Below are positions 1 through 64,000 of a stretch of DNA of 64,000 nucleotides, piece by piece. Below the pieces are notes generated by a model that made no database searches, had not been told where the DNA came from, and was given only the letters and a program-made list of their open reading frames with translations. The translations under genes were made by a program, and so were the position numbers. The stretch spans positions 124,001 through 188,000 of IMG/VR virus record IMGVR_UViG_3300018004_000004. The stretch is one strand, 5' to 3'. Positions within the stretch are counted from its first letter, which is position 1; the number at the start of each line of letters is the position of its first letter.

Positions 1-483
1 GTCCACCAGGATTGTGTTGCCAACGACCTGTGAAATCGGCTGTGCTGCGATATTGTAACCGGCGAAGGAGAAACCTGTTACTGTAAGAGGAGCCCCATCA
101 ACCAGGTCAGCAGTCGGAGGAAATGCAGTTGTGTAGGTGATAACACCATCAGACAGAACTGCGCTAATGATGGCATTGTTCGGACCAAAACCGGATCCAG
201 AAGTTCCAACCAGAAGAGTGCCCTGAGCAGTACCGACGCGCATCAGGTAAACATTGTCGCAGTATACGGCCGCTTCAGACATCCCGCGGATTAGCGTACC
301 TTGCAGCCCGAAAAGAGTGGTTGCTGTAGCAACGCTTACAACCTGATAAGGGCTGTTTGCGGGTCCAGTCGCGGAGGTACCAAGGACCATGATGGATTGA
401 TTTGTTGGGGTGTTAACGGCGGCCAGACCACCGTCTACGGTCTGTACCTGGACACCCGGCAGATTTGCAAAAGTGAAGGACAT
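1..483 (-). CDS. Contractile tail sheath protein, N-terminal part (runs off window)
   Basis: Not in ORF track. Hand translation from ATG at 483 (RBS GGAGG): MSFTFANLPGVQVQTVDGGLAAVNTPTNQSIMVLGTSATGPANSPYQV...FGLQGTLIRGMSEAA...VYLMRVG, open to position 1. This matches the typical sheath N-terminus (PGV...LGT..GP...FG..G.L). Confidence 0.8.
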   Translation of the reverse strand, partial: MSFTFANLPGVQVQTVDGGLAAVNTPTNQSIMVLGTSATGPANSPYQVVSVATATTLFGLQGTLIRGMSEAAVYCDNVYLMRVGTAQGTLLVGTSGSGFGPNNAIISAVLSDGVITYTTAFPPTADLVDGAPLTVTGFSFAGYNIAAQPISQVVGNTILVD

Positions 484-503
484 CTTTTCCTCCGGAAGTT
501 TCT

Positions 504-1193
504 TTACGGACTAGGAATCTTGTATTCTTCAACCAGATCGATAGACTGCTCTGGGTTAGGCGGTCCGCCCACCGTGACATTAATCGACTCTAGGTTCTTA
601 CATTCGAAAGTCTCGATCAACTCAAGTCGAACGTTGTAATCCAGATGACGGAAATGAACTTCTTGCCCGTACTCTCTGGTGAACTGACATGGCCCACGTT
701 CCTCGAATGTCATGTAGTGTACGCCGCGGGCTTTGAAGAAACTAAGGTCAAAGATGTACCGCATCATCATCTTATGAAACCACTTAGTTACTTGGTCGGC
801 ACGCTCGCTTGACAGTGAATGACATACGAAGCGTACGGTCATCATCTCCCACCACGCGATCGTAATCAGCGAGTAGCCTTTCTTGGTCGGGTGCGGGCGT
901 CTTTCTCTTAGCGTCGGTCCTTTAGGGATCCGAAGCCCTTTGGGGTCTGTTGCTGCTCGAACGGACTTTTGGATACCAAAAATGATGACATCGAAACTCG
1001 TATCGAAGTTCCCCAGGTTATCCTTAGGGAACTCAGCCACAAGAATAGGTGCCTTTTGGCCTGGAGGGCCAGCGGAAGCAAGGTGCAGCTTCATAGCCTC
1101 GCCAACCGCATCGAAAAAGGTATCCCAGTCAACGGCAGGGAGTGGTGAGCGGGTCAAGTACAACGGTTGATGTGCTTCATTCGTTGGGCCCAT
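504..1193 (-). CDS. Putative tail completion/terminator-type virion protein
   Basis: About 229 aa from ATG 1193 (GGAG RBS); lies between neck genes and sheath; no diagnostic motif. Confidence 0.45.
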   Translation of the reverse strand: MGPTNEAHQPLYLTRSPLPAVDWDTFFDAVGEAMKLHLASAGPPGQKAPILVAEFPKDNLGNFDTSFDVIIFGIQKSVRAATDPKGLRIPKGPTLRERRPHPTKKGYSLITIAWWEMMTVRFVCHSLSSERADQVTKWFHKMMMRYIFDLSFFKARGVHYMTFEERGPCQFTREYGQEVHFRHLDYNVRLELIETFECKNLESINVTVGGPPNPEQSIDLVEEYKIPSP

Positions 1194-1212
1194 CGACAAA
1201 CTCCATTCCAAC

Positions 1213-1224
1213 CTGATTAGTATA
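1213..1224 (-). promoter_or_regulatory. Conserved 12-mer TATACTAATCAG (candidate phage promoter), copy 1
   Basis: Exact match, intergenic, 20 nt upstream of ATG 1193. Confidence 0.6.
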
Positions 1225-1240
1225 GTAGAATCAAGGACCT

Positions 1241-1876
1241 TTAAACAGTGACCTTCTCACAGCCTAGCTCAAAGAACTCTATGCGGCCGTTGTCTCCGTG
1301 GTGTGCTGTAAGGGTACGTATCCGCCATTCCTCAGTCCTAATCATGGCCGGATCCATCTGCCCATCCGGACCGACTTTAAGCTCGAAAAGCTTATCAGGC
1401 GCCGGGCGGGTAGGAATCGAGTAGCGTTCATAGTCCGGGACGTCGTACCAGAACATGAACGCCAGGCATCTATCGGAGTCCTGGACGCCTATAGGAGAGA
1501 TCTGACCATGCTGCTGAATCTGAGTGGCGCTGCCCAAAACCGAGCCAAAGTTCTTGGCGAAATAGACTGTCTTGATCTCCTCGGTAAAAAGGTAACCCTC
1601 ACCATTGCAGTAGACACAGTTAGGGTCCGGAGAACCATTCTGAACACCAAAAGATAGATAGCACTGGCACTTAGTGTTAGAGAGCTTGCGATAGATCGCC
1701 GGCCGGCCAACACCAGGATCCTCAAAATCACCATTCATAGTACGCGCGAACCACTCACGAAGATCGAATGCAGTCATCTCCGGATAGGCAGTATCCTCGA
1801 ATGAGCCCGAGACGGGTCTATTAGGATTCTGTTGATTGTAGCTCGGCAGACCTTTATTGATGATGATCTGTGACAT
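1241..1876 (-). CDS. Putative neck/head-closure protein with Cys cluster
   Basis: KCQC...DPNCVYCNGEGY motif typical of large-myovirus neck proteins; position in the virion operon. Confidence 0.5.
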   Translation of the reverse strand: MSQIIINKGLPSYNQQNPNRPVSGSFEDTAYPEMTAFDLREWFARTMNGDFEDPGVGRPAIYRKLSNTKCQCYLSFGVQNGSPDPNCVYCNGEGYLFTEEIKTVYFAKNFGSVLGSATQIQQHGQISPIGVQDSDRCLAFMFWYDVPDYERYSIPTRPAPDKLFELKVGPDGQMDPAMIRTEEWRIRTLTAHHGDNGRIEFFELGCEKVTV

Positions 1877-1878
1877 GG

Positions 1879-2625
1879 TTATCCATTGCCTACAAGTGTC
1901 AAGCAAATATCTGCAAGTGTAGTATCCGGTGTGACTGGGCCGTCTATTTCTAGTAGATCAGTAGCAAGAAAAGACGAATCTGAAGCCTGTGTAAACGTCG
2001 CTGTTGTCGCCGACATAGCAAAGTTAGCAGTAGCGAACGGAGCTCCATTCTTACTGAATGTATACGTAGTAGATGCAGTGGCAGCAGCAGACGCAGTACC
2101 TAAAGAAGCAGTAGCACCAGCGGGGAAATCTATCGGAATACCAAGCGGTCCGCGGAAGAGTTTCTGGCTAGCAGTTCCCAATCCCACAATGAATACAGCA
2201 AGAGGCTTAGCAGTTGGACTAACTGATCCAGTAGGACCTGTCGGTCCTGTTGGACCTGTGGCTCCGGTTGGCCCTGTGGCACCTGTTGGTCCAGTGCCTC
2301 CACTTGCACCACTTGCACCTGTGGCTCCTGTTGCCCCGGTAGCACCTGTGGCACCCGTAGCACCAGTGGCTCCTGTTGCTCCTGAAGCTCCAGATGCTCC
2401 TGAAGCGCCGGTTGCTCCTGTCGCCCCCGTTGCTCCAGTGGGCCCTGTATTACCTGTCGCTCCTGTGGCGCCAGTAGCCCCAGCCGGTCCTGTAGCTCCA
2501 GTAGGCCCAGCTACTGTAGGCACATATCCAGAGACGTTACCACTCATATCCGTCTGCCAAGTGATATTGATCTCGGTAGCTGGATGTGGAGGAGCTGGAG
2601 TTGTGCTATTTAACGTGATCGACAT
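1879..2625 (-). CDS. Collagen-like (G-X-T repeat) virion fibre/whisker protein
   Basis: About 30 GAT/GPT triplets plus a C-terminal globular domain paralogous to that of 28276..29232. Confidence 0.75.
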
Positions 2626-2634
2626 GCTGATTCC

Positions 2635-3126
2635 TTACGTGCTTGTTAGTGGCAGCAACCAGTTTGGAAAGTTGTTATCAACTGCCATCCAGTAGTCATC
2701 TGACATAACCTGTGCATCCACAAGAACCGACTGATTATAGCCTGTGGTTGGAAGGGGAGGAACATACGCCGGAGGATTCACCTTCAGCGCAATAACGATT
2801 GTGTTCACAGGGCCTATCGCTACAATCGTAAAAGGTAGAGCCGCAACGTTGCCGGCCGCATCTGAAGTCAGAATAGGCAGTTGGACTGGAGCATAGACAG
2901 GAGTACCCGGCGTGGATTGATAAGGATCAAGCACACCTTGCCATGTACCATCCGCATTGACACCACTCTGTGCGATTGCATAGAGAGTACCCTGATTACC
3001 GGCCAGCCAATCAGAATACTGATAAACGAAGATCGTGTATGAGGACTGATTGGGTCCAGGAACTAACAGGGCGTTGGGAGTCGGATAGTTCTGGTCGATC
3101 GTGAAGACATCCGATACTTCAGCCAT
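2635..3126 (-). CDS. Hypothetical virion-associated protein
   Basis: 163-aa ORF tightly packed in the structural operon. Confidence 0.55.
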   Translation of the reverse strand: MAEVSDVFTIDQNYPTPNALLVPGPNQSSYTIFVYQYSDWLAGNQGTLYAIAQSGVNADGTWQGVLDPYQSTPGTPVYAPVQLPILTSDAAGNVAALPFTIVAIGPVNTIVIALKVNPPAYVPPLPTTGYNQSVLVDAQVMSDDYWMAVDNNFPNWLLPLTST

Positions 3127-3134
3127 TTACCACC

Positions 3135-3581
3135 TTAGTGATGCCAAGCAGCAAAAAGTGTAGCCCCGATTAGGATTAGGAACTGTATGGCTGCCAAGAT
3201 TCCTGTGTACCAGACAACCTTGTTATTCAGTTGATCGTGATCTTTTCGTAGATCTTTCAGGTCCGAATCCTTCGCCTTCTCAGTGACTGCAGTTGTGAGT
3301 TCCTTCAGATCTGAGTCTTTCGCTTTAGTCAAAGCATCCGCCTTGATTTGCACGAACTGCTCATTGAAGTACTCGATCATACCCTTATGACCTTCGCCGC
3401 CGAATAGACGATCCTTCATCGACTTGATAGATTCATCAGTACGAGCATTCGAATCTGTGACCTTCAAGACAAACTGATCCAGCTTATTCGTCAGCTCCAC
3501 AACTTGCTCAGAGCTGGCAGCATTGCGGCGATCTCCATTTCTAGGCATGTTATCTCTTAGTAGCTTGGGACTCTTGGCCAT
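3135..3581 (-). CDS. Coiled-coil protein with C-terminal transmembrane helix (lysis-accessory-like)
   Basis: C-terminal VVWYTGILAAIQFLILIGATLFAAW; internal repeat KAKDSDLK(E/D)L twice; start may be 3548. Confidence 0.55.
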   Translation of the reverse strand: MAKSPKLLRDNMPRNGDRRNAASSEQVVELTNKLDQFVLKVTDSNARTDESIKSMKDRLFGGEGHKGMIEYFNEQFVQIKADALTKAKDSDLKELTTAVTEKAKDSDLKDLRKDHDQLNNKVVWYTGILAAIQFLILIGATLFAAWHH

Positions 3582-4324
3582 GTTACGAGCACCGTAGGGC
3601 CGAAATATCTTCCAATGCGGTTACCCACCACTACTGGCGAGTAGAACTTGACTGTCTTACTGCGGCCGCCCGAAGAACTGACGCCCGTCATTGAATATGT
3701 ATTAGCACCAGGGCCTGAGTTCAACCATGTACGGCCAGGGGTATTGTCACTGTCATCATACAAACCCTTGGCGCCCATACGAGGCTTAACGTGTCCCTTG
3801 TATCCGATTGCACCACCGCTCATCAGAGCGAGTTCCCAATCCTTGACCATCTGTCCTAGATCCTTGATCTTGCCCGGGACACCACTGTCATTCGAGAAGT
3901 CTTGACGGCTAACTGAGAAGTTGGCCAGGGTCTTGCTTCCGCGGACAGCGTTCAAGTCGAACATATTCAGGATCAACTGCTTAGCTGAACTGTAAGTTAC
4001 CCAGTTGACGCGCGCCATAACGAAGTTGCGATAGTGGGTTTCTTGGAAGTCCGTGAATGGTGCATAAGAAGGAGGCACCATAGGCAGGGACCAAGTAAGA
4101 GCATCAGCGTTCTTGCTCATGTAGTAGATCATACCCGCGATCGTTAGGTCAGAGACCTTACGCAGATAGATGCCACCATTCAAGCGAACAAGATCAACCG
4201 ATGAGTAATAAGGCGTGATTCCAGATACCACCTGGAACTGCATTGGCTCTATGGTTTGTGCACCGTTCGTCAATGCGAATCCCTGGGGCAGTTGGATTGT
4301 CACAACGATATTAGGCTGGGACAC
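3557..4324 (-). CDS. Putative head-tail adaptor/connector protein
   Basis: 255 aa in neck region; adaptor-like size and position; function inferred only. Confidence 0.4.
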   Translation of the reverse strand: MSQPNIVVTIQLPQGFALTNGAQTIEPMQFQVVSGITPYYSSVDLVRLNGGIYLRKVSDLTIAGMIYYMSKNADALTWSLPMVPPSYAPFTDFQETHYRNFVMARVNWVTYSSAKQLILNMFDLNAVRGSKTLANFSVSRQDFSNDSGVPGKIKDLGQMVKDWELALMSGGAIGYKGHVKPRMGAKGLYDDSDNTPGRTWLNSGPGANTYSMTGVSSSGGRSKTVKFYSPVVVGNRIGRYFGPTVLVTWPRVPSY

Positions 4325-4709
4325 GTTTCGTCTCCAGGAGCTCTTTTAACAGCTCCACAGTTCTTGGATAGGTGAATCCTAAACGTTCTAGTATTCCCTT
4401 TTTGAAGTTACAGATTTTGCAGCAAGGAACAACATTTCCAATAGCATAACCTTGCTTATAATCTAATCGATCTAACCCGCATCCTGTTTCACCAACAGAT
4501 CCATTACAGTAATAACAGTTGCGAGAAATCAAAGCAAACCATTCGTCAAATGTGAGATTCCATTCTAACCCTCTATCCTTTGCACGATAGACAACACGAT
4601 TAAATCTAGGAAGAGGCTTTCTGGAACATCGCATCCTTTGTTCTTTACGGCGTTCGGGGTGCGCCTTCTTATACTTTGCCGAAGCTATGGCCGCTTTCGA
4701 TTGACTCAT
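4311..4709 (-). CDS. Free-standing HNH homing endonuclease
   Basis: CYYC...GLDRLD...GYAIGNVVPCCKICNFKK. Confidence 0.85.
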   Translation of the reverse strand: MSQSKAAIASAKYKKAHPERRKEQRMRCSRKPLPRFNRVVYRAKDRGLEWNLTFDEWFALISRNCYYCNGSVGETGCGLDRLDYKQGYAIGNVVPCCKICNFKKGILERLGFTYPRTVELLKELLETKRVPA

Positions 4710-5665
4710 TAGACGCTGCTCTCCGGAGGTGATGTGATAACAATGCGCTGTGTAGCGCTAACAGTCTGTTGCAGCGTGAAGCTGGCAATAGGTGTACCGT
4801 TGATACGGCTAATGTAGAGCACAGGCGGAGACACGGTATTGTCGATTCTCCATGCGCCGAACGAATAGTCGTAGATATCTTGTATGAGGCCCGACAGTGT
4901 GCCGGCAGCCAACGTACCCAACAACGTGCTTGTTGCAGCAGTGTTGTTGTTAATAGTATTGGTCTGAGCAGCGATTGTCTGTACGGTTGGGTCATTCTGA
5001 GGCGCCACATACTGAGACGACTTCATGACCGTAGCATCCTTAGCTACCGTGGAGTTCTGAGCCACCGTAGCATTCAAGGCCACTGGGCCTGTCACGTAAG
5101 AATCACCGACATGAAGCTCATCCTTCACAGTGACCAACTGATTGGAGACTGTCGTAACTACACTGACTGAACCAGTTCCAAGCGTTCCAACCACCAAGGC
5201 GCTACCCACCACAGCGACGGTGACAACACCAGTCGACGGATTAACCGTGAGGATAGGAGCATTTGTAACGTTGAAGTTACCAGTACCAGAACCTGTGGTG
5301 AATCCGCTTGTAGTAAGCAAAGCTCCTGCCACACAAGTAGCTGGAAGTGGAAGCGGGAATGTATACGAAGCAATCCCAGTCGACCAGACCGCCGCTGTTG
5401 CAGTGCCTAGCGATTGGACGTTCTTGGAAGCATAGCTATAGATCGCTATATAATCCTTTGGAGATGCATTCGGAATGGTGAAGGAGTAATAGTAAACGAA
5501 GCTGGTGCCTGTCACTAGGGTCATTGCGGCACCAGATACGATAGGAGAGCCTGGATTGAGGATATCCAAGATGGTGATCAACGGAGCGCTGGTCACACTA
5601 GTGACGCCAACCCCAGGACTGGGGATGTTCAGGATGAAGTTGTATGTATCGCCTGGATAGAACAT
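4709..5665 (-). CDS. Beta-rich virion structural protein
   Basis: 318 aa, Thr/Val/Ser/Gly-rich, in the structural operon, RBS AAGGAG. Confidence 0.55.
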   Translation of the reverse strand: MFYPGDTYNFILNIPSPGVGVTSVTSAPLITILDILNPGSPIVSGAAMTLVTGTSFVYYYSFTIPNASPKDYIAIYSYASKNVQSLGTATAAVWSTGIASYTFPLPLPATCVAGALLTTSGFTTGSGTGNFNVTNAPILTVNPSTGVVTVAVVGSALVVGTLGTGSVSVVTTVSNQLVTVKDELHVGDSYVTGPVALNATVAQNSTVAKDATVMKSSQYVAPQNDPTVQTIAAQTNTINNNTAATSTLLGTLAAGTLSGLIQDIYDYSFGAWRIDNTVSPPVLYISRINGTPIASFTLQQTVSATQRIVITSPPESSV

Positions 5666-5674
5666 GAGATCTCC

Positions 5675-6400
5675 TTACTTAACCGTGAACACGCGCGTCA
5701 GGAAGCCGGACACGTAGCCAATCAAGAACCACTTCATCTTGCCCTTGCGAGCATCAGCCTTCACCGTATCAATCTGTTGGTTGCAGGCTTTTACCTGGTC
5801 AACATTCTTTCCCTTCTCCGAAGCAACCGCATCATTGGCTGTCTTTAGATCCGCGACAGCATTGGTTGCAATCGTAGTCTCTTTGACTAGGTTGCCTTCG
5901 ACTGTCACCAGATCCTGCTTAGCTGTAGCCCCTTCTGTAATCTGTTGATCAACATCTCGAGCAGCAGGGAGGTCAAGCTTAACACCGTCTGCCAGAACTG
6001 TTGCTGTTCCCGCGCGCAGCTTGGGCTGAAGGTCGGCCGCAACCTGCGGGGCTGTCATTGTTCCGATCTTGGCGACCAGCACCTTCATCATATCATCGCG
6101 CTGTTTCATCGCCACTTGATCTGCAGCTATCTGCTGCTGATAAGCTTGTGCTTCAGCTGCATGAGCCTTCGTGTCAGAATCCAGTTTACTCTCTAGAGCC
6201 TCGGTCCTCTTATTGTCATCAGCCAGCAACTGTGCGTAGTAAACATCTTTCGCATGGTCGTGCTTAGCAATCATTGAGTCCACACCATAGACACCGCCCC
6301 ATACAAGAGCACCTACAAGGGCCAGTATCAAGAGATGTGAAAGTACCCAATGCCAAATGCTGGTGGGTTTTGTCGTGGTCGTAGCCTCTGTTGTTCCCAT
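5675..6400 (-). CDS. Spanin-like coiled-coil membrane protein
   Basis: N-terminal TM helix, long Ala/Gln/Lys coiled coil, hydrophobic C-terminus; directly after the holin and endolysin candidates. Confidence 0.55.
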   Translation of the reverse strand: MGTTEATTTTKPTSIWHWVLSHLLILALVGALVWGGVYGVDSMIAKHDHAKDVYYAQLLADDNKRTEALESKLDSDTKAHAAEAQAYQQQIAADQVAMKQRDDMMKVLVAKIGTMTAPQVAADLQPKLRAGTATVLADGVKLDLPAARDVDQQITEGATAKQDLVTVEGNLVKETTIATNAVADLKTANDAVASEKGKNVDQVKACNQQIDTVKADARKGKMKWFLIGYVSGFLTRVFTVK

Positions 6401-6402
6401 TG

Positions 6403-6621
6403 TTAACTCCCTACGTTTACGTTTGTAACGGTCTTGACATTAATGTCGTTATGCACATCGTTGGCAGTCACGAGGAGTTGGATCGCTCCGATCGCAGCCA
6501 CGAAGTTGGCTGTCAGCAAGTTCTTGAAAGCAAGGACGATAACAGCCACAGTGAAGACTGCGGCATAGAACTCAGTCGCCCCGCCAAAGAAGTTGTACAG
6601 ACTCGTCAGATTGTATTTCAT
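6403..6621 (-). CDS. Holin candidate
   Basis: 72 aa with two hydrophobic helices, between endolysin and spanin-like gene. Confidence 0.55.
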   Translation of the reverse strand: MKYNLTSLYNFFGGATEFYAAVFTVAVIVLAFKNLLTANFVAAIGAIQLLVTANDVHNDINVKTVTNVNVGS

Positions 6622-6625
6622 GGTC

Positions 6626-7141
6626 TTATCCTTGGTATTTGCTAATCAAATCGACTCGATTGTACCAGCCTTTGAGATCAACTGATTTAGCTGGGTTGGC
6701 TGCAACAACGGCATCATAGTGAGCCTTGGCTGTTTGGTCAAAACGCTGCAGGAAAGTTGCTTCATCAAGCGCATTAACAGCCGCAAGAGATATGACGCCG
6801 AAGACGCCATCTGCAGTAACACCTGCAGCTTGCTGCGCAAACTTGATACCCTGGACGATGCCATCGTTGACGCCAATCGAAAGTATCTGCGCAGCAACTC
6901 GATTAGAGGTGAGTTGATCTCCTCTGAACTTGTCCCAGTAGTTGGGTTTGTAATACGTCTTCGCCATTTGGAGCGCAGTGACGGGATCAGTCGTATAGTA
7001 ACCCGCTTCAACAAGATCGGGGTGCCAGCGGTCAAGAAGGCCGTACCGAGTAGCCCCGTCCGCATCGTGTTCAACACGACCACTAAGTGTTGAATCTTCG
7101 AGATGAATAACAAAATCAATGGCGCTAGCATAATCACTCAT
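6626..7141 (-). CDS. Endolysin, glycoside hydrolase family 108 with C-terminal PG-binding domain
   Basis: FVIHLE...DADGATRYGL N-terminus; LQQAAGV.ADG.FG..SL.A motif; C-terminal KGWYNRV. Confidence 0.8.
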   Translation of the reverse strand: MSDYASAIDFVIHLEDSTLSGRVEHDADGATRYGLLDRWHPDLVEAGYYTTDPVTALQMAKTYYKPNYWDKFRGDQLTSNRVAAQILSIGVNDGIVQGIKFAQQAAGVTADGVFGVISLAAVNALDEATFLQRFDQTAKAHYDAVVAANPAKSVDLKGWYNRVDLISKYQG

Positions 7142-8239
7142 TTACACACCTGTTACAGTTACAATGATTTTGTTGCCCTGGACGATGTACGTCGCATTGG
7201 CACCATAGTTCACCATGACATCAGGATCATTCATGATGGGTTCAACTCCGACCAGTAACTGTGAAGGATCGAAGCTGTTTACATCCACTGGAGCAGGGAA
7301 GATCAACTCGACAGTTGTCACACTGCTGACAGACGGATCATCAACTCCAACTGGCGGGCGCGGAACAACAATCACCTGGCTGGGTTGGAGATAAGATTTG
7401 GGCGGCGGGACCGGATTCTGTATAGGAGGAACCGAGAGGTTCAATGTACCTGTTGTAAATGACCATTGGTAGGAGTGAAGGAGAGGATTACCAGAGAGGT
7501 CATGAACGTAGGTGTTGGCGAGTGTAGAGTCCGATCCCACCACGAGAACTGTGTAAGTTGTACCAGGCAGCATTGGCTTGGCCGGAGTGAACGTGGCTAT
7601 AGTCTGGCCGTTATTGGCCGGCCCGCCATTCATCCAGATAGGCCCACCGTCTACTGGAACTTGGACTGCAGTCCAGGTTACGCTGCCATCGAATGTGACA
7701 CCATTCAGAGTCTTGTTCCAGTTAGGAGGGGTAGATCCAGTGGTACCTCCAACGGAGACAGTACACTTCTGGAGATTCTGATTGGGGTCGACAATGTACT
7801 GACCAAAAGAAATAGCCTGGTCTGCCTGCCACTGCGGGATGTTATTGTCCACAGTGGAAGATCCAGGTGTGGTCAACCATGCCGGCGCATAAGGCGAAGA
7901 CATACCAGGCTCAACTACAGTCTGTACGTTTCCGTTGCTGTCTACCACCTGGGCATTCAAAGCATACACCGTAAAAGGAGCCCACGGCTGGTAGGTTTTG
8001 GTAGAGAAGTTGAAACTGCCAAGGATATACCCGCGGCCTTGTGCAGGCGTCGGGTTATATTCTATGAGTTGTTGATCGGTTACGATCGAGGAGAGGTTAG
8101 GCCCAGTGAGGACAAAAGTAGCGTTATTGTACGAATCTGTATCGATCGGTTCAGAGAAAGTAACAACGATCGATGAACCCAACACAACGTCAGTTGCATT
8201 TGGTACTGGAGTAACGCTTACTATGGTCGGGTTAGGCAT
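7142..8239 (-). CDS. Ig-like (Big_5-type) domain virion protein with W-P-T-Y repeat insert
   Basis: PTIVSVTPVPNATDVVLGSSIVVTFSEPID start; ATFTPAKPMLPGTTYTV end; inserted aromatic repeat modules. Confidence 0.7.
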   Translation of the reverse strand: MPNPTIVSVTPVPNATDVVLGSSIVVTFSEPIDTDSYNNATFVLTGPNLSSIVTDQQLIEYNPTPAQGRGYILGSFNFSTKTYQPWAPFTVYALNAQVVDSNGNVQTVVEPGMSSPYAPAWLTTPGSSTVDNNIPQWQADQAISFGQYIVDPNQNLQKCTVSVGGTTGSTPPNWNKTLNGVTFDGSVTWTAVQVPVDGGPIWMNGGPANNGQTIATFTPAKPMLPGTTYTVLVVGSDSTLANTYVHDLSGNPLLHSYQWSFTTGTLNLSVPPIQNPVPPPKSYLQPSQVIVVPRPPVGVDDPSVSSVTTVELIFPAPVDVNSFDPSQLLVGVEPIMNDPDVMVNYGANATYIVQGNKIIVTVTGV

Positions 8240-8739
8240 TAGGCACTCTCAGGCTCTGGTTCCAGGTCGGTGATCGTAATCGCCGAAAGATGGGGCTGAA
8301 CCTGCTTCTTAGACTGCAGGTTCGGATAGTTGGCCAATAGGAGATGCCCTGTGTCCTGCAACTCTTTCTCGATCTGCGCTGCCTGTTCTGGCGATTCCGG
8401 GGTTAACACAACTACACCCTCATTAGTCTGAAGAGTGTAGATTTTCAAGTTGGTATCGCCAAGTTCGCCCGCGGGAGAAGCTTGGGCATTCTTGGATGTT
8501 ATGCCAGTTCCTGGCGCCAACTCAAGGAGCCGACCATCCAAGATAGCATGATGAATGGAAGCCATATCAGCTTCCGGAGGCACAATCTGCGGAGACTTAC
8601 GAAAGACTACGAAGCCTCTGCATTGGAACCTTGATAGTGGAGTCTCAGGAGAGACCGCCACAGTCTTCCCGGTGTAATCCGGGGTAACTGGAAACTCGAT
8701 GATCTTTGCCATAGGACCTCCTGGGTCGCTAGCAAGCAT
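8239..8739 (-). CDS. Hypothetical protein
   Basis: 166-aa ORF coupled to its neighbours. Confidence 0.55.
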   Translation of the reverse strand: MLASDPGGPMAKIIEFPVTPDYTGKTVAVSPETPLSRFQCRGFVVFRKSPQIVPPEADMASIHHAILDGRLLELAPGTGITSKNAQASPAGELGDTNLKIYTLQTNEGVVVLTPESPEQAAQIEKELQDTGHLLLANYPNLQSKKQVQPHLSAITITDLEPEPESA

Positions 8740-8744
8740 TCAGA

Positions 8745-10424
8745 TTACTGAACTGGGAAGGTGCTACCAGGAACCGGCTGAGTACCCGCGGTAACCACGA
8801 TTGACAGACCGTTGTAGGTTGTAGTAGTGATAACACCACCACCATTACCCAAGTCATGCCAAGTCAAGTCACCGTCAACTACCGTACCACCACCCGTGCT
8901 GAAAGCAGGGGTTGTAGCTACAGGCTCAGCAAACTGAACTTCACCGACCTGTGTCACCCAACCAACGTGGACGTTACCAGCTCCATCAACATAAGCACGC
9001 AAGCCGGAGTTAACAGCAGTCCCGGTGAAGGAATGTGTAACACCGCCTGTGTTAGCCAAATAGAGGTAAGCACTAGTTGATGCAGTGCAGATGAAAACTC
9101 CATTGTTACCTGCATTCACTGAATCGCCGGCGACTGTGAAGACATAACCAGCAAAGCCGTTAGAGTTAGCTGCTGTACCAAAGCTGCCAGCATAACGTGT
9201 GATTCCAGCGGCTGTCGCATTGAGTGCGGCAGTCAGTGCGAATGAACCCAAAGCACCCGAACCGACTTCAGAGTACTTTGCGATCTCAACCACACTGACG
9301 TTAGAATAACCAAGAGTAGCTGCACTGATGTACTTCCAGGTTACTGTGTTATCTACAGTCGTGGAACTTCCCGAGAAGGCAGGATATTGAGTTCCGGAAG
9401 TACCAGCCTTGAAGACCTGCTGGATATTACCGTTCTCATCAATGATCTGGAATCCGAGAGCGTAGTTCGTAACCGGCTGCCAAGCAACGGCCGGGACAGG
9501 AGTGCTGATACCAGCCGTACCTGTATCGGAGCTAGGCAGGAAAGGATGAGCCAGTCGGCCAATCGATCCACCACTGGAATAACCGCAGGCTGTGAAGGAA
9601 ACACTAGCTGCTGACGTCGGGTAAGGCTTTGTGAGATTGCCCGAGTTGGCTGCAATGGCGCCAGCTGGCCAATCACCATTCGTACCTTGACCTTGGTTCA
9701 GGACCACACCGTACTGATAGTTACCGTTGTAAAGCCCTTGATCACCTTGGGCCAGAGAAGCAATAAGAGCATCGCCAGGAACATAAGCTGTGCTGGCTGC
9801 TGTAACGGAAGCACTGACTGCAGCACCGTTGTAGCTGATGCTGATGGAGTTTGCACCCACAGCAAGCAGTGTCCAGGTGCCGTTCAAAGATGCCACGGAG
9901 CCAGTCATACCAGCAATGGTTACAAGCTGGCCAGCTGCGAAAGAGCTGGGGACTGATGCCGAGATACCAGTGATGGCAACCAGATAAGGATTGCCAGTCT
10001 TCGGATCGTTGGACGAAGCAGCAGAACCGCCCGTCAGGACCAAGGAGACAGAGCCTGGGATGTAGCCGGCATTCGGAGTGTAGCGGGTAGGAACGAACTT
10101 GGTTGCAGCGCTTACCTGTTGAGCATGTCCGTTAGAGTCAAGGATCGTATCACCCAAGAAGTAGAGCTTTCCTGGCTGCCAGCCAGCTGTAACGCCAAGA
10201 GCATTCTTGACCGTTGCAGTAATAACTGTGGCAGTGCCCGAGTTGTGGGCAACTGGTGTGAAGAGCGCGCTGCGCCCATCATTGCGAGCTGTCACCGTAC
10301 CTGTAGCAGTTTGGCTGCTGGACCAGGCATACTTGCCAGCCGGAGCACCGACAGGCAGAGTGAGCTCGAAGGAGGCGATTGAACCGTCGCCGTTGTTCAA
10401 GGGAACTGTAATCGTGAGAGCCAT
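8745..10424 (-). CDS. Large beta-rich virion protein (head fibre/decoration-like) with W-Q-P-x-x-Y modules
   Basis: About 559 aa from MALTITVP; repeats such as WQPGKLYFLGDTILDSNG and WQPVTNYALGFQIIDENG. Confidence 0.6.
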   Translation of the reverse strand: MALTITVPLNNGDGSIASFELTLPVGAPAGKYAWSSSQTATGTVTARNDGRSALFTPVAHNSGTATVITATVKNALGVTAGWQPGKLYFLGDTILDSNGHAQQVSAATKFVPTRYTPNAGYIPGSVSLVLTGGSAASSNDPKTGNPYLVAITGISASVPSSFAAGQLVTIAGMTGSVASLNGTWTLLAVGANSISISYNGAAVSASVTAASTAYVPGDALIASLAQGDQGLYNGNYQYGVVLNQGQGTNGDWPAGAIAANSGNLTKPYPTSAASVSFTACGYSSGGSIGRLAHPFLPSSDTGTAGISTPVPAVAWQPVTNYALGFQIIDENGNIQQVFKAGTSGTQYPAFSGSSTTVDNTVTWKYISAATLGYSNVSVVEIAKYSEVGSGALGSFALTAALNATAAGITRYAGSFGTAANSNGFAGYVFTVAGDSVNAGNNGVFICTASTSAYLYLANTGGVTHSFTGTAVNSGLRAYVDGAGNVHVGWVTQVGEVQFAEPVATTPAFSTGGGTVVDGDLTWHDLGNGGGVITTTTYNGLSIVVTAGTQPVPGSTFPVQ

Positions 10425-10479
10425 TTTGTAATCCTCTTTTAGGGTAACTCTAGTTGATTGTAAACCAAAACACAAAGAG

Positions 10480-10532
10480 GGTGGTCCAGCTCTTTCGGCC
10501 CGGTCTCCCGAGCCGATAACCGGGCCACCCTC
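10480..10532 (-). terminator. Branched GC-rich stem followed by U-rich tract downstream of the capsid gene
   Basis: Minus strand GAGGGTGG...CCACCCTC then TTTGTGTTTT; internal GGCCCGGT/ACCGGGCC helix. Confidence 0.55.
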
Positions 10533-10581
10533 AGTGCGGACAGCTAGGCTGCCCTAATATATTGCTCAAGCCGCCAACCGA

Positions 10582-11946
10582 TTAGTCGGTTGTTGGGAGA
10601 TCCGCCAGGTTTGCAGCGGTTGGATCGATTGCGCCTGCACCAAAGATAGTGACGTTCTCGTAAGTCTGGAAGTTGCCTGCAGACTGCTGAACACCGATAT
10701 CCATGATGGAGCGAGCCGGCAGAACGATTTCGTTCGGACGGAGCTTAACGTTCTTAGCAACACCGATTGCCTGACCTTCGTTCAGGATACCGAAGCCATA
10801 GGACTCTTCGATTCCGATGTTACGCAGATCATACATTGGGTCGTCCCAAGAGTTGACATGAGGATCCTGGTCCACGATCAAGGCGCCAAGGTTCTGGCTA
10901 TTGAAGAGGAGGGTGTCTACGACGCGGTTGACCGGGTCGAAGCTCATGAACGGGCTAACCACGATACGGAACGGCAGGCCCAAGTAGTTGGGCAGTATCG
11001 GCCCAGACTTCTGAGTCTGAGGCAAGCCAGCCGAGGTAGCAGTCTGACCACCAGTCTGAGTACCCTGGGTGTACTGACCAGTCTGACCTTGACCGAATGC
11101 GAGGTTACCGAAGTTGAAGAACGGGTTTGCGAACTCGTTTGGCTTACCAGTGAACTGAGCGAAGAACGAACCACCGCCAGCTTGGATAGCAAACTCGCGC
11201 AACACAGGATCCTTTACCCATTGCAGCCAAGACATCGGGTGAATGAGCATCATGTCAGGGATGAAACCCTGCATGAGGACCTGGGCGTACATGTCGTACA
11301 CGTCGTCAGCGGTGATGGAGCCGTTGAACTGACCCTTCAGGTTACGGCCGGTAGTGATACCCTTGATTGGCTGGACAGTCGACGTTGCCGCACGAGCTGC
11401 CGGGCTGTTATCAAAGATCACCGTGCCGAGGCCGGTAATGAAGTTGAAGATGAACTCTTCCTTGTGACGGGCAAGCGCGTTGCCGGCAAGGCGCATCCAG
11501 TACTGGATCCACGGGTAGGTGGACTGTTCCACGAAGCGCTCGCTAATGCGCAGAGCAAGGCCGTGACGCTTGACTGTCACGCCGAAGGTCTGTGCACCGC
11601 CAACGTTAATGTTGAAGATGGGTAGTGCCATCCCATCGCCGACCTCACGAGCTGTGAGGACGTCGATAGCTGGGAAGACCGTCTGCATACCAGGCACGTA
11701 ATCAACGCGCTGGAGCAGGCTAGTCCCGATCAGCATCGGTTCGATACCTTCTTGAACGAAGGTAGTCAGAACGCGCGGGATAAGGAAGGCTGCGTTCGGG
11801 ATATCCAACGCGTCCTTCATCGAGATTTTCTTGTTCTCGACTGGGTCAAAACCGCCGGTACGGAAGATTGTTTCTACACGCACCAAGTCTGTCTTGACTT
11901 GAGCATCGTTCCAGTCGGGCTGTTCGAGTTTTACGTTCTTGGCCAT
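10582..11946 (-). CDS. Major capsid protein (HK97-like fold inferred)
   Basis: 454 aa; follows protease-scaffold and decoration genes; strong codon bias; ALARHKEEFIF and A.DV..MYAQV....F.PD..L.HP..W pattern. Confidence 0.8.
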   Translation of the reverse strand: MAKNVKLEQPDWNDAQVKTDLVRVETIFRTGGFDPVENKKISMKDALDIPNAAFLIPRVLTTFVQEGIEPMLIGTSLLQRVDYVPGMQTVFPAIDVLTAREVGDGMALPIFNINVGGAQTFGVTVKRHGLALRISERFVEQSTYPWIQYWMRLAGNALARHKEEFIFNFITGLGTVIFDNSPAARAATSTVQPIKGITTGRNLKGQFNGSITADDVYDMYAQVLMQGFIPDMMLIHPMSWLQWVKDPVLREFAIQAGGGSFFAQFTGKPNEFANPFFNFGNLAFGQGQTGQYTQGTQTGGQTATSAGLPQTQKSGPILPNYLGLPFRIVVSPFMSFDPVNRVVDTLLFNSQNLGALIVDQDPHVNSWDDPMYDLRNIGIEESYGFGILNEGQAIGVAKNVKLRPNEIVLPARSIMDIGVQQSAGNFQTYENVTIFGAGAIDPTAANLADLPTTD

Positions 11947-11982
11947 GATTTCTCCAAATGAGATAGGATTACTTTGAATCTC

Positions 11983-12204
11983 TTAAGACTTGGCTAAGTC
12001 TTCCCTAGCCGGTGCGAGTTTTACTTCTATTTCTTGGTGGCATCTCTCACACCGAAAGTTGCCAGCGATTTGACCCTGCTCATTTTTCTTAGCGAGCAGT
12101 TTATTGCAAGATCTACGACTATCATTGGCCCTGGGGGCTGCACATCTCAGGGAGTCGCCTTGTATTACAGCTTTCCCTTTCGTTATGAAGGTTAAGAGAC
12201 GCAT
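11983..12204 (-). CDS. Small zinc-finger protein, Mu Com-like
   Basis: LRC...CNKLLAK...G.F.CERC motif, 73 aa. Confidence 0.55.
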   Translation of the reverse strand: MRLLTFITKGKAVIQGDSLRCAAPRANDSRRSCNKLLAKKNEQGQIAGNFRCERCHQEIEVKLAPAREDLAKS

Positions 12205-12247
12205 AGGTCCTCACAGGGCCCAGATAAAGGTACTTCCTGACCCGTTT

Positions 12248-13732
12248 TTAGCGAGCCAGGAAGTGAATGTACACGTACGTTGCGTATTCCGGACGGATGG
12301 TCTTATTCTGGTCCGAGGCAAGGCGGAGGATACCGTCGTTTGTCAGGTTGACCATGTAATCCATACCGCGAGTTGCGGAACCACCAAGCTGACCGATTGA
12401 AGGTGTCTTGGTTGTGAAAGGACCAACAGCTTCCGTCGCGCGCTCAAACTGTGTACGAACGCGGTTTGCGAAGTCACGGATTGGGTACAGGCTTTCCACA
12501 CCGATTACTCGGCCGCAGATCTCGTCAAAACCATTGACCGCGGAGTTGTAGAAGGAGTAGTTGCCAGCATCCGTACCGGAGCCGAGGCGGCTAGGAACAA
12601 CCGACAGGCCGTTGAGGGCGTATGGGTTGCCTGCTGTGCCACCTGTGCAGTGCACGAAGCTACGGCCGAAGTCCGTCTGAACGTATCCGGAGATACCGTC
12701 CTGGGTAGCATAACCCTGAAGAGCAGTCGGGGTTGCGCCGATCCAAGGCATACGAAGCACAAAGTGGGTCTGGATGGCAGTGCCCATTTCATGCATGTAG
12801 TTGTGAACACGGAACTGAAGAGGAACCATTGATTCCAAGGTATAGAACACACCGCCGGTTGCGGAAATCAGGTTCACACCACCGAGGAACTGGAAGACGT
12901 TGCGAACTGCGTAGCCGATCGGGCGGGCAACGCTATTCGGGATCACATTGCATGCCAGAGCAAAGGTCACATCAGTACCGCTAACGGTAATAACGTTGCC
13001 ATCTGGGAAGACAATGAGGTCGCCGGCAACAGCATCAGAAGGAGCAGCAAGAACTTCGTATTCACCAGCAGCTACCACCGGGTTACCAGTTGCAACGTTG
13101 CGTGCGAAGCCGACGTCATTCTGACCATACTGAACTGCGCAGTAGAGACCGCGATAGTTACGGATCGTTGTCGGATACGTAAAGTTGGCTGTGCTTGTTG
13201 CACTAGAAGGTGCAACCAGCGTCCAAACACCAGCCAACAGGGAGGCGCTTGTCAGGACATAGGATCCTGCCACAGCTGCGGTGCCGAGGATAGTGATAAC
13301 ATCACCAGCCGCGAAGTTCAAGTTAGCAGCCGTTGCTGCAGCACTTCCGCCAGCAACGATACCACTTGCCACACCACCCGCTGGGGTGAGCGTGATAGTG
13401 ATAATCCCAGCAGCGGCGACATAAGAGTCACCAGCACCTGCTGGAGTTACAGTGGTATAGATCTGCGAAGAGTTCTGAGTACCGGAGAGCAAGCCGGCCG
13501 GAACCAGGGCGCCAGACTTGTCGAGACCGACGAGTTGGTGCGAGCTGATCACAACCTGCGCGCCTACTGGATGCCCTTCATCCAAACGGCGGCCAGGCAG
13601 CCAGGGGGCTGGATACGGGACCGGAAGGAACGGACGGAGAGGCTCAGATGCATCGGCATCAGGAGTCGTGTAGCCCAAACGATCGCGACCGTAGAGCGTA
13701 CCACGATAGTTGTTATTGATATCGAAAGACAT
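12248..13732 (-). CDS. Putative capsid decoration/stabilisation protein
   Basis: 494 aa, between scaffold and MCP genes, beta-rich. Confidence 0.5.
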   Translation of the reverse strand: MSFDINNNYRGTLYGRDRLGYTTPDADASEPLRPFLPVPYPAPWLPGRRLDEGHPVGAQVVISSHQLVGLDKSGALVPAGLLSGTQNSSQIYTTVTPAGAGDSYVAAAGIITITLTPAGGVASGIVAGGSAAATAANLNFAAGDVITILGTAAVAGSYVLTSASLLAGVWTLVAPSSATSTANFTYPTTIRNYRGLYCAVQYGQNDVGFARNVATGNPVVAAGEYEVLAAPSDAVAGDLIVFPDGNVITVSGTDVTFALACNVIPNSVARPIGYAVRNVFQFLGGVNLISATGGVFYTLESMVPLQFRVHNYMHEMGTAIQTHFVLRMPWIGATPTALQGYATQDGISGYVQTDFGRSFVHCTGGTAGNPYALNGLSVVPSRLGSGTDAGNYSFYNSAVNGFDEICGRVIGVESLYPIRDFANRVRTQFERATEAVGPFTTKTPSIGQLGGSATRGMDYMVNLTNDGILRLASDQNKTIRPEYATYVYIHFLAR

Positions 13733-13737
13733 TTAGA

Positions 13738-16422
13738 TTACTCCTTTGGGGCTGGCTTAATGTCCTTGGTCTTCGCTTCGAAGAACAAGATGGCTGAAGC
13801 AGCCTTTGGATCCTTTGGAAGTTTACGTGCGGCAGGAGTTGGTTTCTCCTTGCTATCTTGCACGGTTGTAGAACCATCTGGGTTAAGTTTCGCCTTGTCG
13901 GCTACTTCTTTCGTACCCGCCTCTTGGGGCGTCGGTGCTGATGTTCCACCCTGGAATGTGAAGCCAGACAGCTTACCCAGCTCGTCATCCAGTGCATCTC
14001 TCAAGCTTGCCAGGGAACGCTGTTCTCTTTCCGCTACCTTAGATGTGATCTGGGCATCGGTAAGACCCTGGAAACCTGCTTCTCCGGTGAGCACCTTGAT
14101 TGCTACTAATGTGGTGGCGCGGTCCTTCTTGAGACTCTTCACCAGTACGGTATTCTGTTGCTGCAGAGCATCGACTTCAGCTCTTACTGCTGCCAGCTGA
14201 CCTTCGAGCTTTTCCTGACCGACGATCAGAGTATCATGCTCTTCCTTCGTCAGGAGGATTTCGCTATCCTTTCCACCCTGAGCCATCCCAGGAGCCAACA
14301 GCTTGCGATGATACTCAAGCAGGGATCCGGAGTGCCAGTGTTCGAGGAGGGCGCCAGCCGCACCAACGATGTGGGACTTGCCCTCAGCGTCAGCAGCTGC
14401 ATGTGCCTTGTGGAGTGCTTCGTAGGAACTCGAGCAACCCGTCGGCACAAAACCCTTGCCCATCTCACTCTTGAGACCGGCGCCCACTGTCATCAGGGGA
14501 GCCTTCTTCTCGGCATCCGTCAGGATCACGTCAGGGATAGAGTCTTTGTTCTCATTACCCTTTTCGATCTCCGTCAGACGCTGGTGAGCGTATTCACGAT
14601 CCGACTGGGATTGCCAGTTGCCCAAGTGGGCATACAGATCGTAGCGCATTGCACCCTTGCCCTGGTCATCAGCCTTGTGATAATGACTGTGGAGCGTGTC
14701 CAGGCAAGTCAGTGTATCTGCAGGAACCTTTGCATCATCGAAAGAGAAGAGCTCGACCTTGTGAAGCTCGGCGAGTAGGTTCTTTACCGAGTCGGTCAGT
14801 ACTGGAGTAGGATCTGCATCCTTCTTCTTGCTCTTACTTTCGCAGCCCATTGCCTTAGCCTTGCGGGATACGCAGCCAAGGATCTTGGACTTAGTCGCAT
14901 CACTTACCTTCGCGCGACCGATTAGACGGCGTGCAGCGGTAACGTGTGCACAGTCAGGAACAGGGAAGCTACGGCCCGGGCCACAGAAAGCGGAACCCTT
15001 AAGGCTCTTACGCTTTTCAGTGGATAGCTTAGCATCGGTTAGTATTTCACCGTACTCAGCATCCTCAGCCTTGATAGCATCTTCACTATCCGCCTTTGTG
15101 AACATTTGTTCATACAGGGCGTCTGGGTCCGCGAAGAAGCTGCGTTCATCCTCAGGCAGCTCTTCGATCTTCCAATCCTGATAAGGTGTGAGGCTTTCGA
15201 CATCGATAGCTGGAACTTCCAGTTCAAACTGCTTAGCCTCTTCGGTGATGCGAGCTATATAGTGAGTTCTCGCTTCAACCGACATATCCTGAAGGGTCGG
15301 GATCAAAGCCTCAATCTTGGCTTCTACCTGTTCCTTCGTAATCTTCTTGTCAGCCACGGTCTCCAGACCGTGCTTTTGTATGTGCGACTTCAGAGTTGTA
15401 GAAACCCTGCGCACCATCTCCTTCTCAGGCTCTTCCTTTGGTTCAAGGGCCTTAATCTTGTCGGAGATTTCAGTTGCGCGCTCCTTGGTAAGAGGCGCCT
15501 TATTCATTTCGTCTAGATAGCTCTGCAGTTCTACAAGCATCTCACTGTCCTTGATGTCGGGGTCCGCAACCTGAATATCCGATTCGAACATCTTTCCCAA
15601 GTCAATGCTATCTGCCATTGCATAGGAGGCCAACAACTTAGCTTGGCGCTCTGGACGCATACCCATGAAAAACATCTTGCTGTTCAAGCTGTCCTGGAGG
15701 ATTTCCTTCGAGATAACCTGAGCAAATGGGTCGGCTGGGAAGTTGACGAAGCTCATTTCCTTGTAGAAGAAGTTGCCGGCGATAAGAAACATCTTCTTGC
15801 CGTCAACCATTTCCCCAAGCTTGTGTTCACAGCGATCGTCAGTAGCCCAATCTGTATGGCACGCGGAGCAAATGGCCTGGTCAGTTTGAAAACCAACCGA
15901 GACTGTAAGGTACTCACCTGTGAGCACCTTTCGGATGCCATCTGGGTTGGTTACTTTCAATCCCAACTCGATGTATCCTAGACCTCTATAGTCCTCACGG
16001 GGCTGGAGCTTGTCCAGAACCACATTGATTGACCGATACAGGTCAAGACGCTTTGATGTAGCGTCCGCGAAAAACAACATACTATTGATCTCTGGCACTT
16101 CAGTACGATACTTGTGCGAGGTATCAATATAACGAGCCTGATGGATACGGCCGATCGCGGTCGATTCCTTGTCATGCTCTACCAGAACTGGCTTTAGGGG
16201 CTTATCTGGCTCCGTCCAACGGTAGACCGAGTCTTGCATGCGGTCCGGACGGTAGAAGCGCTGGTTGCCATTGACTATACCAGAGTGGGTAGCCTCAACC
16301 TTTACCAGGAGGGACTTACCTGTTGGCTCCGAGTCATCTCGGCATTCAGCTAGATTCTTTTTGCTGCGGTCGACTTCTTTAACCTTTAGGTTAACGAAGT
16401 CTCGCATGTACAGGAGACCCAT
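13738..16422 (-). CDS. Prohead protease-scaffold fusion
   Basis: N-terminal ATHSG.VN.N.RFY...KPVL.EHD...IGR...LTVSVG...CS.C...E.SFVN.PAD protease-type motifs; acidic coiled-coil C-terminal region; follows portal. Confidence 0.7.
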   Translation of the reverse strand: MGLLYMRDFVNLKVKEVDRSKKNLAECRDDSEPTGKSLLVKVEATHSGIVNGNQRFYRPDRMQDSVYRWTEPDKPLKPVLVEHDKESTAIGRIHQARYIDTSHKYRTEVPEINSMLFFADATSKRLDLYRSINVVLDKLQPREDYRGLGYIELGLKVTNPDGIRKVLTGEYLTVSVGFQTDQAICSACHTDWATDDRCEHKLGEMVDGKKMFLIAGNFFYKEMSFVNFPADPFAQVISKEILQDSLNSKMFFMGMRPERQAKLLASYAMADSIDLGKMFESDIQVADPDIKDSEMLVELQSYLDEMNKAPLTKERATEISDKIKALEPKEEPEKEMVRRVSTTLKSHIQKHGLETVADKKITKEQVEAKIEALIPTLQDMSVEARTHYIARITEEAKQFELEVPAIDVESLTPYQDWKIEELPEDERSFFADPDALYEQMFTKADSEDAIKAEDAEYGEILTDAKLSTEKRKSLKGSAFCGPGRSFPVPDCAHVTAARRLIGRAKVSDATKSKILGCVSRKAKAMGCESKSKKKDADPTPVLTDSVKNLLAELHKVELFSFDDAKVPADTLTCLDTLHSHYHKADDQGKGAMRYDLYAHLGNWQSQSDREYAHQRLTEIEKGNENKDSIPDVILTDAEKKAPLMTVGAGLKSEMGKGFVPTGCSSSYEALHKAHAAADAEGKSHIVGAAGALLEHWHSGSLLEYHRKLLAPGMAQGGKDSEILLTKEEHDTLIVGQEKLEGQLAAVRAEVDALQQQNTVLVKSLKKDRATTLVAIKVLTGEAGFQGLTDAQITSKVAEREQRSLASLRDALDDELGKLSGFTFQGGTSAPTPQEAGTKEVADKAKLNPDGSTTVQDSKEKPTPAARKLPKDPKAASAILFFEAKTKDIKPAPKE

Positions 16423-16432
16423 GGGAGCCTCC

Positions 16433-16651
16433 TTATCTGCGGCCGCGGAAGGGCGTTGCCTTGGAAATGTCCCCGATCTGGGTAGTTAGGAACTTCTCAA
16501 ACACTTGGCCGGGCTTCACCTTACCCGCCTGCTGCAGGTTATTCATTACCTGAGGCAGAGGACCGTTCATCATGTTCTGCTTCTGGTCCCTGGTCGGGGC
16601 TACTTTCGGTTGATTCTTCGGCATGTGTTTCCTCGAAGTAGTTTGAAACAA
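16433..16651 (-). CDS. Small hypothetical protein overlapping the portal 3' end
   Basis: Probable start MPKNQPK at 16624 with upstream GAGG; basic peptide. Confidence 0.4.
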   Translation of the reverse strand: MFQTTSRKHMPKNQPKVAPTRDQKQNMMNGPLPQVMNNLQQAGKVKPGQVFEKFLTTQIGDISKATPFRGRR

Positions 16652-18749
16652 GATCGGTGAGTAGAACCGACATTATGTCGGGATCCGTAGTCTGTGCGAC
16701 TCGGTCTTTCGCCAACTGGCGGAAGGTATCTAGCGTCATTCGATCCTGATTAGTATAGTAAATCCCAGCCTCGTCACGTAGGCAAGTCTCGACGTACTTA
16801 TCGATTACGGCGGCTGAAGCCTTACCCCAGCTGGCAGCCGAGAAAGTACCCTCTGCCTTCAGACGGTCTATTTCAGCCACAAGCTTGTCATACAGGAGGC
16901 TTGGATCCATGGATGACCTTGCAGAATGCGGGTCTAGATTGCGTCCATACTGATTTGCCGGGCGATTCTTGTTGGCAACGGACTTAGCTCCTGCACTGGC
17001 CTTGCTGGGGCCTTTCTTACCTCTCTCCCCAGCTGCCTCTGCACCACGGACATACATGGCTTCAATCATACCCTGGTTCTTCAGCGCGATACCCTTCTGC
17101 TGCAAATCCAGGACATGCAAGTTATAGTGAGTCAACTGTGCATCCTTCTTGGTATAAGGAACACGCTGCAGTTCACGACGAGCTTCGTCTTCACTGAGCA
17201 AATGGTTGTTGAACAGCTCGATAACGTGATTCTGCCACTTGATGTGACCATCAACGTCAACGTCTGGGAAGACAAGGTCTACGTCTGCAAGAGCATTCTG
17301 AACAGAGAGGTTAGTTGGATTCTCTTCGAACAGCTCCTTGAATATGAACATCTTGAACTGGCCGCAGAACCAGTTAAGATCGGACTTCACGGAATCCTTC
17401 AAGTTCTGAGAGACGTTCTCGGCTGTAGCGCGGTTGCCGGTATCAGTCTCACCCATATCAATAGGCGATACACCCAGGCCAGTAAAGATACGGGCCTTGT
17501 AATGCTTCATGATCTCGGAAGGATCCGGAGCTTCACCTTTGATACCAACGACGTCTACGGCGACACGTTCGTCAGTGATGAATACACCTTCTTTAGGCAT
17601 ATTCTCAAGCTCTGCCTTGATAAGGTCGACTTCTGTGATCCCGTCAACCAACATGGTAGCGGGTGCATCCTCTGAACCGACCTTAACATGAAACAATGGG
17701 AAAAGGTGGTTAATGAGGAGCATTTCCACATTTTCTTCAAGACGGCGGAGAGCAAAAATATCGTCTCGCACGGATACGGTACGCGGGGTTCCATAGACAT
17801 GTCCTGGCTTGACGTCCCATCTGAAATGGACAACGTCTTCCAATCTGTAGTCCTTATACTTGCGCGCGGAGCCGTAGTAACGGCGCCACTTGATGATCTC
17901 ACCCTTCTGGTTAACGAACGGGAAGATAGAGTGAGGAGGTAGAATCATGTAGGCAGCTACAGGAGTCTTATCATCATTCTTCTCATTTGGTTCGCCGCCG
18001 GAAGCTTCTTCATCACGGATCTTCAGCAAGAAACAGTTCGAGATAATGAGCAAGTTGTAGAGAATGTCCTTGATGAAGTTCTCTGTAGTCATGCCCATCA
18101 TGTAGCCAATCTGATTCATACGGCTATTGACGTACTTAGTAAAGCGTGAGTTCATGCCCTCAATCTTGAAGCCCTGGCGGAACATCAAGGAGTGCTTGCG
18201 CTTTGTGGCCTGCATTAGATACGCTTCGGTATCGATCATTGTGAATGGTTCATACTGATCGTACTCAGGCAGAATCGTACCATAGTGGCCGTAGTAGCTA
18301 TTGAGATAATCCTTCTCTTGTTCGATCTTCTTGCGGATCTTCTTCTCAAGCTGTGGTAGATCTTCGGAACTCGGTGCAGCGTCAAGCAGCTTTATCACAC
18401 GATCAAACGAGGCTCTCTCTTCATCCCTATCTTTCCATGTGAAAGCATCCTTTGACTTAGGCTCAAGTGGAGTGCAGTTACGGAAGAGGTCATACGCACC
18501 GCGGATGCGCTCACCTACAGTCAGCTGATGAATACTGTGCTGACTACGATCGCCAAGACCAAGAATGATAGGATCGAGGTTCTTCTTGCTCTTCTTCATG
18601 TCTACAACAGCGAAGGACTTGCCGTAAACCTGGCCTCTCTTCTTGCGCTCGAGATTGTCGATACGCAGTTGTAGATTGAGAGCCTTCTGCTCTTGCAAAG
18701 TGATGAGAGGCTCCTCAACAGGTTTGGTTATCTTCTTAGCCTTAGGCAT
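16539..18749 (-). CDS. Portal protein
   Basis: 736 aa; DVVHFRWD...YGTPR..SVRDDI.ALRRLE and IFTGLGVSPIDMG..DTGNRATA portal-type motifs; between TerL and protease. Confidence 0.8.
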   Translation of the reverse strand: MPKAKKITKPVEEPLITLQEQKALNLQLRIDNLERKKRGQVYGKSFAVVDMKKSKKNLDPIILGLGDRSQHSIHQLTVGERIRGAYDLFRNCTPLEPKSKDAFTWKDRDEERASFDRVIKLLDAAPSSEDLPQLEKKIRKKIEQEKDYLNSYYGHYGTILPEYDQYEPFTMIDTEAYLMQATKRKHSLMFRQGFKIEGMNSRFTKYVNSRMNQIGYMMGMTTENFIKDILYNLLIISNCFLLKIRDEEASGGEPNEKNDDKTPVAAYMILPPHSIFPFVNQKGEIIKWRRYYGSARKYKDYRLEDVVHFRWDVKPGHVYGTPRTVSVRDDIFALRRLEENVEMLLINHLFPLFHVKVGSEDAPATMLVDGITEVDLIKAELENMPKEGVFITDERVAVDVVGIKGEAPDPSEIMKHYKARIFTGLGVSPIDMGETDTGNRATAENVSQNLKDSVKSDLNWFCGQFKMFIFKELFEENPTNLSVQNALADVDLVFPDVDVDGHIKWQNHVIELFNNHLLSEDEARRELQRVPYTKKDAQLTHYNLHVLDLQQKGIALKNQGMIEAMYVRGAEAAGERGKKGPSKASAGAKSVANKNRPANQYGRNLDPHSARSSMDPSLLYDKLVAEIDRLKAEGTFSAASWGKASAAVIDKYVETCLRDEAGIYYTNQDRMTLDTFRQLAKDRVAQTTDPDIMSVLLTDLVSNYFEETHAEESTESSPDQGPEAEHDERSSASGNE
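16746..16757 (-). promoter_or_regulatory. Conserved 12-mer TATACTAATCAG, copy 2 (inside portal 3' region, upstream of the head operon)
   Basis: Exact match; shares TACTATACTAATCAGG with copy 1. Confidence 0.55.
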
Positions 18750-18757
18750 AGCGCACC

Positions 18758-20377
18758 TTATACAGAGAGATTAATCGGAACACGTAGTTGCTGAGTGGTT
18801 ATTTGCTTGACACCACCCGATTGAAGTACAGCTTGAACATTCGTCGGAGCTGTAGGTATAGCAGGGGGTGTAACAACAAGGGTGTTCCCGTCCACAGCAT
18901 ACGACGACCCGCTTTGCGATGATAAGCTGCTGACAAGAGTTCCGAATGACTGGAGTCCGACATTGGGAGTCACCGCATTAGTGTTTAGGCTAGTAGTGTT
19001 ACCTACCGCTGTGGGCGTATTGGCCCCGGATTTCACGATCGACTGAATGATACCCAGCGAGGAGCTTAGTGACTTCAGGCTGGTTAGAAACTCAGTTGTA
19101 TTGCCTTGGTTCGTTAGCTTGCGCAAACTCAAGCGCTGGATTGAGGCCGAGACAGTCTGGGACTGTCTGACCGAAGCTGATTGTGACCAAGACAGGTTAG
19201 CACTGAGTAGCTGTAGGCCTTCTGGTATACCACTCAGCGTGGCTGCTTGAGCCGCAGTGATTGGAGGCGGAGCAAACCCGCCGGCCGCAACAGAGACCGA
19301 ACCAGTGATTCCTACATTCAGTATACTACCAATATTGAATGATGCCATAGCAGATTGCAGGGTTCCTATAGCACCGCCAAAGCTGGCCGAAGGACCTATA
19401 GCTACTTGATTCAGATAGTCAAGATTGCCAGCATGAGATCCTACATCACTGAGCAGTCTAGGAAGAAGCTGATTGTCAACACTATCGTGTGCACTCTTTA
19501 TTGCAGGCTGATGCTGGAAAGCAATCAGGTTCTGCAACATTGCTATCATCCTATTAAGGTCCGAGGTTGGCTGAGTAGATAGCGTAGCCACGACAGACGG
19601 TAGAGACGTTTCAGTTGGATCGGGGGAAGCCACCACCTGGTAGATCCCCGCATAACTTTGTTGCCACTGATCCAGCACTCCATTGAGTTGCTCCGACAAA
19701 CTATTGCTAACATCAACCGAAGCTCCATTCAGATCCCGGTCAGACGAGCCCGATGGATTCTGAGTAGTAGCTAACTGTGCCGGTGTCAACTGCGGCACCG
19801 ACAGAATAGGATAGCCCATCAGGGTGTTAGTCAGGGAATCGAAGATCACCTGGTCACCCTGCAACGAGCGAAGTAGAATGGGAAGAGTCTGGTTATACTG
19901 CCCGGTGCTAATCAGGGCATTCTCAAAAGCCCTACTAGCTAGACTTACATCCGCGCGCTGCAATGGCTGAATCTGCACCGGAGAATCTGGTGAGTTCAGT
20001 AGGTCGAATCGAAGAAAGTTGATGTCCGTCTGCAATAGCTCCGTATACATCGTCATATCCATCGATGTAGGAGCATCTGTCACATTATAGATACGGGACA
20101 ATGCTCGAGCCAGATCCGGATTCGCTGCCAAATCAAAGGTAACGCCAAGCCCCTGGACCAAGGAAAGCAGAGCTTGCTGCAGATACGCTGCTGTATCATT
20201 CATGTCCGACAGTCGAGTCACCAAAGCTGCAGCATTGCTATTGGCAGCTGCACTACTGCCAAAAGCACTAGAAGTACTTACCGCGGTCCCTACTGGATTA
20301 GTGCTGGGAGAGAGCACGCTAATCGGCGGGATCGTCGGGGGCGGAGTGTAGCTAAACTTGATCGGTTTGAAAGACAC
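18758..20377 (-). CDS. Hypothetical Ser/Thr/Ala-rich virion protein
   Basis: 539-aa ORF between TerL and portal. Confidence 0.55.
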   Translation of the reverse strand: MSFKPIKFSYTPPPTIPPISVLSPSTNPVGTAVSTSSAFGSSAAANSNAAALVTRLSDMNDTAAYLQQALLSLVQGLGVTFDLAANPDLARALSRIYNVTDAPTSMDMTMYTELLQTDINFLRFDLLNSPDSPVQIQPLQRADVSLASRAFENALISTGQYNQTLPILLRSLQGDQVIFDSLTNTLMGYPILSVPQLTPAQLATTQNPSGSSDRDLNGASVDVSNSLSEQLNGVLDQWQQSYAGIYQVVASPDPTETSLPSVVATLSTQPTSDLNRMIAMLQNLIAFQHQPAIKSAHDSVDNQLLPRLLSDVGSHAGNLDYLNQVAIGPSASFGGAIGTLQSAMASFNIGSILNVGITGSVSVAAGGFAPPPITAAQAATLSGIPEGLQLLSANLSWSQSASVRQSQTVSASIQRLSLRKLTNQGNTTEFLTSLKSLSSSLGIIQSIVKSGANTPTAVGNTTSLNTNAVTPNVGLQSFGTLVSSLSSQSGSSYAVDGNTLVVTPPAIPTAPTNVQAVLQSGGVKQITTQQLRVPINLSV

Positions 20378-20378
20378 G

Positions 20379-20795
20379 TTAAGTTACCGACTTAATAGTA
20401 CTGTTGAAAGACGCTTGGCTAGTAAGAATATCTTGTGGTGCAACCAGAACATTCTGAATACCTACTAGGGACAGCACTTGACTGCCTAGAGGCGCACTGC
20501 CAAATGCGGGGATGTGAATCAACGTAGCCAACATCTTTGCGTTGTTCAGGATCAGATTCTTAATCAAGCTCCAAGCTATACGCAAGGTATGGCTTGTGGA
20601 GGAGTACAGATTCATCTGGAACTTGAAGTCAGACAAGCTGTGCCAGTCTTGATTCATCAAGCCCTTCATAGATCCATATTGCAGATTCTGCCGGCCGGGC
20701 CAATCCTGTAGCTTAGTCTGTAGATTCAGACCTAATGAGACATGGAACTGGTCCAGTATACCACTGGCAAGATTACTCTGAACCTGGTCCGGCAT
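20379..20795 (-). CDS. Hypothetical protein
   Basis: 138-aa ORF filling the gap after TerL. Confidence 0.5.
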   Translation of the reverse strand: MPDQVQSNLASGILDQFHVSLGLNLQTKLQDWPGRQNLQYGSMKGLMNQDWHSLSDFKFQMNLYSSTSHTLRIAWSLIKNLILNNAKMLATLIHIPAFGSAPLGSQVLSLVGIQNVLVAPQDILTSQASFNSTIKSVT

Positions 20796-22836
20796 TTGGT
20801 TTCACACCTCTACGAGGAGCTATAAAAGCATTATCAAAAGGATTACCTTGAGGTCTTTGGTACTGACCTTGGATGGTGTTCGGCTGAGAACGCGACGGCA
20901 CTCTGCTGTTCTGCCCAGGCGGCCGGAAGGCAGCAGTTCTACTTGGAACTCTTGAGCTAGCCACTTTGTTCTTGCCTGGGATTACGATATGACTAAACTG
21001 CCCTGGAAGAACGATCTTGGGTTCGGTACCATCTTCCTTATCTGGCATCTGACGCGAAGGTACCTTAGAGGCCTCTTCAGCACGTTGACGAGCCTCAGCT
21101 GCTTTCTGAGCGTCTCTAACTGGATCACTTGGCCCTCCACCTAATGTACCGTGGGCAATCTGTGCGATACGCTGTTGGGCTGGTATGGCTGTAATACCAT
21201 ACTTCATTTCGACGCCAAGCAGCGCCAGCATTGTAGCATCTAGATCGTGGTCACCTTCTTTGCCGCACTCATAGGTATTGGCAAAGCCATGCTGAGACCA
21301 GGTCTTTACTCTGTACGCGCGCAGCTGGGCATCCAGAATGTTATCCGCATCGGAGTATTGGAATAACCCACCTTCCAAGCACATGACAGCACCTTCAACC
21401 ATGAAGGGCTTGGTACGTCTCTTCTCTTCTTCCTTATCAATGTACTTGGAGTTCCCGCGGTTAGGAACAAGCTTGTTGGTTACCATCTCGGCGCCGAAGT
21501 CGATGACCTTGACTTCCATCAGCTTCTTCGTATCCGGATCAGTTGCGTTCTTGCCCATAAGGCGAAGCATCTCATCCTGGACATTGCCGAACCCGCGGTC
21601 GATATAGACACCTTCACAGTGCCAATACTTATTCATATCCTTGATCTTGTCAAGGCTATCTTGTGTGGTAGTTTGTGGACCATCTACGACAGCGGACTCT
21701 ACCACTCGACGCATTTTAGATGTAGGGTTGTATTCGACTACACGAATACGTGTGCCTGTACCTTGGCCATTCCAATCCACACCCATGTAATAAGCCATGC
21801 CAGGTAGAGCGCGACATTGCTTGTAGTTGTAGTTCGTACGCGCGCGGTCTACATAAAAAGACTTGAAGACACCTTGTTTCAGGTCGCCGAACTCAGCCAT
21901 GAACTCATGACGGAATACATCATCAGTTCTTGCTTCACGTCGGCACGCGTCTTCATATTCCTGGTCGAAATCAGGATGCATCGTGATCGGAGCATAGAAC
22001 TCACGATACGTGGGATCCTGAACGCACATCTGCCAGTAGGTAGAACGCAGTCCTGTTGGCGTCGAGGCGCCATGAAACTCAGTATTACGATAACGGCGTA
22101 AGAGAGGAGTTACAGCCCCATAGTCAGCTTCTGTCAGCAGGTCTTGCTCTTCAAGTCTGATACGACGCGGTGATTGAGAACGGATGACATTGGCGCCGCG
22201 GCCGGATGACGAGCCGGCCGTGAAGATCGAGACCTTAGATCCATTACGGAACGTGATCTCAAAGTAAGGCTGCTGCTTACGTCCTTTAATACACTCACTG
22301 AGTTCGGGATTGTTATCGCACTGCCATTGAATATCATCGAACCACTTCTGAGCTTGTGCCTTCGCCGGGCACAAGATCAGTAGTTCGTAGTTCTTATGGG
22401 TTGTTATCTTATGGAGTTCTTCGATAACACCCAAAAGAGTCTTGCCCATACCACGACCCATGCGATCGATCTTGTAGCGAGCCGAGCAAGCGAGCACCGG
22501 CTCCTGGTAGTCACGCGGAGTAAACGGCGTAATCGTACCCTTGTCATCGATTACATGGATGTACTTCTTAGCCCAGTGAATAGGATCGAGGATGTCCCGG
22601 ACATCCTCTTCCTGAAGCTCTGGCTTACGCTCACATGTCTTCTTGATATCTTCTTCAGTATAGATACCTTGACAGATGATGCTGAAAGGCTTACCAGGAT
22701 ACTTCTCTTGGTATTTCTCGTGACAAGCCCTGCAAACAGGGTTATCCATACGCCGGAGAACATCCGGTGCAGTGGTCTTTCCATCCGATCGTGTATTGCG
22801 TTTTACGACCGGGAGTAGGAACTCGTCACGATTCAT
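20773..22836 (-). CDS. terL: Terminase large subunit
   Basis: FTPRDYQ adenine-binding motif, Walker A RMGRGMGKT, Walker B-like IRLEE, motif III ASTP, nuclease GVDWN...DRG.G...DHDLDA. Confidence 0.9.
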   Translation of the reverse strand: MNRDEFLLPVVKRNTRSDGKTTAPDVLRRMDNPVCRACHEKYQEKYPGKPFSIICQGIYTEEDIKKTCERKPELQEEDVRDILDPIHWAKKYIHVIDDKGTITPFTPRDYQEPVLACSARYKIDRMGRGMGKTLLGVIEELHKITTHKNYELLILCPAKAQAQKWFDDIQWQCDNNPELSECIKGRKQQPYFEITFRNGSKVSIFTAGSSSGRGANVIRSQSPRRIRLEEQDLLTEADYGAVTPLLRRYRNTEFHGASTPTGLRSTYWQMCVQDPTYREFYAPITMHPDFDQEYEDACRREARTDDVFRHEFMAEFGDLKQGVFKSFYVDRARTNYNYKQCRALPGMAYYMGVDWNGQGTGTRIRVVEYNPTSKMRRVVESAVVDGPQTTTQDSLDKIKDMNKYWHCEGVYIDRGFGNVQDEMLRLMGKNATDPDTKKLMEVKVIDFGAEMVTNKLVPNRGNSKYIDKEEEKRRTKPFMVEGAVMCLEGGLFQYSDADNILDAQLRAYRVKTWSQHGFANTYECGKEGDHDLDATMLALLGVEMKYGITAIPAQQRIAQIAHGTLGGGPSDPVRDAQKAAEARQRAEEASKVPSRQMPDKEDGTEPKIVLPGQFSHIVIPGKNKVASSRVPSRTAAFRPPGQNSRVPSRSQPNTIQGQYQRPQGNPFDNAFIAPRRGVKPNAGPGSE

Positions 22837-22845
22837 TGGCCCTGA

Positions 22846-23172
22846 TTAAGGTTGAGCGGGCGCTGGGGCAGCCTGGGGAACTGGAACAGGCGCCGGAGCT
22901 GGCTTCTCAAGCTTATTGATTGTCTTGTAGTCCGCGAGAGCGATACCGTATTCAGTATGCGACAGACCGCGGTCCTTAAGAACAGCGATTACGAAATCCG
23001 ACACTTCTTGCGCTGCCTGATCGACAATAAGCTTAGCCTGGGCCTTGGCGTATTCTTGCTGACGTACAAGATGCTGAAGCATGGCGCTTTCATGAGCATC
23101 TAGCGGCTTTATGGCGGGAGCAGTCTCAACGGGCTTCGCACTGCTAATCGGGGTGACCTTCTCTTTCTTCAT
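22846..23172 (-). CDS. Small helical protein (fibre-chaperone-like)
   Basis: 108 aa, coiled-coil character, follows fibre genes. Confidence 0.45.
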   Translation of the reverse strand: MKKEKVTPISSAKPVETAPAIKPLDAHESAMLQHLVRQQEYAKAQAKLIVDQAAQEVSDFVIAVLKDRGLSHTEYGIALADYKTINKLEKPAPAPVPVPQAAPAPAQP

Positions 23173-23226
23173 TGTATCCTCCTAGGGATTCTTAGAATAT
23201 ACCATAAACTCAGGATCTAGCCAAAC

Positions 23227-23436
23227 TTACTTAGGGCAGTTGGCACAGATAGCTGACCCATCCTTTTGGGTCTCATATCGCACTACCTTCCGACCACACT
23301 TACTGCAAACCGTTGCCCTCTGAGTAGCAGCCAAAACCACCTGGGCCTGGGCTACCACCTTAGGCTTATGGATCACCGCATAGGTCGACAGACCCAAGCT
23401 GACAACACTGATTATGATTGCGATGATTTCAATCAT
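23227..23436 (-). CDS. Small membrane-anchored zinc-ribbon protein
   Basis: N-terminal TM helix; CSKC...CANC. Confidence 0.55.
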   Translation of the reverse strand: MIEIIAIIISVVSLGLSTYAVIHKPKVVAQAQVVLAATQRATVCSKCGRKVVRYETQKDGSAICANCPK

Positions 23437-23439
23437 GGT

Positions 23440-26244
23440 TTACTCGTAGACCACAAGAACGTTGCAGTTGGCTGTTGTGATTGCCAGCTCCAAGCCTGTA
23501 TAGAATGGGATCTCTTTCAAGTCCACATAAATAACGCCTGGGTTTGCGCCACCGCCGGTCGGGATAGCCCCTGATGCCCACAAAATCGTTCCTGAAGCCG
23601 CCGTATTATCGTATAACGTAATCGCAGCATTGTTCGTGATGTTGCTGATAACGATAGAGCGTAATGCTCCGGCTCCAATCTTCAAGTTGATACCAGCAGT
23701 TGTACCTGACTGGAAGAAGGAGATAGGAGCTGTTGAATCGCGCCCTTCACGAAGAATGGAAGCATCCCAAACTTCCAAACTTGCTGATGTGCTAGCTGCT
23801 GTACTTGTTGCCCAAGCATTGATTGGGAAGATAGGTATCTGATAGAGAACGCCTGTCGTCGGAGTGACCGAGTGAACGAGCAGGTTGTCTACGAAGAAGT
23901 AGGCGCCTGTCACACTGTACTGAATCTCATACAGATGGACGTTCGTGTCCAGAACGAACTGACTAACTACACCATTGAAGGAGCCAGATGTAACTGTCTG
24001 TATGCTGGTGGCATGTACAGTGTTGATTTGGAGCTGGCCGGAAGCGTTCACAGAAAAGTAACAACCGTTCTGTGGAGCAACAGTGGACAAGGTAACAGCT
24101 CCCCAAGCACGGAGAGTGTTAGCAACTGTGACTGCTGTCAGTCGGACGTTGGCTGCGAAAGCCAGAGGATGCGAGTGGATATAACGCCCGCTACGAACGG
24201 AAGTCAGCTTGCCATATGCACTAGCAGCAGTACCACTAGTAAGTGTAGCAATGGAGTTCGCCACACCAGCAGCAGAACCTGTCCCGCTGTTTGCCACTGT
24301 CCAAAAGTTCGTGTCCACAGAGGCAGCAAAAGGTACACCCACGACCTTGTAAGGCTGGTTGACAGCCAGAGTGTGGGCAACATTAGAAACGACTGGGAAG
24401 CCGTCCTTATCTGCAATACCTATGATTGACGTGCGCAGGTTGCCATTGATATCCAGCGAACGAGGAATAGCCTCGATCATCGGGGCAGCGAATGTTTCCA
24501 GACGGAATGTTGTGGTTGTAACTGCGCCATTGTTGGTGACGCGCACGCGATAACTCTTACCAACTGCCTGAACTGTGAGACCGAAAGACTTGCCCGGGAC
24601 ATAGGTATAAGAGTCTGTTACATCGAAGTGCGTACCATCACCAGACTGATCAATGAAAACCGTGCAGGTCTGGTCAGAGAAGAACATCACCTGGATGGCA
24701 CCGACGCCCAGAGCATTAGTTGTCGTACCAGTGAATGTGGCGCCTGAACCTATGTTAGCAGCAGATGTGTTGTTGGCATCCGCTGTGATATTCTGAATAG
24801 TTGAAACAGCCAAACATACATCGCCATCAGCATCTATATAATGATCGTAAGACGCTCCGTTATCTGCATAGAGCTGAGCAGCTACAACCTTGGAAACTGT
24901 CTGGTCTGCTGGTGTGGTGATCGAAGCTGCGATGGCAGCGAGATTGCCACCTGTCTCTTGTGCAGCATTGGCAGGCAGAGGAAGTGCGGCTGCTGTGATA
25001 GCAACGTTCCCACTATCGTGAACAGGAAGAGGATTGGTGAGGGCTGCTGCAACTGCTGAACCGATAGCTGCTGCTGTTGGAGGAGTTAGGGTTGTAACCT
25101 GAGCAGTTGGAAGCGGATTTGTAGCTGGGTTGCTTACGATTGCCGAAGCAATAGCTGCTGCTGAAGGCGCAGCAACTGCTGCTCCGATTGCAGCCGCAGT
25201 GGGAGGCGTAATAGCACTGATTGTACCAGCACTCAAACTGACTGTGCCGCTAACCACACCGTTGAATGTTGTGGGAGGGTTGGAAACTATAGCAGAAGCG
25301 ATTGCAGCAGCAGACGGCGCAGCAACAGCAGCACCAATGGCTGCTGCTGTCGGAGGAGTAAGAGTTGTGACTTGTGCTGTAGGAAGAGGATTGGTAGCCG
25401 GGTTGGAAACAATGGCTGCTGCAATAGATGCCGCGGTCGGAGGCAGAGTACCAGCGATAGTAGAGAGATAACCTTCTGCGATTGAATCTTGAACTGCGAA
25501 TGTTCCTGCGTTCGTGACTGCGATGGACTGACCAGCAGCCAGTGTGACGTTCGGGAGAGCCAGGACGTTAGCATTGACGCCAATGACCGTCTGTCCGGTA
25601 GGAGCAGAACCCCAAGTAGAAGGAGTACCAAGATTGACGCTATCCCATTGGGTGATGTTGTTCGTGCCGGTAACCGTACCGGTAAATGTGCCCAAGACGC
25701 GAAGGTTGCCGTTTAGATCGGTGGACAGAAGGACTTCATTGCCCTCAGTGTAGAGAGGAGCAAGGTTGGAAGCCTTGGCGGTGAGAGCACCGACGTTGTT
25801 ATTGCTTGGAGCCTGACCGTTGCTGGTAAGAGTTCCTACAACTGTCTGCTGTGCCGAGAAGTTGTCGATAACAACGTGGTTGCCCGTGCTGTTGCCGATC
25901 GTGCTCCACACATCGAACTGTGTGCCGCCAGCGAATGCTGTGACATTGAGACGATAGAAACCCCCTTCGCTACAAGTCGCTGCGAGCATTGGTTGGGAAA
26001 GGGGAGACCACGTATCCACGACTTCCCAATAAGCTTGTGCTCCCAGAACTGGGGTAAACTCGAGGTTGATAACGATGTTCGAGAACGTCCCGACAACATT
26101 GTAGAGCCCAAACACAAAGTTTCCAGGCTCCCCGTGAAAACGGGGAACAGAATCCTTCACAAAGTATTGAGTGCTTGGACCTGTGCCAGTCACCCCTGTG
26201 AGGATGGGAACGATTGTGCCGCGAACTATGTTGAGTACGCTCAT
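23440..26244 (-). CDS. Long tail fibre/spike-like protein with Ala-Pro repeats
   Basis: 934 aa; repeats of PPTAAAIGAAVAAPSAAAIASAIVSNP; beta-rich lectin-like C-terminal region. Confidence 0.6.
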   Translation of the reverse strand: MSVLNIVRGTIVPILTGVTGTGPSTQYFVKDSVPRFHGEPGNFVFGLYNVVGTFSNIVINLEFTPVLGAQAYWEVVDTWSPLSQPMLAATCSEGGFYRLNVTAFAGGTQFDVWSTIGNSTGNHVVIDNFSAQQTVVGTLTSNGQAPSNNNVGALTAKASNLAPLYTEGNEVLLSTDLNGNLRVLGTFTGTVTGTNNITQWDSVNLGTPSTWGSAPTGQTVIGVNANVLALPNVTLAAGQSIAVTNAGTFAVQDSIAEGYLSTIAGTLPPTAASIAAAIVSNPATNPLPTAQVTTLTPPTAAAIGAAVAAPSAAAIASAIVSNPPTTFNGVVSGTVSLSAGTISAITPPTAAAIGAAVAAPSAAAIASAIVSNPATNPLPTAQVTTLTPPTAAAIGSAVAAALTNPLPVHDSGNVAITAAALPLPANAAQETGGNLAAIAASITTPADQTVSKVVAAQLYADNGASYDHYIDADGDVCLAVSTIQNITADANNTSAANIGSGATFTGTTTNALGVGAIQVMFFSDQTCTVFIDQSGDGTHFDVTDSYTYVPGKSFGLTVQAVGKSYRVRVTNNGAVTTTTFRLETFAAPMIEAIPRSLDINGNLRTSIIGIADKDGFPVVSNVAHTLAVNQPYKVVGVPFAASVDTNFWTVANSGTGSAAGVANSIATLTSGTAASAYGKLTSVRSGRYIHSHPLAFAANVRLTAVTVANTLRAWGAVTLSTVAPQNGCYFSVNASGQLQINTVHATSIQTVTSGSFNGVVSQFVLDTNVHLYEIQYSVTGAYFFVDNLLVHSVTPTTGVLYQIPIFPINAWATSTAASTSASLEVWDASILREGRDSTAPISFFQSGTTAGINLKIGAGALRSIVISNITNNAAITLYDNTAASGTILWASGAIPTGGGANPGVIYVDLKEIPFYTGLELAITTANCNVLVVYE

Positions 26245-26247
26245 GAG

Positions 26248-26631
26248 TTATTTGCTCTTCTTGGAACCTTTCTTCCAGTTACAGTTGGCACAGAGAAGTT
26301 GGTATTTGCCTTCTGTGTCTTTTAGGACCTTCTGATAAATAGTCTGGGTCGCTTTCAACTTCTTTCGCTCTTCGTATCCACCGCCATAAACATGGTCTAC
26401 TTGAAGCATGGTTCGGTCTTTACATCCAAAAGTTCCATCTTCATTTAGCCATCTACAATCTGGATTGGAACATTTCCCACCCAAGAAAATAAGAACAGCA
26501 TCCCGAAGTCGACGATAGTAGTTTCGTTGGTAGATCTTGAAATAGGGTCTGTTCTTGGCATACCAGCGATGGTTAGCAGCACGCCAACTCTTCTGACGGG
26601 CAGCTTTCTTGGCTGGGTCCTTGTATGGCAC
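26248..26631 (-). CDS. Free-standing HNH endonuclease
   Basis: GGKC...C...LQVDHVYGGG...YQLLCANCNWKK. Confidence 0.8.
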   Translation of the reverse strand: MPYKDPAKKAARQKSWRAANHRWYAKNRPYFKIYQRNYYRRLRDAVLIFLGGKCSNPDCRWLNEDGTFGCKDRTMLQVDHVYGGGYEERKKLKATQTIYQKVLKDTEGKYQLLCANCNWKKGSKKSK

Positions 26632-26865
26632 TTAGAGTAGTCCTCGCAAATCAGAAGCCATAAGTTTGGCTTCTCTGCGCAGAGTGTTCTCTGATTTCTT
26701 TGGTTCACTCTCGAACCAAGCTACAAGCTTGGCGAGTAGTTGTGTGTCTTGAGTCTTGATTGTAGAAACTTCCTTGACTACTTTCGTTGCTGGCTTGCGG
26801 AAATAGTAATCTCCGCCAGCTCCAGCAGCAAGACAAACGATGGCAATGCAGATTTCGAGAATCAT
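26632..26865 (-). CDS. Small single-pass membrane protein
   Basis: MILEICIAIVCLAAGAGG then basic/helical tail. Confidence 0.5.
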   Translation of the reverse strand: MILEICIAIVCLAAGAGGDYYFRKPATKVVKEVSTIKTQDTQLLAKLVAWFESEPKKSENTLRREAKLMASDLRGLL

Positions 26866-26951
26866 GTTAGTGTTTAGACCGTGCTTGGGACTTCCTTTGA
26901 GCAATACGTTTCTTTGCTGGATCTTTTATCGCCACTGGTGAGCCTATTGGG

Positions 26952-28268
26952 TTATCTGATGAAAAGAATGACTGGCTTTGCTGTTGCTGGCGGAGGCGGG
27001 GGTGCTCCGGCAGCCGCAAAGACAGCCGCTACCATCGCAGACATCGACCCGCCAGCCGCCTCATAAAATCCCGGGGTGATGTTGTTTTGCTGCGTGGTGA
27101 AAATAGCGTGTCCTGCACCCTGAGCCGTCGAGGGGGAGATTTGTGTGTCATCTGTAATCCCACCTAGAGTGAGGGTGACAATAAAATCCCCACCACCCAA
27201 GCCTCCGGTCATCATACAAACAATCGTGTTGACGGCCACCGTGGAAAACGGACCTGTTGTTAATAAATAGGCACCGACGTTCGCGGTTCCGACCGAATCG
27301 AAAGGACTAGTTGTGCTGGCCCCTGAAATCTGCCAAGCAAAGATCGACGAGTATTGCACAGTCGGAGACACATTCACCGTGATGATATTAGTTGCGTTTC
27401 CAAGACAGTTCTTGACATAGTAGAAGACTACGTAACCACTCGAACTGTTGAGCGCTGAGCCGCCCGGAACAAGAGTGTAGTTGGCATTGTTTCCAGCCGT
27501 GTCGGTGATGGACGTGATGGGATTCGAGGTGAAATAACCATAGAAAGCGCAACCCAGAACCAACAAACTTCCCGGGGTCAAGTTCATTCCCGCTGTCGTA
27601 AGAGGAGTTACAGAACCACCAGCTTGCCCTCCAAAGTCCGTATTCACAACCGCGAGATTATTTACTGGTGAAGCGTTGTAAAAAGAAATCCCGAACTGTA
27701 CCCAAGTTGCAGAACCGCTTAATGTGGTGCTAACGGTTGTACTTGAAACGGCAGACGTGACATCGAGATGGGCTCCATACGACGTGTTCGTCTGCCCAAA
27801 GCTTCCATCATCAATCATCGGGGTCGAGCCAACAAACGGAAGCGAGCCAGTTGTAGCGTTGGTGCCGTTGCCTACGAAGTTGATTATCGCTTCGTCAGCA
27901 TACGCAGTAGCAAAACTCGGAACTGACGGAGCAGCCGATGTTCCTGTTGCGGTTACATACGCATCTAACGTATTGGCACCAGCGATATCCCATGCCATGA
28001 TTCCGCAATACGTAGGCGTTTGTCCGCCGAGAGAAATGACATTAGATGCATTACCTACGCAGTTCACGCAGTAGAAAACTCGCGAATACCAACTGCCAAT
28101 ATGGACAGAGGGCCCAGCCGGAACATAGCTGTTCCCAGCGGTGTCAACGATATAAGGAGTTTGAGCGTTGTAGTTATTCACGCCCACAACAATGACGTGT
28201 CCGGCTGACTGGCTATAAGCAGGAGTACTGTAAGTGCCTCCACCGATGAATGTTGTAGTCGAAGGCAT
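26952..28268 (-). CDS. Beta-rich virion protein with two tandem paralogous domains (putative receptor-binding/fibre)
   Basis: Two copies of ITDTAGN.Y...G...VFYC/VKNC.GNA.N.I...AW.I.GA; Pro-rich linker; C-terminal VILFIR. Confidence 0.6.
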   Translation of the reverse strand: MPSTTTFIGGGTYSTPAYSQSAGHVIVVGVNNYNAQTPYIVDTAGNSYVPAGPSVHIGSWYSRVFYCVNCVGNASNVISLGGQTPTYCGIMAWDIAGANTLDAYVTATGTSAAPSVPSFATAYADEAIINFVGNGTNATTGSLPFVGSTPMIDDGSFGQTNTSYGAHLDVTSAVSSTTVSTTLSGSATWVQFGISFYNASPVNNLAVVNTDFGGQAGGSVTPLTTAGMNLTPGSLLVLGCAFYGYFTSNPITSITDTAGNNANYTLVPGGSALNSSSGYVVFYYVKNCLGNATNIITVNVSPTVQYSSIFAWQISGASTTSPFDSVGTANVGAYLLTTGPFSTVAVNTIVCMMTGGLGGGDFIVTLTLGGITDDTQISPSTAQGAGHAIFTTQQNNITPGFYEAAGGSMSAMVAAVFAAAGAPPPPPATAKPVILFIR

Positions 28269-28275
28269 AAAGGGA

Positions 28276-29232
28276 TTATCCGTTGCCGACGAGTGTTAGA
28301 CACACACCCGCTAGAGTTGAATCTGCTGTTGCTGGGCCATCCACTTCAAGGATGTCCGAAGCAAGGAAAGCGGTATCAGATGCTTGTGTCCAAGTGCCGA
28401 CCAGGCCGCCAGAAACACCAGCATCGAACACACAGGTAGCAAATGGTGAACCATTCTTATTGAAGGTGAATGTTGCTGCTGTGCCGCCTGTGCCTGTTGC
28501 CGCGACCTTAGCTACGGCATAAGAAAGCGAAGCACTGACAGGGAAATCTATCGCAATACCTAGCTTGCCATAAAAGAGAATCTGACCATTGGTTCCAACA
28601 CCAGGAGCATAAATAGCAAGAGGCTTGGCGCTAATCCCAGGAGATCCTGTCGCTCCGGTTGCGCCTGTAGGTCCTGTAGCACCCGTCGGTCCTGTCGCAC
28701 CGGTAGCTCCGGTTGCGCCTGTAGCACCTGTACCTGTTGGTCCAGTAGGTCCTGTTGGGCCTGTTGCTCCAGTTGGTCCAGTAGCTCCTGTTGGTCCTGG
28801 AGGCCCACCACTAGGTCCAGTTGCACCGGTGGGACCTGTAGCACCTGTAGGACCTGTAGCTCCTGTGGCACCTGTAGTACCCGGGCTGGTAGCTGAGCCA
28901 AACACATTGGCAGTTGTGCCGCCTGTGAATGTTGTACAGTTGAAACGATAAAGAGTGTTTTCAGCTATCGGGAAAGTTGTGCTAGGGGTTGCATGAGCAT
29001 CCCAGGAAGACACATTATTCCACGTCACACCATTATCAGGTGAGATCTGCAGTTCAAAAACCAGACCGCTAAAGGAACCAGTAGTGACAACTGTAGCTAC
29101 TAGTAAGTCAGCAGCATCTGCAACTGACGGCTTCAGGAATGGATAAGAAACGGAGAAACCTGTTCCTGTCGCACCAACCACTAGATGAGAGATATGGGTG
29201 CGAGCCAGTGCAAGAGTTGTAAGAGTCGGCAT
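28276..29232 (-). CDS. Collagen-like fibre protein (paralog of 1879..2625)
   Basis: GAT/GPT triplets; C-terminal domain KPLA...G.LGI.IDFP...[16 protein letters not shown] shared. Confidence 0.75.
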
Positions 29233-29235
29233 GGG

Positions 29236-30195
29236 TTATCCTGTTACGACGACACCTATCGCAATCGTATTTGTGTGCGGGTTAGTCACGTTGGAAACTG
29301 TGGCAAACAGATTCATACCCTGAAGATCGATACCTTCATTATTGCCAATGAAGAGACCACCAACATTAGAATAGTTAAGAGCACCTGTTCCAGGCACTCC
29401 ACTAACCCAAGAACCTACCGTCACGTTGCCGGCAGTTGTCACAGCCGAGATCACCAAGTCGATTGAAGAAGCAGTATCCAAACCATAGACCAGGACTTGG
29501 ACTCCGCGCGCGCGGACAACAACCCCGCCAACCACGCTAGTACCAGCACCTGTGCCAGAGTAGAGTTCTATAGCGCTGACCGAGTGACGACCAGTATCCA
29601 GATCTGCGATAGTCATATTGGGTGGGATACCTTGACCGTAGTTGACTTCTCCGGTGCCAGATACCGACATACGAGACAGACTACCTGTGTCTCCATAGAC
29701 AGGAGCAGCTGTTGCGTAGTTGTAACCTTCCTCAAGTACACCACCACCAACCCCAATCGTTACCGGAACGGCATACGAAAGGTTGACTGGCTGGCCCGAT
29801 GAGTTATCAATAGGATTGCTCTGGAGCAGCGCCTTATTGCCACTGAACAGAGTAAGGATAGCCGAACGAATGTCCCCAAAGCTGGCACCTCTGCGAAGAG
29901 GAGCATAGGTAACATCGAACTGCTGGCTGGCGCCATTAGCTATCGTGACTGGGTAGGAACCACTGTGGACTGCGACTCTGAAATCGCTGTTGGTATAGAT
30001 ACCGGCCGGCTGCGTAACAGCGTCACCATCTGTGCTTGTGCTGAATCCATAGTTCGTTACAGTGACAGACACACCACTGTTATTGGTGAGCACAAAGCTG
30101 AGAGTTTGTGGTGTTGCGTACAGCCCAGGCACCGGACCCTGAACATTCACCTTAGTAAAAGTCAGAGCTGCGGGAGATACTGTGAAGTTAGCCAT
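29236..30195 (-). CDS. Ig-like (choice-of-anchor D/ASH-like) virion protein
   Basis: VSPAALTF...TLSFVLTN.SG..VTVT...DFRV...PVTIANGASQQFDVTYAP. Confidence 0.6.
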   Translation of the reverse strand: MANFTVSPAALTFTKVNVQGPVPGLYATPQTLSFVLTNNSGVSVTVTNYGFSTSTDGDAVTQPAGIYTNSDFRVAVHSGSYPVTIANGASQQFDVTYAPLRRGASFGDIRSAILTLFSGNKALLQSNPIDNSSGQPVNLSYAVPVTIGVGGGVLEEGYNYATAAPVYGDTGSLSRMSVSGTGEVNYGQGIPPNMTIADLDTGRHSVSAIELYSGTGAGTSVVGGVVVRARGVQVLVYGLDTASSIDLVISAVTTAGNVTVGSWVSGVPGTGALNYSNVGGLFIGNNEGIDLQGMNLFATVSNVTNPHTNTIAIGVVVTG

Positions 30196-30197
30196 TG

Positions 30198-30803
30198 TTA
30201 CCTCATGAAAAGAGCTTCATTGCCCAGCCAGCGTCTTGAATAAGACATAGCCGAGCTCATGTCACTGACGGCTCTCATACGCAGAGCCTGTGCGGTTTCC
30301 GTGTCCTGATAATCGCCACCCATTTCAATGTGGCGGAGTTTGTAGCCAAACTGACCTAAGAGCTTAGCGCCCTTAGCAGCAAGTAGCCCTACACGATAAG
30401 AAGCAACTGCTGCTATGAAAGGAACTGTCAAAGGTGCTGCAGGTGCAAGCGCTGCTGGGAGCATGAATCTAGTTGCTGCTCCGATTATAGCTGATGCCGC
30501 TGGGTAGGATGCTATTCCCACTGAGTTACCCACGAACGTAGGAAGAACTTCCCCACGCTGAGTATGGAAGGAAGAGAATGCTATCTGAGGAACACCACCA
30601 TAAAATCCTGGCCGATCAGAGTGCATCGGTTTCCAGTTATTCTGGAATGGCTTATGTGTTTGCTGGCGCTGAAACTGGACATAAGATTCCTCAGGTCCGT
30701 AGTTTGAGAGATCTTCATCACTCACACCATGTGGGACGTTGGGATTAAAACGACGCGCGACGACGCGAAGAGCATCGTCAGCAAACATAAGTACATTTGG
30801 CAT
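30198..30803 (-). CDS. Putative internal virion (ejection) protein
   Basis: Hydrophobic Ala-rich core; C-terminal TAQALRMRAV...RRWLGNEALFMR. Confidence 0.45.
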   Translation of the reverse strand: MPNVLMFADDALRVVARRFNPNVPHGVSDEDLSNYGPEESYVQFQRQQTHKPFQNNWKPMHSDRPGFYGGVPQIAFSSFHTQRGEVLPTFVGNSVGIASYPAASAIIGAATRFMLPAALAPAAPLTVPFIAAVASYRVGLLAAKGAKLLGQFGYKLRHIEMGGDYQDTETAQALRMRAVSDMSSAMSYSRRWLGNEALFMR

Positions 30804-31546
30804 TAGCCGTGTCTCCGGCCATTCAAACCAAGAACGATCTCACCAGAAGCGTTCATCGCAGTCATGCGATCGGCCATGTCTCCGGAGAGCGGTTCATAAT
30901 CCATCGTGCCGCCAATACCAGGAACCGCAGAAGCAGTAGCTTCTGGCTTACCGTGTCCAAAAGCAACTTGTGCTGCCAATGGAATAGCCGCGGCCGTCAG
31001 ATACAAACCCATACGTCCACCAGGGATCTGACTCAGCTTTTCAAACCCACCATAAGCTTTGATAGCGGCCGGGGTCAGCAAACCCAACCCAGCTCCCACA
31101 GTCATCCCTTGAGCTTTATGCCCTTCAGGAGCTACCATGTACCCAAGACCAGCTCCTGCGGTCATCGTAATGAAAGGAGACTTAGCAAAAGGTGCTGCTA
31201 GGGTCTTTGCTTTGGTGAAGAAGCCCATCTCGGGTGTAATAGTTGCTTTTGCTGCAGCCAGACGAGCGGAGAAAGCACCAGCTCGATTACCAACGACTCT
31301 TTGACCAACGGATCCTGCTAGCTCTGCTCCTCGACCTGCCAATCTTGTTAGGCTGCCGGCTGCCAAGCCAGTACCGGCACCCATCACCACACCCTCAGTG
31401 ATGCGATCCATCAAATCGCGGTTAGGATCGCCATAAACAGCCTCTCCCACACCACCAGCCGCGGCTCCAGCCAGTAATCTCCATCTCCATGGAACCTTAC
31501 CGACGAGCTTTGCTGTGGACTCGAAGATGCTGTAGATGCCTGGCAT
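30803..31546 (-). CDS. Gly/Ala-rich amphipathic protein, putative ejection protein
   Basis: Several glycine-zipper-like helices (GAGTGLAAG, GAGLGY, GAGLGLL). Confidence 0.45.
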   Translation of the reverse strand: MPGIYSIFESTAKLVGKVPWRWRLLAGAAAGGVGEAVYGDPNRDLMDRITEGVVMGAGTGLAAGSLTRLAGRGAELAGSVGQRVVGNRAGAFSARLAAAKATITPEMGFFTKAKTLAAPFAKSPFITMTAGAGLGYMVAPEGHKAQGMTVGAGLGLLTPAAIKAYGGFEKLSQIPGGRMGLYLTAAAIPLAAQVAFGHGKPEATASAVPGIGGTMDYEPLSGDMADRMTAMNASGEIVLGLNGRRHG

Positions 31547-31548
31547 TA

Positions 31549-31881
31549 TTACTTCGCGAGTAACCTAGCAGCTTTCTGCATCATACCTGCAAGGCCTGCT
31601 TCACCTTTATTACGCAAAATGTTACCGATCATATTACGGTGACGCCAGTAGCCAGGAACTTTATCAGCCATGCGGCCAATCCCTTGGAAACCACCCATAG
31701 CGCCGAAGCCACGATATGCCCCATAACCTGCTGCACCGACTGCAGCTCCACGAAGAGCTCCACGGGTACGGTTGTCACGGTTAGTCAAGGCACCAGTCAC
31801 ACCACCAGCTACTACGCTAGGACCCAGCCCGCGGATGAGTTGGAAAGGATAAGAAGACGCCATTTTAGAAAAGACGGGCAT
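31549..31881 (-). CDS. Gly/Ala-rich small protein, putative ejection protein
   Basis: GALRGAAVGAAGYGAY glycine zipper. Confidence 0.45.
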   Translation of the reverse strand: MPVFSKMASSYPFQLIRGLGPSVVAGGVTGALTNRDNRTRGALRGAAVGAAGYGAYRGFGAMGGFQGIGRMADKVPGYWRHRNMIGNILRNKGEAGLAGMMQKAARLLAK

Positions 31882-31893
31882 AGAGACACCTCT

Positions 31894-32256
31894 TTACCAC
31901 TTGAAATACGCTATGATATTACTTCTATTGCTTTCAGCCCAACCTGCCATGACATTACAGTAAGTATGCAAGAGCTTCCTAACTTCTCCAGTTTCATGGT
32001 CATGATCAACACAGCACTTAGATATAGCTTTTGGAAGTGGTTGGTGACAAAAGCCACATAACCCATGCTGTTCTTTATACATACACTCTTTGTCTTCGAG
32101 CGTAATACCGTATCTCTGCTTCAATAAAGAACTAGCATGCACACGTTGACCCTTTTCAGTCTGACGGTACGCTCGCTTTGCCTTTCTCGCAGCTTCCCTA
32201 CCTTTATCAGACGAAAGGTATCGTTCTTGGGCTTGTTTTGCAGCCTCACTTTTCAT
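31894..32256 (-). CDS. Endonuclease VII-type homing endonuclease
   Basis: RYGIT......EQ.GLC..C....VDHDHETGEVR.LL...CN. Confidence 0.85.
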   Translation of the reverse strand: MKSEAAKQAQERYLSSDKGREAARKAKRAYRQTEKGQRVHASSLLKQRYGITLEDKECMYKEQHGLCGFCHQPLPKAISKCCVDHDHETGEVRKLLHTYCNVMAGWAESNRSNIIAYFKW

Positions 32257-32276
32257 AGCATACCTGGAGCTCAGAT

Positions 32277-32288
32277 CTGATTAGTATA
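32277..32288 (-). promoter_or_regulatory. Conserved 12-mer TATACTAATCAG, copy 3
   Basis: Exact match, intergenic, 20 nt upstream of ATG 32256. Confidence 0.6.
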
Positions 32289-32295
32289 GACAGAC

Positions 32296-32904
32296 TTACA
32301 GTGATCTAGGCGTGCGATTGCCACCATAAAGACTACGGTTTGACATGCTGGTAGCGGACTTTCCTTCGCCCGCCTTCATGACTGCTTTATTGGCTCCCAC
32401 TGCGGTCGCAAGATCACGACTAGCCTTAAGCGTGCTAACTTCTGTCGCTTCAGTCACCGGCATCATAAATGCTGCTTTCATTCCACCGCGGCCGGCAAAC
32501 CTAGGACCTAGTGCTGCATAAGGTACCTCAGTCTTGACAGCTCGACCTTGTTCCACAAGACGGGTCCACGCCTGGACTTCATCATAGGACATTGAACCAA
32601 AGACGTCGGATATCAGATAGTTCTTTCCTCTTTCCTTAGCTACACGTGCCAACTCAGTACGCATCTGGTATCCGGCGCCCTTCGCTTCGCCGGCAATACC
32701 CATAACCGTATAACCCTCACCGAACTCTTTATACTTCAACAGACCTAGCTTCTGCTCACCGCGCATCATGCGGATCTGTTTGAATCCAGCTTCCTCGGTA
32801 TGAATGAAACGTACGGCCTCAACGCCCTCAGACAGAACTTTACCAGCCTCTTTCTCAGCGGCGAATCCTGCGAACTTTCCGATGACTTTGAAGAATGAGC
32901 CCAT
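32296..32904 (-). CDS. Hypothetical protein with GNAT-like pattern
   Basis: KGAGYQMRTELARVAKERGKNYLISD...S.DEVQAWTRL resembles GNAT motif A/B spacing. Confidence 0.4.
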   Translation of the reverse strand: MGSFFKVIGKFAGFAAEKEAGKVLSEGVEAVRFIHTEEAGFKQIRMMRGEQKLGLLKYKEFGEGYTVMGIAGEAKGAGYQMRTELARVAKERGKNYLISDVFGSMSYDEVQAWTRLVEQGRAVKTEVPYAALGPRFAGRGGMKAAFMMPVTEATEVSTLKASRDLATAVGANKAVMKAGEGKSATSMSNRSLYGGNRTPRSL

Positions 32905-32911
32905 ATAGAGA

Positions 32912-32933
32912 AGGGGCGATTCACATCGCCCCT
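32912..32933 (-). terminator. Perfect 9-bp hairpin between genes
   Basis: AGGGGCGAT-GTGA-ATCGCCCCT then TCTCT on the minus strand. Confidence 0.5.
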
Positions 32934-32972
32934 ATGAGGTACAACATTCTGGGATATTCCCAGTGGGGATCC

Positions 32973-33734
32973 TTATTTCTGTACGTCCTCGTAAGGTACA
33001 TCGATGACGTCATGAACCATGGAGGCTGTGTTCGATTGGCGACTGGCGAGATCCTTACCCATCTTTCCTTGGGTCTTCAGCTTGCGGGTCTTCGCGCGCT
33101 CGGTACGTTCCATATCATCCAGGATCATACGGCGAGCCGTACGCAGCTCTTGGATGATCTGCATGTTGGCGTGTACGATCTTTTCGTAGGACAAGGCTTC
33201 GCCGGTCTGCAGATCCACTTCCTTCACGGCCAGGTCTGTCATGGAAGCAGCCTTGCCTTCCGACATGATTGTAAGGCAGCGCTGTTCCTGTAAATCAAGG
33301 ACGACCAACTGAGCAATAGAGGAGCGCTCTGTCTCTGAAAGGGTGGCTTCTTCTCTCTCGAGTTCTTTCATCCAACCCACAAAGCGCTCAACAACGTAGT
33401 TGGCCTCGAACGGGCAGATCTCACCCAGAGGAGCCTTGTGCATCTTCATTAGAGGGCAGGTAGAAGCTACTGGGCAGTGCTCGCCAGCACAACGCATTGG
33501 TGCGGCGCCAGCCGGGCCCAGGACAAGCCGAGCTTCCTGGTAAATCTGTATGCTCTTCTGTTCCTCAGTGGTAAGCTCAAGGTTACCAGTCGGCAGGAGC
33601 TTAGCAAATCGATCCTGTGTAGACTGGATTGGTGGCAGAGGTGCTTGTACCTTCTCGATCGCCGCTTGGCTAAAGATTACTGGCTCAGGAAGAGGTTCTT
33701 GAACTGCTGGAGTTTCTGTCTTCTTCTTAGGCAT
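32973..33734 (-). CDS. Cys-cluster helical protein, possible terminase small subunit
   Basis: CAGEHCP...CPL...PLGEICPFE cluster, then helical region and basic C-terminus; TerS role is inference only. Confidence 0.35.
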   Translation of the reverse strand: MPKKKTETPAVQEPLPEPVIFSQAAIEKVQAPLPPIQSTQDRFAKLLPTGNLELTTEEQKSIQIYQEARLVLGPAGAAPMRCAGEHCPVASTCPLMKMHKAPLGEICPFEANYVVERFVGWMKELEREEATLSETERSSIAQLVVLDLQEQRCLTIMSEGKAASMTDLAVKEVDLQTGEALSYEKIVHANMQIIQELRTARRMILDDMERTERAKTRKLKTQGKMGKDLASRQSNTASMVHDVIDVPYEDVQK

Positions 33735-34375
33735 TAGATTTCTCGTTCTTCACTAGCTTGGATATCTTCGAGTTCCTCTTTGATCTTTGCTTTCTCTTCT
33801 GGAGTGACATCAGGACCCAGTGTTTCCTTGATAGCTTCTTCGAGTTGCTCTTCGGTGATCTTGATCTTCTTAATGATGATTTTCCCACCTGGGATGTCAT
33901 GAGTACCTTCCTCTAAGGATTCGAGATCTGGAACTATCTTGATAGGAGGCCATGGTTGAGGAGCGACAGGCGGTGGGTTGTAAGGAATGAACGGATTGGG
34001 ATAGATACCACCAGAGTTCGGCACAGGGTCACCAATATACGGTTGTCCCCACGTACTGCCGTTACCGTAGCTATTATCATTTGGAATCACCCAGGTATAT
34101 CCATTCATATTGGGCAGAGTGATAGAAATACCAGACTGATTCGGTAGAGCTTCAGTAGTAGTGATAGTTTGGCTTACCTGATACTTAGTAGTATCTCCGC
34201 CGGTTTCAGCTGGCGCCAGGAAGCCAGAAGTAGCCACCATATTTGATGTCTGGAAGTTCTGGGCCTGAGATGTTGGGACTGGTTTCGGATCCCCACAGGC
34301 CATGTAGCAGCTGATACCGGCCGAGTGTGTGATTGTGTTGAGTACTGCTTGCGCATTCGCGCTTAGTGTTGTCAT
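33734..34375 (-). CDS. Hypothetical Pro-rich protein
   Basis: 213 aa, translationally coupled (TAATG). Confidence 0.55.
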   Translation of the reverse strand: MTTLSANAQAVLNTITHSAGISCYMACGDPKPVPTSQAQNFQTSNMVATSGFLAPAETGGDTTKYQVSQTITTTEALPNQSGISITLPNMNGYTWVIPNDNSYGNGSTWGQPYIGDPVPNSGGIYPNPFIPYNPPPVAPQPWPPIKIVPDLESLEEGTHDIPGGKIIIKKIKITEEQLEEAIKETLGPDVTPEEKAKIKEELEDIQASEEREI

Positions 34376-34391
34376 CTTCTTACTCCAAATC

Positions 34392-35099
34392 TTAGGCAGT
34401 TACGTGTTGCAGAGCATCCATGACGGCCGAGTGAATCAGCTGTCGCTCCTCAAGAGTCCAATAGTCCCAATAGACCGAGAAGTTCACCCCAGGACGCAGT
34501 GGGTTATAACGAACGATCACAGGATTAATGATCGTATTCGTGGCAATCGTAATGATCTTGCTAATGTAGGTGACCCACTCCATGAAAGGAACCAGGTTCT
34601 CCACATTGACATTCAAGAAGAAGCGTGTCATACCAGCCTTGCGAAGTTCTTCCTTACGGTGACGATAGTATTGATCAGGTACTAGACCACGGACAAAGGC
34701 CATATCCAACTTAGCATTCTCGACGTAGACATTCTCGCCTGTAGCATAAGGATATAGCTCGGACTGCTCGCCAGTCGGCCGATCGAGAGGATGGCCGGAG
34801 CAATACTCCACAGTCTTGATCCAGGGACGCTTATTGAGTTCCTGAATCATAGTGATACCCGCGGAGTCCAGCGTCGAGTAGTCAATATCTTCAGGCTTGC
34901 CGAACGGGAAGGAGGGATCAACCTTCGATTCTGCCTCAGCCTGCTCCTGTACAGCAGCAGCAAGCCCACCCAGGAACTTCTTCAGTTGTGGCGGGATCTC
35001 TTGTACAACCTCATTAGGGGTAGCGGCGCCTGTTTGTACCTGGATGCCTTCAGCACCCGGTCCAGCGATTTCAGGTCCGGTGATTTCAGGTTCTGGCAT
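34392..35099 (-). CDS. Hypothetical protein with LN..PWI.T...CSGH motif
   Basis: 235 aa, RBS AGGAGA. Confidence 0.6.
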   Translation of the reverse strand: MPEPEITGPEIAGPGAEGIQVQTGAATPNEVVQEIPPQLKKFLGGLAAAVQEQAEAESKVDPSFPFGKPEDIDYSTLDSAGITMIQELNKRPWIKTVEYCSGHPLDRPTGEQSELYPYATGENVYVENAKLDMAFVRGLVPDQYYRHRKEELRKAGMTRFFLNVNVENLVPFMEWVTYISKIITIATNTIINPVIVRYNPLRPGVNFSVYWDYWTLEERQLIHSAVMDALQHVTA

Positions 35100-35154
35100 T
35101 TATATCTCCTATCGATCAAGTCGATCTTATCAGAAAACACTACTGGAGCCAAAG

Positions 35155-35631
35155 TTACGAGAGGTATTTTGAAATGTAAAGACCCACATGGAAGGTTCCC
35201 TTCATCATGCGGGCAGCTGCTACAGCGGATTTGGTGAGGTCAGTACGCGCGGAGGTAATACAGTAGAGGTAGGTTACCATGGCATCCTCAAGGGGATTTC
35301 GGTACTGGGGATCGAACTTGCGGGTAACTAGGTCTAGCATGTGGCCGAGCAAAAATACAGCTATTGCCCGCTCTTTGCAGAGATCTTTCAGCTCCTGGAC
35401 CTTAGGATTCTCATCCAGGTATCTTTTGTACAACGAAATGCCCGACGCGAGGCCAACCTCGACGCTAAACTCAATGGATTCAATATATTTGAGTAGCTCA
35501 CGGAGCACGGGCTGCACCGTCCTTAAGTGGTATTCAATCTCGGCGCCTTCTTGTACGTAAGTAGCAGAGTAACAGGAGATACAACCCAGTAATGACTCCG
35601 CCAATGTACAGCTTTGTCGCGGTATCAACAT
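35155..35631 (-). CDS. Hypothetical helical protein
   Basis: 158-aa ORF. Confidence 0.5.
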   Translation of the reverse strand: MLIPRQSCTLAESLLGCISCYSATYVQEGAEIEYHLRTVQPVLRELLKYIESIEFSVEVGLASGISLYKRYLDENPKVQELKDLCKERAIAVFLLGHMLDLVTRKFDPQYRNPLEDAMVTYLYCITSARTDLTKSAVAAARMMKGTFHVGLYISKYLS

Positions 35632-35736
35632 AAAAGGGGTTCATTTTCTGTGACTTCCAAACCGGGAGGTCAAGCAGTATAGAGTACTCTATGACCTATA
35701 GTATATACCTAAGATCTATTATACTATACATCTCTT

Positions 35737-36054
35737 CTATACCTGCCGATCATCCCACCAGTCACAGACAATCGGAGCGTCATCAAACAACTTGAAGAAC
35801 GAACCATGAGTTCGACACTGCAAGTTGCCGGTACGTCCGGGCCAATCACCCTCCGTATAACTCACATCACACATCAGATGGTTCAAAAGCCAATCATACT
35901 GCTCAGAGTTTATTGGACGGTAGATCTGTCCAGGTACGTTGGGTAGAGCATCTTCCCGATCGTACATATAGACAGCATACACCAACGGCCGCGAGCCAAA
36001 GCCAACACGGACGCAGTAATGCTTGATTCCATACGTGAATCGGAAGACAGCCAT
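35737..36054 (-). CDS. EQ(Y/W)(D/E)WL..H..C family paralog 1
   Basis: 105 aa from ATG 36054 (TAATG overlap); RPINSEQYDWLLNHLMCDVSY...LQCRTH. Confidence 0.65.
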   Translation of the reverse strand: MAVFRFTYGIKHYCVRVGFGSRPLVYAVYMYDREDALPNVPGQIYRPINSEQYDWLLNHLMCDVSYTEGDWPGRTGNLQCRTHGSFFKLFDDAPIVCDWWDDRQV

Positions 36055-36422
36055 TAGGCAGTTAGAGCTAGGAACTTCACCAGAGCACTGGTGCACAAAA
36101 ACTGGATTTGGTTGGTGCCGGCCTGCGTGTACAAAGAGGTCGGAATGATGTTGACAAAGCTGAACACACCAGGACCTACGGAGTATGTAAAATCTGCATA
36201 GCGGCCGAACGAGTCGACGGCCGAGTAGATCACAACATCGTGCGCAGAGGCGTCGGTATTCTGGATGATCAGAACGTCATTCCCCGAGGCGAGGAAAGCA
36301 TTCCCATTAGTTACATCAGCCGCGGTGAAGGCCTTGTCCAAAGCCAAAGGTGCTTCGGTACCCGGAGACTGCAGAGTCAGGGCCGGATTGTTGGGGATGA
36401 GTGTCGGATTTGAAAGTGGCAT
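36054..36422 (-). CDS. Small beta-sandwich protein, possible virion decoration
   Basis: TAADVTNGNAF..SG..VLI..NTDASAHDV...S..D..GR..D..Y.V. Confidence 0.55.
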   Translation of the reverse strand: MPLSNPTLIPNNPALTLQSPGTEAPLALDKAFTAADVTNGNAFLASGNDVLIIQNTDASAHDVVIYSAVDSFGRYADFTYSVGPGVFSFVNIIPTSLYTQAGTNQIQFLCTSALVKFLALTA

Positions 36423-36781
36423 TAGATTTTCCTCTCTTCGTCCATATCAGGCTCGATGTAGACTTCCGGTTCCTGTTGGGTGACGAAGTAGTCTTTACCG
36501 TGCTTTTCCCAGCACTGGTGGTTATTGCAGAAGAAGGTATGGCCGTCGCTTATGTCGGCGCCCACGTAAGAAACCATACAACTGTAGTGTCTCAACAGCC
36601 ATTCATACTGTTCCCTGTTGATCCACTTCCAAAGCTTCCTGGCTTCATACGAATCTTTGTTCATGGCACAGACTTCGTAGACGATCGGATACTGGAACAC
36701 TTCCCCGGGCCAGGTAATAGTCTCGAACCCGAACAGCTCGGCGCCAGCCTGGGTGATCCGAATCTGCTCGTGAGTCACCAT
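36422..36781 (-). CDS. EQ(Y/W)(D/E)WL..H..C family paralog 2
   Basis: KWINREQYEWLLRHYSCMVSY...FFCNNH. Confidence 0.65.
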   Translation of the reverse strand: MVTHEQIRITQAGAELFGFETITWPGEVFQYPIVYEVCAMNKDSYEARKLWKWINREQYEWLLRHYSCMVSYVGADISDGHTFFCNNHQCWEKHGKDYFVTQQEPEVYIEPDMDEERKI

Positions 36782-37407
36782 TAGATCTCTCGTTCCTCCG
36801 CGGCCAGGTGTTCCTGACTAGGCAGGACAACATCCAGCTCGGCGTCGACCTTTGGCTCACTACCAGCCAGAATCCCCTCGGTCTTGGATACCGGCCGGAT
36901 GATCCGGGCGTGATCCTGGCACCCAAGGGTAATAAAGGCAGGGCACTTCTCGTCATACCAGGCCACGATCGAGCAATGAGCATGGTTGGTCAGCCAATCC
37001 CACTGTTCAGGGAGGATACGGTGCTTCTTATGCCCTATGTAGTTCCCTTTGGGGCCATTCTTGTGCTCACTGACCCAGGCCTTGATGTGGGCATGCGCAG
37101 AGAAGGCACTCAGGCCACCTAGGGCCTCCGGAGCGAGGACATAATACTCTTTAAGCCCCAAGGGATCAGTTTCTGCTATAGTCGCTTCCTGGGGCTTTAG
37201 AACGCTAAACTGGCCTACCATCAGCTTGGCCGGAAGGGGCCCAAGGATGCTCTCTACGGCTTCTTTCTGGTCCGCGGCCGTCACAGCCGAAGGCTCAATG
37301 AGCTTGGCGTCACCCTCAAAGATGGTTGCCTGGTTGGTCTTAGGGTCAATGAACACAGTCTTCCCATCTTGGGTGTGGTACACGTTTCCAAAGGTAGGTT
37401 CAGACAT
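36781..37407 (-). CDS. EQ(Y/W)(D/E)WL..H..C family paralog 3 with N-terminal extension
   Basis: HRILPEQWDWLTNHAHCSIVAWY...LGCQDH. Confidence 0.65.
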   Translation of the reverse strand: MSEPTFGNVYHTQDGKTVFIDPKTNQATIFEGDAKLIEPSAVTAADQKEAVESILGPLPAKLMVGQFSVLKPQEATIAETDPLGLKEYYVLAPEALGGLSAFSAHAHIKAWVSEHKNGPKGNYIGHKKHRILPEQWDWLTNHAHCSIVAWYDEKCPAFITLGCQDHARIIRPVSKTEGILAGSEPKVDAELDVVLPSQEHLAAEEREI

Positions 37408-37428
37408 AGTGGGGTTACCTCTAACTCC

Positions 37429-37456
37429 ATTGTACTAGAATCAAGCCCCGGTCCAA
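37429..37456 (-). promoter_or_regulatory. Possible sigma70-type promoter
   Basis: TTGGAC-16 nt-TACAAT upstream of ATG 37407. Confidence 0.3.
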
Positions 37457-37498
37457 AAATGTTTCTTCTTATTTCATGCCTTCCCGGAGCGCATCCAG

Positions 37499-37966
37499 TT
37501 AGACTCTTGGAGTACGGTCGACTAACAAAGCGATATTCTTGTCCACGTTGGTCAGGATTTCGACCATCTTGTCAGTCTTACCATTCAGGTTTTCAATGCT
37601 GATTGCCAGGTGAGCGATGTGATTGCCAGTCAGGGTTTGAAGACTGATGGCATTGGCTTCGCTCTTCTCCTTGGCCTCTCCAGCGATGATCTTGATTTCA
37701 GAGGCTTGCAAAGCGCCTTCTTTGAGAGCGATCGCTACTTGTTCCACGGCCACCTTCTTGCTTTCTTCCACGGCGTCCAGGACCTTGGCCACAGCGTCCA
37801 GTTGGGCCTTCTGGTTGGCTAGATAGTCGTCCACCCAGCCACGGATCTTGTAGGACCAGCGGGCAGCGAAAGCGATGGCTGCGATGATGGAGCCCCAGCC
37901 AAATACAGCCAGCGGTCCTCTAATGCTTTCCCAGATGTTTGGGGTATTAGGAGCATCGAAATACAT
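37499..37966 (-). CDS. N-terminally anchored coiled-coil membrane protein (holin/lysis-accessory-like)
   Basis: TM helix PLAVFGWGSIIAAIAFAA followed by a long heptad region. Confidence 0.55.
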   Translation of the reverse strand: MYFDAPNTPNIWESIRGPLAVFGWGSIIAAIAFAARWSYKIRGWVDDYLANQKAQLDAVAKVLDAVEESKKVAVEQVAIALKEGALQASEIKIIAGEAKEKSEANAISLQTLTGNHIAHLAISIENLNGKTDKMVEILTNVDKNIALLVDRTPRV

Positions 37967-38118
37967 GGGGATTCCTTTGAAATGTAGACGTTGATAGTTC
38001 GGAACGCGCGACTCAAAAATAGAGAGCCCCGGATCAGGGTTTTGTCCGTGAGAGAACTGGTTTCCGAACCAGACCCCTTGGGTCTTTGCGTCGTTGTAAA
38101 TAAGTCCTGCAGTCTCTG

Positions 38119-38130
38119 CTGATTAGTATA
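38119..38130 (-). promoter_or_regulatory. Conserved 12-mer TATACTAATCAG, copy 4 (head of the late arm)
   Basis: Exact match in the divergent intergenic region, about 150 nt upstream of the first minus-strand gene. Confidence 0.6.
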
Positions 38131-38358
38131 GATTAATCCCGATCGGCGAGTAGGTGTTGTGATTGGCCGGCGGTTTTGCCGTATCTGGGAGGCCAACATG
38201 CGAGCTGGAATGGCAAAATGGTGCATGACCAGGTGAAGAGAGTGTGAGACTCTTCTCACATTTTGTTTCGAGCCCACCCCGTTCTATCTGAGATCTGGGT
38301 TATCCCTAGTCCCATATAGATCAGGTAGGTGGGTAACTCTAGAACAAGGAGACTTACA

Positions 38359-38526
38359 ATGTTCCATTCATTGAACTTGCATAATCAGATGTTGTATTCA
38401 CAGCTGGCGCGGGAACGTGACATCAACCCAAGGCTCAGTAGTATCAGTGTTGTCCGTGACTGGGCCATCATCTCCAATGAAGTGAATGACCGCCGTAAGT
38501 ACGAGATTATCAATCGTACTCGGTAG
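38359..38526 (+). CDS. Small hypothetical protein (first plus-strand gene)
   Basis: RBS AAGGAGA, 55 aa. Confidence 0.55.
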   Translation: MFHSLNLHNQMLYSQLARERDINPRLSSISVVRDWAIISNEVNDRRKYEIINRTR

Positions 38527-38604
38527 TCTGAGTAGTTGCCCTGTAAGTCGAGTGGCGTAGAGTTGTTATCTATTAACCGAAACTATCTATTAAGGAGACA
38601 TATC

Positions 38605-38895
38605 ATGTCACAAGTGAGACTGAGTATTCCTTTTGTTGGTGGCGTTACCAAGGTGTACGAGCAACAGGAGTTCAACAAGGAAATGAAGGCGATTGCGGAG
38701 AAGGCCAAGTATGCTTCTCTGGTCGCTGTCGGGCTGGCGTTGGTGGTCGCAGAGGTTGTTACCCGCAAGACTGCCAATGGTCTGACAGAGGCAGCCAATC
38801 TGGTGGCTGATGTGCATGATGACATCACCAAGAAGCAAGTCAAGAACAACGGGCTGCAGTATGAGCTCAGAGTTCTTAGTTCGCACGCTGCCTAG
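38605..38895 (+). CDS. Hypothetical protein
   Basis: RBS TAAGGAG, 96 aa. Confidence 0.6.
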   Translation: MSQVRLSIPFVGGVTKVYEQQEFNKEMKAIAEKAKYASLVAVGLALVVAEVVTRKTANGLTEAANLVADVHDDITKKQVKNNGLQYELRVLSSHAA

Positions 38896-38954
38896 TCCCC
38901 TGTCTGCTATCAGAGGTCACTAATGATAGCAGGCGGATGTACTAGGAGGTTGTC

Positions 38955-39188
38955 ATGAAATATAGTTTGATGTTGGCCTTCTTGCTGTGTGCCCAGGCTA
39001 ATGCCAAGGAGCCACCTGAGTTGGTTATCAAGTCGGCGCCGACGCATGCCAAGAAGCACCACAGCATGAAGCCAGCGTACTTGTTGAATCATCCCAATGA
39101 TTATGACAAGTGCATATTCACCCCAGAGCAGATGAAGGGCTCTGGATACAACACACTCAACCACATAGAGCAAGTGAAAGGAGCATGA
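38955..39188 (+). CDS. Small protein with signal peptide
   Basis: RBS AGGAGG; MKYSLMLAFLLCAQANA. Confidence 0.55.
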   Translation: MKYSLMLAFLLCAQANAKEPPELVIKSAPTHAKKHHSMKPAYLLNHPNDYDKCIFTPEQMKGSGYNTLNHIEQVKGA

Positions 39189-39430
39189 GCATGCCAGTGC
39201 TTGAACTCTTCAAGACTCTTCGTCCTATCTCTGATGGAACGAAGGATGGGAAGTGGCATCATCATCCTTGTAGCCGGCCGAAGACCAGCTGCAATCATCC
39301 GACAATGCCATGTGGCAAAGGCGCTGCGTTTGTCGTAGTCTGGACCAATGACTACGAAGCAGTGCTGTGCACAGACTGCGCTATTGAGCTCTTGCAACTG
39401 CAAGAACGTCAATGGCAGAAAGAGGCGTAA
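39185..39430 (+). CDS. Small Cys/His-rich protein
   Basis: RBS AAGGAG; HHHPC...C...C...CTDC. Confidence 0.55.
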   Translation: MSMPVLELFKTLRPISDGTKDGKWHHHPCSRPKTSCNHPTMPCGKGAAFVVVWTNDYEAVLCTDCAIELLQLQERQWQKEA

Positions 39431-39660
39431 TCGTGTTCATGAGAACTCAGTTTGAACTCAGCATCATGTCTTGGACTGATCTGCGTACGCATTACAATAC
39501 GTGTGCCAAGTCCAAGGCTTTGACGGAAGCCACAGGCGGGAAGCTCACGGAAGAGGAGCAAGCGTATTTCGATTACCTCTTCTATCTGGTGCAGGTGCAC
39601 TGTGAGAATCCCAACAATCGCAAGCCGTTGTCTGAAGTGCTCAAGCATTACAAGCAGTAG
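39412..39660 (+). CDS. Hypothetical protein
   Basis: 82-aa ORF. Confidence 0.5.
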   Translation: MAERGVIVFMRTQFELSIMSWTDLRTHYNTCAKSKALTEATGGKLTEEEQAYFDYLFYLVQVHCENPNNRKPLSEVLKHYKQ

Positions 39661-39671
39661 AAAGGACAGTC

Positions 39672-39902
39672 ATGATCCCCAATGGTGTTGTGCTGTGGGT
39701 GGCGCCGAATGGCACCACAATGATGAATCGTCTCGGCTACAAATCTGTATCCTATTTGACCTGGCTCATCGACGAAGAAGGTGATCGGGTCAATGGGTAT
39801 TCGATGCCGGAAGCCGATGCGTTGGCAGCGATTGAGTTGATCACGGAGTACAATGCACTTCCGTGCAACGATTGCTGCCACATCAAGGCCTATATCAAGT
39901 AG
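39672..39902 (+). CDS. Hypothetical protein
   Basis: 76-aa ORF with AAGGA RBS. Confidence 0.5.
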   Translation: MIPNGVVLWVAPNGTTMMNRLGYKSVSYLTWLIDEEGDRVNGYSMPEADALAAIELITEYNALPCNDCCHIKAYIK

Positions 39903-39947
39903 AAGTGCAGCAGGCATGGCGCTGTATGAGTCCATGCACAAGGAGTA

Positions 39948-42860
39948 GTGATGAATCAACGTTACCACGTTGTATTCGAAGGAGAGAATAAAGTAACAAC
40001 TCGCCGTCCTTGGAAGGGACGCGGTGTTGAGCTTTATTCCTCCAGCGGTGATCCAGCAAGAGGCATACCAGCGATGTTTGGTTCTCATGAAGTGCGTCAG
40101 TTTCTTGAGAACCTCGGGCCATTCATCGTAGCATCGATGGACAATCCCGCAGTCGCAGCTCAGATCCTTGATGAAGGGTATGTGGTAACAGACCCTGATT
40201 CAGGTGCGAAGAGCAAGTGGTATGTTGGTGGTTATTTCGTCCGCGACGACGGTGCAGTGTATATCATGCTGCCCGAAGTCACAACCGATGCCCAGTTTCG
40301 TTCTAAGCTGGGTTTGCATATTGACCTAAACGATCAGTGGGGCAATAGCTTCAAGGTAGGTAAGTATCTGAAGCGCTTGTTCTCACATCATCGTAAGTTC
40401 ATGCAAGGTGAAGTCGTGAAGGAGCTCGACAATGTCGTGCTCGTACGGCTGAAGAGTGGCAAAGTGATCAGTGTGAAATATGCTGATCATGGCGCGCTCA
40501 CAGATGGCATGAACCTCGTGTCAACACATTGCATGAAGCTCATGGGTCTTAACAAGACCATGGGTGCTGGCCTTAGGATCACGGCGTTGAGTCCTAAGGG
40601 ATTCAGCAAAGGCCATGCGATTGTACTGCCGGAGCTGCAGCATGATGTCGTGCTGTTCAACTCTAAGAAGCTGCTGACAGGTGATCAGTTCACCTTCGGC
40701 ATGGATTGGTTGCATAGCGGTGCAGTATTCACTGATATGCAATCAGTCATTAACTTCAGGTTCGCAAACACCAGCTTCTTGTCGCAGTGGGACAAGGAGT
40801 TTCTGGAGACAGTAGTCGATGCTATTGAAGATGAGGATAAGCTGAAGCGTATGCTTCAGTTCTATCATGTGGAGTTCCACAAACAGCGGGACGATGACGG
40901 AGACATGCAGTTCATTCAGAAGGACAAAGAGTGGGCACTGTTGCGTGCATTGCGCGGTGGTGTGAAGATTCAAGATCACCCAGCGCTTGTGCGTAAGGTG
41001 TTCCATCTATTTGCCGACAAGGTTCGCAACTGCGAAACCAACATTCGTGTGCCTATACCTGAGACAGCAGGTGGTGCACGTTATGCTTTGGTTGATCCTA
41101 CCATCTTCGATATGTGGGGTGATCCCACTCTCGAAGGTACTCTGAAGAATGACCAGGTATATTGCGCTGGCGATGTTGGCAGCGTGGTATTCCACAGGCA
41201 GCCGAATGCGCATCGTGACGAGCATTATATCGCGCGCGCAACAAGCAATGAATATCTGAAAGCTATGGACACTGGATGTTTCATGTTCATATCCAAGGAT
41301 ATCATCAAGCCAAGCCTGGCCAAGCTAGGTGGTGGTGATCAGGATGATCGCCTTGTGTATTACAAGGACCCAGCAGTTGTGGAACACTTCAGGCAACTGG
41401 AGCTGGATCCATATCCCACAGTGCCTCTGGTTGAGAAGCCAGAGCCACCAAAGCGTTCCAATGCATTTGCACACAGACTGCATCGCACACCGATCTATGA
41501 TCGGACTCAGCTGCTGATGATGTTGGATCAGATGAAGAACCAGAGTCTGCATATTGGCTTCGTTGTTAATGCTGGTATGCATGACACTGTGCTGACGGAT
41601 AATAGGGCAGAGATCACCAGGAATCTGGAGGCTCTGCCAAAGACACTGAAGAATCAATCTGCCTATGAATGGTTCACAACCAAGTATCAGAACTATACGC
41701 TGCGTGAACCAATGTCCAGGTTGGAGTTGGTCATTGACGCGGTCAAGAAGACTGGTGCTGATCTGGCTGGTATTCGTGACCAGGTGAAGAAGTTCAATGA
41801 CACATTCGAAGTCGTGGCTGAGTTCATGACGCGCGGCGGTAGGTATGATGGGAGAATCCCATTGTCTCGCCGCGGTGACAGCCATCCAGTTATGGTCCGT
41901 ACCATTGTGGATGATAAGCTGGATGAACTCAAGCGACTGAGGCAAGACCTGGAAGATATCATCACTGATATCTCTTGGCAAATGATACCGCCAGTGGCGG
42001 AGGAAATACTGACATGCCCGTGCTATGAAGAGCAGGCGACTCAGCTGGCGTATGCCATGCGTCAGGAGTATCGCAATCAGTGGGCCAATCTGAGTAAGGA
42101 GATTGAGCGCACTGGTGACAAGGCAGAAGTAAAGAAGACCATAGATGCGTACATGAAGATCGACAAGGCGATGTATGAGCGCTTCGCTCCACATCCGCTG
42201 ATCATCGATGCCATGGTCAAGCTGTATATCATGGTGTATGAATCCAGGAAGCCAGAGGCGCCAAGGGACGAAGATGGTCGTCCTATTAAGTTTGGTGATG
42301 GTATCCTCTGGGGCCCGAGAATGTCCGGCCTGACCCTGCGCATGATGGAGCGCGCAGGGCTGGCTGGGCGGTTCACTGAGATCACATTCGAGGATGAAGT
42401 CAAACACCTCCGTAAGGAGAGCCTCGATGTGGTTATTGATCAGGGTATTGTACGCCAGGAGGGTACCAATATCTTGGTGGGTACCATTGACCCAATGGCC
42501 GATGGTGCTAAGAAGGCAGAGAAAGGATGGGTGAAGGTGGCAGCAAGGGATGCATATCCCTATGAACCAGAACCCAGGTACATGATCCTGCGAGTAGTTA
42601 ATGGCATGCATGCCAAGGGTGCGTCTCCAGTTGAGATCGCACAGTGGCGTGATCATGCTAACGAACAGGTCGAACTAGTTCCTTTCATCTGGACGAACCC
42701 GGAGAATGAAGAAGAACACGCAGTTCGCGTGGTGCTCAATGGCCAGGATTATGGCTATATCGATCGCAAGGACAACACGTATGTCACTGAAAAGACTATG
42801 GGTTGGCTATTGCCGGGCACAACACCAAAGACCATGGGAGTATTGGTCTATGAAAGGTAG
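39948..42860 (+). CDS. Putative single-subunit two-barrel RNA polymerase (YonO/cellular RdRP-like)
   Basis: 970 aa; ordered motifs LTDGMNLVS, LRI...KGFSKG, FHRQPN, LGGGDQDDR, matching the TDG..IS, R...KG, R.P and GG.D.DGD motifs of QDE-1-type RdRP/YonO. Confidence 0.7.
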   Translation: MMNQRYHVVFEGENKVTTRRPWKGRGVELYSSSGDPARGIPAMFGSHEVRQFLENLGPFIVASMDNPAVAAQILDEGYVVTDPDSGAKSKWYVGGYFVRDDGAVYIMLPEVTTDAQFRSKLGLHIDLNDQWGNSFKVGKYLKRLFSHHRKFMQGEVVKELDNVVLVRLKSGKVISVKYADHGALTDGMNLVSTHCMKLMGLNKTMGAGLRITALSPKGFSKGHAIVLPELQHDVVLFNSKKLLTGDQFTFGMDWLHSGAVFTDMQSVINFRFANTSFLSQWDKEFLETVVDAIEDEDKLKRMLQFYHVEFHKQRDDDGDMQFIQKDKEWALLRALRGGVKIQDHPALVRKVFHLFADKVRNCETNIRVPIPETAGGARYALVDPTIFDMWGDPTLEGTLKNDQVYCAGDVGSVVFHRQPNAHRDEHYIARATSNEYLKAMDTGCFMFISKDIIKPSLAKLGGGDQDDRLVYYKDPAVVEHFRQLELDPYPTVPLVEKPEPPKRSNAFAHRLHRTPIYDRTQLLMMLDQMKNQSLHIGFVVNAGMHDTVLTDNRAEITRNLEALPKTLKNQSAYEWFTTKYQNYTLREPMSRLELVIDAVKKTGADLAGIRDQVKKFNDTFEVVAEFMTRGGRYDGRIPLSRRGDSHPVMVRTIVDDKLDELKRLRQDLEDIITDISWQMIPPVAEEILTCPCYEEQATQLAYAMRQEYRNQWANLSKEIERTGDKAEVKKTIDAYMKIDKAMYERFAPHPLIIDAMVKLYIMVYESRKPEAPRDEDGRPIKFGDGILWGPRMSGLTLRMMERAGLAGRFTEITFEDEVKHLRKESLDVVIDQGIVRQEGTNILVGTIDPMADGAKKAEKGWVKVAARDAYPYEPEPRYMILRVVNGMHAKGASPVEIAQWRDHANEQVELVPFIWTNPENEEEHAVRVVLNGQDYGYIDRKDNTYVTEKTMGWLLPGTTPKTMGVLVYER

Positions 42861-42925
42861 ACCATATACATGCCCACATTCCATTGTACTCTTTTCGACG
42901 TAGTTGTTTGGATTGACCGGTATTC

Positions 42926-43037
42926 GGGGCCTATTACCTTTATGGGCCCCGATCCCATTGATTTGATGGGATTTACCATCATTTGATGGGTGTATTTAGG
43001 CCCTGTTTTATGGTGTAAAATAAGCCCATTTATGGGC
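42926..43037. repeat. Cluster of short inverted repeats with a CCCAT/ATGGG core
   Basis: Palindromes at 42926-50, 42952-72, 42976-89 and 43024-37; direct repeat ATTTGATGGG at 42961 and 42981. Confidence 0.7.
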
Positions 43038-43050
43038 ACAAGGAGAAGTC

Positions 43051-43491
43051 ATGACTCAACTCAATCGGTATGCATCACGCTCTAACTTCAACAATCAGAA
43101 GACGTTCGGTCGTCGTTGGACATCGAACTTTCGTCGGCAGTCTGGTCTGATCATTGCTGTGCTCGATCGTGGCTATTTGCCACAGAGCCACAACGATCTG
43201 CCCAAGCCGTTCTGTTCCTTCAAGGTCGAGACGGACACCGGCAAGCGCTACATCGTGCGCTTGGAAGGCCGGCAGGCCCTGGACTTCACCGGAGAAGTTG
43301 GTCAGCTCATGTACTACGAAGGCGTCTTCAAGGGGCGCTTCGTGGACAAGACTGGCAAATATCACGGTGAGTACTGGTCCGCCACGTTCGCCGAGATCGA
43401 CAACAAGGAAATCGACGAGTATGTTGCTCATCTGACAGCAGTTAAGCTGCGGATGGACAAGGAAGCGCAGGACGCCGCCGAGCAGAAGTAA
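43051..43491 (+). CDS. Putative OB-fold ssDNA-binding protein
   Basis: Beta-strand pattern FCSFKVET...YIVRLEG.QA...GQLMYYEG.F; acidic C-terminus; strong codon bias. Confidence 0.4.
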   Translation: MTQLNRYASRSNFNNQKTFGRRWTSNFRRQSGLIIAVLDRGYLPQSHNDLPKPFCSFKVETDTGKRYIVRLEGRQALDFTGEVGQLMYYEGVFKGRFVDKTGKYHGEYWSATFAEIDNKEIDEYVAHLTAVKLRMDKEAQDAAEQK

Positions 43492-43505
43492 ATAATCAGT
43501 GTAGT

Positions 43506-43562
43506 CAGTGGATCTGGGGCTCATCCTAACTGCCTTCATGGCATGGTGAGCCCCATTCACTG
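43506..43562 (+). other. Long imperfect hairpin
   Basis: CAGTGGAT/ATTCACTG + GGGGCTCA/TGAGCCCC + TGCC/GGCA. Confidence 0.55.
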
Positions 43563-43734
43563 TGTAAATATTACATGAAGTGCTTTAGATTCACTGGGAT
43601 ACGCTGAGGTGACCATATTTGGGCAGATGGAGAGAGAAGCACCACCATAGATTCAAGTCCCTGAAATAAAGATAAGGGACTTAGCACCCATGTGTATTGA
43701 ATAGAGATTCGTTGAAAACAAAGGAGTTATAGCC

Positions 43735-43917
43735 ATGGGTATTACGATATGTGAGGCCAAGAGAGCATTGAGGCGTGGGAATGTAGTGATAGATCCTCGG
43801 CCCTTCAATCCTACTGTCTACTATCTCTTTAGGGATATACAAGAAGGACGTACCCACGCGCAGCTGGCCGGTTTTCTGAAGGGCTGTTACATCGCTCGAG
43901 AGATCGAAAGGAGATAG
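43735..43917 (+). CDS. Hypothetical protein
   Basis: RBS AAGGAG, 60 aa. Confidence 0.5.
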   Translation: MGITICEAKRALRRGNVVIDPRPFNPTVYYLFRDIQEGRTHAQLAGFLKGCYIAREIERR

Positions 43918-43922
43918 CTACC

Positions 43923-44279
43923 ATGTGCAATAGACTGAGTGATCTGGGATTGAAGGCACTGGAAATCAATAAAGAGGAGAAGACTGTGTTGGTTACAGCA
44001 TTAAAGCTCCTCGATTGCAAAGCCAAGGCCATGCAGCATGATACTGCATCCATGCTGAATGAAGAGCGAGAACTGAACTGTGTTGTCCTCTCTCATATCT
44101 GTGATCAACTAACAGATAGAATAGAGACGCTGTTTGCTCCGCCGGCGCCTCCTGAAGTGCTCGTTGATCACCATGTGGCCATTCATGGACGCAACCCAGG
44201 ACCAGCTGACCTGGATCCTGTAGTGGATTGTGGCTGTGGGTTTTCCCATCGCCGATCGGAACGCTGCGGTCCGTGGTAA
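43923..44279 (+). CDS. Hypothetical protein
   Basis: RBS AAGGAG, 118 aa. Confidence 0.55.
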   Translation: MCNRLSDLGLKALEINKEEKTVLVTALKLLDCKAKAMQHDTASMLNEERELNCVVLSHICDQLTDRIETLFAPPAPPEVLVDHHVAIHGRNPGPADLDPVVDCGCGFSHRRSERCGPW

Positions 44280-44289
44280 TACGATATTA

Positions 44290-44449
44290 CCAGAGGAATG
44301 CCCAGATAGTATCTGGGACCGAAGTGTGAGCTAGGTATGCAAGTTCGATCCAATGCCTCTGCCTAGTCATTTCCCGCGGGTTGGGCTGCAACTCACACGC
44401 TGAAGGCCCACAACAACCTTCCTACATGGTAATGTAGGCATTCCTCTGG
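44290..44449 (+). ncRNA. Candidate multibranched structured RNA (unassigned)
   Basis: Perfect 13-bp closing helix CCAGAGGAATGCC/GGCATTCCTCTGG with internal stems CCCAGAT/ATCTGGG, GTGTGAG/CTCACAC, CTAGG/CCTAG, CCTACAT/ATGTAGG. Confidence 0.55.
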
Positions 44450-44471
44450 ACTTGTCTTAAGGAGATTGATC

Positions 44472-44729
44472 ATGTCAGTCTGTGCTTATACGTTGATTGA
44501 GCTCGAGGCCATTATTGGCAACGAGTTGACTAATCATCCCAACTTCTGTGACTCCAGGAACTATTGGGCCTGGGAAGAATATGTAGCTATCCCTGCTCTG
44601 CGGGGATTTGGCTACAAGATACTCGACAACCACTTCCGTACATTGGAAGGGGATAGCTGTGGTCCTTTGACCCGCGGTATTCGAGTGCAGAGTTCAACCG
44701 GCCTTGTTCGCATGGCCTGGTATGGGTAA
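44472..44729 (+). CDS. Hypothetical protein
   Basis: RBS TAAGGAG; GD..GP..R.I motif. Confidence 0.55.
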   Translation: MSVCAYTLIELEAIIGNELTNHPNFCDSRNYWAWEEYVAIPALRGFGYKILDNHFRTLEGDSCGPLTRGIRVQSSTGLVRMAWYG

Positions 44730-44738
44730 GGAGGATAC

Positions 44739-44873
44739 ATGCCCACTTCTGCTGCCATCATACTGATTGCAATAGTACTTGGCCTTGATTATGGCCTGTG
44801 GTTTCTTGTGCTGCCACGTATCAGGCAGCACTCAAAGAAAGGACAATCTGATGTGCGTTCTATGCGCGCGTGA
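44739..44873 (+). CDS. Small single-pass membrane peptide (44 aa)
   Basis: Hand translation MPTSAAIILIAIVLGLDYGLWFLVLPRIRQHSKK...; RBS AAGGAGG. Confidence 0.55.
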   Translation: MPTSAAIILIAIVLGLDYGLWFLVLPRIRQHSKKGQSDVRSMRA

Positions 44874-45243
44874 GCTGAGCAAGAAGATGCCGCAACATCC
44901 AGGTGTTACCATCCTCAAGAGCATTGCTCATGAGTTCAAATGCCCTGCAATGAAAGCATTAGAGGATCTCACTCCCTCAGGTTCTGAGTTCGTGAACGAT
45001 CCTACTTTCTGTCATGCCTATCTTCGTAGGCGACTGACCACAGCTTGGGAGTTGCTCAAGCAAAAGACCATTCACCTGCATAATATGCAGAAGCAGATTG
45101 ACCTCCTCGAACAAATAATCAAGGAAACTACTAAGTTTGCCCCAACTGAAATGGCGCCACGCACTTGCAAATACACCGACTGTGGCAAGATCACCACACG
45201 CACAGCCTTTGGCCTATGCACAGAATGTGGGAGGTTCCAATGA
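44851..45243 (+). CDS. Hypothetical protein with C-terminal zinc ribbon
   Basis: CKYTDC...CTEC. Confidence 0.55.
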   Translation: MCVLCARELSKKMPQHPGVTILKSIAHEFKCPAMKALEDLTPSGSEFVNDPTFCHAYLRRRLTTAWELLKQKTIHLHNMQKQIDLLEQIIKETTKFAPTEMAPRTCKYTDCGKITTRTAFGLCTECGRFQ

Positions 45244-45458
45244 GTGTGTACAAACTGTGTCCCAGTTGCAAAGAAGTGCACGACTGGTCTGTCCCCTGCA
45301 AAGCCATGGCAAAGGCTGAGCAGGATGCAATAGACCATGGCCAGATCTGTGCTGTTCTATTTGCTACCAGCGCAGAGATCGATGGTGTTGATCATGGCCA
45401 TCGTGTTGGCCCATGTCCAAACCTGTCGCAGTATGACGGAGATCGGAGTGATTTATGA
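45240..45458 (+). CDS. Small Cys-rich protein
   Basis: CPSC...C; overlapping stop/start. Confidence 0.5.
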   Translation: MSVYKLCPSCKEVHDWSVPCKAMAKAEQDAIDHGQICAVLFATSAEIDGVDHGHRVGPCPNLSQYDGDRSDL

Positions 45459-45754
45459 CCGTTCAGGTCATTGCATCAAAGAAAGGCATTGAGATTGGCA
45501 TAGCCGAGACCACAGTGAATGAGTATCAAGAACCACTGTCTACCTGGTCCGGCCGGCCAGTCAAAGAGCTCACGAATGATGAGCTCCAGCTGTTGTGGTT
45601 CAAGCTCGACAAGTATTTGGATACTCAGATACTTACCGAGATCTACGTCGAGATGAATATGCGTGGAATACCGCGCATTCAATGCACCAACTGCCGCTGG
45701 CCTTTAGTAACAGACCATGATGGCACTTGCTCGCATTGTGGCATCTTGCAATAG
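45455..45754 (+). CDS. Hypothetical protein with zinc ribbon
   Basis: CTNC...CSHC. Confidence 0.55.
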   Translation: MTVQVIASKKGIEIGIAETTVNEYQEPLSTWSGRPVKELTNDELQLLWFKLDKYLDTQILTEIYVEMNMRGIPRIQCTNCRWPLVTDHDGTCSHCGILQ

Positions 45755-45762
45755 GAGAGCAC

Positions 45763-45858
45763 ATGATATATACGATCGTAGGTGTGCTCTTGATGTTTGT
45801 CTTCAGCCTCGTCACTCCCAGGAAAGGAGGACCCAATGATTTCATGGGTCGCAAGTAA
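45763..45858 (+). CDS. Small membrane peptide (31 aa)
   Basis: MIYTIVGVLLMFVFSLVTPRKGG...; RBS AGGAGA. Confidence 0.45.
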   Translation: MIYTIVGVLLMFVFSLVTPRKGGPNDFMGRK

Positions 45859-46162
45859 GCTACTCGCTACGTTGTTCCCGCCCAAAGCCAAGAAGATCAA
45901 GAAGATACATGGCCTTGATACTTGGCTGCTCTTCAGAGCACTTGAGGACGGACATCTTCAGCCAGAGCCAACAGGGTTAGTGTTGGCTAATGGCACACAG
46001 ATCCCCGATGATTCGGGGTGCGGCCGCGTGTTCGAGTATCGACAGGGTTGGTTCAAGAAACCAACCATCATCAAGGATCACAGAGGTGAACACCGTGTAT
46101 CTCACAGGCAAAATGAACGGGATAACATTCAACGTTCAGATCTTACCTACGGGCAGGCGTGA
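45836..46162 (+). CDS. Hypothetical protein
   Basis: RBS AAGGAGG, 108 aa. Confidence 0.5.
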   Translation: MISWVASKLLATLFPPKAKKIKKIHGLDTWLLFRALEDGHLQPEPTGLVLANGTQIPDDSGCGRVFEYRQGWFKKPTIIKDHRGEHRVSHRQNERDNIQRSDLTYGQA

Positions 46163-46304
46163 TCAGGAAGCCAAGGCTGAGGATATTAAGCCTTATCCTG
46201 GCGCCGCGACCTTCAATGAAAACCATCCTGTCTCTGCTGATCCAGAGGATGTGAAGCAGAGCATTCCCAGGAAACAAGTGCATCGTGTCAAAAGAAAGAG
46301 GTGA
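46086..46304 (+). CDS. Hypothetical protein
   Basis: GTG start; overlaps the previous gene. Confidence 0.35.
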   Translation: MNTVYLTGKMNGITFNVQILPTGRRDQEAKAEDIKPYPGAATFNENHPVSADPEDVKQSIPRKQVHRVKRKR

Positions 46305-46308
46305 GCTC

Positions 46309-46674
46309 ATGCAGTTCATCAAGACCTGGATTCTCAGGTATAAGCTCGCGCGCATTTTCAAGCGCGCTGAGCAAGCTGTTGATCTCGGCCGTCAGCCGGG
46401 AGATGAGGTGTTTGTTCAGCTGTATGAACAGGCACTGAAGCTGGCATTGTGGCATCATGCCCAGTTCAAAGACTTCGTCATTGCAGCCGAGGTGCCGGCC
46501 CTGGCCGACTTGGAAAAACTAACGATCAAGCCGGTGCCAGTAGACAATACCCAGAAAGCAAAGCTGGCAGTTCTTATTGCTGCGGCTTTGCCTGTGGTGC
46601 TTGGCACTCTGACCGGCATTGGAATCGGAACATGTCATCTTTGGATGCATCTGTTCCGGTTGATCGGAGGCTAG
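46309..46674 (+). CDS. Membrane protein (C-terminal TM)
   Basis: LAVLIAAALPVVLGTLTGIGIG. Confidence 0.55.
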   Translation: MQFIKTWILRYKLARIFKRAEQAVDLGRQPGDEVFVQLYEQALKLALWHHAQFKDFVIAAEVPALADLEKLTIKPVPVDNTQKAKLAVLIAAALPVVLGTLTGIGIGTCHLWMHLFRLIGG

Positions 46675-46675
46675 T

Positions 46676-46996
46676 ATGTTGCTGCCTGCTGGCGTTGCAG
46701 TAGTCATAATACTGGCCATCCGTAACTTCTGGCGTAACAACTTCTCTCAGGCTCCCAAGTATGTGAAGCAGAGAGAAGAGGACGCCAAGCGCTTGGCTGA
46801 TCCTGCCAACAAGCTGCCTACCTTCAAGGAGGCAGCAGACACGATTGTGAAGACATACAAGGCGCCTGAATCTGAGCGCATACAGTGGCGCCAAGAGTGG
46901 GCACAGAAGCAAACAAGCCTTGAGAACAAGGCTGTTGCCTTGGCATTCGGTATTCTGATTGCCATGCTTGCTATAGGCGCGCTGCTGGCCCATTAG
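46676..46996 (+). CDS. Membrane protein (N- and C-terminal TM)
   Basis: Two hydrophobic helices. Confidence 0.55.
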   Translation: MLLPAGVAVVIILAIRNFWRNNFSQAPKYVKQREEDAKRLADPANKLPTFKEAADTIVKTYKAPESERIQWRQEWAQKQTSLENKAVALAFGILIAMLAIGALLAH

Positions 46997-47007
46997 AAAG
47001 GAGGCCT

Positions 47008-47385
47008 ATGATCATTGAGATCCTAGCAGTTGTTGGCTATGAAGTAGTCACAACTGCAGCTGCGATGCTGGGCCTCAAAGCTTTATCTGGCAACAATATA
47101 CAACGCCAGATGCTTGGCCTCAAACAACCAAAGAGATTGCCCGTTGTTGATGGCTATCTCAAGCGTCAGCTTGGTGGGACCACCAAGATGGAAGAAAGAC
47201 TGTCTCGAAAGGCAGTCAAGGTCATCAATCATATCAGCCAGTATCAGGCATTCCGAATGCTCCTGATCATGGCAGGGAGGAAGATCCGTGAGGCACAAGC
47301 TAACGTGGAAACACGTCCTCGTGGTAGCCGCGGCGATTTTGGTGCCTGGAGCGCTCACAGCTACAGGCGCTTACTTGGCCTATAA
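47008..47385 (+). CDS. Membrane-anchored basic protein
   Basis: RBS AAGGAGG. Confidence 0.55.
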   Translation: MIIEILAVVGYEVVTTAAAMLGLKALSGNNIQRQMLGLKQPKRLPVVDGYLKRQLGGTTKMEERLSRKAVKVINHISQYQAFRMLLIMAGRKIREAQANVETRPRGSRGDFGAWSAHSYRRLLGL

Positions 47386-47424
47386 GGCCTTCAAGAACAA
47401 ACAGTCCAAAGGAAAGGAGACGTC

Positions 47425-47634
47425 ATGAAGTCTTTGCTTACTTTCATCCTGGCATTCATCGCAACAGTTCTGTCTTGCATGCTTGCCATTCGACTGTGCC
47501 AACTGCAGGATGCTTTCTTGCCTGCTTTCCGCGTGCGCCGGCAGATTCATGGAATGAGAGCCGGTCGACTCGCAGCTGACACAGAAGCAAAGCTACGCGC
47601 TATATTCATCAACAAGCCCAAGCGCGTGGCGTAG
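47425..47634 (+). CDS. Small membrane-anchored protein
   Basis: RBS AAGGAG; N-terminal TM. Confidence 0.55.
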   Translation: MKSLLTFILAFIATVLSCMLAIRLCQLQDAFLPAFRVRRQIHGMRAGRLAADTEAKLRAIFINKPKRVA

Positions 47635-47660
47635 TACAAATCTGCATTCGAAAGGACAAC

Positions 47661-47891
47661 ATGAGTACCATCAATCGCATCGTGCTCGGAGTAGCTGGCC
47701 TGATCTGCCTGATCATGGGTGTCTACTCCTGTGTCGCGATCACGAAGGGAGACAATCAGTGGCTCAAACATTCACTCCAACAGCTGCATCCGCTGCAGCT
47801 GCTGGGTTCGGTTTTTGGGCGTTGGTCTGGGGCATTGCGCTCAAGCTGGACACGATCGCAGGCCTCTTCGGCTTCAGGGACCGTGGTCTAA
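47661..47891 (+). CDS. Small membrane-anchored protein
   Basis: RBS AAGGA; N-terminal TM; overlaps the next gene. Confidence 0.45.
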   Translation: MSTINRIVLGVAGLICLIMGVYSCVAITKGDNQWLKHSLQQLHPLQLLGSVFGRWSGALRSSWTRSQASSASGTVV

Positions 47892-48112
47892 GCCGGCGCA
47901 TTCGCCTCTGGATCAACGAGAACAAGGGATTGAGCCTGTGCATTACTGAGGTCACCAACTTCAGTATCCATGGGATTACCAATCCCGATGCCGTCACATT
48001 TGCCATTGGCGGCACTCTATTCAACTTCTTGTTCGTGTTCGTATTCAATCCAATCATGCTCATGATTGAGGGCAAGAAACGACCGATCAAGAATAACAGG
48101 GTGGCTGCGTAG
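47759..48112 (+). CDS. Multi-pass membrane protein
   Basis: GTG start after GGGAGA; 2-3 TM helices. Confidence 0.55.
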   Translation: MAQTFTPTAASAAAAGFGFWALVWGIALKLDTIAGLFGFRDRGLSRRIRLWINENKGLSLCITEVTNFSIHGITNPDAVTFAIGGTLFNFLFVFVFNPIMLMIEGKKRPIKNNRVAA

Positions 48113-48146
48113 TACATGTCAGCCACCCTTTCCCAAGGTGACTGAC

Positions 48147-48575
48147 ATGAATATGACTGAAGCCATCATCATGTTTGCCATTCAGCACAGAGCCTATGCT
48201 ACACCAAAGGGCTCGTACAACATGTGCTGTACGTCTGTACAAGAGTTCACTGACTTCCTGTCATACCATGGCGTGAAAGGCGTGGCCTTGGAGTACTCAT
48301 TCGATGTGATGAGCAGAAACAAGGATGAGTATATCAATCCAAATCCACGCGCGTACAGATGGAACAAGAAGAAAGCCGAATACCACATGATTGTGGATCT
48401 CGGCTTCTGTTATTTGGATTGGACCGCCAGGCAGTATTGTGCCATCCTGCCATTTCCCTACATCATTCCGAAAAGAAAGGAGGATGCTAATGAAGTGGAG
48501 CGTTTATTGGACAGCACTTGTAGGCGCGCTATTCGGCGCGCTCTATTTGAAGAACAACCACAATCACAAGGATAA
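48147..48575 (+). CDS. Putative Cys-His-Asp (papain/transglutaminase-like) enzyme
   Basis: NMCC...EF..FL...G; YHMIV; YLDWTARQY...PFP. Confidence 0.45.
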   Translation: MNMTEAIIMFAIQHRAYATPKGSYNMCCTSVQEFTDFLSYHGVKGVALEYSFDVMSRNKDEYINPNPRAYRWNKKKAEYHMIVDLGFCYLDWTARQYCAILPFPYIIPKRKEDANEVERLLDSTCRRAIRRALFEEQPQSQG

Positions 48576-48876
48576 GACTGTTCAATGGAATCTGGGCAAG
48601 TCCATCATTGAATGCGTCCTGCTTGTGTTGGCTGTGGCATTCATGCCAGCAGTCATCGCTATCTATGGATCCATGTGGATCACCAAGGGCATTAAACGCC
48701 CTGGTTTCAAGATCTTAGTGGGATTCAGCGTTGGCACAGCCCTGATGATTATCATGGGCTGGGCGCTGGAAGTCCTGGTGCTGATAGGTGTATTCGGCAT
48801 CGACATTCTGTCCGATGATTTCCTCGGCTTCATGGCCGAGCGGAAACAGCAAAAGAGAGGAGTCGTAGCAGCATGA
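48490..48876 (+). CDS. Four-helix membrane protein
   Basis: RBS AAGGAGG; four hydrophobic segments. Confidence 0.6.
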   Translation: MKWSVYWTALVGALFGALYLKNNHNHKDKTVQWNLGKSIIECVLLVLAVAFMPAVIAIYGSMWITKGIKRPGFKILVGFSVGTALMIIMGWALEVLVLIGVFGIDILSDDFLGFMAERKQQKRGVVAA

Positions 48877-49124
48877 AGAACTGGCTCAAAGAGAACTGGA
48901 CTTATGTTGCATTGGGCACATTCGCGGCGCTAGTTGTTGGCGCCATTGTCGTGGCCAAGGTGACTCACGTTCCGCTGAATGATGCTGACATGGAAGCACT
49001 GAAGAACTTCCAGTCTTCATTGGCTGAGAACACAGCCAAGCATGGCTTCAACAATAGCATGGCTATTGTGGAGCAGGGCAAGCATCAGGTCCTGGTAACC
49101 GCGGACAAGATCAAAGAACTGTGA
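48873..49124 (+). CDS. Membrane-anchored protein
   Basis: N-terminal TM; ATGA overlap. Confidence 0.55.
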   Translation: MKNWLKENWTYVALGTFAALVVGAIVVAKVTHVPLNDADMEALKNFQSSLAENTAKHGFNNSMAIVEQGKHQVLVTADKIKEL

Positions 49125-49261
49125 CACTCGAACAGTTCGAGGGGATCCTTGCTTTGTTCTTTGTCCTGTATTTGCTCTTGCGCGCCAGGCGCAAAGAGTT
49201 AGGACTCAAGGATCACCTAGATCCAATGCCATGGATTAGGAAGCACATCTTCCCGGAGTGA
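49121..49261 (+). CDS. Small membrane peptide (46 aa)
   Basis: GTGA overlap; MTLEQFEGILALFFVLYLLLRARRK... Confidence 0.45.
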   Translation: MTLEQFEGILALFFVLYLLLRARRKELGLKDHLDPMPWIRKHIFPE

Positions 49262-49275
49262 GAAAGGAGGTCATC

Positions 49276-50889
49276 ATGGACAAGAAGGAAATGGCTGATG
49301 AACTGATCTATGCTATATTCCAAACCCTAAAGAATCATGCGATTAACTTCTTGCTTGATGGCCTTGTTCTCAAACCGTTATCCAAATCGATTGCTGCTAA
49401 GATGCAGCCCAGCCCGTATAAGGGAGCGAGCGCATTGTTATCTGCTCGCATGATGTCCAAGAAGACTGTTGATGGTGCCATCCTTGAGGGCCCAACAGAG
49501 GCAGGCTATGCCAAGTATGCTATTCGCAAGGGCATGCCAGGCCCAGGACAGAAGAGATTGGCAATCGAGAATGAACCGCACACCGTTGATGATTTTGATG
49601 GTGTGATTGAGGAAGGCTATGGCAAAGGCAAGAAAGAACTCATCTACACAGGCCAAGCCGCCATCAAAGTTGGAGAAGAAAGATTCCTCGGCAAAGTCAA
49701 CATTCATAAGCACACTGCTGACAAAGCCGGGCTCCACTGGGATTTTGTTGCGGAAGGCGTTAAGCCTGGGACACAGCAGTTCGAAGTTAACATCCCTACT
49801 GGCCGATGCAAAGGACGCTATGCCTTTGTTACCACGGCCAAAGGCATGCTCATTACCCGCCTCAAGGACAGGAGCGTCCTCATCGAGAAGCCGACATTCC
49901 ATCTCAAAGGCGAAGACCTTCTGAGAGAGCTCGACAAGAATCCCAGTGGCACAATAGCAGAGTGGAAACCAGATGGTTCACTCGCGAATGTGGCCATTAG
50001 TGGGCAACGGGCTATCTTTAGAAGTCATCGGGATACAGGCGAACCTTACTACGATAAACTGCCAGGACTAGAAGATCTGAGCAACCGTAGTGGATTCCTA
50101 TCCAATCGCCTGTTCTTCCCGGGACCCAACCTGGATGGAACGGTGTTACGAGGGGAACTGTTCCATCCAGAAGGGGCTGCTCGAGTTGGTGGTATTCTGA
50201 ATAGCATGCCGGACAAGGCTATTCAGTTCCAGACAGAGCATGGCCCAGTGACATTCATTGTATGGGACGAGCTGAAGCACAATGGCAGAGATATATCCAA
50301 GCTGCCTTACGCAGAGAGGAGAGCGATCTATGTCGCGGACGTCAATAGCATTCGACACTTCAACGGGCTTTGGTCGTACGTGCCAGCTCGTACCCGAGCT
50401 TTCCTTTCGTTTTACAGGGATATCGTCAACGATCCTCGTGGCCTGCCCTACGCCGAAGGTATTGTCCTCAAGGATGGAAGTAGCCCAGCTGGTGAACCAT
50501 GGCGCAAGGTCAAGTTCCGCGACACCGTGGATGTCAAGATTGTTGATGTTCTTGAGGGAACTGGTAAGTACGAAGGATCGGCCGGCAAGCTTCTGGTTCA
50601 GACAGCAGGAGGAGGACGCGGAGAAGTTGGTTCTTTCGCCATGCCTGATTGGCAGCGAAAGCAGATCCTGATTGATAAGGATCTGGTCAAGGGGCAGGTG
50701 ATTGAGATCTATGCCCAAGAGATAACCAAGGCTGGTGCTCCGCGCGCTGGTGTCATGCTGCGATTCCATCCAAGCAAGAGCGAGTATGCATTCGATCTCG
50801 AATCGAAAGCTATTGCTGATGTGGATGGCAGGACACCAAATGAAGTGAAGTATGCAATGAAGACAGCCGCAGGCTGGAGGAAGAAATGA
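49276..50889 (+). CDS. lig: ATP-dependent DNA ligase with N-terminal rearranged LigD-type phosphoesterase domain
   Basis: Motif I EWKPDG, III LRGELF, IIIa FIVWD, IV EGIVLK, V WRKVK, then OB domain; upstream PE motifs KRLAIENEPH...FDG.I..GYG.G and KH...GLHWDF. Confidence 0.85.
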   Translation: MDKKEMADELIYAIFQTLKNHAINFLLDGLVLKPLSKSIAAKMQPSPYKGASALLSARMMSKKTVDGAILEGPTEAGYAKYAIRKGMPGPGQKRLAIENEPHTVDDFDGVIEEGYGKGKKELIYTGQAAIKVGEERFLGKVNIHKHTADKAGLHWDFVAEGVKPGTQQFEVNIPTGRCKGRYAFVTTAKGMLITRLKDRSVLIEKPTFHLKGEDLLRELDKNPSGTIAEWKPDGSLANVAISGQRAIFRSHRDTGEPYYDKLPGLEDLSNRSGFLSNRLFFPGPNLDGTVLRGELFHPEGAARVGGILNSMPDKAIQFQTEHGPVTFIVWDELKHNGRDISKLPYAERRAIYVADVNSIRHFNGLWSYVPARTRAFLSFYRDIVNDPRGLPYAEGIVLKDGSSPAGEPWRKVKFRDTVDVKIVDVLEGTGKYEGSAGKLLVQTAGGGRGEVGSFAMPDWQRKQILIDKDLVKGQVIEIYAQEITKAGAPRAGVMLRFHPSKSEYAFDLESKAIADVDGRTPNEVKYAMKTAAGWRKK

Positions 50890-51047
50890 AGGCCTTTCTA
50901 GTTACCATACTTGGCGATGGCCCAAAGCAGAAGAAAGAGCTCCTCATTGGCACGGAGCCAACGTCATCCGCAGCGAGAGAGAGGGCTCTTCGCATGTTTG
51001 GTGAACCGTGGATTCCCACGCGTGTTGTCGTTGAGGACATACGCTGA
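50886..51047 (+). CDS. Small hypothetical protein (53 aa)
   Basis: ATGA overlap with ligase; hand translation MKAFLVTILGDG... Confidence 0.45.
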   Translation: MKAFLVTILGDGPKQKKELLIGTEPTSSAARERALRMFGEPWIPTRVVVEDIR

Positions 51048-51070
51048 TTTGGCGGTGGTGCATCGTTTCC

Positions 51071-51112
51071 AGAAGGGTGTGTCTACCTCAACTGGGACTC
51101 ACCCTTTTGGTT
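51071..51112 (+). other. Intergenic hairpin
   Basis: CCAGAAGGGTG/CACCCTTTTGG just before an RBS. Confidence 0.45.
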
Positions 51113-51127
51113 TAAAGGAGGTGCATA

Positions 51128-51250
51128 ATGCACACAGCAGCTGAGATGATGGCGCAGTTAGCAATCCTCTGCTTTATTTGGGCTGGTGCGGAATGGCGCC
51201 TGGAATACTGGCGCCCAAAGAAGGAAGTATGGACACATATCAAGTATTGA
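51128..51250 (+). CDS. Small membrane peptide (40 aa)
   Basis: RBS AAGGAGG; AQLAILCFIWAGAEW. Confidence 0.45.
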   Translation: MHTAAEMMAQLAILCFIWAGAEWRLEYWRPKKEVWTHIKY

Positions 51251-51612
51251 GTCCATACGCAATGCTGTCCAACTGGATGCGTATAATGGATGCGCATCCT
51301 TCAGTTGAGGACTTCAAGGACTTCGAAGAGGAGTTCAAGAAGAGGTTCGTTGAGAAAGGAGCATCAGATGTCCTGGCTATCACTAGCGAAGAAGGAACCA
51401 GTGAGCGAATCGAGCAACCAAGCACTACCAGCACCGGCTGGGTCGACGGAGACCAAGATCTCTTCGGAGATTACATATGCAGAACCCCTGCAGATCTTGG
51501 TTGTCATCAGCACACTGTCGAAGACCGGTTTGGTAGTGCTCACCGAAGCGAAAGATTTGGTGGGCGCGCAGAGGGTAACGCGGCGCTTCAGCGACTGTCC
51601 CGCGCTGTATAA
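51229..51612 (+). CDS. Hypothetical protein (long overlap with next gene)
   Basis: AAGGAAG RBS; N-terminal half protein-like; 3' half overlaps 51368..51913. Confidence 0.35.
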   Translation: MDTYQVLSPYAMLSNWMRIMDAHPSVEDFKDFEEEFKKRFVEKGASDVLAITSEEGTSERIEQPSTTSTGWVDGDQDLFGDYICRTPADLGCHQHTVEDRFGSAHRSERFGGRAEGNAALQRLSRAV

Positions 51613-51913
51613 GCCCATTGCCGGCTGGCCCAAGGACACAGCATGGATCACTCATAATCAGAAGATTATGACTGTGATTGATGTGCGTCCGTTCGGCAAA
51701 CGGAGTTATGTGAAGTATCCGTTCACGCCGGAGGAAGTTGTGGCCATGACCAAGAAGCCTCAACAGAAGCTGATTGAGCTGGTTGAGGGTGGACCATCTG
51801 CGAACAGCGAGGCAGTCGCCAAGCTGTTGGCTCAATGGCAAGAGGAGGATAAAGAACTGGCTCAAGCCAATCGCCGACCGCACAGGCCGGAGTTGCAGAC
51901 TACGTCCGCATAA
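51368..51913 (+). CDS. Hypothetical protein
   Basis: RBS AAGGAG; 181 aa. Confidence 0.6.
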   Translation: MSWLSLAKKEPVSESSNQALPAPAGSTETKISSEITYAEPLQILVVISTLSKTGLVVLTEAKDLVGAQRVTRRFSDCPALYKPIAGWPKDTAWITHNQKIMTVIDVRPFGKRSYVKYPFTPEEVVAMTKKPQQKLIELVEGGPSANSEAVAKLLAQWQEEDKELAQANRRPHRPELQTTSA

Positions 51914-51991
51914 CGAGATTACCAGCAGAAGATCGCTGGTAGTGTAGTACAAATCAAGCACCCTAACAGGGTGAGAAAAAGGAGTACATCC

Positions 51992-52321
51992 ATGGCGTAT
52001 TTGAATCGTTTGCTGCCTCGTATGACTCGCGCCCAGGCCAACCTGGTTGCGCCGGTCACCGAGCAATATGCTCGCGCGCACGTTGTCCGCGTGCTCGGCG
52101 AGGGTCTCACGAAGGACAAGGACGGGCTGTCTTGCATTACCGTCCGCGTTCTGACGAGCGAAAAGCCTGGGCAACCGTTGCAGTTGGTGGCCAAGGATAT
52201 TCTGGCACAGCAGTTGGCGCAGTTCGCGAAGGACGGACAGTCCTTCTCGTTCACGGCTAATGTGTCGGGTCGTATCCAGCCGTATCTGTTCTGCACCGGT
52301 CTGGACGCGCTCGAGCAGTAA
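51992..52321 (+). CDS. Small beta-rich protein, possibly OB-fold
   Basis: RBS AAGGAG; strong codon bias; ITVRVLT...LQLVAK..LAQQ...DGQSFSFTANV. Confidence 0.5.
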   Translation: MAYLNRLLPRMTRAQANLVAPVTEQYARAHVVRVLGEGLTKDKDGLSCITVRVLTSEKPGQPLQLVAKDILAQQLAQFAKDGQSFSFTANVSGRIQPYLFCTGLDALEQ

Positions 52322-52344
52322 AGGGCGCCGATCAGCAGTAAAGG

Positions 52345-52420
52345 TAGAGGTGCCGGACAGTGCCGAGGCAACTCGACGTTATGTCTGGTTAAACGGCTCT
52401 AGCTCGGGCAACGGCCTCTA
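52345..52420 (+). ncRNA. Candidate three-way-junction RNA element
   Basis: TAGAGGT/GCCTCTA; CCGGACA/TGTCTGG; CGAG-GCAA-CTCG GNRA hairpin; GCTC/GGGC. Confidence 0.35.
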
Positions 52421-52464
52421 TTCTCCTCTAATCAACAACAACACCTCTGGAAGGAGTGTGCTGC

Positions 52465-52851
52465 ATGAATGAATACAGGGATGGTTTCCGAGAAGTGCAA
52501 CGGGATGTAGTGTGGACATTGCCACGGATTTTCCTTGTGGCTTTGATCGCACTAGTCGTGATCTATGGTCTCGGATTCCTGGCGACAGGTGGCGATCTTG
52601 CCATCTATCGTTTCTGGGCCCCCAAACAGGCGAATGCTCAGCGTGTGGTATTCGAGAACACACAGAGCTACGTCCAAGGGAAAGTGGAGTATCTCACGCG
52701 TCTTCGCTTTCAGTACCAACAGGCACTGATCGATAAAGAAGACACCCGCGCCGCCGGGCTTCGTACGTTGATTCTGGACGAAGCATCCACGGTTGACAAT
52801 GACAAACTTCCGCCTGATCTTCGGGCGTTCATCTCACGACTGAAGGAGTGA
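52465..52851 (+). CDS. Conserved phage membrane-anchored protein (partner of downstream lipoprotein-like gene)
   Basis: N-terminal TM; RVVFENTQSYVQGK...LP.DL..F. Confidence 0.65.
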   Translation: MNEYRDGFREVQRDVVWTLPRIFLVALIALVVIYGLGFLATGGDLAIYRFWAPKQANAQRVVFENTQSYVQGKVEYLTRLRFQYQQALIDKEDTRAAGLRTLILDEASTVDNDKLPPDLRAFISRLKE

Positions 52852-52854
52852 GCC

Positions 52855-53409
52855 TTGAATCTATTCTTCAAGTTCTTCGGTGTGCTTCTGCTGGGCTTCT
52901 TCTTGCAGCAGTCTGACGGCTGCGAGGACAACCAAGCTACCAAGACAGAGAACAAGGTAGCCGAACAGCAAGCGCAATCTCTGGAACAAGCTATTCAGCA
53001 GGTTGGAATGCCTGGCATTACCAACTTTACTGAGAAGAAGCTTGTTCGAAAGCTGTACGAACTGCGTGACCAGAATGGCCTCGCAACATACACATACGTC
53101 CCAGACATGAATGGGCGTATGTGGCATCTGTGCGATTCCATTGGTTACGGCTTGCCTTACGGCGTCCAGTTCACGAATCCCGAGCGCCGCGCACCAAACG
53201 CAAGCTATACGCAGTACGGCTACAACATACCCCAGGCAGAGCCAAATGGGCTCTTCATGCCACCGACGGCTGAAGGCACATGGGTTATCTGCATGGATCC
53301 GGCCAAGAAAGGCGAAATCGCACCGGTGTACGTCGAGCCGCGCGTGATCGTCAGTCCGTTCAAGCTTGCAGCTGCCGGCGAATACATGCCAGCGGCCGCA
53401 GCAAAGTAG
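52855..53409 (+). CDS. Conserved exported/lipoprotein-like protein
   Basis: Signal region ending SDGC; GMP.I.NF.EK...YELRDQ...CDSIGYG.PY...PQAEPNGLF...EGTWV.C...YVEPRVIVSPFKL. Confidence 0.65.
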   Translation: MNLFFKFFGVLLLGFFLQQSDGCEDNQATKTENKVAEQQAQSLEQAIQQVGMPGITNFTEKKLVRKLYELRDQNGLATYTYVPDMNGRMWHLCDSIGYGLPYGVQFTNPERRAPNASYTQYGYNIPQAEPNGLFMPPTAEGTWVICMDPAKKGEIAPVYVEPRVIVSPFKLAAAGEYMPAAAAK

Positions 53410-53432
53410 TACAACGATCGAACAACAAGCGA

Positions 53433-53458
53433 GAGGGAGGGTAGAACCTCCCTCTTTA
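53433..53458 (+). terminator. Intrinsic terminator candidate
   Basis: GAGGGAGG-GTAGAA-CCTCCCTC followed by TTT. Confidence 0.55.
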
Positions 53459-53470
53459 GTTTGGAGGCCC

Positions 53471-53713
53471 ATGAGTAACGGATTACAGACCTTCGTGTTC
53501 AACTTCCATATCAGGCAGAACGGAGTTGTAAACACAAAGACGGAGGAGAAGGATTGCATTGACTGGACGGAGGCGCATTTGCATTTTCTTACGCGCTGCC
53601 GTGATCTTGGTATCCGCGGGGAAGGTCTGACTGCCTGTTCCTTCTGCAGGAAGGACAGCCCCGAAGGAGCATGTTGCTTCGGCGGTATGACTATGAAGGA
53701 CACACTCCTATGA
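53471..53713 (+). CDS. Small Cys-rich protein
   Basis: RBS GGAGG; CSFC...CCF. Confidence 0.5.
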   Translation: MSNGLQTFVFNFHIRQNGVVNTKTEEKDCIDWTEAHLHFLTRCRDLGIRGEGLTACSFCRKDSPEGACCFGGMTMKDTLL

Positions 53714-53871
53714 AGATGTTCTGGTGGGTGATCATCTTCACTGAAGATAGGCACGGCCTGATTTGGTTCACCCACGCTGATCTTGAGCTGCACCTGTTCT
53801 GTGGTAAGTGCGGCTTCTGTAATCGACATGGCTGGAGAGCAGACATGTTCGAAACCTTTTGGATGTGGTAA
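53710..53871 (+). CDS. Small hypothetical protein
   Basis: ATGA overlap; CGKCGFC. Confidence 0.4.
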   Translation: MKMFWWVIIFTEDRHGLIWFTHADLELHLFCGKCGFCNRHGWRADMFETFWMW

Positions 53872-54056
53872 GGAGGACGATGATCCAAACGCTTAAGAAG
53901 TACTGGAGATGGTACCTAGTATCAGGACTGTCATTCGTAGCAGGGCTGTTCGTTGGGATAACCCTTGCCGTGTATGTCCTGATCAACGCTTTCCACTGAG
54001 TTTCTAGGCTGAATAAGCCTGGAATGTAGTCAAATCCCCAACTGAAAAGGCAACTA

Positions 54057-55295
54057 ATGAGAAAAGCAGTTCTCCTGATTGCTGCCTTGATGTTTGTTGT
54101 TGCACCCGCCGTGTCAGCATGCGACACGGCGTGTAAGACTGGGTATCACTGGGTTTGGACCAACCAGGCTAAGGACCAAGGTTCTTGCCAGCCGGATCCG
54201 ACTCCCACGCCGACACCCAGCACCAACACAAACACGAACAGCAACAGCAATAGCAACGCGAACAGCAACTCGAATACCAACAAGCAGTCGCAAGGCCAAG
54301 GCCAGGGCCAGACGCAGGGACAAGGCCAAGGACAGCAACAGACTGCTACTGGTGGCGCCGGTGGTCAAGGCGGCCAGGGAGGAGCAGGTGGTAATGGATA
54401 CGGTGGGTCAGTTTCTGGTTCTGGGAACTCTCACAATACTAATACCAACACTGCTACCACTGGCCCTTCAACGGCTACTGCTACTAGTGGTGATTCGAAT
54501 GCTACTTCCACGTCCGCGGCCAGTAACAATGGCAACGGATCCAACAATGCAAGTTACTCCAGTACGGAGAACGTGCAGGCTTCGAAGATCCCGGTGGCCA
54601 CAGCTTATGCTGGCACTCCGGCTCCGACTGCCCTTTGTGCCTTAGGCTATGGTGGTGGTGTTCAAACCATGGGCTTTGGCATCAGCGGCGGTGGCGCCAG
54701 GATTGATCAGAACTGTGCCATCCTCGAGGCAGCAAGGCAGGGTGCAACGTACGCTGGCAAGTTGGCCTTTTGCAAGCTCTACGTATCAAACAAGAACGTT
54801 AAGAAAGCAGGGTATACTCTCTCTGATTGTCTGGGAGACACCCTCAACGTTCCGCCCCCAGCCCCAGAGCCGAAGGTCTCCGAGGTTGTCCCTCCAACTC
54901 CCACCACCCGAGTCTTGGTGCAGATCGATCCGAACCCTGCACCCAAGATCACTCCTCCTATGGTAACTGATCAGCCGAACATTCCGCCGGCTGTGGTCCA
55001 ACAGGATGAGTCGAAGACACTCGCGCGCGTAGGTACGTTCCATCTGACCACGCAGTATACAGATGGTGCGTGTCCTACGAAGTTCGTGTGTCTCTCCGCG
55101 GCCGCCAAGGCAGTGCTTGATCAAGCCATTGCCAAGGCCAAGGCCAATCCGACCATACAGGTCGTAGTGGAAGGGAACCTGCGCAATGCAGGCGCCAGCG
55201 CTAGATACATGGCGAAGTCAATCGATCGCAGCCGGATCCTAGTTCGATCCGATGACGATTCGACTGATAACGTCGACATCTACGTCTGGCAGTAG
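54057..55295 (+). CDS. Secreted low-complexity protein with Cys-stabilised middle domain and OmpA-like C-terminus
   Basis: Signal peptide; N/T/S and Q/G tracts; C...GGGVQT.GFGISGG...D.NC domain; AKAVLD.......P...V.VEG...SRI tail. Confidence 0.65.
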   Translation: MRKAVLLIAALMFVVAPAVSACDTACKTGYHWVWTNQAKDQGSCQPDPTPTPTPSTNTNTNSNSNSNANSNSNTNKQSQGQGQGQTQGQGQGQQQTATGGAGGQGGQGGAGGNGYGGSVSGSGNSHNTNTNTATTGPSTATATSGDSNATSTSAASNNGNGSNNASYSSTENVQASKIPVATAYAGTPAPTALCALGYGGGVQTMGFGISGGGARIDQNCAILEAARQGATYAGKLAFCKLYVSNKNVKKAGYTLSDCLGDTLNVPPPAPEPKVSEVVPPTPTTRVLVQIDPNPAPKITPPMVTDQPNIPPAVVQQDESKTLARVGTFHLTTQYTDGACPTKFVCLSAAAKAVLDQAIAKAKANPTIQVVVEGNLRNAGASARYMAKSIDRSRILVRSDDDSTDNVDIYVWQ

Positions 55296-55300
55296 CTTGT

Positions 55301-55374
55301 CTGGGCAGGAGTTTAACCGTTCTCCCTGCTCGGCAAAAATAGCTGGGGTAGATGCCGACTAGCTCTACCCCAGT
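55301..55374 (+). terminator. Two tandem hairpins after the 412-aa gene
   Basis: GGGCAGG/CCTGCTC, then AGCTGGGGTAGA/TCTACCCCAGTT. Confidence 0.45.
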
Positions 55375-55386
55375 TATACTAATCAG
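55375..55386 (+). promoter_or_regulatory. Conserved 12-mer TATACTAATCAG, copy 5 (plus strand)
   Basis: Exact match, 29 nt upstream of ATG 55416. Confidence 0.6.
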
Positions 55387-55415
55387 GGATAATCCCCTGA
55401 CAATATGGAGCTTAT

Positions 55416-55706
55416 ATGCCATGCGAACGCTGTGGCAATGCATCGCATTGCACCACAGAGCATGTGAAGGAAACAGCCGTGCACGTCGTATTACGAGACG
55501 GCACCCACGATTTTGACCCTGATAGCTTTGTCTCCAACGTCCATTCGTTAGATAATAAGACGTTGTATGACAACTGCATCGAAATGCAGAAGGCGTTTGC
55601 CAGGGTAGTTACGACATCATGGCCATCGGTCATGCGTTGCGCATGGATGGTCGGGGTTTATGAAAGGGAGGCCAAACACAGGCAGCAGAGATGGATCGTA
55701 AAGTAG
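55416..55706 (+). CDS. Hypothetical protein with N-terminal Cys/His cluster
   Basis: CERC..ASHC..EH; RBS GGAG. Confidence 0.55.
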   Translation: MPCERCGNASHCTTEHVKETAVHVVLRDGTHDFDPDSFVSNVHSLDNKTLYDNCIEMQKAFARVVTTSWPSVMRCAWMVGVYEREAKHRQQRWIVK

Positions 55707-55741
55707 CTGCCAGGATCACATCTAAACTTAAGGAGAACCGC

Positions 55742-56275
55742 ATGCAGAAACTACTTCGGGTAGTAGTATTCTTACTACTCGCCGTAAGCCTGCTGTGGAC
55801 GCCCCCGACGTTCGCAGCACAATACCACCATGCCAGTCACGTAAAACTAGTTTACTGTGACTTTCATGTTTGCCTGGAGAAGCCCCACTATATAGGGAAG
55901 GCTTCTTTCTATGGCAAACATTACTGGCAAGGTCGCAAGATGGCGAACGGTAATCGTTTTGATTATCGCAAGCCGTCTATTGCTACCTGGGGTATTCCCC
56001 TAGGTACCATGGTCCGTGTGACAAACCTACGCAATGGCAAGTCCATTGTGGTTGAGGTCACTGACCGGGGCCCTGCTCATAGCCTTCATAGAGTCGCAGA
56101 CCTGTCTCAGGCTGCGGCCGAAGCCCTGGACTACGTCAAAGATGGAATGACGACGGTGATGATCCAGGTAGTTGTGCCAGTAGACACTGAGGTAGCAGTA
56201 CTTGACACTACCTTGGTGGAATCACCTGAACTTGTGAGCCTCGAGCCCCCTATTGTGGTGGCTGGAAAGGACTAG
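55742..56275 (+). CDS. rlpA: RlpA-family (DPBB) septal-ring lytic transglycosylase-like protein
   Basis: Signal peptide; GKASFYG...G.KMANG..F...PLGT.VRVTNL.NGKS.VV.V.DRGP...R..DLS..AA..L. Confidence 0.85.
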   Translation: MQKLLRVVVFLLLAVSLLWTPPTFAAQYHHASHVKLVYCDFHVCLEKPHYIGKASFYGKHYWQGRKMANGNRFDYRKPSIATWGIPLGTMVRVTNLRNGKSIVVEVTDRGPAHSLHRVADLSQAAAEALDYVKDGMTTVMIQVVVPVDTEVAVLDTTLVESPELVSLEPPIVVAGKD

Positions 56276-56278
56276 CCG

Positions 56279-56509
56279 ATGAGTGCAATCAAAGGCTCAG
56301 TTCGTAACTTCCTTCTTGGCAGGCCCGAACCTGTCAAGAAGGAAACTCCCGCGGATAAGCTTGCGCCCAGTCTGTGGGAGAAGAAGCAGCAAGTATACAA
56401 TGCCATCCGTAAGTATCAGGATGGCGAGTACAACAATCGCTGCGTCCTGGTTGGCCAGCTTGATGTTGCATTGAGCGGGCTCTATGATGAGCTCGTGAAG
56501 ATCTTGTGA
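56279..56509 (+). CDS. Hypothetical protein
   Basis: 76-aa ORF. Confidence 0.5.
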   Translation: MSAIKGSVRNFLLGRPEPVKKETPADKLAPSLWEKKQQVYNAIRKYQDGEYNNRCVLVGQLDVALSGLYDELVKIL

Positions 56510-56694
56510 TGCTCTACCCACTTTCACCCGACATAGTCGCAGAGCTGCAGAAGCAAAGCCACGCTTGGAAGTGGTGTTTTCACTGCAAGCACAAAGGCAA
56601 ATCAGAATGGAAACCTGCTGTGCAGTATTGTCCTGACTGCAAGCAGGTATTCTGTAAAGATCATTTGTCTTGTGCATGTGGCTCGGATGACTAG
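56506..56694 (+). CDS. B-box-like zinc finger protein
   Basis: CFHC...AVQYCPDCKQVFCKDH..C. Confidence 0.5.
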   Translation: MMLYPLSPDIVAELQKQSHAWKWCFHCKHKGKSEWKPAVQYCPDCKQVFCKDHLSCACGSDD

Positions 56695-56703
56695 GAGATC
56701 ATA

Positions 56704-57087
56704 GTGTCCAAACCACTCATAACAATACCAGCTGGATCCAGAGTTCTGTTGATAGAGGATTCTGGTGCTCGTATTGAATGGTTTCGTGAGCGTATTACTG
56801 AACGGCTGGATGTCGCTTGGACTCCCGAGATGGCACTAGAGCGCGCCGGACACTGTCTGGAATACGATTTGATCTTCTTGGATCACGATGCCAAGTGGAA
56901 TGATCCTCGTGTTACATTCTACGAGGCAGCATTGAGAATGGAACAACTTGAGTACCCAGGCACTGTGGTGATTCATTCACTCAATACGCCTGGCGCCAAG
57001 CGAATGGAGTATGCTTTGGGTCGGAATGCCAAGGTTGTACTATTGCGGTATGGCACATTCGAAATCGAGGTGAAGCATGGCTCTTGA
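56704..57087 (+). CDS. Cyclic-phosphate-processing receiver-like domain protein
   Basis: LLIED...R...YDLIFLDHD...VVIHSLNTPGAKRM. Confidence 0.75.
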   Translation: MSKPLITIPAGSRVLLIEDSGARIEWFRERITERLDVAWTPEMALERAGHCLEYDLIFLDHDAKWNDPRVTFYEAALRMEQLEYPGTVVIHSLNTPGAKRMEYALGRNAKVVLLRYGTFEIEVKHGS

Positions 57088-57775
57088 GGAAGTGATTCAG
57101 AGCCTATGGGTAAGCGGTAAACTCTCACCTATGGAGCACCTTTCAATAAGCTCCTACTTAAGGCATGGACATGAGTTCCATCTGTACACGTACGAGCCTG
57201 TTGATAACATCCCTCCTGGCACTATCGTAAAGGATGCGAATAGCATCATACCTTTGGATATGTACGATCCAAAGGACTTTACTTCTCTCGCTCTGTTCTC
57301 CGATTTCTTCCGTTACAAGCTGTTGCTTGATTGTGGTGGTTGGTGGTCAGATACAGACGCAGTGTGCATGCACACGTTTGACTTTGACTCACCTTATGTA
57401 TTCTCGTCCGAGGATACTAAGGAAGATGGTTGGCAAGTCAACGGAGGCACCATCAAAGCACCAAAGAACAGCGACGTCATGGCTTATTGCTGGCGGCGTT
57501 GTTTGGATACAGATCCACACACGGAACTGTGGGGAGTGTGCGGTCCTACATTGATCGCACAAGCCGTGAAGAAGATGTGGTTAGTCAGGTATGTGCAAGC
57601 TCCACATATCTTCTGTTCAGTGCCATGGTGGATGGTGTGGGACTTCAAGGACTTGGCATTCAAACCTGATCCGCTGGCATATGCCGTCCACTTGTGGAAT
57701 GCAATGTGGATCCAGGAACAGATGGATAAGAGTTTGATACCAACAAGTCTGAAGGAGGCAGCGTATGGCTCTTGA
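57077..57775 (+). CDS. DxD-motif glycosyltransferase (GT32/capsule-synthesis-like)
   Basis: QSLW..LS..E.LSI.S....GHEF.LY.Y; FSDFFRY.LL...GGWW.DTD; GP..I; YA.HLWN. Confidence 0.8.
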   Translation: MALEEVIQSLWVSGKLSPMEHLSISSYLRHGHEFHLYTYEPVDNIPPGTIVKDANSIIPLDMYDPKDFTSLALFSDFFRYKLLLDCGGWWSDTDAVCMHTFDFDSPYVFSSEDTKEDGWQVNGGTIKAPKNSDVMAYCWRRCLDTDPHTELWGVCGPTLIAQAVKKMWLVRYVQAPHIFCSVPWWMVWDFKDLAFKPDPLAYAVHLWNAMWIQEQMDKSLIPTSLKEAAYGS

Positions 57776-58475
57776 GGACATTCGAGCACCAGGACGTCAT
57801 GGAGCAAACATATACCGCATTGTCTATCGCTTCCTGCATGCTAACATTGGGAAGCCTTGGGCTAGCGTGTATTCCCGTTTGTGCGCCGTGGCCGATTCAC
57901 GCACGTACAAAGGCGAAGAGATCCGTCGTTGTATCGGCTATGAAGTCGATATCAATGGCTTCAGGACGAAGCGTTGGCGCAATGATCTCTTCGTCGATGA
58001 CGGTGGTATCCTGCGTGAGTTCAAGCAGGATCCCTGGAAGACGAGTTGGGACAGGGCAAGGAAGAATGCCTCTGTCACACGAATCCTCTTCGCGAAGGAT
58101 GGGCCTGATCTCTGGTATGAGATTACAGAGATCCCTGACGGGCCGCGCGCATCTAAGTACACCAAGATGCACAAGACCTGGTTCAGGGTCCTGCGTACGA
58201 TCGTAAAGGACACGCGTCCTTTGGATGAATGGGAGATTGAACGTGCTAAGATGGGTCTTACCAAGGCACAGCAAGGCAAGAAGAAGTGGTACAAGGAGAT
58301 CTCGACTGAGACGTACCACAGGACACAGGTAGGAAGCAAGCTACTGCATATTCTCCAGATAGTGGCTGCGAAGCGCAATCCACCTGGGTATAAGATCCTT
58401 CGGCTCGAGTATCACTGGAACCATGCCAAGGATGAGCACTCTATGAGTGCTTATGTTTCCGGACAAAGTCAATAA
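57765..58475 (+). CDS. Hypothetical basic protein
   Basis: RFL..N.GKPW..VYS.LC...D.R...G; 236 aa. Confidence 0.6.
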   Translation: MALEDIRAPGRHGANIYRIVYRFLHANIGKPWASVYSRLCAVADSRTYKGEEIRRCIGYEVDINGFRTKRWRNDLFVDDGGILREFKQDPWKTSWDRARKNASVTRILFAKDGPDLWYEITEIPDGPRASKYTKMHKTWFRVLRTIVKDTRPLDEWEIERAKMGLTKAQQGKKKWYKEISTETYHRTQVGSKLLHILQIVAAKRNPPGYKILRLEYHWNHAKDEHSMSAYVSGQSQ

Positions 58476-58503
58476 TCAGGAACGTACTGAACGTTCCAAG
58501 CAT

Positions 58504-58596
58504 AAGCAGGACTGTCATGGTTTGGCCTCACTGATTATGTAGCACGTTAGTGGCCATACCTTAAGCCTTGTGTTATCATAGGCTTCAGTCCTGCTT
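58504..58596 (+). ncRNA. Candidate three-way-junction RNA element
   Basis: 11-bp AAGCAGGACTG/CAGTCCTGCTT closing two hairpins (GGT..TGGC.CACTGA/TTAGTG-GCCA.ACC and AAGCCT/AGGCTT). Confidence 0.5.
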
Positions 58597-58638
58597 TACG
58601 TGTTTTTGGAGATGTATTCTGCAATAGGGGTGATGCAT

Positions 58639-59034
58639 ATGTCAACACTCAGAAATGCCTGGCAACGTTTCCTGCATTGGGATTTGGCGTACGCTGTCCG
58701 AGATTGGTTCGTCCAGATCTACCTCGAACGCGTTGTCCAATACCATGCTGTGACCAGCCAGGTCCTGTTCGACTTTAAGAACGGCGAATGGGAAGAGCTG
58801 ATCAGTGGTCCAGAAGACGATCGCACCAGTGGATTGGTGCACGTATTCATCGATCAGATGCTAGCCACCGGCGACCCAGCAAAGCTGGTGATCGTAGTTC
58901 ATACTCGCCAGGACAGTGGGTATGTCATGGGTATGACCCACGAGAAGAAACACAAGACATTCTTCTTCAGGGCCGGCACGTATGAAATGGCCCAGGCTTT
59001 CACAGACATCTGTCTGTGGATCAAGGAGGCATAG
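58639..59034 (+). CDS. Hypothetical protein
   Basis: 131 aa. Confidence 0.55.
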   Translation: MSTLRNAWQRFLHWDLAYAVRDWFVQIYLERVVQYHAVTSQVLFDFKNGEWEELISGPEDDRTSGLVHVFIDQMLATGDPAKLVIVVHTRQDSGYVMGMTHEKKHKTFFFRAGTYEMAQAFTDICLWIKEA

Positions 59035-59142
59035 ATGGTGAGCTCGATCCTTCTTGGATTAGCCGCCCTTTGTCTCTGGTTGGCAGGTGCTATTCGCTTC
59101 CCAGAGGCTTTTGGGCTGCGAACCCGAAAGAGAGGCCACTAA
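59035..59142 (+). CDS. Small membrane peptide (35 aa)
   Basis: Starts right after TAG, ends in TAATG; MVSSILLGLAALCLWLAGAIRF; RBS AAGGAGG. Confidence 0.5.
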   Translation: MVSSILLGLAALCLWLAGAIRFPEAFGLRTRKRGH

Positions 59143-59369
59143 TGGCCAAGTTGAAGGCAAACGTTCGCCCACGGCGCTGCAAACGCGACACACGTGTGTT
59201 TAAGGGCACGTGCTCGAACTGCCGCGACAAGAAAGTGGATGTAACCAAGGTCAAAGGCAGTCAGGTATGCATGGATAAGTGCCTGTCTGGCCTGATCATG
59301 GACAGACCGAAGGTATCTGATCCAGGCATCCTTCAGATACTGAAAGATGGCGTGCTCGGCACAAGTTAA
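59142..59369 (+). CDS. Small basic zinc-binding protein
   Basis: CSNC...CMDKC. Confidence 0.5.
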   Translation: MAKLKANVRPRRCKRDTRVFKGTCSNCRDKKVDVTKVKGSQVCMDKCLSGLIMDRPKVSDPGILQILKDGVLGTS

Positions 59370-59375
59370 GGCTCT

Positions 59376-59870
59376 ATGCTCTACAAATGTAAGAGATCAG
59401 GATGTAAGAACAGATTCTCCCGGAAAGGTATAGGAAAAGGGAGAAAACTATACTGTTCAGAGGAATGCGCCGATTTCATGCGCAACCAAAGATGGCGCCT
59501 TAAACATCCCGATAAGAGACGCCAATATTTGAACGAATGGCAGGAACAAAACCTTCCATTTCTTATGTTCTGGACGGCGAAGGGCAGAGCATCAAAGAAG
59601 CACTTAGATTTTGACATTGATGTCTCTGATGTCATTATTCCTGAGTTCTGTCCGGTGCTTGGTATTAGATTAGAGACCAAGCGCAATAAAGCAACCAGGT
59701 TCACTACTTCACCTTCCCTTGACAGGATAGATTCGACCAAGGGTTATGTGAAGGGTAATGTGCGCGTTATCTCCGCGCGCGCCAACTGTTTGAAGAACAA
59801 TGCTACAGTTGAAGAACTGGAGATGGTTCTGGCTGATTTAAGGGCCATTACTGGAGGATCCCATGGGTGA
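59376..59870 (+). CDS. HNH endonuclease with N-terminal zinc finger
   Basis: YCSEEC; CPVLG..L...SPSLDRIDSTKGYVKGNVRVIS.RAN.LK. Confidence 0.85.
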   Translation: MLYKCKRSGCKNRFSRKGIGKGRKLYCSEECADFMRNQRWRLKHPDKRRQYLNEWQEQNLPFLMFWTAKGRASKKHLDFDIDVSDVIIPEFCPVLGIRLETKRNKATRFTTSPSLDRIDSTKGYVKGNVRVISARANCLKNNATVEELEMVLADLRAITGGSHG

Positions 59871-59970
59871 TAACTTAGCAGGGCCTCTCGTAAGGGAAGC
59901 TATCAACCTATGCTTCCTCATACTTGTTCTCTGGGGCGCTTGGCGTCTACTAAGAAAGAAGCATAAGTGA
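59863..59970 (+). CDS. Small membrane peptide (35 aa)
   Basis: RBS GGAGG; NLCFLILVLWGAWRLLRKK. Confidence 0.5.
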   Translation: MGDNLAGPLVREAINLCFLILVLWGAWRLLRKKHK

Positions 59971-60179
59971 TGCCAATCATACTTATGCTGATTTCTTATT
60001 GCCTCCCCAGAAGAAATATAAAGACGTTTCTTTCTGGACAACTGCCACCATCTAAGTGGGATGATACCTTGCCAGTATGGAAGAGATACAGAGCGAAGTA
60101 CTCACAAAGGACCTTACAAGCTATTCATCCGAAACCTCCCATTGATTTGGAACCTCTTTGGGAAGATGTGGAGGTGTAA
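59967..60179 (+). CDS. Small hypothetical protein
   Basis: 70-aa ORF coupled to neighbours. Confidence 0.35.
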   Translation: MMPIILMLISYCLPRRNIKTFLSGQLPPSKWDDTLPVWKRYRAKYSQRTLQAIHPKPPIDLEPLWEDVEV

Positions 60180-60708
60180 TATCTACTTTTTTTTCGATGC
60201 CAACAGGTACTCATCTGTATTCACCCGGAAAGCCATACAGAACAAAGAGATAGGCAGTCTCTGGCTGACTTCCTGGCGTGATGTAGATACCAACGTGCGA
60301 CACGACATAGCGTACAAAGCCGAGACTAACAATCAGGCTGAGTACACCAGCATGCTGAACATCCTTAAGCATATCCGTGCCAACGCTCCTGGCATACGTC
60401 ACTGGCTGTCAGAGGCTACCATCATTGGTGACTCCCAGCTGGTGATTAACCAGATGACTGGCGAGTATGCCATTAAGGAAGAAGGACTTAGACCTCTGTT
60501 TCTGGAGGCGGTCAACCTCGTACACGTGTTGAAGGAAGAGTTCGACATCGTGGTACGTTTTTATTGGGTCCCGCGGGAGCTGAATAATGAAGCTCTCGAT
60601 CTCACCGCCAGGCTGAAAGATCTTCCTTCTCATCTACCTGTGACGGCCGAGGATATCGTGAAGGGACAAGCTGATGCAGAAGACCAGGGAAACGGAACTG
60701 AACCCTGA
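60166..60708 (+). CDS. rnhA: Ribonuclease HI-like protein
   Basis: FFFD; TNNQAEY; GDSQLVINQ..G.Y; WVPRE.N.EA.DL. Confidence 0.8.
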   Translation: MWRCNIYFFFDANRYSSVFTRKAIQNKEIGSLWLTSWRDVDTNVRHDIAYKAETNNQAEYTSMLNILKHIRANAPGIRHWLSEATIIGDSQLVINQMTGEYAIKEEGLRPLFLEAVNLVHVLKEEFDIVVRFYWVPRELNNEALDLTARLKDLPSHLPVTAEDIVKGQADAEDQGNGTEP

Positions 60709-61093
60709 TCTGGTCGTTGGCAGGGAAACTACCATCGACCGGCTGGGAAGGATCGTCTCCGATGCTGTCGAGCAGAAGAAGACGACCTTCCCTCAGCAAG
60801 TAATGTTGCTTCGGTCCTACGCCAGGAAGTTGTGCCCTGTCTACATGAACTGTCGCAGGGAGAACTGGTGTTGGCTGTGCAACTCTGGCGAGCGGGGTGT
60901 TTACAACCGCGGCGCGCTATGTTTGGAGTGTAAGCTGCTCGATAACTCCGCGCGTCTTCACTACAACAAGACATTGGTGCAGATCTCACAGACCGCGCAC
61001 AATCACACGGACCAAAGCGTGCCTATGAATGAGATCGGCAACAGTACTACAGAATCCAGTGAATGGCCGCGTGAGCGGACTACTCTGGGTTAG
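60674..61093 (+). CDS. Cys-rich hypothetical protein
   Basis: LCP...C...C..C...LC.EC. Confidence 0.5.
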   Translation: MQKTRETELNPDLVVGRETTIDRLGRIVSDAVEQKKTTFPQQVMLLRSYARKLCPVYMNCRRENWCWLCNSGERGVYNRGALCLECKLLDNSARLHYNKTLVQISQTAHNHTDQSVPMNEIGNSTTESSEWPRERTTLG

Positions 61094-61100
61094 GTGGTTG

Positions 61101-61155
61101 CAGGAAGCAGGCAAGCTAGGGCATAGACACCTGCCGTTTATGCTCTAGCTTCCTG
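61101..61155 (+). other. Long hairpin with potential bulge-loop pseudoknot
   Basis: 15-bp AGCTAGGGCATAGAC/GTTTATGCTCTAGCT with 2 G-U pairs; loop CCTGC complementary to upstream GCAGG. Confidence 0.5.
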
Positions 61156-61183
61156 TATCTATCTCGATTAGGAGAATCAGACC

Positions 61184-61627
61184 ATGAGTCAGAACAACAG
61201 ACAGTACCGCGGCGCCACGGTCGCGGAGTTCATTCCACAGGATCAGTTGGAAGAGATCAAGAAGTTTGCTCTCGGCCCTCAGACCTTGGAAGGGAAACTG
61301 GCGCTGTACGCGAAGTACGCCACGGAGCATGAGGTGGCCAATCCGAAGGATCCGAAGCGAAAGGATCGTCGGAGCCGTCTCGGTTCCTTCATCAACAAGA
61401 TGTTCAATACCGAGCTCGTTCTGCCTTCCACTGGCCGGCGTCAGCAGATCGGCAAAGCGATCAAGTTCGGGAAGGAATATCTCCAGGATCACTCCGATGT
61501 GTCCGTGTATTACGCGGCCGCCATGGGAGCTGCCCTCGAGTACCGCGAATGGATGGCCTGTATTGGCGGCCTTTCCGAAGCGCAACAGCTCGCAGTTCTG
61601 AACAACGACCAAGAGATCCCAGCGTAA
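61184..61627 (+). CDS. Hypothetical helical protein (strong codon bias)
   Basis: RBS AGGAGA; 147 aa. Confidence 0.65.
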   Translation: MSQNNRQYRGATVAEFIPQDQLEEIKKFALGPQTLEGKLALYAKYATEHEVANPKDPKRKDRRSRLGSFINKMFNTELVLPSTGRRQQIGKAIKFGKEYLQDHSDVSVYYAAAMGAALEYREWMACIGGLSEAQQLAVLNNDQEIPA

Positions 61628-61668
61628 TCTGATCTGTAACAGATCACGTGCTCTTAGAAAGGAGTATC

Positions 61669-61935
61669 ATGGTACGGCTAGGTGATCGAGTCAAAGACGA
61701 AATCAGTGGATTCACTGGTATCGTCACGGGACGCTTCGAATATTTGTATGGTTGCGTCCGTGCTTTTGTCCAGCCTGAAAAGATGGACAAAGGCAAACTA
61801 CTTGACGGTAATACCTTTGATGAGGATCAGCTGATCGTTGTCAAAGCAGCAGTGAGAGAAGGGGTTCCACCAAAGTCCAAGGTTCCAACTGGTGGTCCCC
61901 GAAGTCTCCGTGAAGTAGCTGGCGAGCGTCGCTAA
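61669..61935 (+). CDS. Small SH3-like conserved phage protein
   Basis: LGDRVKD.ISGF.GIVTGR.EYL.GC....VQP...FDE. Confidence 0.65.
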   Translation: MVRLGDRVKDEISGFTGIVTGRFEYLYGCVRAFVQPEKMDKGKLLDGNTFDEDQLIVVKAAVREGVPPKSKVPTGGPRSLREVAGERR

Positions 61936-61962
61936 GTACTAGCGTAGCTCAGTTCACGAGTT

Positions 61963-62030
61963 GGGAGGGTGGTTCGGAGACGGCACGGACTAATAACATC
62001 CGTGCTGTGTCCAACCATCTTCCTCTTTGT
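61963..62030 (+). terminator. Long imperfect hairpin followed by U-rich tract
   Basis: GGAGGGTGGTT/AACCATCTTCC + GGA/TCC + ACGGCACGGA/TCCGTGCTGT, then CTTTGTTT. Confidence 0.5.
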
Positions 62031-62052
62031 TTGATCATAGAAGGGGTCTTTC

Positions 62053-62244
62053 ATGCAACGTAATAAGTTAGCTGAAGCCCAGCTGATGTGTCTGCTAGCT
62101 CTTCTCCTTAGCGCGCTTTTGCTGCTGGGGAATATCTATCAGATGACAGTCATTGCAGAGCAGAAGATTCGTATCAAACAGCTCTGGCAAGATGCACAGC
62201 CCTGTATCATGAAGGGTGTGATGCCTCATGCCTCTCGACGTTAG
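62053..62244 (+). CDS. Small membrane-anchored protein
   Basis: N-terminal TM, coiled coil. Confidence 0.5.
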   Translation: MQRNKLAEAQLMCLLALLLSALLLLGNIYQMTVIAEQKIRIKQLWQDAQPCIMKGVMPHASRR

Positions 62245-62578
62245 ACCAGGAACACCCTTTGTTCGGGTATATAGCGTAAAGCATTTGGATTCTTTGATTC
62301 AGCGGGAGAAGCATATCTTCCAGCTGATTATGAACGATCGTCCCCCGGGCCCATCGCAAGTCAGACCAGATGGTACTCACGAGGTTGTGATGACTGTCCG
62401 ACCAAAGGGCTTCTTTGCCAGTTGGTCGGCAGAATGTAGGCAATCAGATTTCGGATATGAGTTGCTCTCTCGTGTCCTCGGTGACTGGAAAGGCAAGTAT
62501 GATGTTACTGTCTATTGCTTTGATCCAGACTGGTCGGCCCATGAAATAGCCCAGGAGATCTTGGAGTGGGGAACCTAG
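62228..62578 (+). CDS. Hypothetical protein
   Basis: 116 aa. Confidence 0.55.
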   Translation: MPLDVRPGTPFVRVYSVKHLDSLIQREKHIFQLIMNDRPPGPSQVRPDGTHEVVMTVRPKGFFASWSAECRQSDFGYELLSRVLGDWKGKYDVTVYCFDPDWSAHEIAQEILEWGT

Positions 62579-62802
62579 TAAAAGGAAGCTTTGTACGCCG
62601 TCGTGAAGACGGGTGTATTGGCGTCGTATCAGAAGTACGACCGGATGGCTATGCTTATGTCCGGTGGCTGCTCAGCTGGGATGAGACAGTGAGAGCTGCC
62701 CGGTATTGGTTGGACTACGTCAACATGGGAGATGTAGAAGAGCTGCCCGGCAATGAAGTGACGGAGCCGTTGTTCGACATAAAGAGATTGATCTTGGGAT
62801 GA
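62566..62802 (+). CDS. Small SH3-like protein
   Basis: GSFVRRR..G..G.V.EV...Y.YVRW. Confidence 0.5.
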   Translation: MGNLVKGSFVRRREDGCIGVVSEVRPDGYAYVRWLLSWDETVRAARYWLDYVNMGDVEELPGNEVTEPLFDIKRLILG

Positions 62803-62842
62803 CGAGAGTCATTCCAATACTCCGCACCATGGAAGGAGCAGT

Positions 62843-63202
62843 ATGGCTGAAAAGCAGATGAAGGTGCTCTGTCGCGAGCATTTCTTCGACCTACTTGATA
62901 GTGGGCACGAGGAGTTTCGCATCAAGACAGTGACACCTGGGAAGAACAGGCGCGAGATTCAGGAGGACGCTCCTTTTGATAAGGACGACCCGATGAGTTA
63001 CGTGCTTGTGAATCTCATTTTCGATGAGATCACCATCTTTGCCAAGGGTGATTTCTCGGCCCACGACATCGCCGAGGCGCAACGAGTCTACGGCGGAATC
63101 GAATCGAGCAGCTTCCAAGCTCAGATCGATCGACTGAAGAATGACGTCAAGGAGCTCAAGCAGCAGTTGTTAGTGCTCTCGAAGCTCCTTCAACCGGCGT
63201 AA
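62843..63202 (+). CDS. Hypothetical protein with C-terminal coiled coil
   Basis: RBS AAGGAG; 119 aa. Confidence 0.6.
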   Translation: MAEKQMKVLCREHFFDLLDSGHEEFRIKTVTPGKNRREIQEDAPFDKDDPMSYVLVNLIFDEITIFAKGDFSAHDIAEAQRVYGGIESSSFQAQIDRLKNDVKELKQQLLVLSKLLQPA

Positions 63203-63210
63203 AGGACAGC

Positions 63211-63248
63211 TATGGCAGGGCCTATTCCCGGAACCGGGCCCTGCTATA
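63211..63248 (+). other. Intergenic hairpin
   Basis: TATGGCAGGGCC/GGCCCTGCTATA. Confidence 0.45.
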
Positions 63249-63255
63249 ACCACAC

Positions 63256-63543
63256 ATGAAAAAGGAAAGCAAACTCTTTATCCAAGATTTACATTGGGCA
63301 GTTCAGCAGACAGCTCTGGCCATGCTTGCGCTTTTCAGCATGTTTGCAGGTGGCTATAACATATCTCTGCTGAGTGAAGCCCTCGATCCTAAGAAGCCCG
63401 GCCAGCCGGCCGCGGACTATGTAGGAAGTCTTATGGGCAATGTCTTCATGGCTTTAGTGATTGGCATTATCTGTATTGTGTGGTATCGTATACGTAAGCG
63501 GAACTACAATGAGGGCCGCCAACAAGAGGACAACGATGGCTAA
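63256..63543 (+). CDS. Two-helix membrane protein
   Basis: Two hydrophobic segments. Confidence 0.55.
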   Translation: MKKESKLFIQDLHWAVQQTALAMLALFSMFAGGYNISLLSEALDPKKPGQPAADYVGSLMGNVFMALVIGIICIVWYRIRKRNYNEGRQQEDNDG

Positions 63544-63820
63544 GTACGAAGTTCGGCTGTACTACAAAGGCAGGGCGGACTGGGACACAGAGTTCTTTGA
63601 CGCTACCAGCCACACTGGAGCACGAAATGAAGCTGCCAAGATTGCGAAGCAGCATCATGCTGATCATCACTGCGTAGGTCAGCCGACGCCTCAGGATGAG
63701 TACAAGCATTCTGGTCCTCTCTCGAAGACCAAGATCTCTGCCCTTGGGACGAACCCCAAGGAGCAAGTGGCTGCTGTTGAAACCATGTTTGGCATCAACA
63801 GCAAGAAGAAGAAAGAATGA
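63536..63820 (+). CDS. Hypothetical protein
   Basis: MAKYEVRLYY...; GAGGA RBS. Confidence 0.55.
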   Translation: MAKYEVRLYYKGRADWDTEFFDATSHTGARNEAAKIAKQHHADHHCVGQPTPQDEYKHSGPLSKTKISALGTNPKEQVAAVETMFGINSKKKKE

Positions 63821-64000
63821 CCGACGAACTTGTCAGCAATCAGTTTATACCTTGGCCTCTTGTCAGCAATCAGTTTATACCTTGGCCTCTTGGAAAAGAG
63901 AAGCCAAAGAGAAAGTGCAAGATTATCGTTAATATAGGTCTGCCTGGCTGCGGGAAGACTACGGAAACCCGTGAGCTCATGAAGACCGACGGTAATCTGA
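63817..64000 (+). CDS. P-loop kinase, polynucleotide kinase (PNK/AAA_33)-like, N-terminus only
   Basis: Not in ORF track. ATGA overlap; ...KIIVNIGLPGCGKTTETRELMK.. Walker A at the N-terminus. Confidence 0.65.
   Translation, partial: MTDELVSNQFIPWPLVSNQFIPWPLGKEKPKRKCKIIVNIGLPGCGKTTETRELMKTDGNL
63830..63892 (+). repeat. Perfect 30-bp tandem duplication
   Basis: TTGTCAGCAATCAGTTTATACCTTGGCCTC twice (+TTG), encoding LVSNQFIPWP twice in frame. Confidence 0.9.

What the first reader, a model, noticed from the sequence alone, without database searches (positions are those of the whole stretch)
49276..50889. DNA ligase fused to a circularly permuted LigD phosphoesterase domain
Established: the LigD 3'-phosphoesterase (PE) domain runs in the order QKH...LHYDFRLE, then SWAVPKG...KRLAV.VEDH...FEG.I..G.YG.G. 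Seen here, the halves are swapped: YAIRKG...KRLAIENEPH...FDGVIEEGYGKG (from ~49516) comes first and IHKHTADKAGLHWDF (~49702-49746) comes after it, followed by a complete ATP ligase (EWKPDG). The metal ligands His, His, Asp and the E.H pair are retained, while the LHxDFR arginine and the downstream tyrosine appear substituted. Inference: a natural circular permutation giving a one-polypeptide end-healing and sealing enzyme, possibly to repair breaks made by host defence nucleases.
Basis: partly seen in the sequence, partly recalled or inferred. Interest (0 to 1): 0.75.

Follow-up and report, generated by a model that had tools for sequence, protein, structure and literature searches.

The report
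Phage ligase with rewired end-healing domain

Summary
The gene (ATG 49276 to stop 50889, + strand) encodes an N-terminal LigD-type 3'-phosphoesterase (PE) barrel fused to a complete ATP-dependent DNA ligase. In it, the PE motif block "YAIRKG..KRLAIENEPH..FDGVIEEGYGKG" comes before the metal-binding block "NIHKHTADKAGLHWDF".

Homology to PE is solid:
- Profile-profile probability is 97.5% (E 7e-12).
- 95 canonical PE proteins were recovered from 1.84 billion. In all 95 the two blocks lie in the opposite order.
- The five best structural matches of the AlphaFold model are all solved PE domains (Z 7.2-8.7; the next, unrelated, match has Z 4.2).

It is not a circular permutation. The C-terminal strands stay last, so the order is b3-b4-b5-[b1'-b2']-b6-b7-b8. 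The metal-binding hairpin was moved into the b5-b6 connection.

On a ligase-domain tree the rearranged proteins form one split (100/97). Their sister, P0222, is a full-length homologue with the canonical order, so the change looks derived and single.

The family lost the essential Arg and Tyr of PE. It keeps four His and one Asp in 130 of 130 members, and a Lys replaces the Ser that partners the Arg. Catalytic activity and biological role are inferred, not shown.

Verdict: a new variant of a known kind, of moderate interest.

The parts
49264..49270 (+). Shine-Dalgarno site AAGGAGG, 5 nt upstream of the ATG
   Evidence: Read directly. The upstream ORF stops at TGA 49259-49261.
49276..50889 (+). 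Whole gene: rewired PE domain + ATP-dependent DNA ligase (537 aa from the ATG, stop included)
   Evidence: ORF. Homologues of about 533 aa start at this Met. AlphaFold model mean pLDDT 85.6.
49276..49497 (+). N-terminal region (residues 7-80): long helix 9-49, low-confidence loop, helix 57-66, short strand 74-77. No detectable remnant of the ancestral hairpin.
   Evidence: pLDDT 40-77 here. No second HxH..HxD motif in 144 members. R64 and D72 nearly invariant.
49498..49680 (+). PE block B (residues 81-141), equivalent to canonical b3-b4-b5. Contains K86 (in place of Ser61), K91, KRLA, E104-N105-x-P107-H108 (His84 equivalent), the VDDF segment with the Tyr88 deletion, and GxIxEGYGKG.
   Evidence: Pfam LigD_N profile positions 22-77; hmmsearch and hhalign; 3p4h sequence match.
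49681..49767 (+). Relocated metal-binding hairpin A (residues 142-170), equivalent to canonical b1-b2. Contains N148, H150, H152 (His42), H160 (His48), D162 (Asp50), V164 (in place of Arg52) and E166.
   Evidence: Rearrangement tests. 95 of 95 canonical proteins match this piece upstream of B. 12 of 18 residues identical to residues 59-76 of the canonical-order homologue P0222. Model strands 141-154 and 158-165, pLDDT above 90.
49768..49872 (+). PE block C (residues 171-205), equivalent to canonical b6-b7-b8 (FEVNIP.G..KGRYAF...L..R.KD)
   Evidence: Collinear with canonical PE in hhalign, in VIA-align up to CkoPE residue 117 and in 5dmp positions 104-139.
49873..49932 (+). Linker (residues 206-225), including the conserved K211-P212
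49933..50487 (+). Ligase nucleotidyltransferase domain (residues 226-410). Motif I is EWKPDG with K237. E300, E400-G401 and K405 are conserved.
   Evidence: PHROG 114 E 1.8e-23; Pfam PF01068 sub-threshold; Foldseek matches to DNA ligases at E 3e-14; K237 in 130 of 130.
50488..50772 (+). Ligase OB domain (residues 411-505), with motif V lysines K417 and K419
   Evidence: PF14743 30.3 bits, above its cut-off of 28. It is the only such match in the 215-kb genome.
50773..50886 (+). C-terminal two-helix tail ending in the conserved K535..G539-W540-R-K-K; function unknown
   Evidence: Helices 510-523 and 527-537. Conserved in about 119 of 130 members and present in the canonical-order sister P0222.

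Best explanation
The gene encodes the jumbo phage's DNA ligase, joined at its N-terminus to a LigD-type 3'-phosphoesterase barrel with altered chain topology. The beta-hairpin that carries the metal ligands (canonical b1-b2, motif HxH..HxD) no longer opens the domain. It sits between canonical b5 and b6, giving the order b3-b4-b5-b1'-b2'-b6-b7-b8.

Shown:
- Homology to PE.
- The changed order of the blocks.
- A PE-like barrel in the model.
- One split for the rearranged proteins on a ligase-domain tree, next to homologues with the canonical order.
- Strict conservation of H108, H150, H152, H160 and D162.

Inferred:
- The relocated hairpin fills the same two barrel positions as b1-b2. It follows b5 by a 2-residue turn, and in PaePE strands b1, b2 and b5 form one face. 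This would rebuild a metal site beside H108.
- Lys86, at the position of the Ser that hydrogen-bonds the lost Arg, takes over phosphate contact.
- The domain removes 3'-phosphate or other 3' blocking groups from DNA ends, so that the attached ligase can seal them during phage replication or repair.
For: Homology:
- hhalign of the native domain against 32 canonical PEs gives probability 97.5%, E 7e-12. With the hairpin moved to the front it gives 98.4%, E 5e-15.
- A whole-library profile search gives 331 hits. 95 are Pfam-type canonical PEs, reached at E 5e-10 to 1e-5.

Order:
- In 95 of 95 canonical proteins the A match precedes the B match. Solved PEs 3n9b and 3p43 show the same.

Fold:
- In the AlphaFold models, residues 80-205 have pLDDT above 90.
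- The five best VIA-align matches are all PE structures: 3p4h Z 8.7 with rmsd 1.9 A over 90 residues, 3p43 Z 8.6, 3n9b 7.4, 5dmp 7.2, 3n9d 7.2. The next match has Z 4.2.
- The best Foldseek match is 3p4h.

Origin:
- P0222 aligns over 524 positions (27% identity, E 3e-31), including the C-terminal tail. Its hairpin lies upstream and is 12 of 18 identical to this one.
- On the ligase-domain tree the family is one split (100/97), P0222 is its sister (99/89), and canonical-order P0193 and P0167 come next (100/99).

Constraint:
- H108, H150, H152, H160 and D162 are present in 130 of 130 members, like the ligase Lys237. K86 is present in 129 of 130.
- PE segments have 0.62-0.69 mean pairwise identity, against 0.66 for the nucleotidyltransferase domain.

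Geometry argument:
- Strand lists.
- PaePE strands b1, b2 and b5 form one face (PMC3300020).
- In CkoPE, Arg19 hydrogen-bonds Ser28 and Gln7 across three strands (PMC3082917).
Against: - Two of the six residues essential in Pseudomonas PE are missing. Arg52 is Val164, and Tyr88 lies in a 2-residue deletion (essentiality from PMC8656161 and PMC3300020). The domain could therefore be inactive or have a different chemistry.
- I could not obtain model coordinates, so the overlay of the relocated hairpin on b1-b2 is argued, not measured.
- Pfam LigD_N does not reach its gathering score (22.5 against 31.1 bits).
- The phage already has a T4-type polynucleotide kinase/3'-phosphatase, so a second 3'-phosphatase is not obviously needed.
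- There are no expression or biochemical data.
Confidence: 0.7

Rival explanations
1. True circular permutation of the whole PE domain: the old termini were joined and new ones opened, so the barrel is the same with a rotated chain.
For: The two catalytic blocks are in swapped order. Placing A directly before B (order C-A-B) also raises the profile score to 24.0 bits.
Against: - The block equivalent to b6-b8 follows the hairpin instead of preceding it.
- The native domain aligns B and C collinearly with canonical PE, with A looped out.
- The structural alignment runs collinearly to the last residue of CkoPE.
- The order A-B-C scores best (27.3 bits), above B-C-A (21.3) and C-A-B (24.0).
Confidence: 0.05
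2. The PE-like domain is a catalytically dead relic. It is kept as a DNA-end-binding or structural module of the ligase, and the conserved His and Asp bind a structural metal only.
For: - The family lacks the Arg52 and Tyr88 equivalents, and alanine changes at these positions inactivate PaePE (PMC8656161).
- Many phage ligases carry non-catalytic N-terminal DNA-binding domains (the ASFV and Pmar-Lig ligase structures are among the matches; that their N-terminal domains bind DNA without catalysis is my own knowledge).
- The phage has a separate Pnkp.
Against: - All four His and the Asp are invariant in 130 of 130 members, the same as the ligase's catalytic Lys.
- A Lys appears in 129 of 130 at the position next to the lost Arg. 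This looks like compensation rather than decay.
- The domain is as conserved as the nucleotidyltransferase domain.
Confidence: 0.2
3. The HxH..HxD piece is an unrelated insertion that resembles b1-b2 only by convergence or chance, and the barrel simply lacks its original hairpin.
For: The piece is short (about 25 residues). Individual matches to canonical PEs are weak (median 12.4 bits).
Against: - It maps to the same canonical segment in 95 of 95 independent proteins.
- It is 12 of 18 identical to the upstream hairpin of the full-length homologue P0222, including the unusual H-x7-H spacing and the inward-facing aromatic residues.
- Shuffled or reversed versions add nothing to the profile score.
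- Without it the model barrel would have two empty strand positions.
Confidence: 0.04

Closest known systems
LigD 3'-phosphoesterase domain (Pfam PF13298; solved for Pseudomonas aeruginosa 3N9B/3N9D/2LJ6, Candidatus Korarchaeum 3P4H, Methanosarcina barkeri 3P43, Methanocella 5DMP)
   Same: - Barrel fold in the model.
- His/His/Asp ligands and the His84 equivalent.
- The motifs KRLA, FxGxIxxGxYGxG and KGxWxL-like.
- N-terminal fusion to an ATP-dependent ligase, as in Pseudomonas-type LigD.
   Different: - The metal-binding hairpin lies after b5 instead of at the start.
- Arg52 is Val and Ser61 is Lys.
- Tyr88 is deleted and Gln40 is His.
- The hairpin has H-x7-H spacing instead of H-x5-H.
- There is no POL domain, and no Ku in the genome.
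- The Pfam and NCBIfam cut-offs are not reached.
Unnamed metagenomic PE-ligase fusions with canonical order (P0222, P0193, P0167, P0201, P0221, P0180 and about 35 more representatives)
   Same: - The same ligase type (OB_2).
- The same 'phage-type' PE signature (HxHxAxxAGxHxD, EGYGKG).
- P0222 also shares the C-terminal AGW.RK tail and is the sister on the tree.
   Different: They keep the hairpin upstream and retain the Arg, Ser and Tyr. None is named or studied. None has a full-length relative among cultured phages.
Phage ATP-dependent DNA ligases of PHROG 114 and minimal Lig E-type ligases (6GDR, 4D05), Pmar-Lig (6RAR), Rhizobium phage ligase (9FZX)
   Same: Nucleotidyltransferase + OB_2 core with motifs I-V.
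   Different: The PHROG 114 profile matches only the ligase part. No PE domain is reported for those structures.
T4 polynucleotide kinase/3'-phosphatase acting with a ligase (end healing and sealing)
   Same: The same logic of cleaning a 3' end before sealing. A T4-type Pnkp is encoded about 13 kb downstream.
   Different: Pnkp uses a HAD-type phosphatase and a P-loop kinase, and it is a separate protein. Here the healing module is a PE barrel in the same chain as the ligase.
Hairpin-level permutations between related beta-barrels, e.g. swapped-hairpin versus double-psi barrels (from my own knowledge, not checked here)
   Same: Related barrels differ by the chain position of a beta-hairpin rather than by a rotation of the chain.
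   Different: A different fold and function. No such variant is described for PE in the papers searched.

Membership tests
LigD 3'-phosphoesterase (PE) superfamily | Significant sequence homology to PE profiles | tested here: met
   hhalign probability 97.5%, E 7e-12. The family profile reaches 95 canonical PEs in 1.84 billion proteins at E 5e-10 to 1e-5. PDB profile hit 3p4h at E 1.9e-5.
LigD 3'-phosphoesterase (PE) superfamily | Pfam PF13298 / NCBIfam TIGR02777 curated score cut-off | tested here: not met
   22.5 bits against a cut-off of 31.1; 16.2 against 144. Only profile positions 22-77 align, because the order is broken.
LigD 3'-phosphoesterase (PE) superfamily | Eight-stranded antiparallel beta-barrel of the PE type | tested here: met
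   Predicted model only. The five best VIA-align matches are all PE structures (Z 7.2-8.7, rmsd 1.9-3.0 A), and the next match has Z 4.2. The best Foldseek hit is 3p4h.
LigD 3'-phosphoesterase (PE) superfamily | Collinear strand order b1 to b8 | tested here: not met
   The order is b3-b4-b5-b1'-b2'-b6-b7-b8.
LigD 3'-phosphoesterase (PE) superfamily | Manganese ligands His42, His48, Asp50 | tested here: met
   H152, H160 and D162 are present in 130 of 130 members. They are aligned to the canonical ligands. Their convergence in space was not measured.
LigD 3'-phosphoesterase (PE) superfamily | Phosphate-binding Arg52, His84, Tyr88 | tested here: not met
   The His84 equivalent H108 is invariant. 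Arg52 is Val164 (122 of 130, never Arg). Tyr88 lies in a 2-residue deletion.
LigD 3'-phosphoesterase (PE) superfamily | [quoted passage not shown] | not testable with these tools
   Needs purified protein.
ATP-dependent DNA ligase (nucleotidyltransferase + OB) | Motif I KxDG lysine and motifs III, IV, V | tested here: met
   EWKPDG with K237, plus E300, E400-G401-K405 and K417/K419, all invariant or nearly so.
ATP-dependent DNA ligase (nucleotidyltransferase + OB) | Family profile and fold matches | tested here: met
   PF14743 30.3 bits, above its cut-off of 28. PF01068 is sub-threshold at 17.7. PHROG 114 E 1.8e-23. Foldseek matches to many DNA ligases at E about 1e-14.
Bacterial NHEJ ligase LigD | Ku partner and POL domain; LigD equivalog scores | tested here: not met
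   No Ku match in the 215-kb genome. There is no POL domain in the protein. NCBIfam LigD models score far below their cut-offs.
Circularly permuted domain | Segment order is a cyclic rotation of the parent order | tested here: not met
   The parent is A-B-C and this protein is B-A-C, which is not a rotation.

The most novel reading that the evidence does not exclude
The hairpin relocation came together with a rebuilt active site: Lys86 for Arg52, an Asp-Asp pair where Tyr88 was, and an extra His. This could give a PE with a new end-healing specificity, for instance for 3' blocking groups left by host defence nucleases or by damage. It would be hard-wired to the only DNA ligase of a lineage of large phages and related elements of Acidobacteriota. 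It would also be a natural example of a non-cyclic, hairpin-level permutation that preserves an enzyme's active site.
Probability: 0.25. Interest if true: 0.6.

Novelty: new variant of a known kind. Interest (0 to 1): 0.45.

Why it matters
For protein evolution, it is a clean case with a dated outgroup (a canonical-order sister) in which a catalytic beta-hairpin changed its place in the chain while the barrel and the metal ligands were kept. Such non-cyclic permutations are rarely documented for enzymes, and profile libraries miss them: Pfam falls below its cut-off here.

For DNA-repair enzymology, the family tests which PE residues are truly indispensable. It lacks the Arg and Tyr that are essential in Pseudomonas PE, yet it conserves everything else as strictly as the ligase's catalytic lysine.

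For phage biology, it adds a healing-plus-sealing DNA ligase to a genome that also carries Pnkp and three RNA-ligase-family genes. That points to heavy investment in nucleic-acid end repair.

Tried and rejected
1. Stand-alone copies of the rewired domain. Short representatives exist (P0122, 232 aa), but P0122 is a frameshifted ligase gene: the ligase continues in another frame. The others look like fragments. I claim no stand-alone form.
2. Intermediates with two hairpins (A-B-A-C). None was found; 144 members have exactly one HxH..HxD motif and 3 fragments have none. hhalign found no remnant of an ancestral hairpin in residues 1-68.
3. Direct 3D overlay of the hairpin on b1-b2. This was not possible. 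The tools give no coordinates and the aligners are sequential.
4. The original PaePE structure paper (PMC2919965) is not held. Strand neighbourhood was taken from PMC3300020 and PMC3082917 instead.
5. Cultured-phage relatives. tblastn of the query, P0222 and P0201 against 50,697 phage records found only ligase-core matches or nothing. The BFVD and AlphaFold-cluster fold searches gave no strong match.
6. Literature. No paper in the library describes a permuted PE.
7. Protein-atlas look-alikes. 65 of 100 hits were LigD_N clusters, but scores were at most 0.76, so this is only a lead.
9. Locus L051 (genome G028, unpublished) was left out of the canonical PE set.
Full report
**Setting.** The window is bases 124001-188000 of a 215,395-base virus record that CheckV estimates as complete. 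A terminase, a portal and a major head protein lie on the minus strand at 10-23 kb of the window. This is therefore a jumbo tailed phage. The finding lies in a run of small plus-strand genes, most without PHROG matches.

**The gene.** One intact ORF ends at the stop 50887-50889.
- The mechanical ORF list starts it at GTG 49258. However, the upstream ORF stops at 49259-49261, an AAGGAGG site lies at 49264-49270, and the ATG at 49276 is where homologues begin.
- Residue numbers below are those of the 543-codon frame given to the tools. Subtract 6 for numbering from the ATG.

**Observation check.** The quoted motifs are at the quoted positions.
- Pfam finds DNA_ligase_OB_2 above its cut-off, DNA_ligase_A_M below it, and LigD_N below it. 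The LigD_N match covers only profile positions 22-77, at residues 86-137.
- PHROG 114 (ATP-dependent DNA ligase) matches residues 233-509.
- The only non-ligase PDB sequence hit is the archaeal PE 3P4H, again for residues 86-136.
- The protein belongs to a full-length family of about 533 aa with 350 hits in the 90%-clustered collection, all metagenomic and unnamed.

**Is the second block really the PE metal hairpin?** I built a canonical PE profile from 32 LigD_N loci of Acidobacteriota genomes (the unpublished locus L051 was left out). I then cut the domain into N (1-80), B (81-141), A (142-170) and C (171-225).
- Mean best-domain score over 47 family members: native order B-A-C 18.4 bits; A-B-C 27.3; B-C-A 21.3; C-A-B 24.0.
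- With A deleted the A-B-C construct scores 22.1; with A reversed 22.4; with A shuffled 21.5 +/- 0.1.
- Profile-profile comparison gives probability 97.5% (E 7e-12) for the native domain and 98.4% (E 5e-15) for the A-B-C order.
- In the native alignment B and C are collinear with canonical PE. A is looped out as an insertion between the long strand ending B and the first strand of C.

**Reverse test.** A profile of the family's N-terminal domain was scored against 1.84 billion representatives and gave 331 hits at E <= 0.001.
- After the family itself come proteins of 105-1394 aa that are matched in two or three stretches.
- Re-scored locally, all 95 such proteins have the A stretch (profile positions about 140-160) N-terminal to the B stretch (about 75-140), with a median gap of 9 residues. 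28 also have a C stretch after B.
- Eight of them were checked, and all carry Pfam LigD_N above its cut-off in the normal collinear order.
- The solved PEs 3N9B and 3P43 show the same A-then-B-then-C order.
- The swapped order in this family is therefore real, specific and far beyond chance.

**Structure.** AlphaFold2 with the family alignment gives mean pLDDT 85.6 for the whole protein and above 90 for residues 80-205.
- Strands: 84-89, 99-108, 115-117, 124-138, 141-154, 158-165, 174-179, 186-193, 196-201.
- In the VIA-align second look at Foldseek's candidates, the five best matches of the N-domain model are all PE structures, with the next, unrelated, match at Z 4.2:

| PDB entry | Z | Detail |
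|---|---|---|
| 3P4H | 8.7 | rmsd 1.9 A over 90 residues; model 81..202 on chain 23..117 |
| 3P43 | 8.6 | |
| 3N9B | 7.4 | |
| 5DMP | 7.2 | |
| 3N9D | 7.2 | |

- The alignment to 3P4H covers almost all of CkoPE except its first 22 residues, which are its b1-b2 hairpin with His9, His15, Asp17 and Arg19 (PMC3082917). About 32 model residues, the size of block A, stay unaligned.
- The whole-protein model matches many DNA ligases.

**Topology.** Using PaePE strand numbering (b1 35-42, b2 48-55, b3 58-63, b4 76-84, b5 105-115, b6 127-134, b7 138-145, b8 155-159; PMC3300020), the chain order here is b3-b4-b5-b1'-b2'-b6-b7-b8.
- This is not a cyclic rotation, so the term circular permutation does not apply. 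One hairpin has changed its place.
- In the model, b5 (124-138) is joined to the first hairpin strand (141-154) by a 2-residue turn, so these two strands must pair.
- In PaePE, b1, b2 and b5 form one face of the barrel (PMC3300020), and b2 is joined to b3 by a tight turn.
- All of b3-b8 superpose on CkoPE, so the only free barrel positions are those of b1 and b2. The strand directions work out: b5 down, b1' up, b2' down, b3 up.
- I therefore infer that the relocated hairpin fills the canonical positions.

**Active site.** The mapping onto PaePE and the conservation in 130 full-length members are:

| PaePE residue | This family | Conservation (of 130) |
|---|---|---|
| His42 | H152 | 130 |
| His48 | H160 | 130 |
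| Asp50 | D162 | 130 |
| His84 | H108 | 130 |
| Gln40 | H150 | 130 |
| Arg52 | V164 | 122; never Arg |
| Ser61 | K86 | 129 |
| Tyr88 | removed by a 2-residue deletion | D111 (117) and D112 (120) conserved next to the gap |

- In CkoPE the Arg hydrogen-bonds the Ser and the Gln across three strands (PMC3082917). The joint change Arg to Val with Ser to Lys looks like a transfer of the positive charge to the neighbouring strand. That fits the hairpin lying next to b3 as in the canonical fold. This is inference.
- PE segments are as conserved as the nucleotidyltransferase domain (0.62-0.69 against 0.66 mean pairwise identity).
- The ligase motifs are intact (K237, E300, K405, K417 and K419 invariant or nearly so).

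**Origin.** Many of the canonical-order PE proteins closest to this domain are themselves fused to the same type of ligase.
- P0222 (605 aa) aligns with the query over 524 positions (27% identity, E 3e-31), down to the C-terminal AGW.RK tail. Its hairpin lies upstream, at residues 59-76, and is 12 of 18 identical to the query's hairpin. It keeps the Arg, Ser and Tyr.
- On a maximum-likelihood tree of the ligase core (48 rows, all rows kept), the 12 rearranged proteins form one split (100/97). P0222 is their sister (99/89), and the canonical-order P0193 and P0167 come next (100/99).
- The root is a midpoint root only. However, every remote PE is canonical, so the relocation is most simply a single derived event inside a lineage of PE-ligase fusions.
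- How it happened is open. One route is duplication of the hairpin into the b5-b6 connection with loss of the original. Another is tandem duplication with two deletions. No intermediate with two hairpins was found.

**Distribution.** Relatives lie on viral contigs of 95-205 kb and on other contigs of 210-219 kb.
- Relatives at about 50% identity also occur in Terriglobia/Acidobacteriota MAGs, several per MAG. They sit among integrase/transposase genes or strings of small genes and inside syntenic blocks of more than 8 kb that recur within and between MAGs.
- The host is thus probably an acidobacterium (inference).
- No full-length relative exists among 50,697 cultured phage records. The PHROG 114 profile covers only the ligase part, even for canonical-order fusions.
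- BFVD and the AlphaFold cluster library hold no strong structural match.

**Function.** The genome has no NAD-dependent ligase and no other OB_2-type ligase, so this is most likely the replicative and repair DNA ligase.
- There is no Ku, so it is not an NHEJ LigD.
- The genome also has a T4-type polynucleotide kinase/3'-phosphatase starting at window 63817, two Rnl2-family ORFs and one Rnl1-family ORF further on. This is a rich end-repair set.
- The most likely mechanism is that the PE barrel binds a 3' end and removes a 3'-phosphate or a 3' blocking nucleoside or group with a His/His/Asp-bound metal, and the ligase then seals the nick. This rests on homology and conservation only.
- The missing Arg and Tyr make an altered specificity or an inactive binding module real alternatives.

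**Verdict.** What is new is the hairpin-relocated, Arg- and Tyr-less PE variant, a monophyletic family of phage and mobile-element ligases. I found no description of it in the literature library.

Noticed in passing
window 63817-64000 (+), continuing past the window end to G000:188797 (L085:1393-2373): A 326-aa T4-type polynucleotide 5'-kinase/3'-phosphatase: AAA_33 plus HAD_PNKP domains, PHROG 505 at E 2.8e-65. It lies about 13 kb downstream of the ligase.
   Followed up: yes
outside the window: G000:194727-195302, G000:198893-199528, G000:214331-214735 (L088, L090, L089): Two Rnl2-family (PF09414) ORFs and one T4 Rnl1-family (PF09511) RNA-ligase ORF in the same phage. With Pnkp they make a complete RNA end-repair set.
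   Followed up: partly
L007-L028 (Terriglobia/Acidobacteriota MAG contigs): Relatives of the gene occur several times per MAG (for example at least five loci in one MAG). They lie inside syntenic blocks of more than 8 kb at 70-93% nucleotide identity, next to rve_3 integrases, a Gp3-like gene and an AEP-TOTE primase. This looks like a family of large prophages or mobile elements, or phage contigs binned with the MAGs.
   Followed up: partly
window 50773-50886 (residues 506-543): The conserved C-terminal two-helix tail ends in K..GW(R/K)(R/K)K. It is shared with the canonical-order sister P0222 but not with other PE-ligase fusions. Its function is unknown; it could be a partner- or DNA-binding tail.
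   Followed up: no
proteins P0183, P0175, P0231 (metagenomic): Canonical PE domains occur in unusual company: a PE-ligase interrupted by a HINT/intein module (P0183), a NUDIX-PE fusion (P0175) and a SNF2-helicase-PE fusion of 1394 aa (P0231).
   Followed up: no
window 39948-42860 (+) and 23440-26244 (-): Two very large ORFs (970 and 934 aa) have no PHROG match at E <= 0.001.
   Followed up: no
L083 (contig of P0122): This copy of the family gene carries a frameshift just after motif I: the ligase continues in another frame. It is either a pseudogene or a sequencing error.
   Followed up: yes
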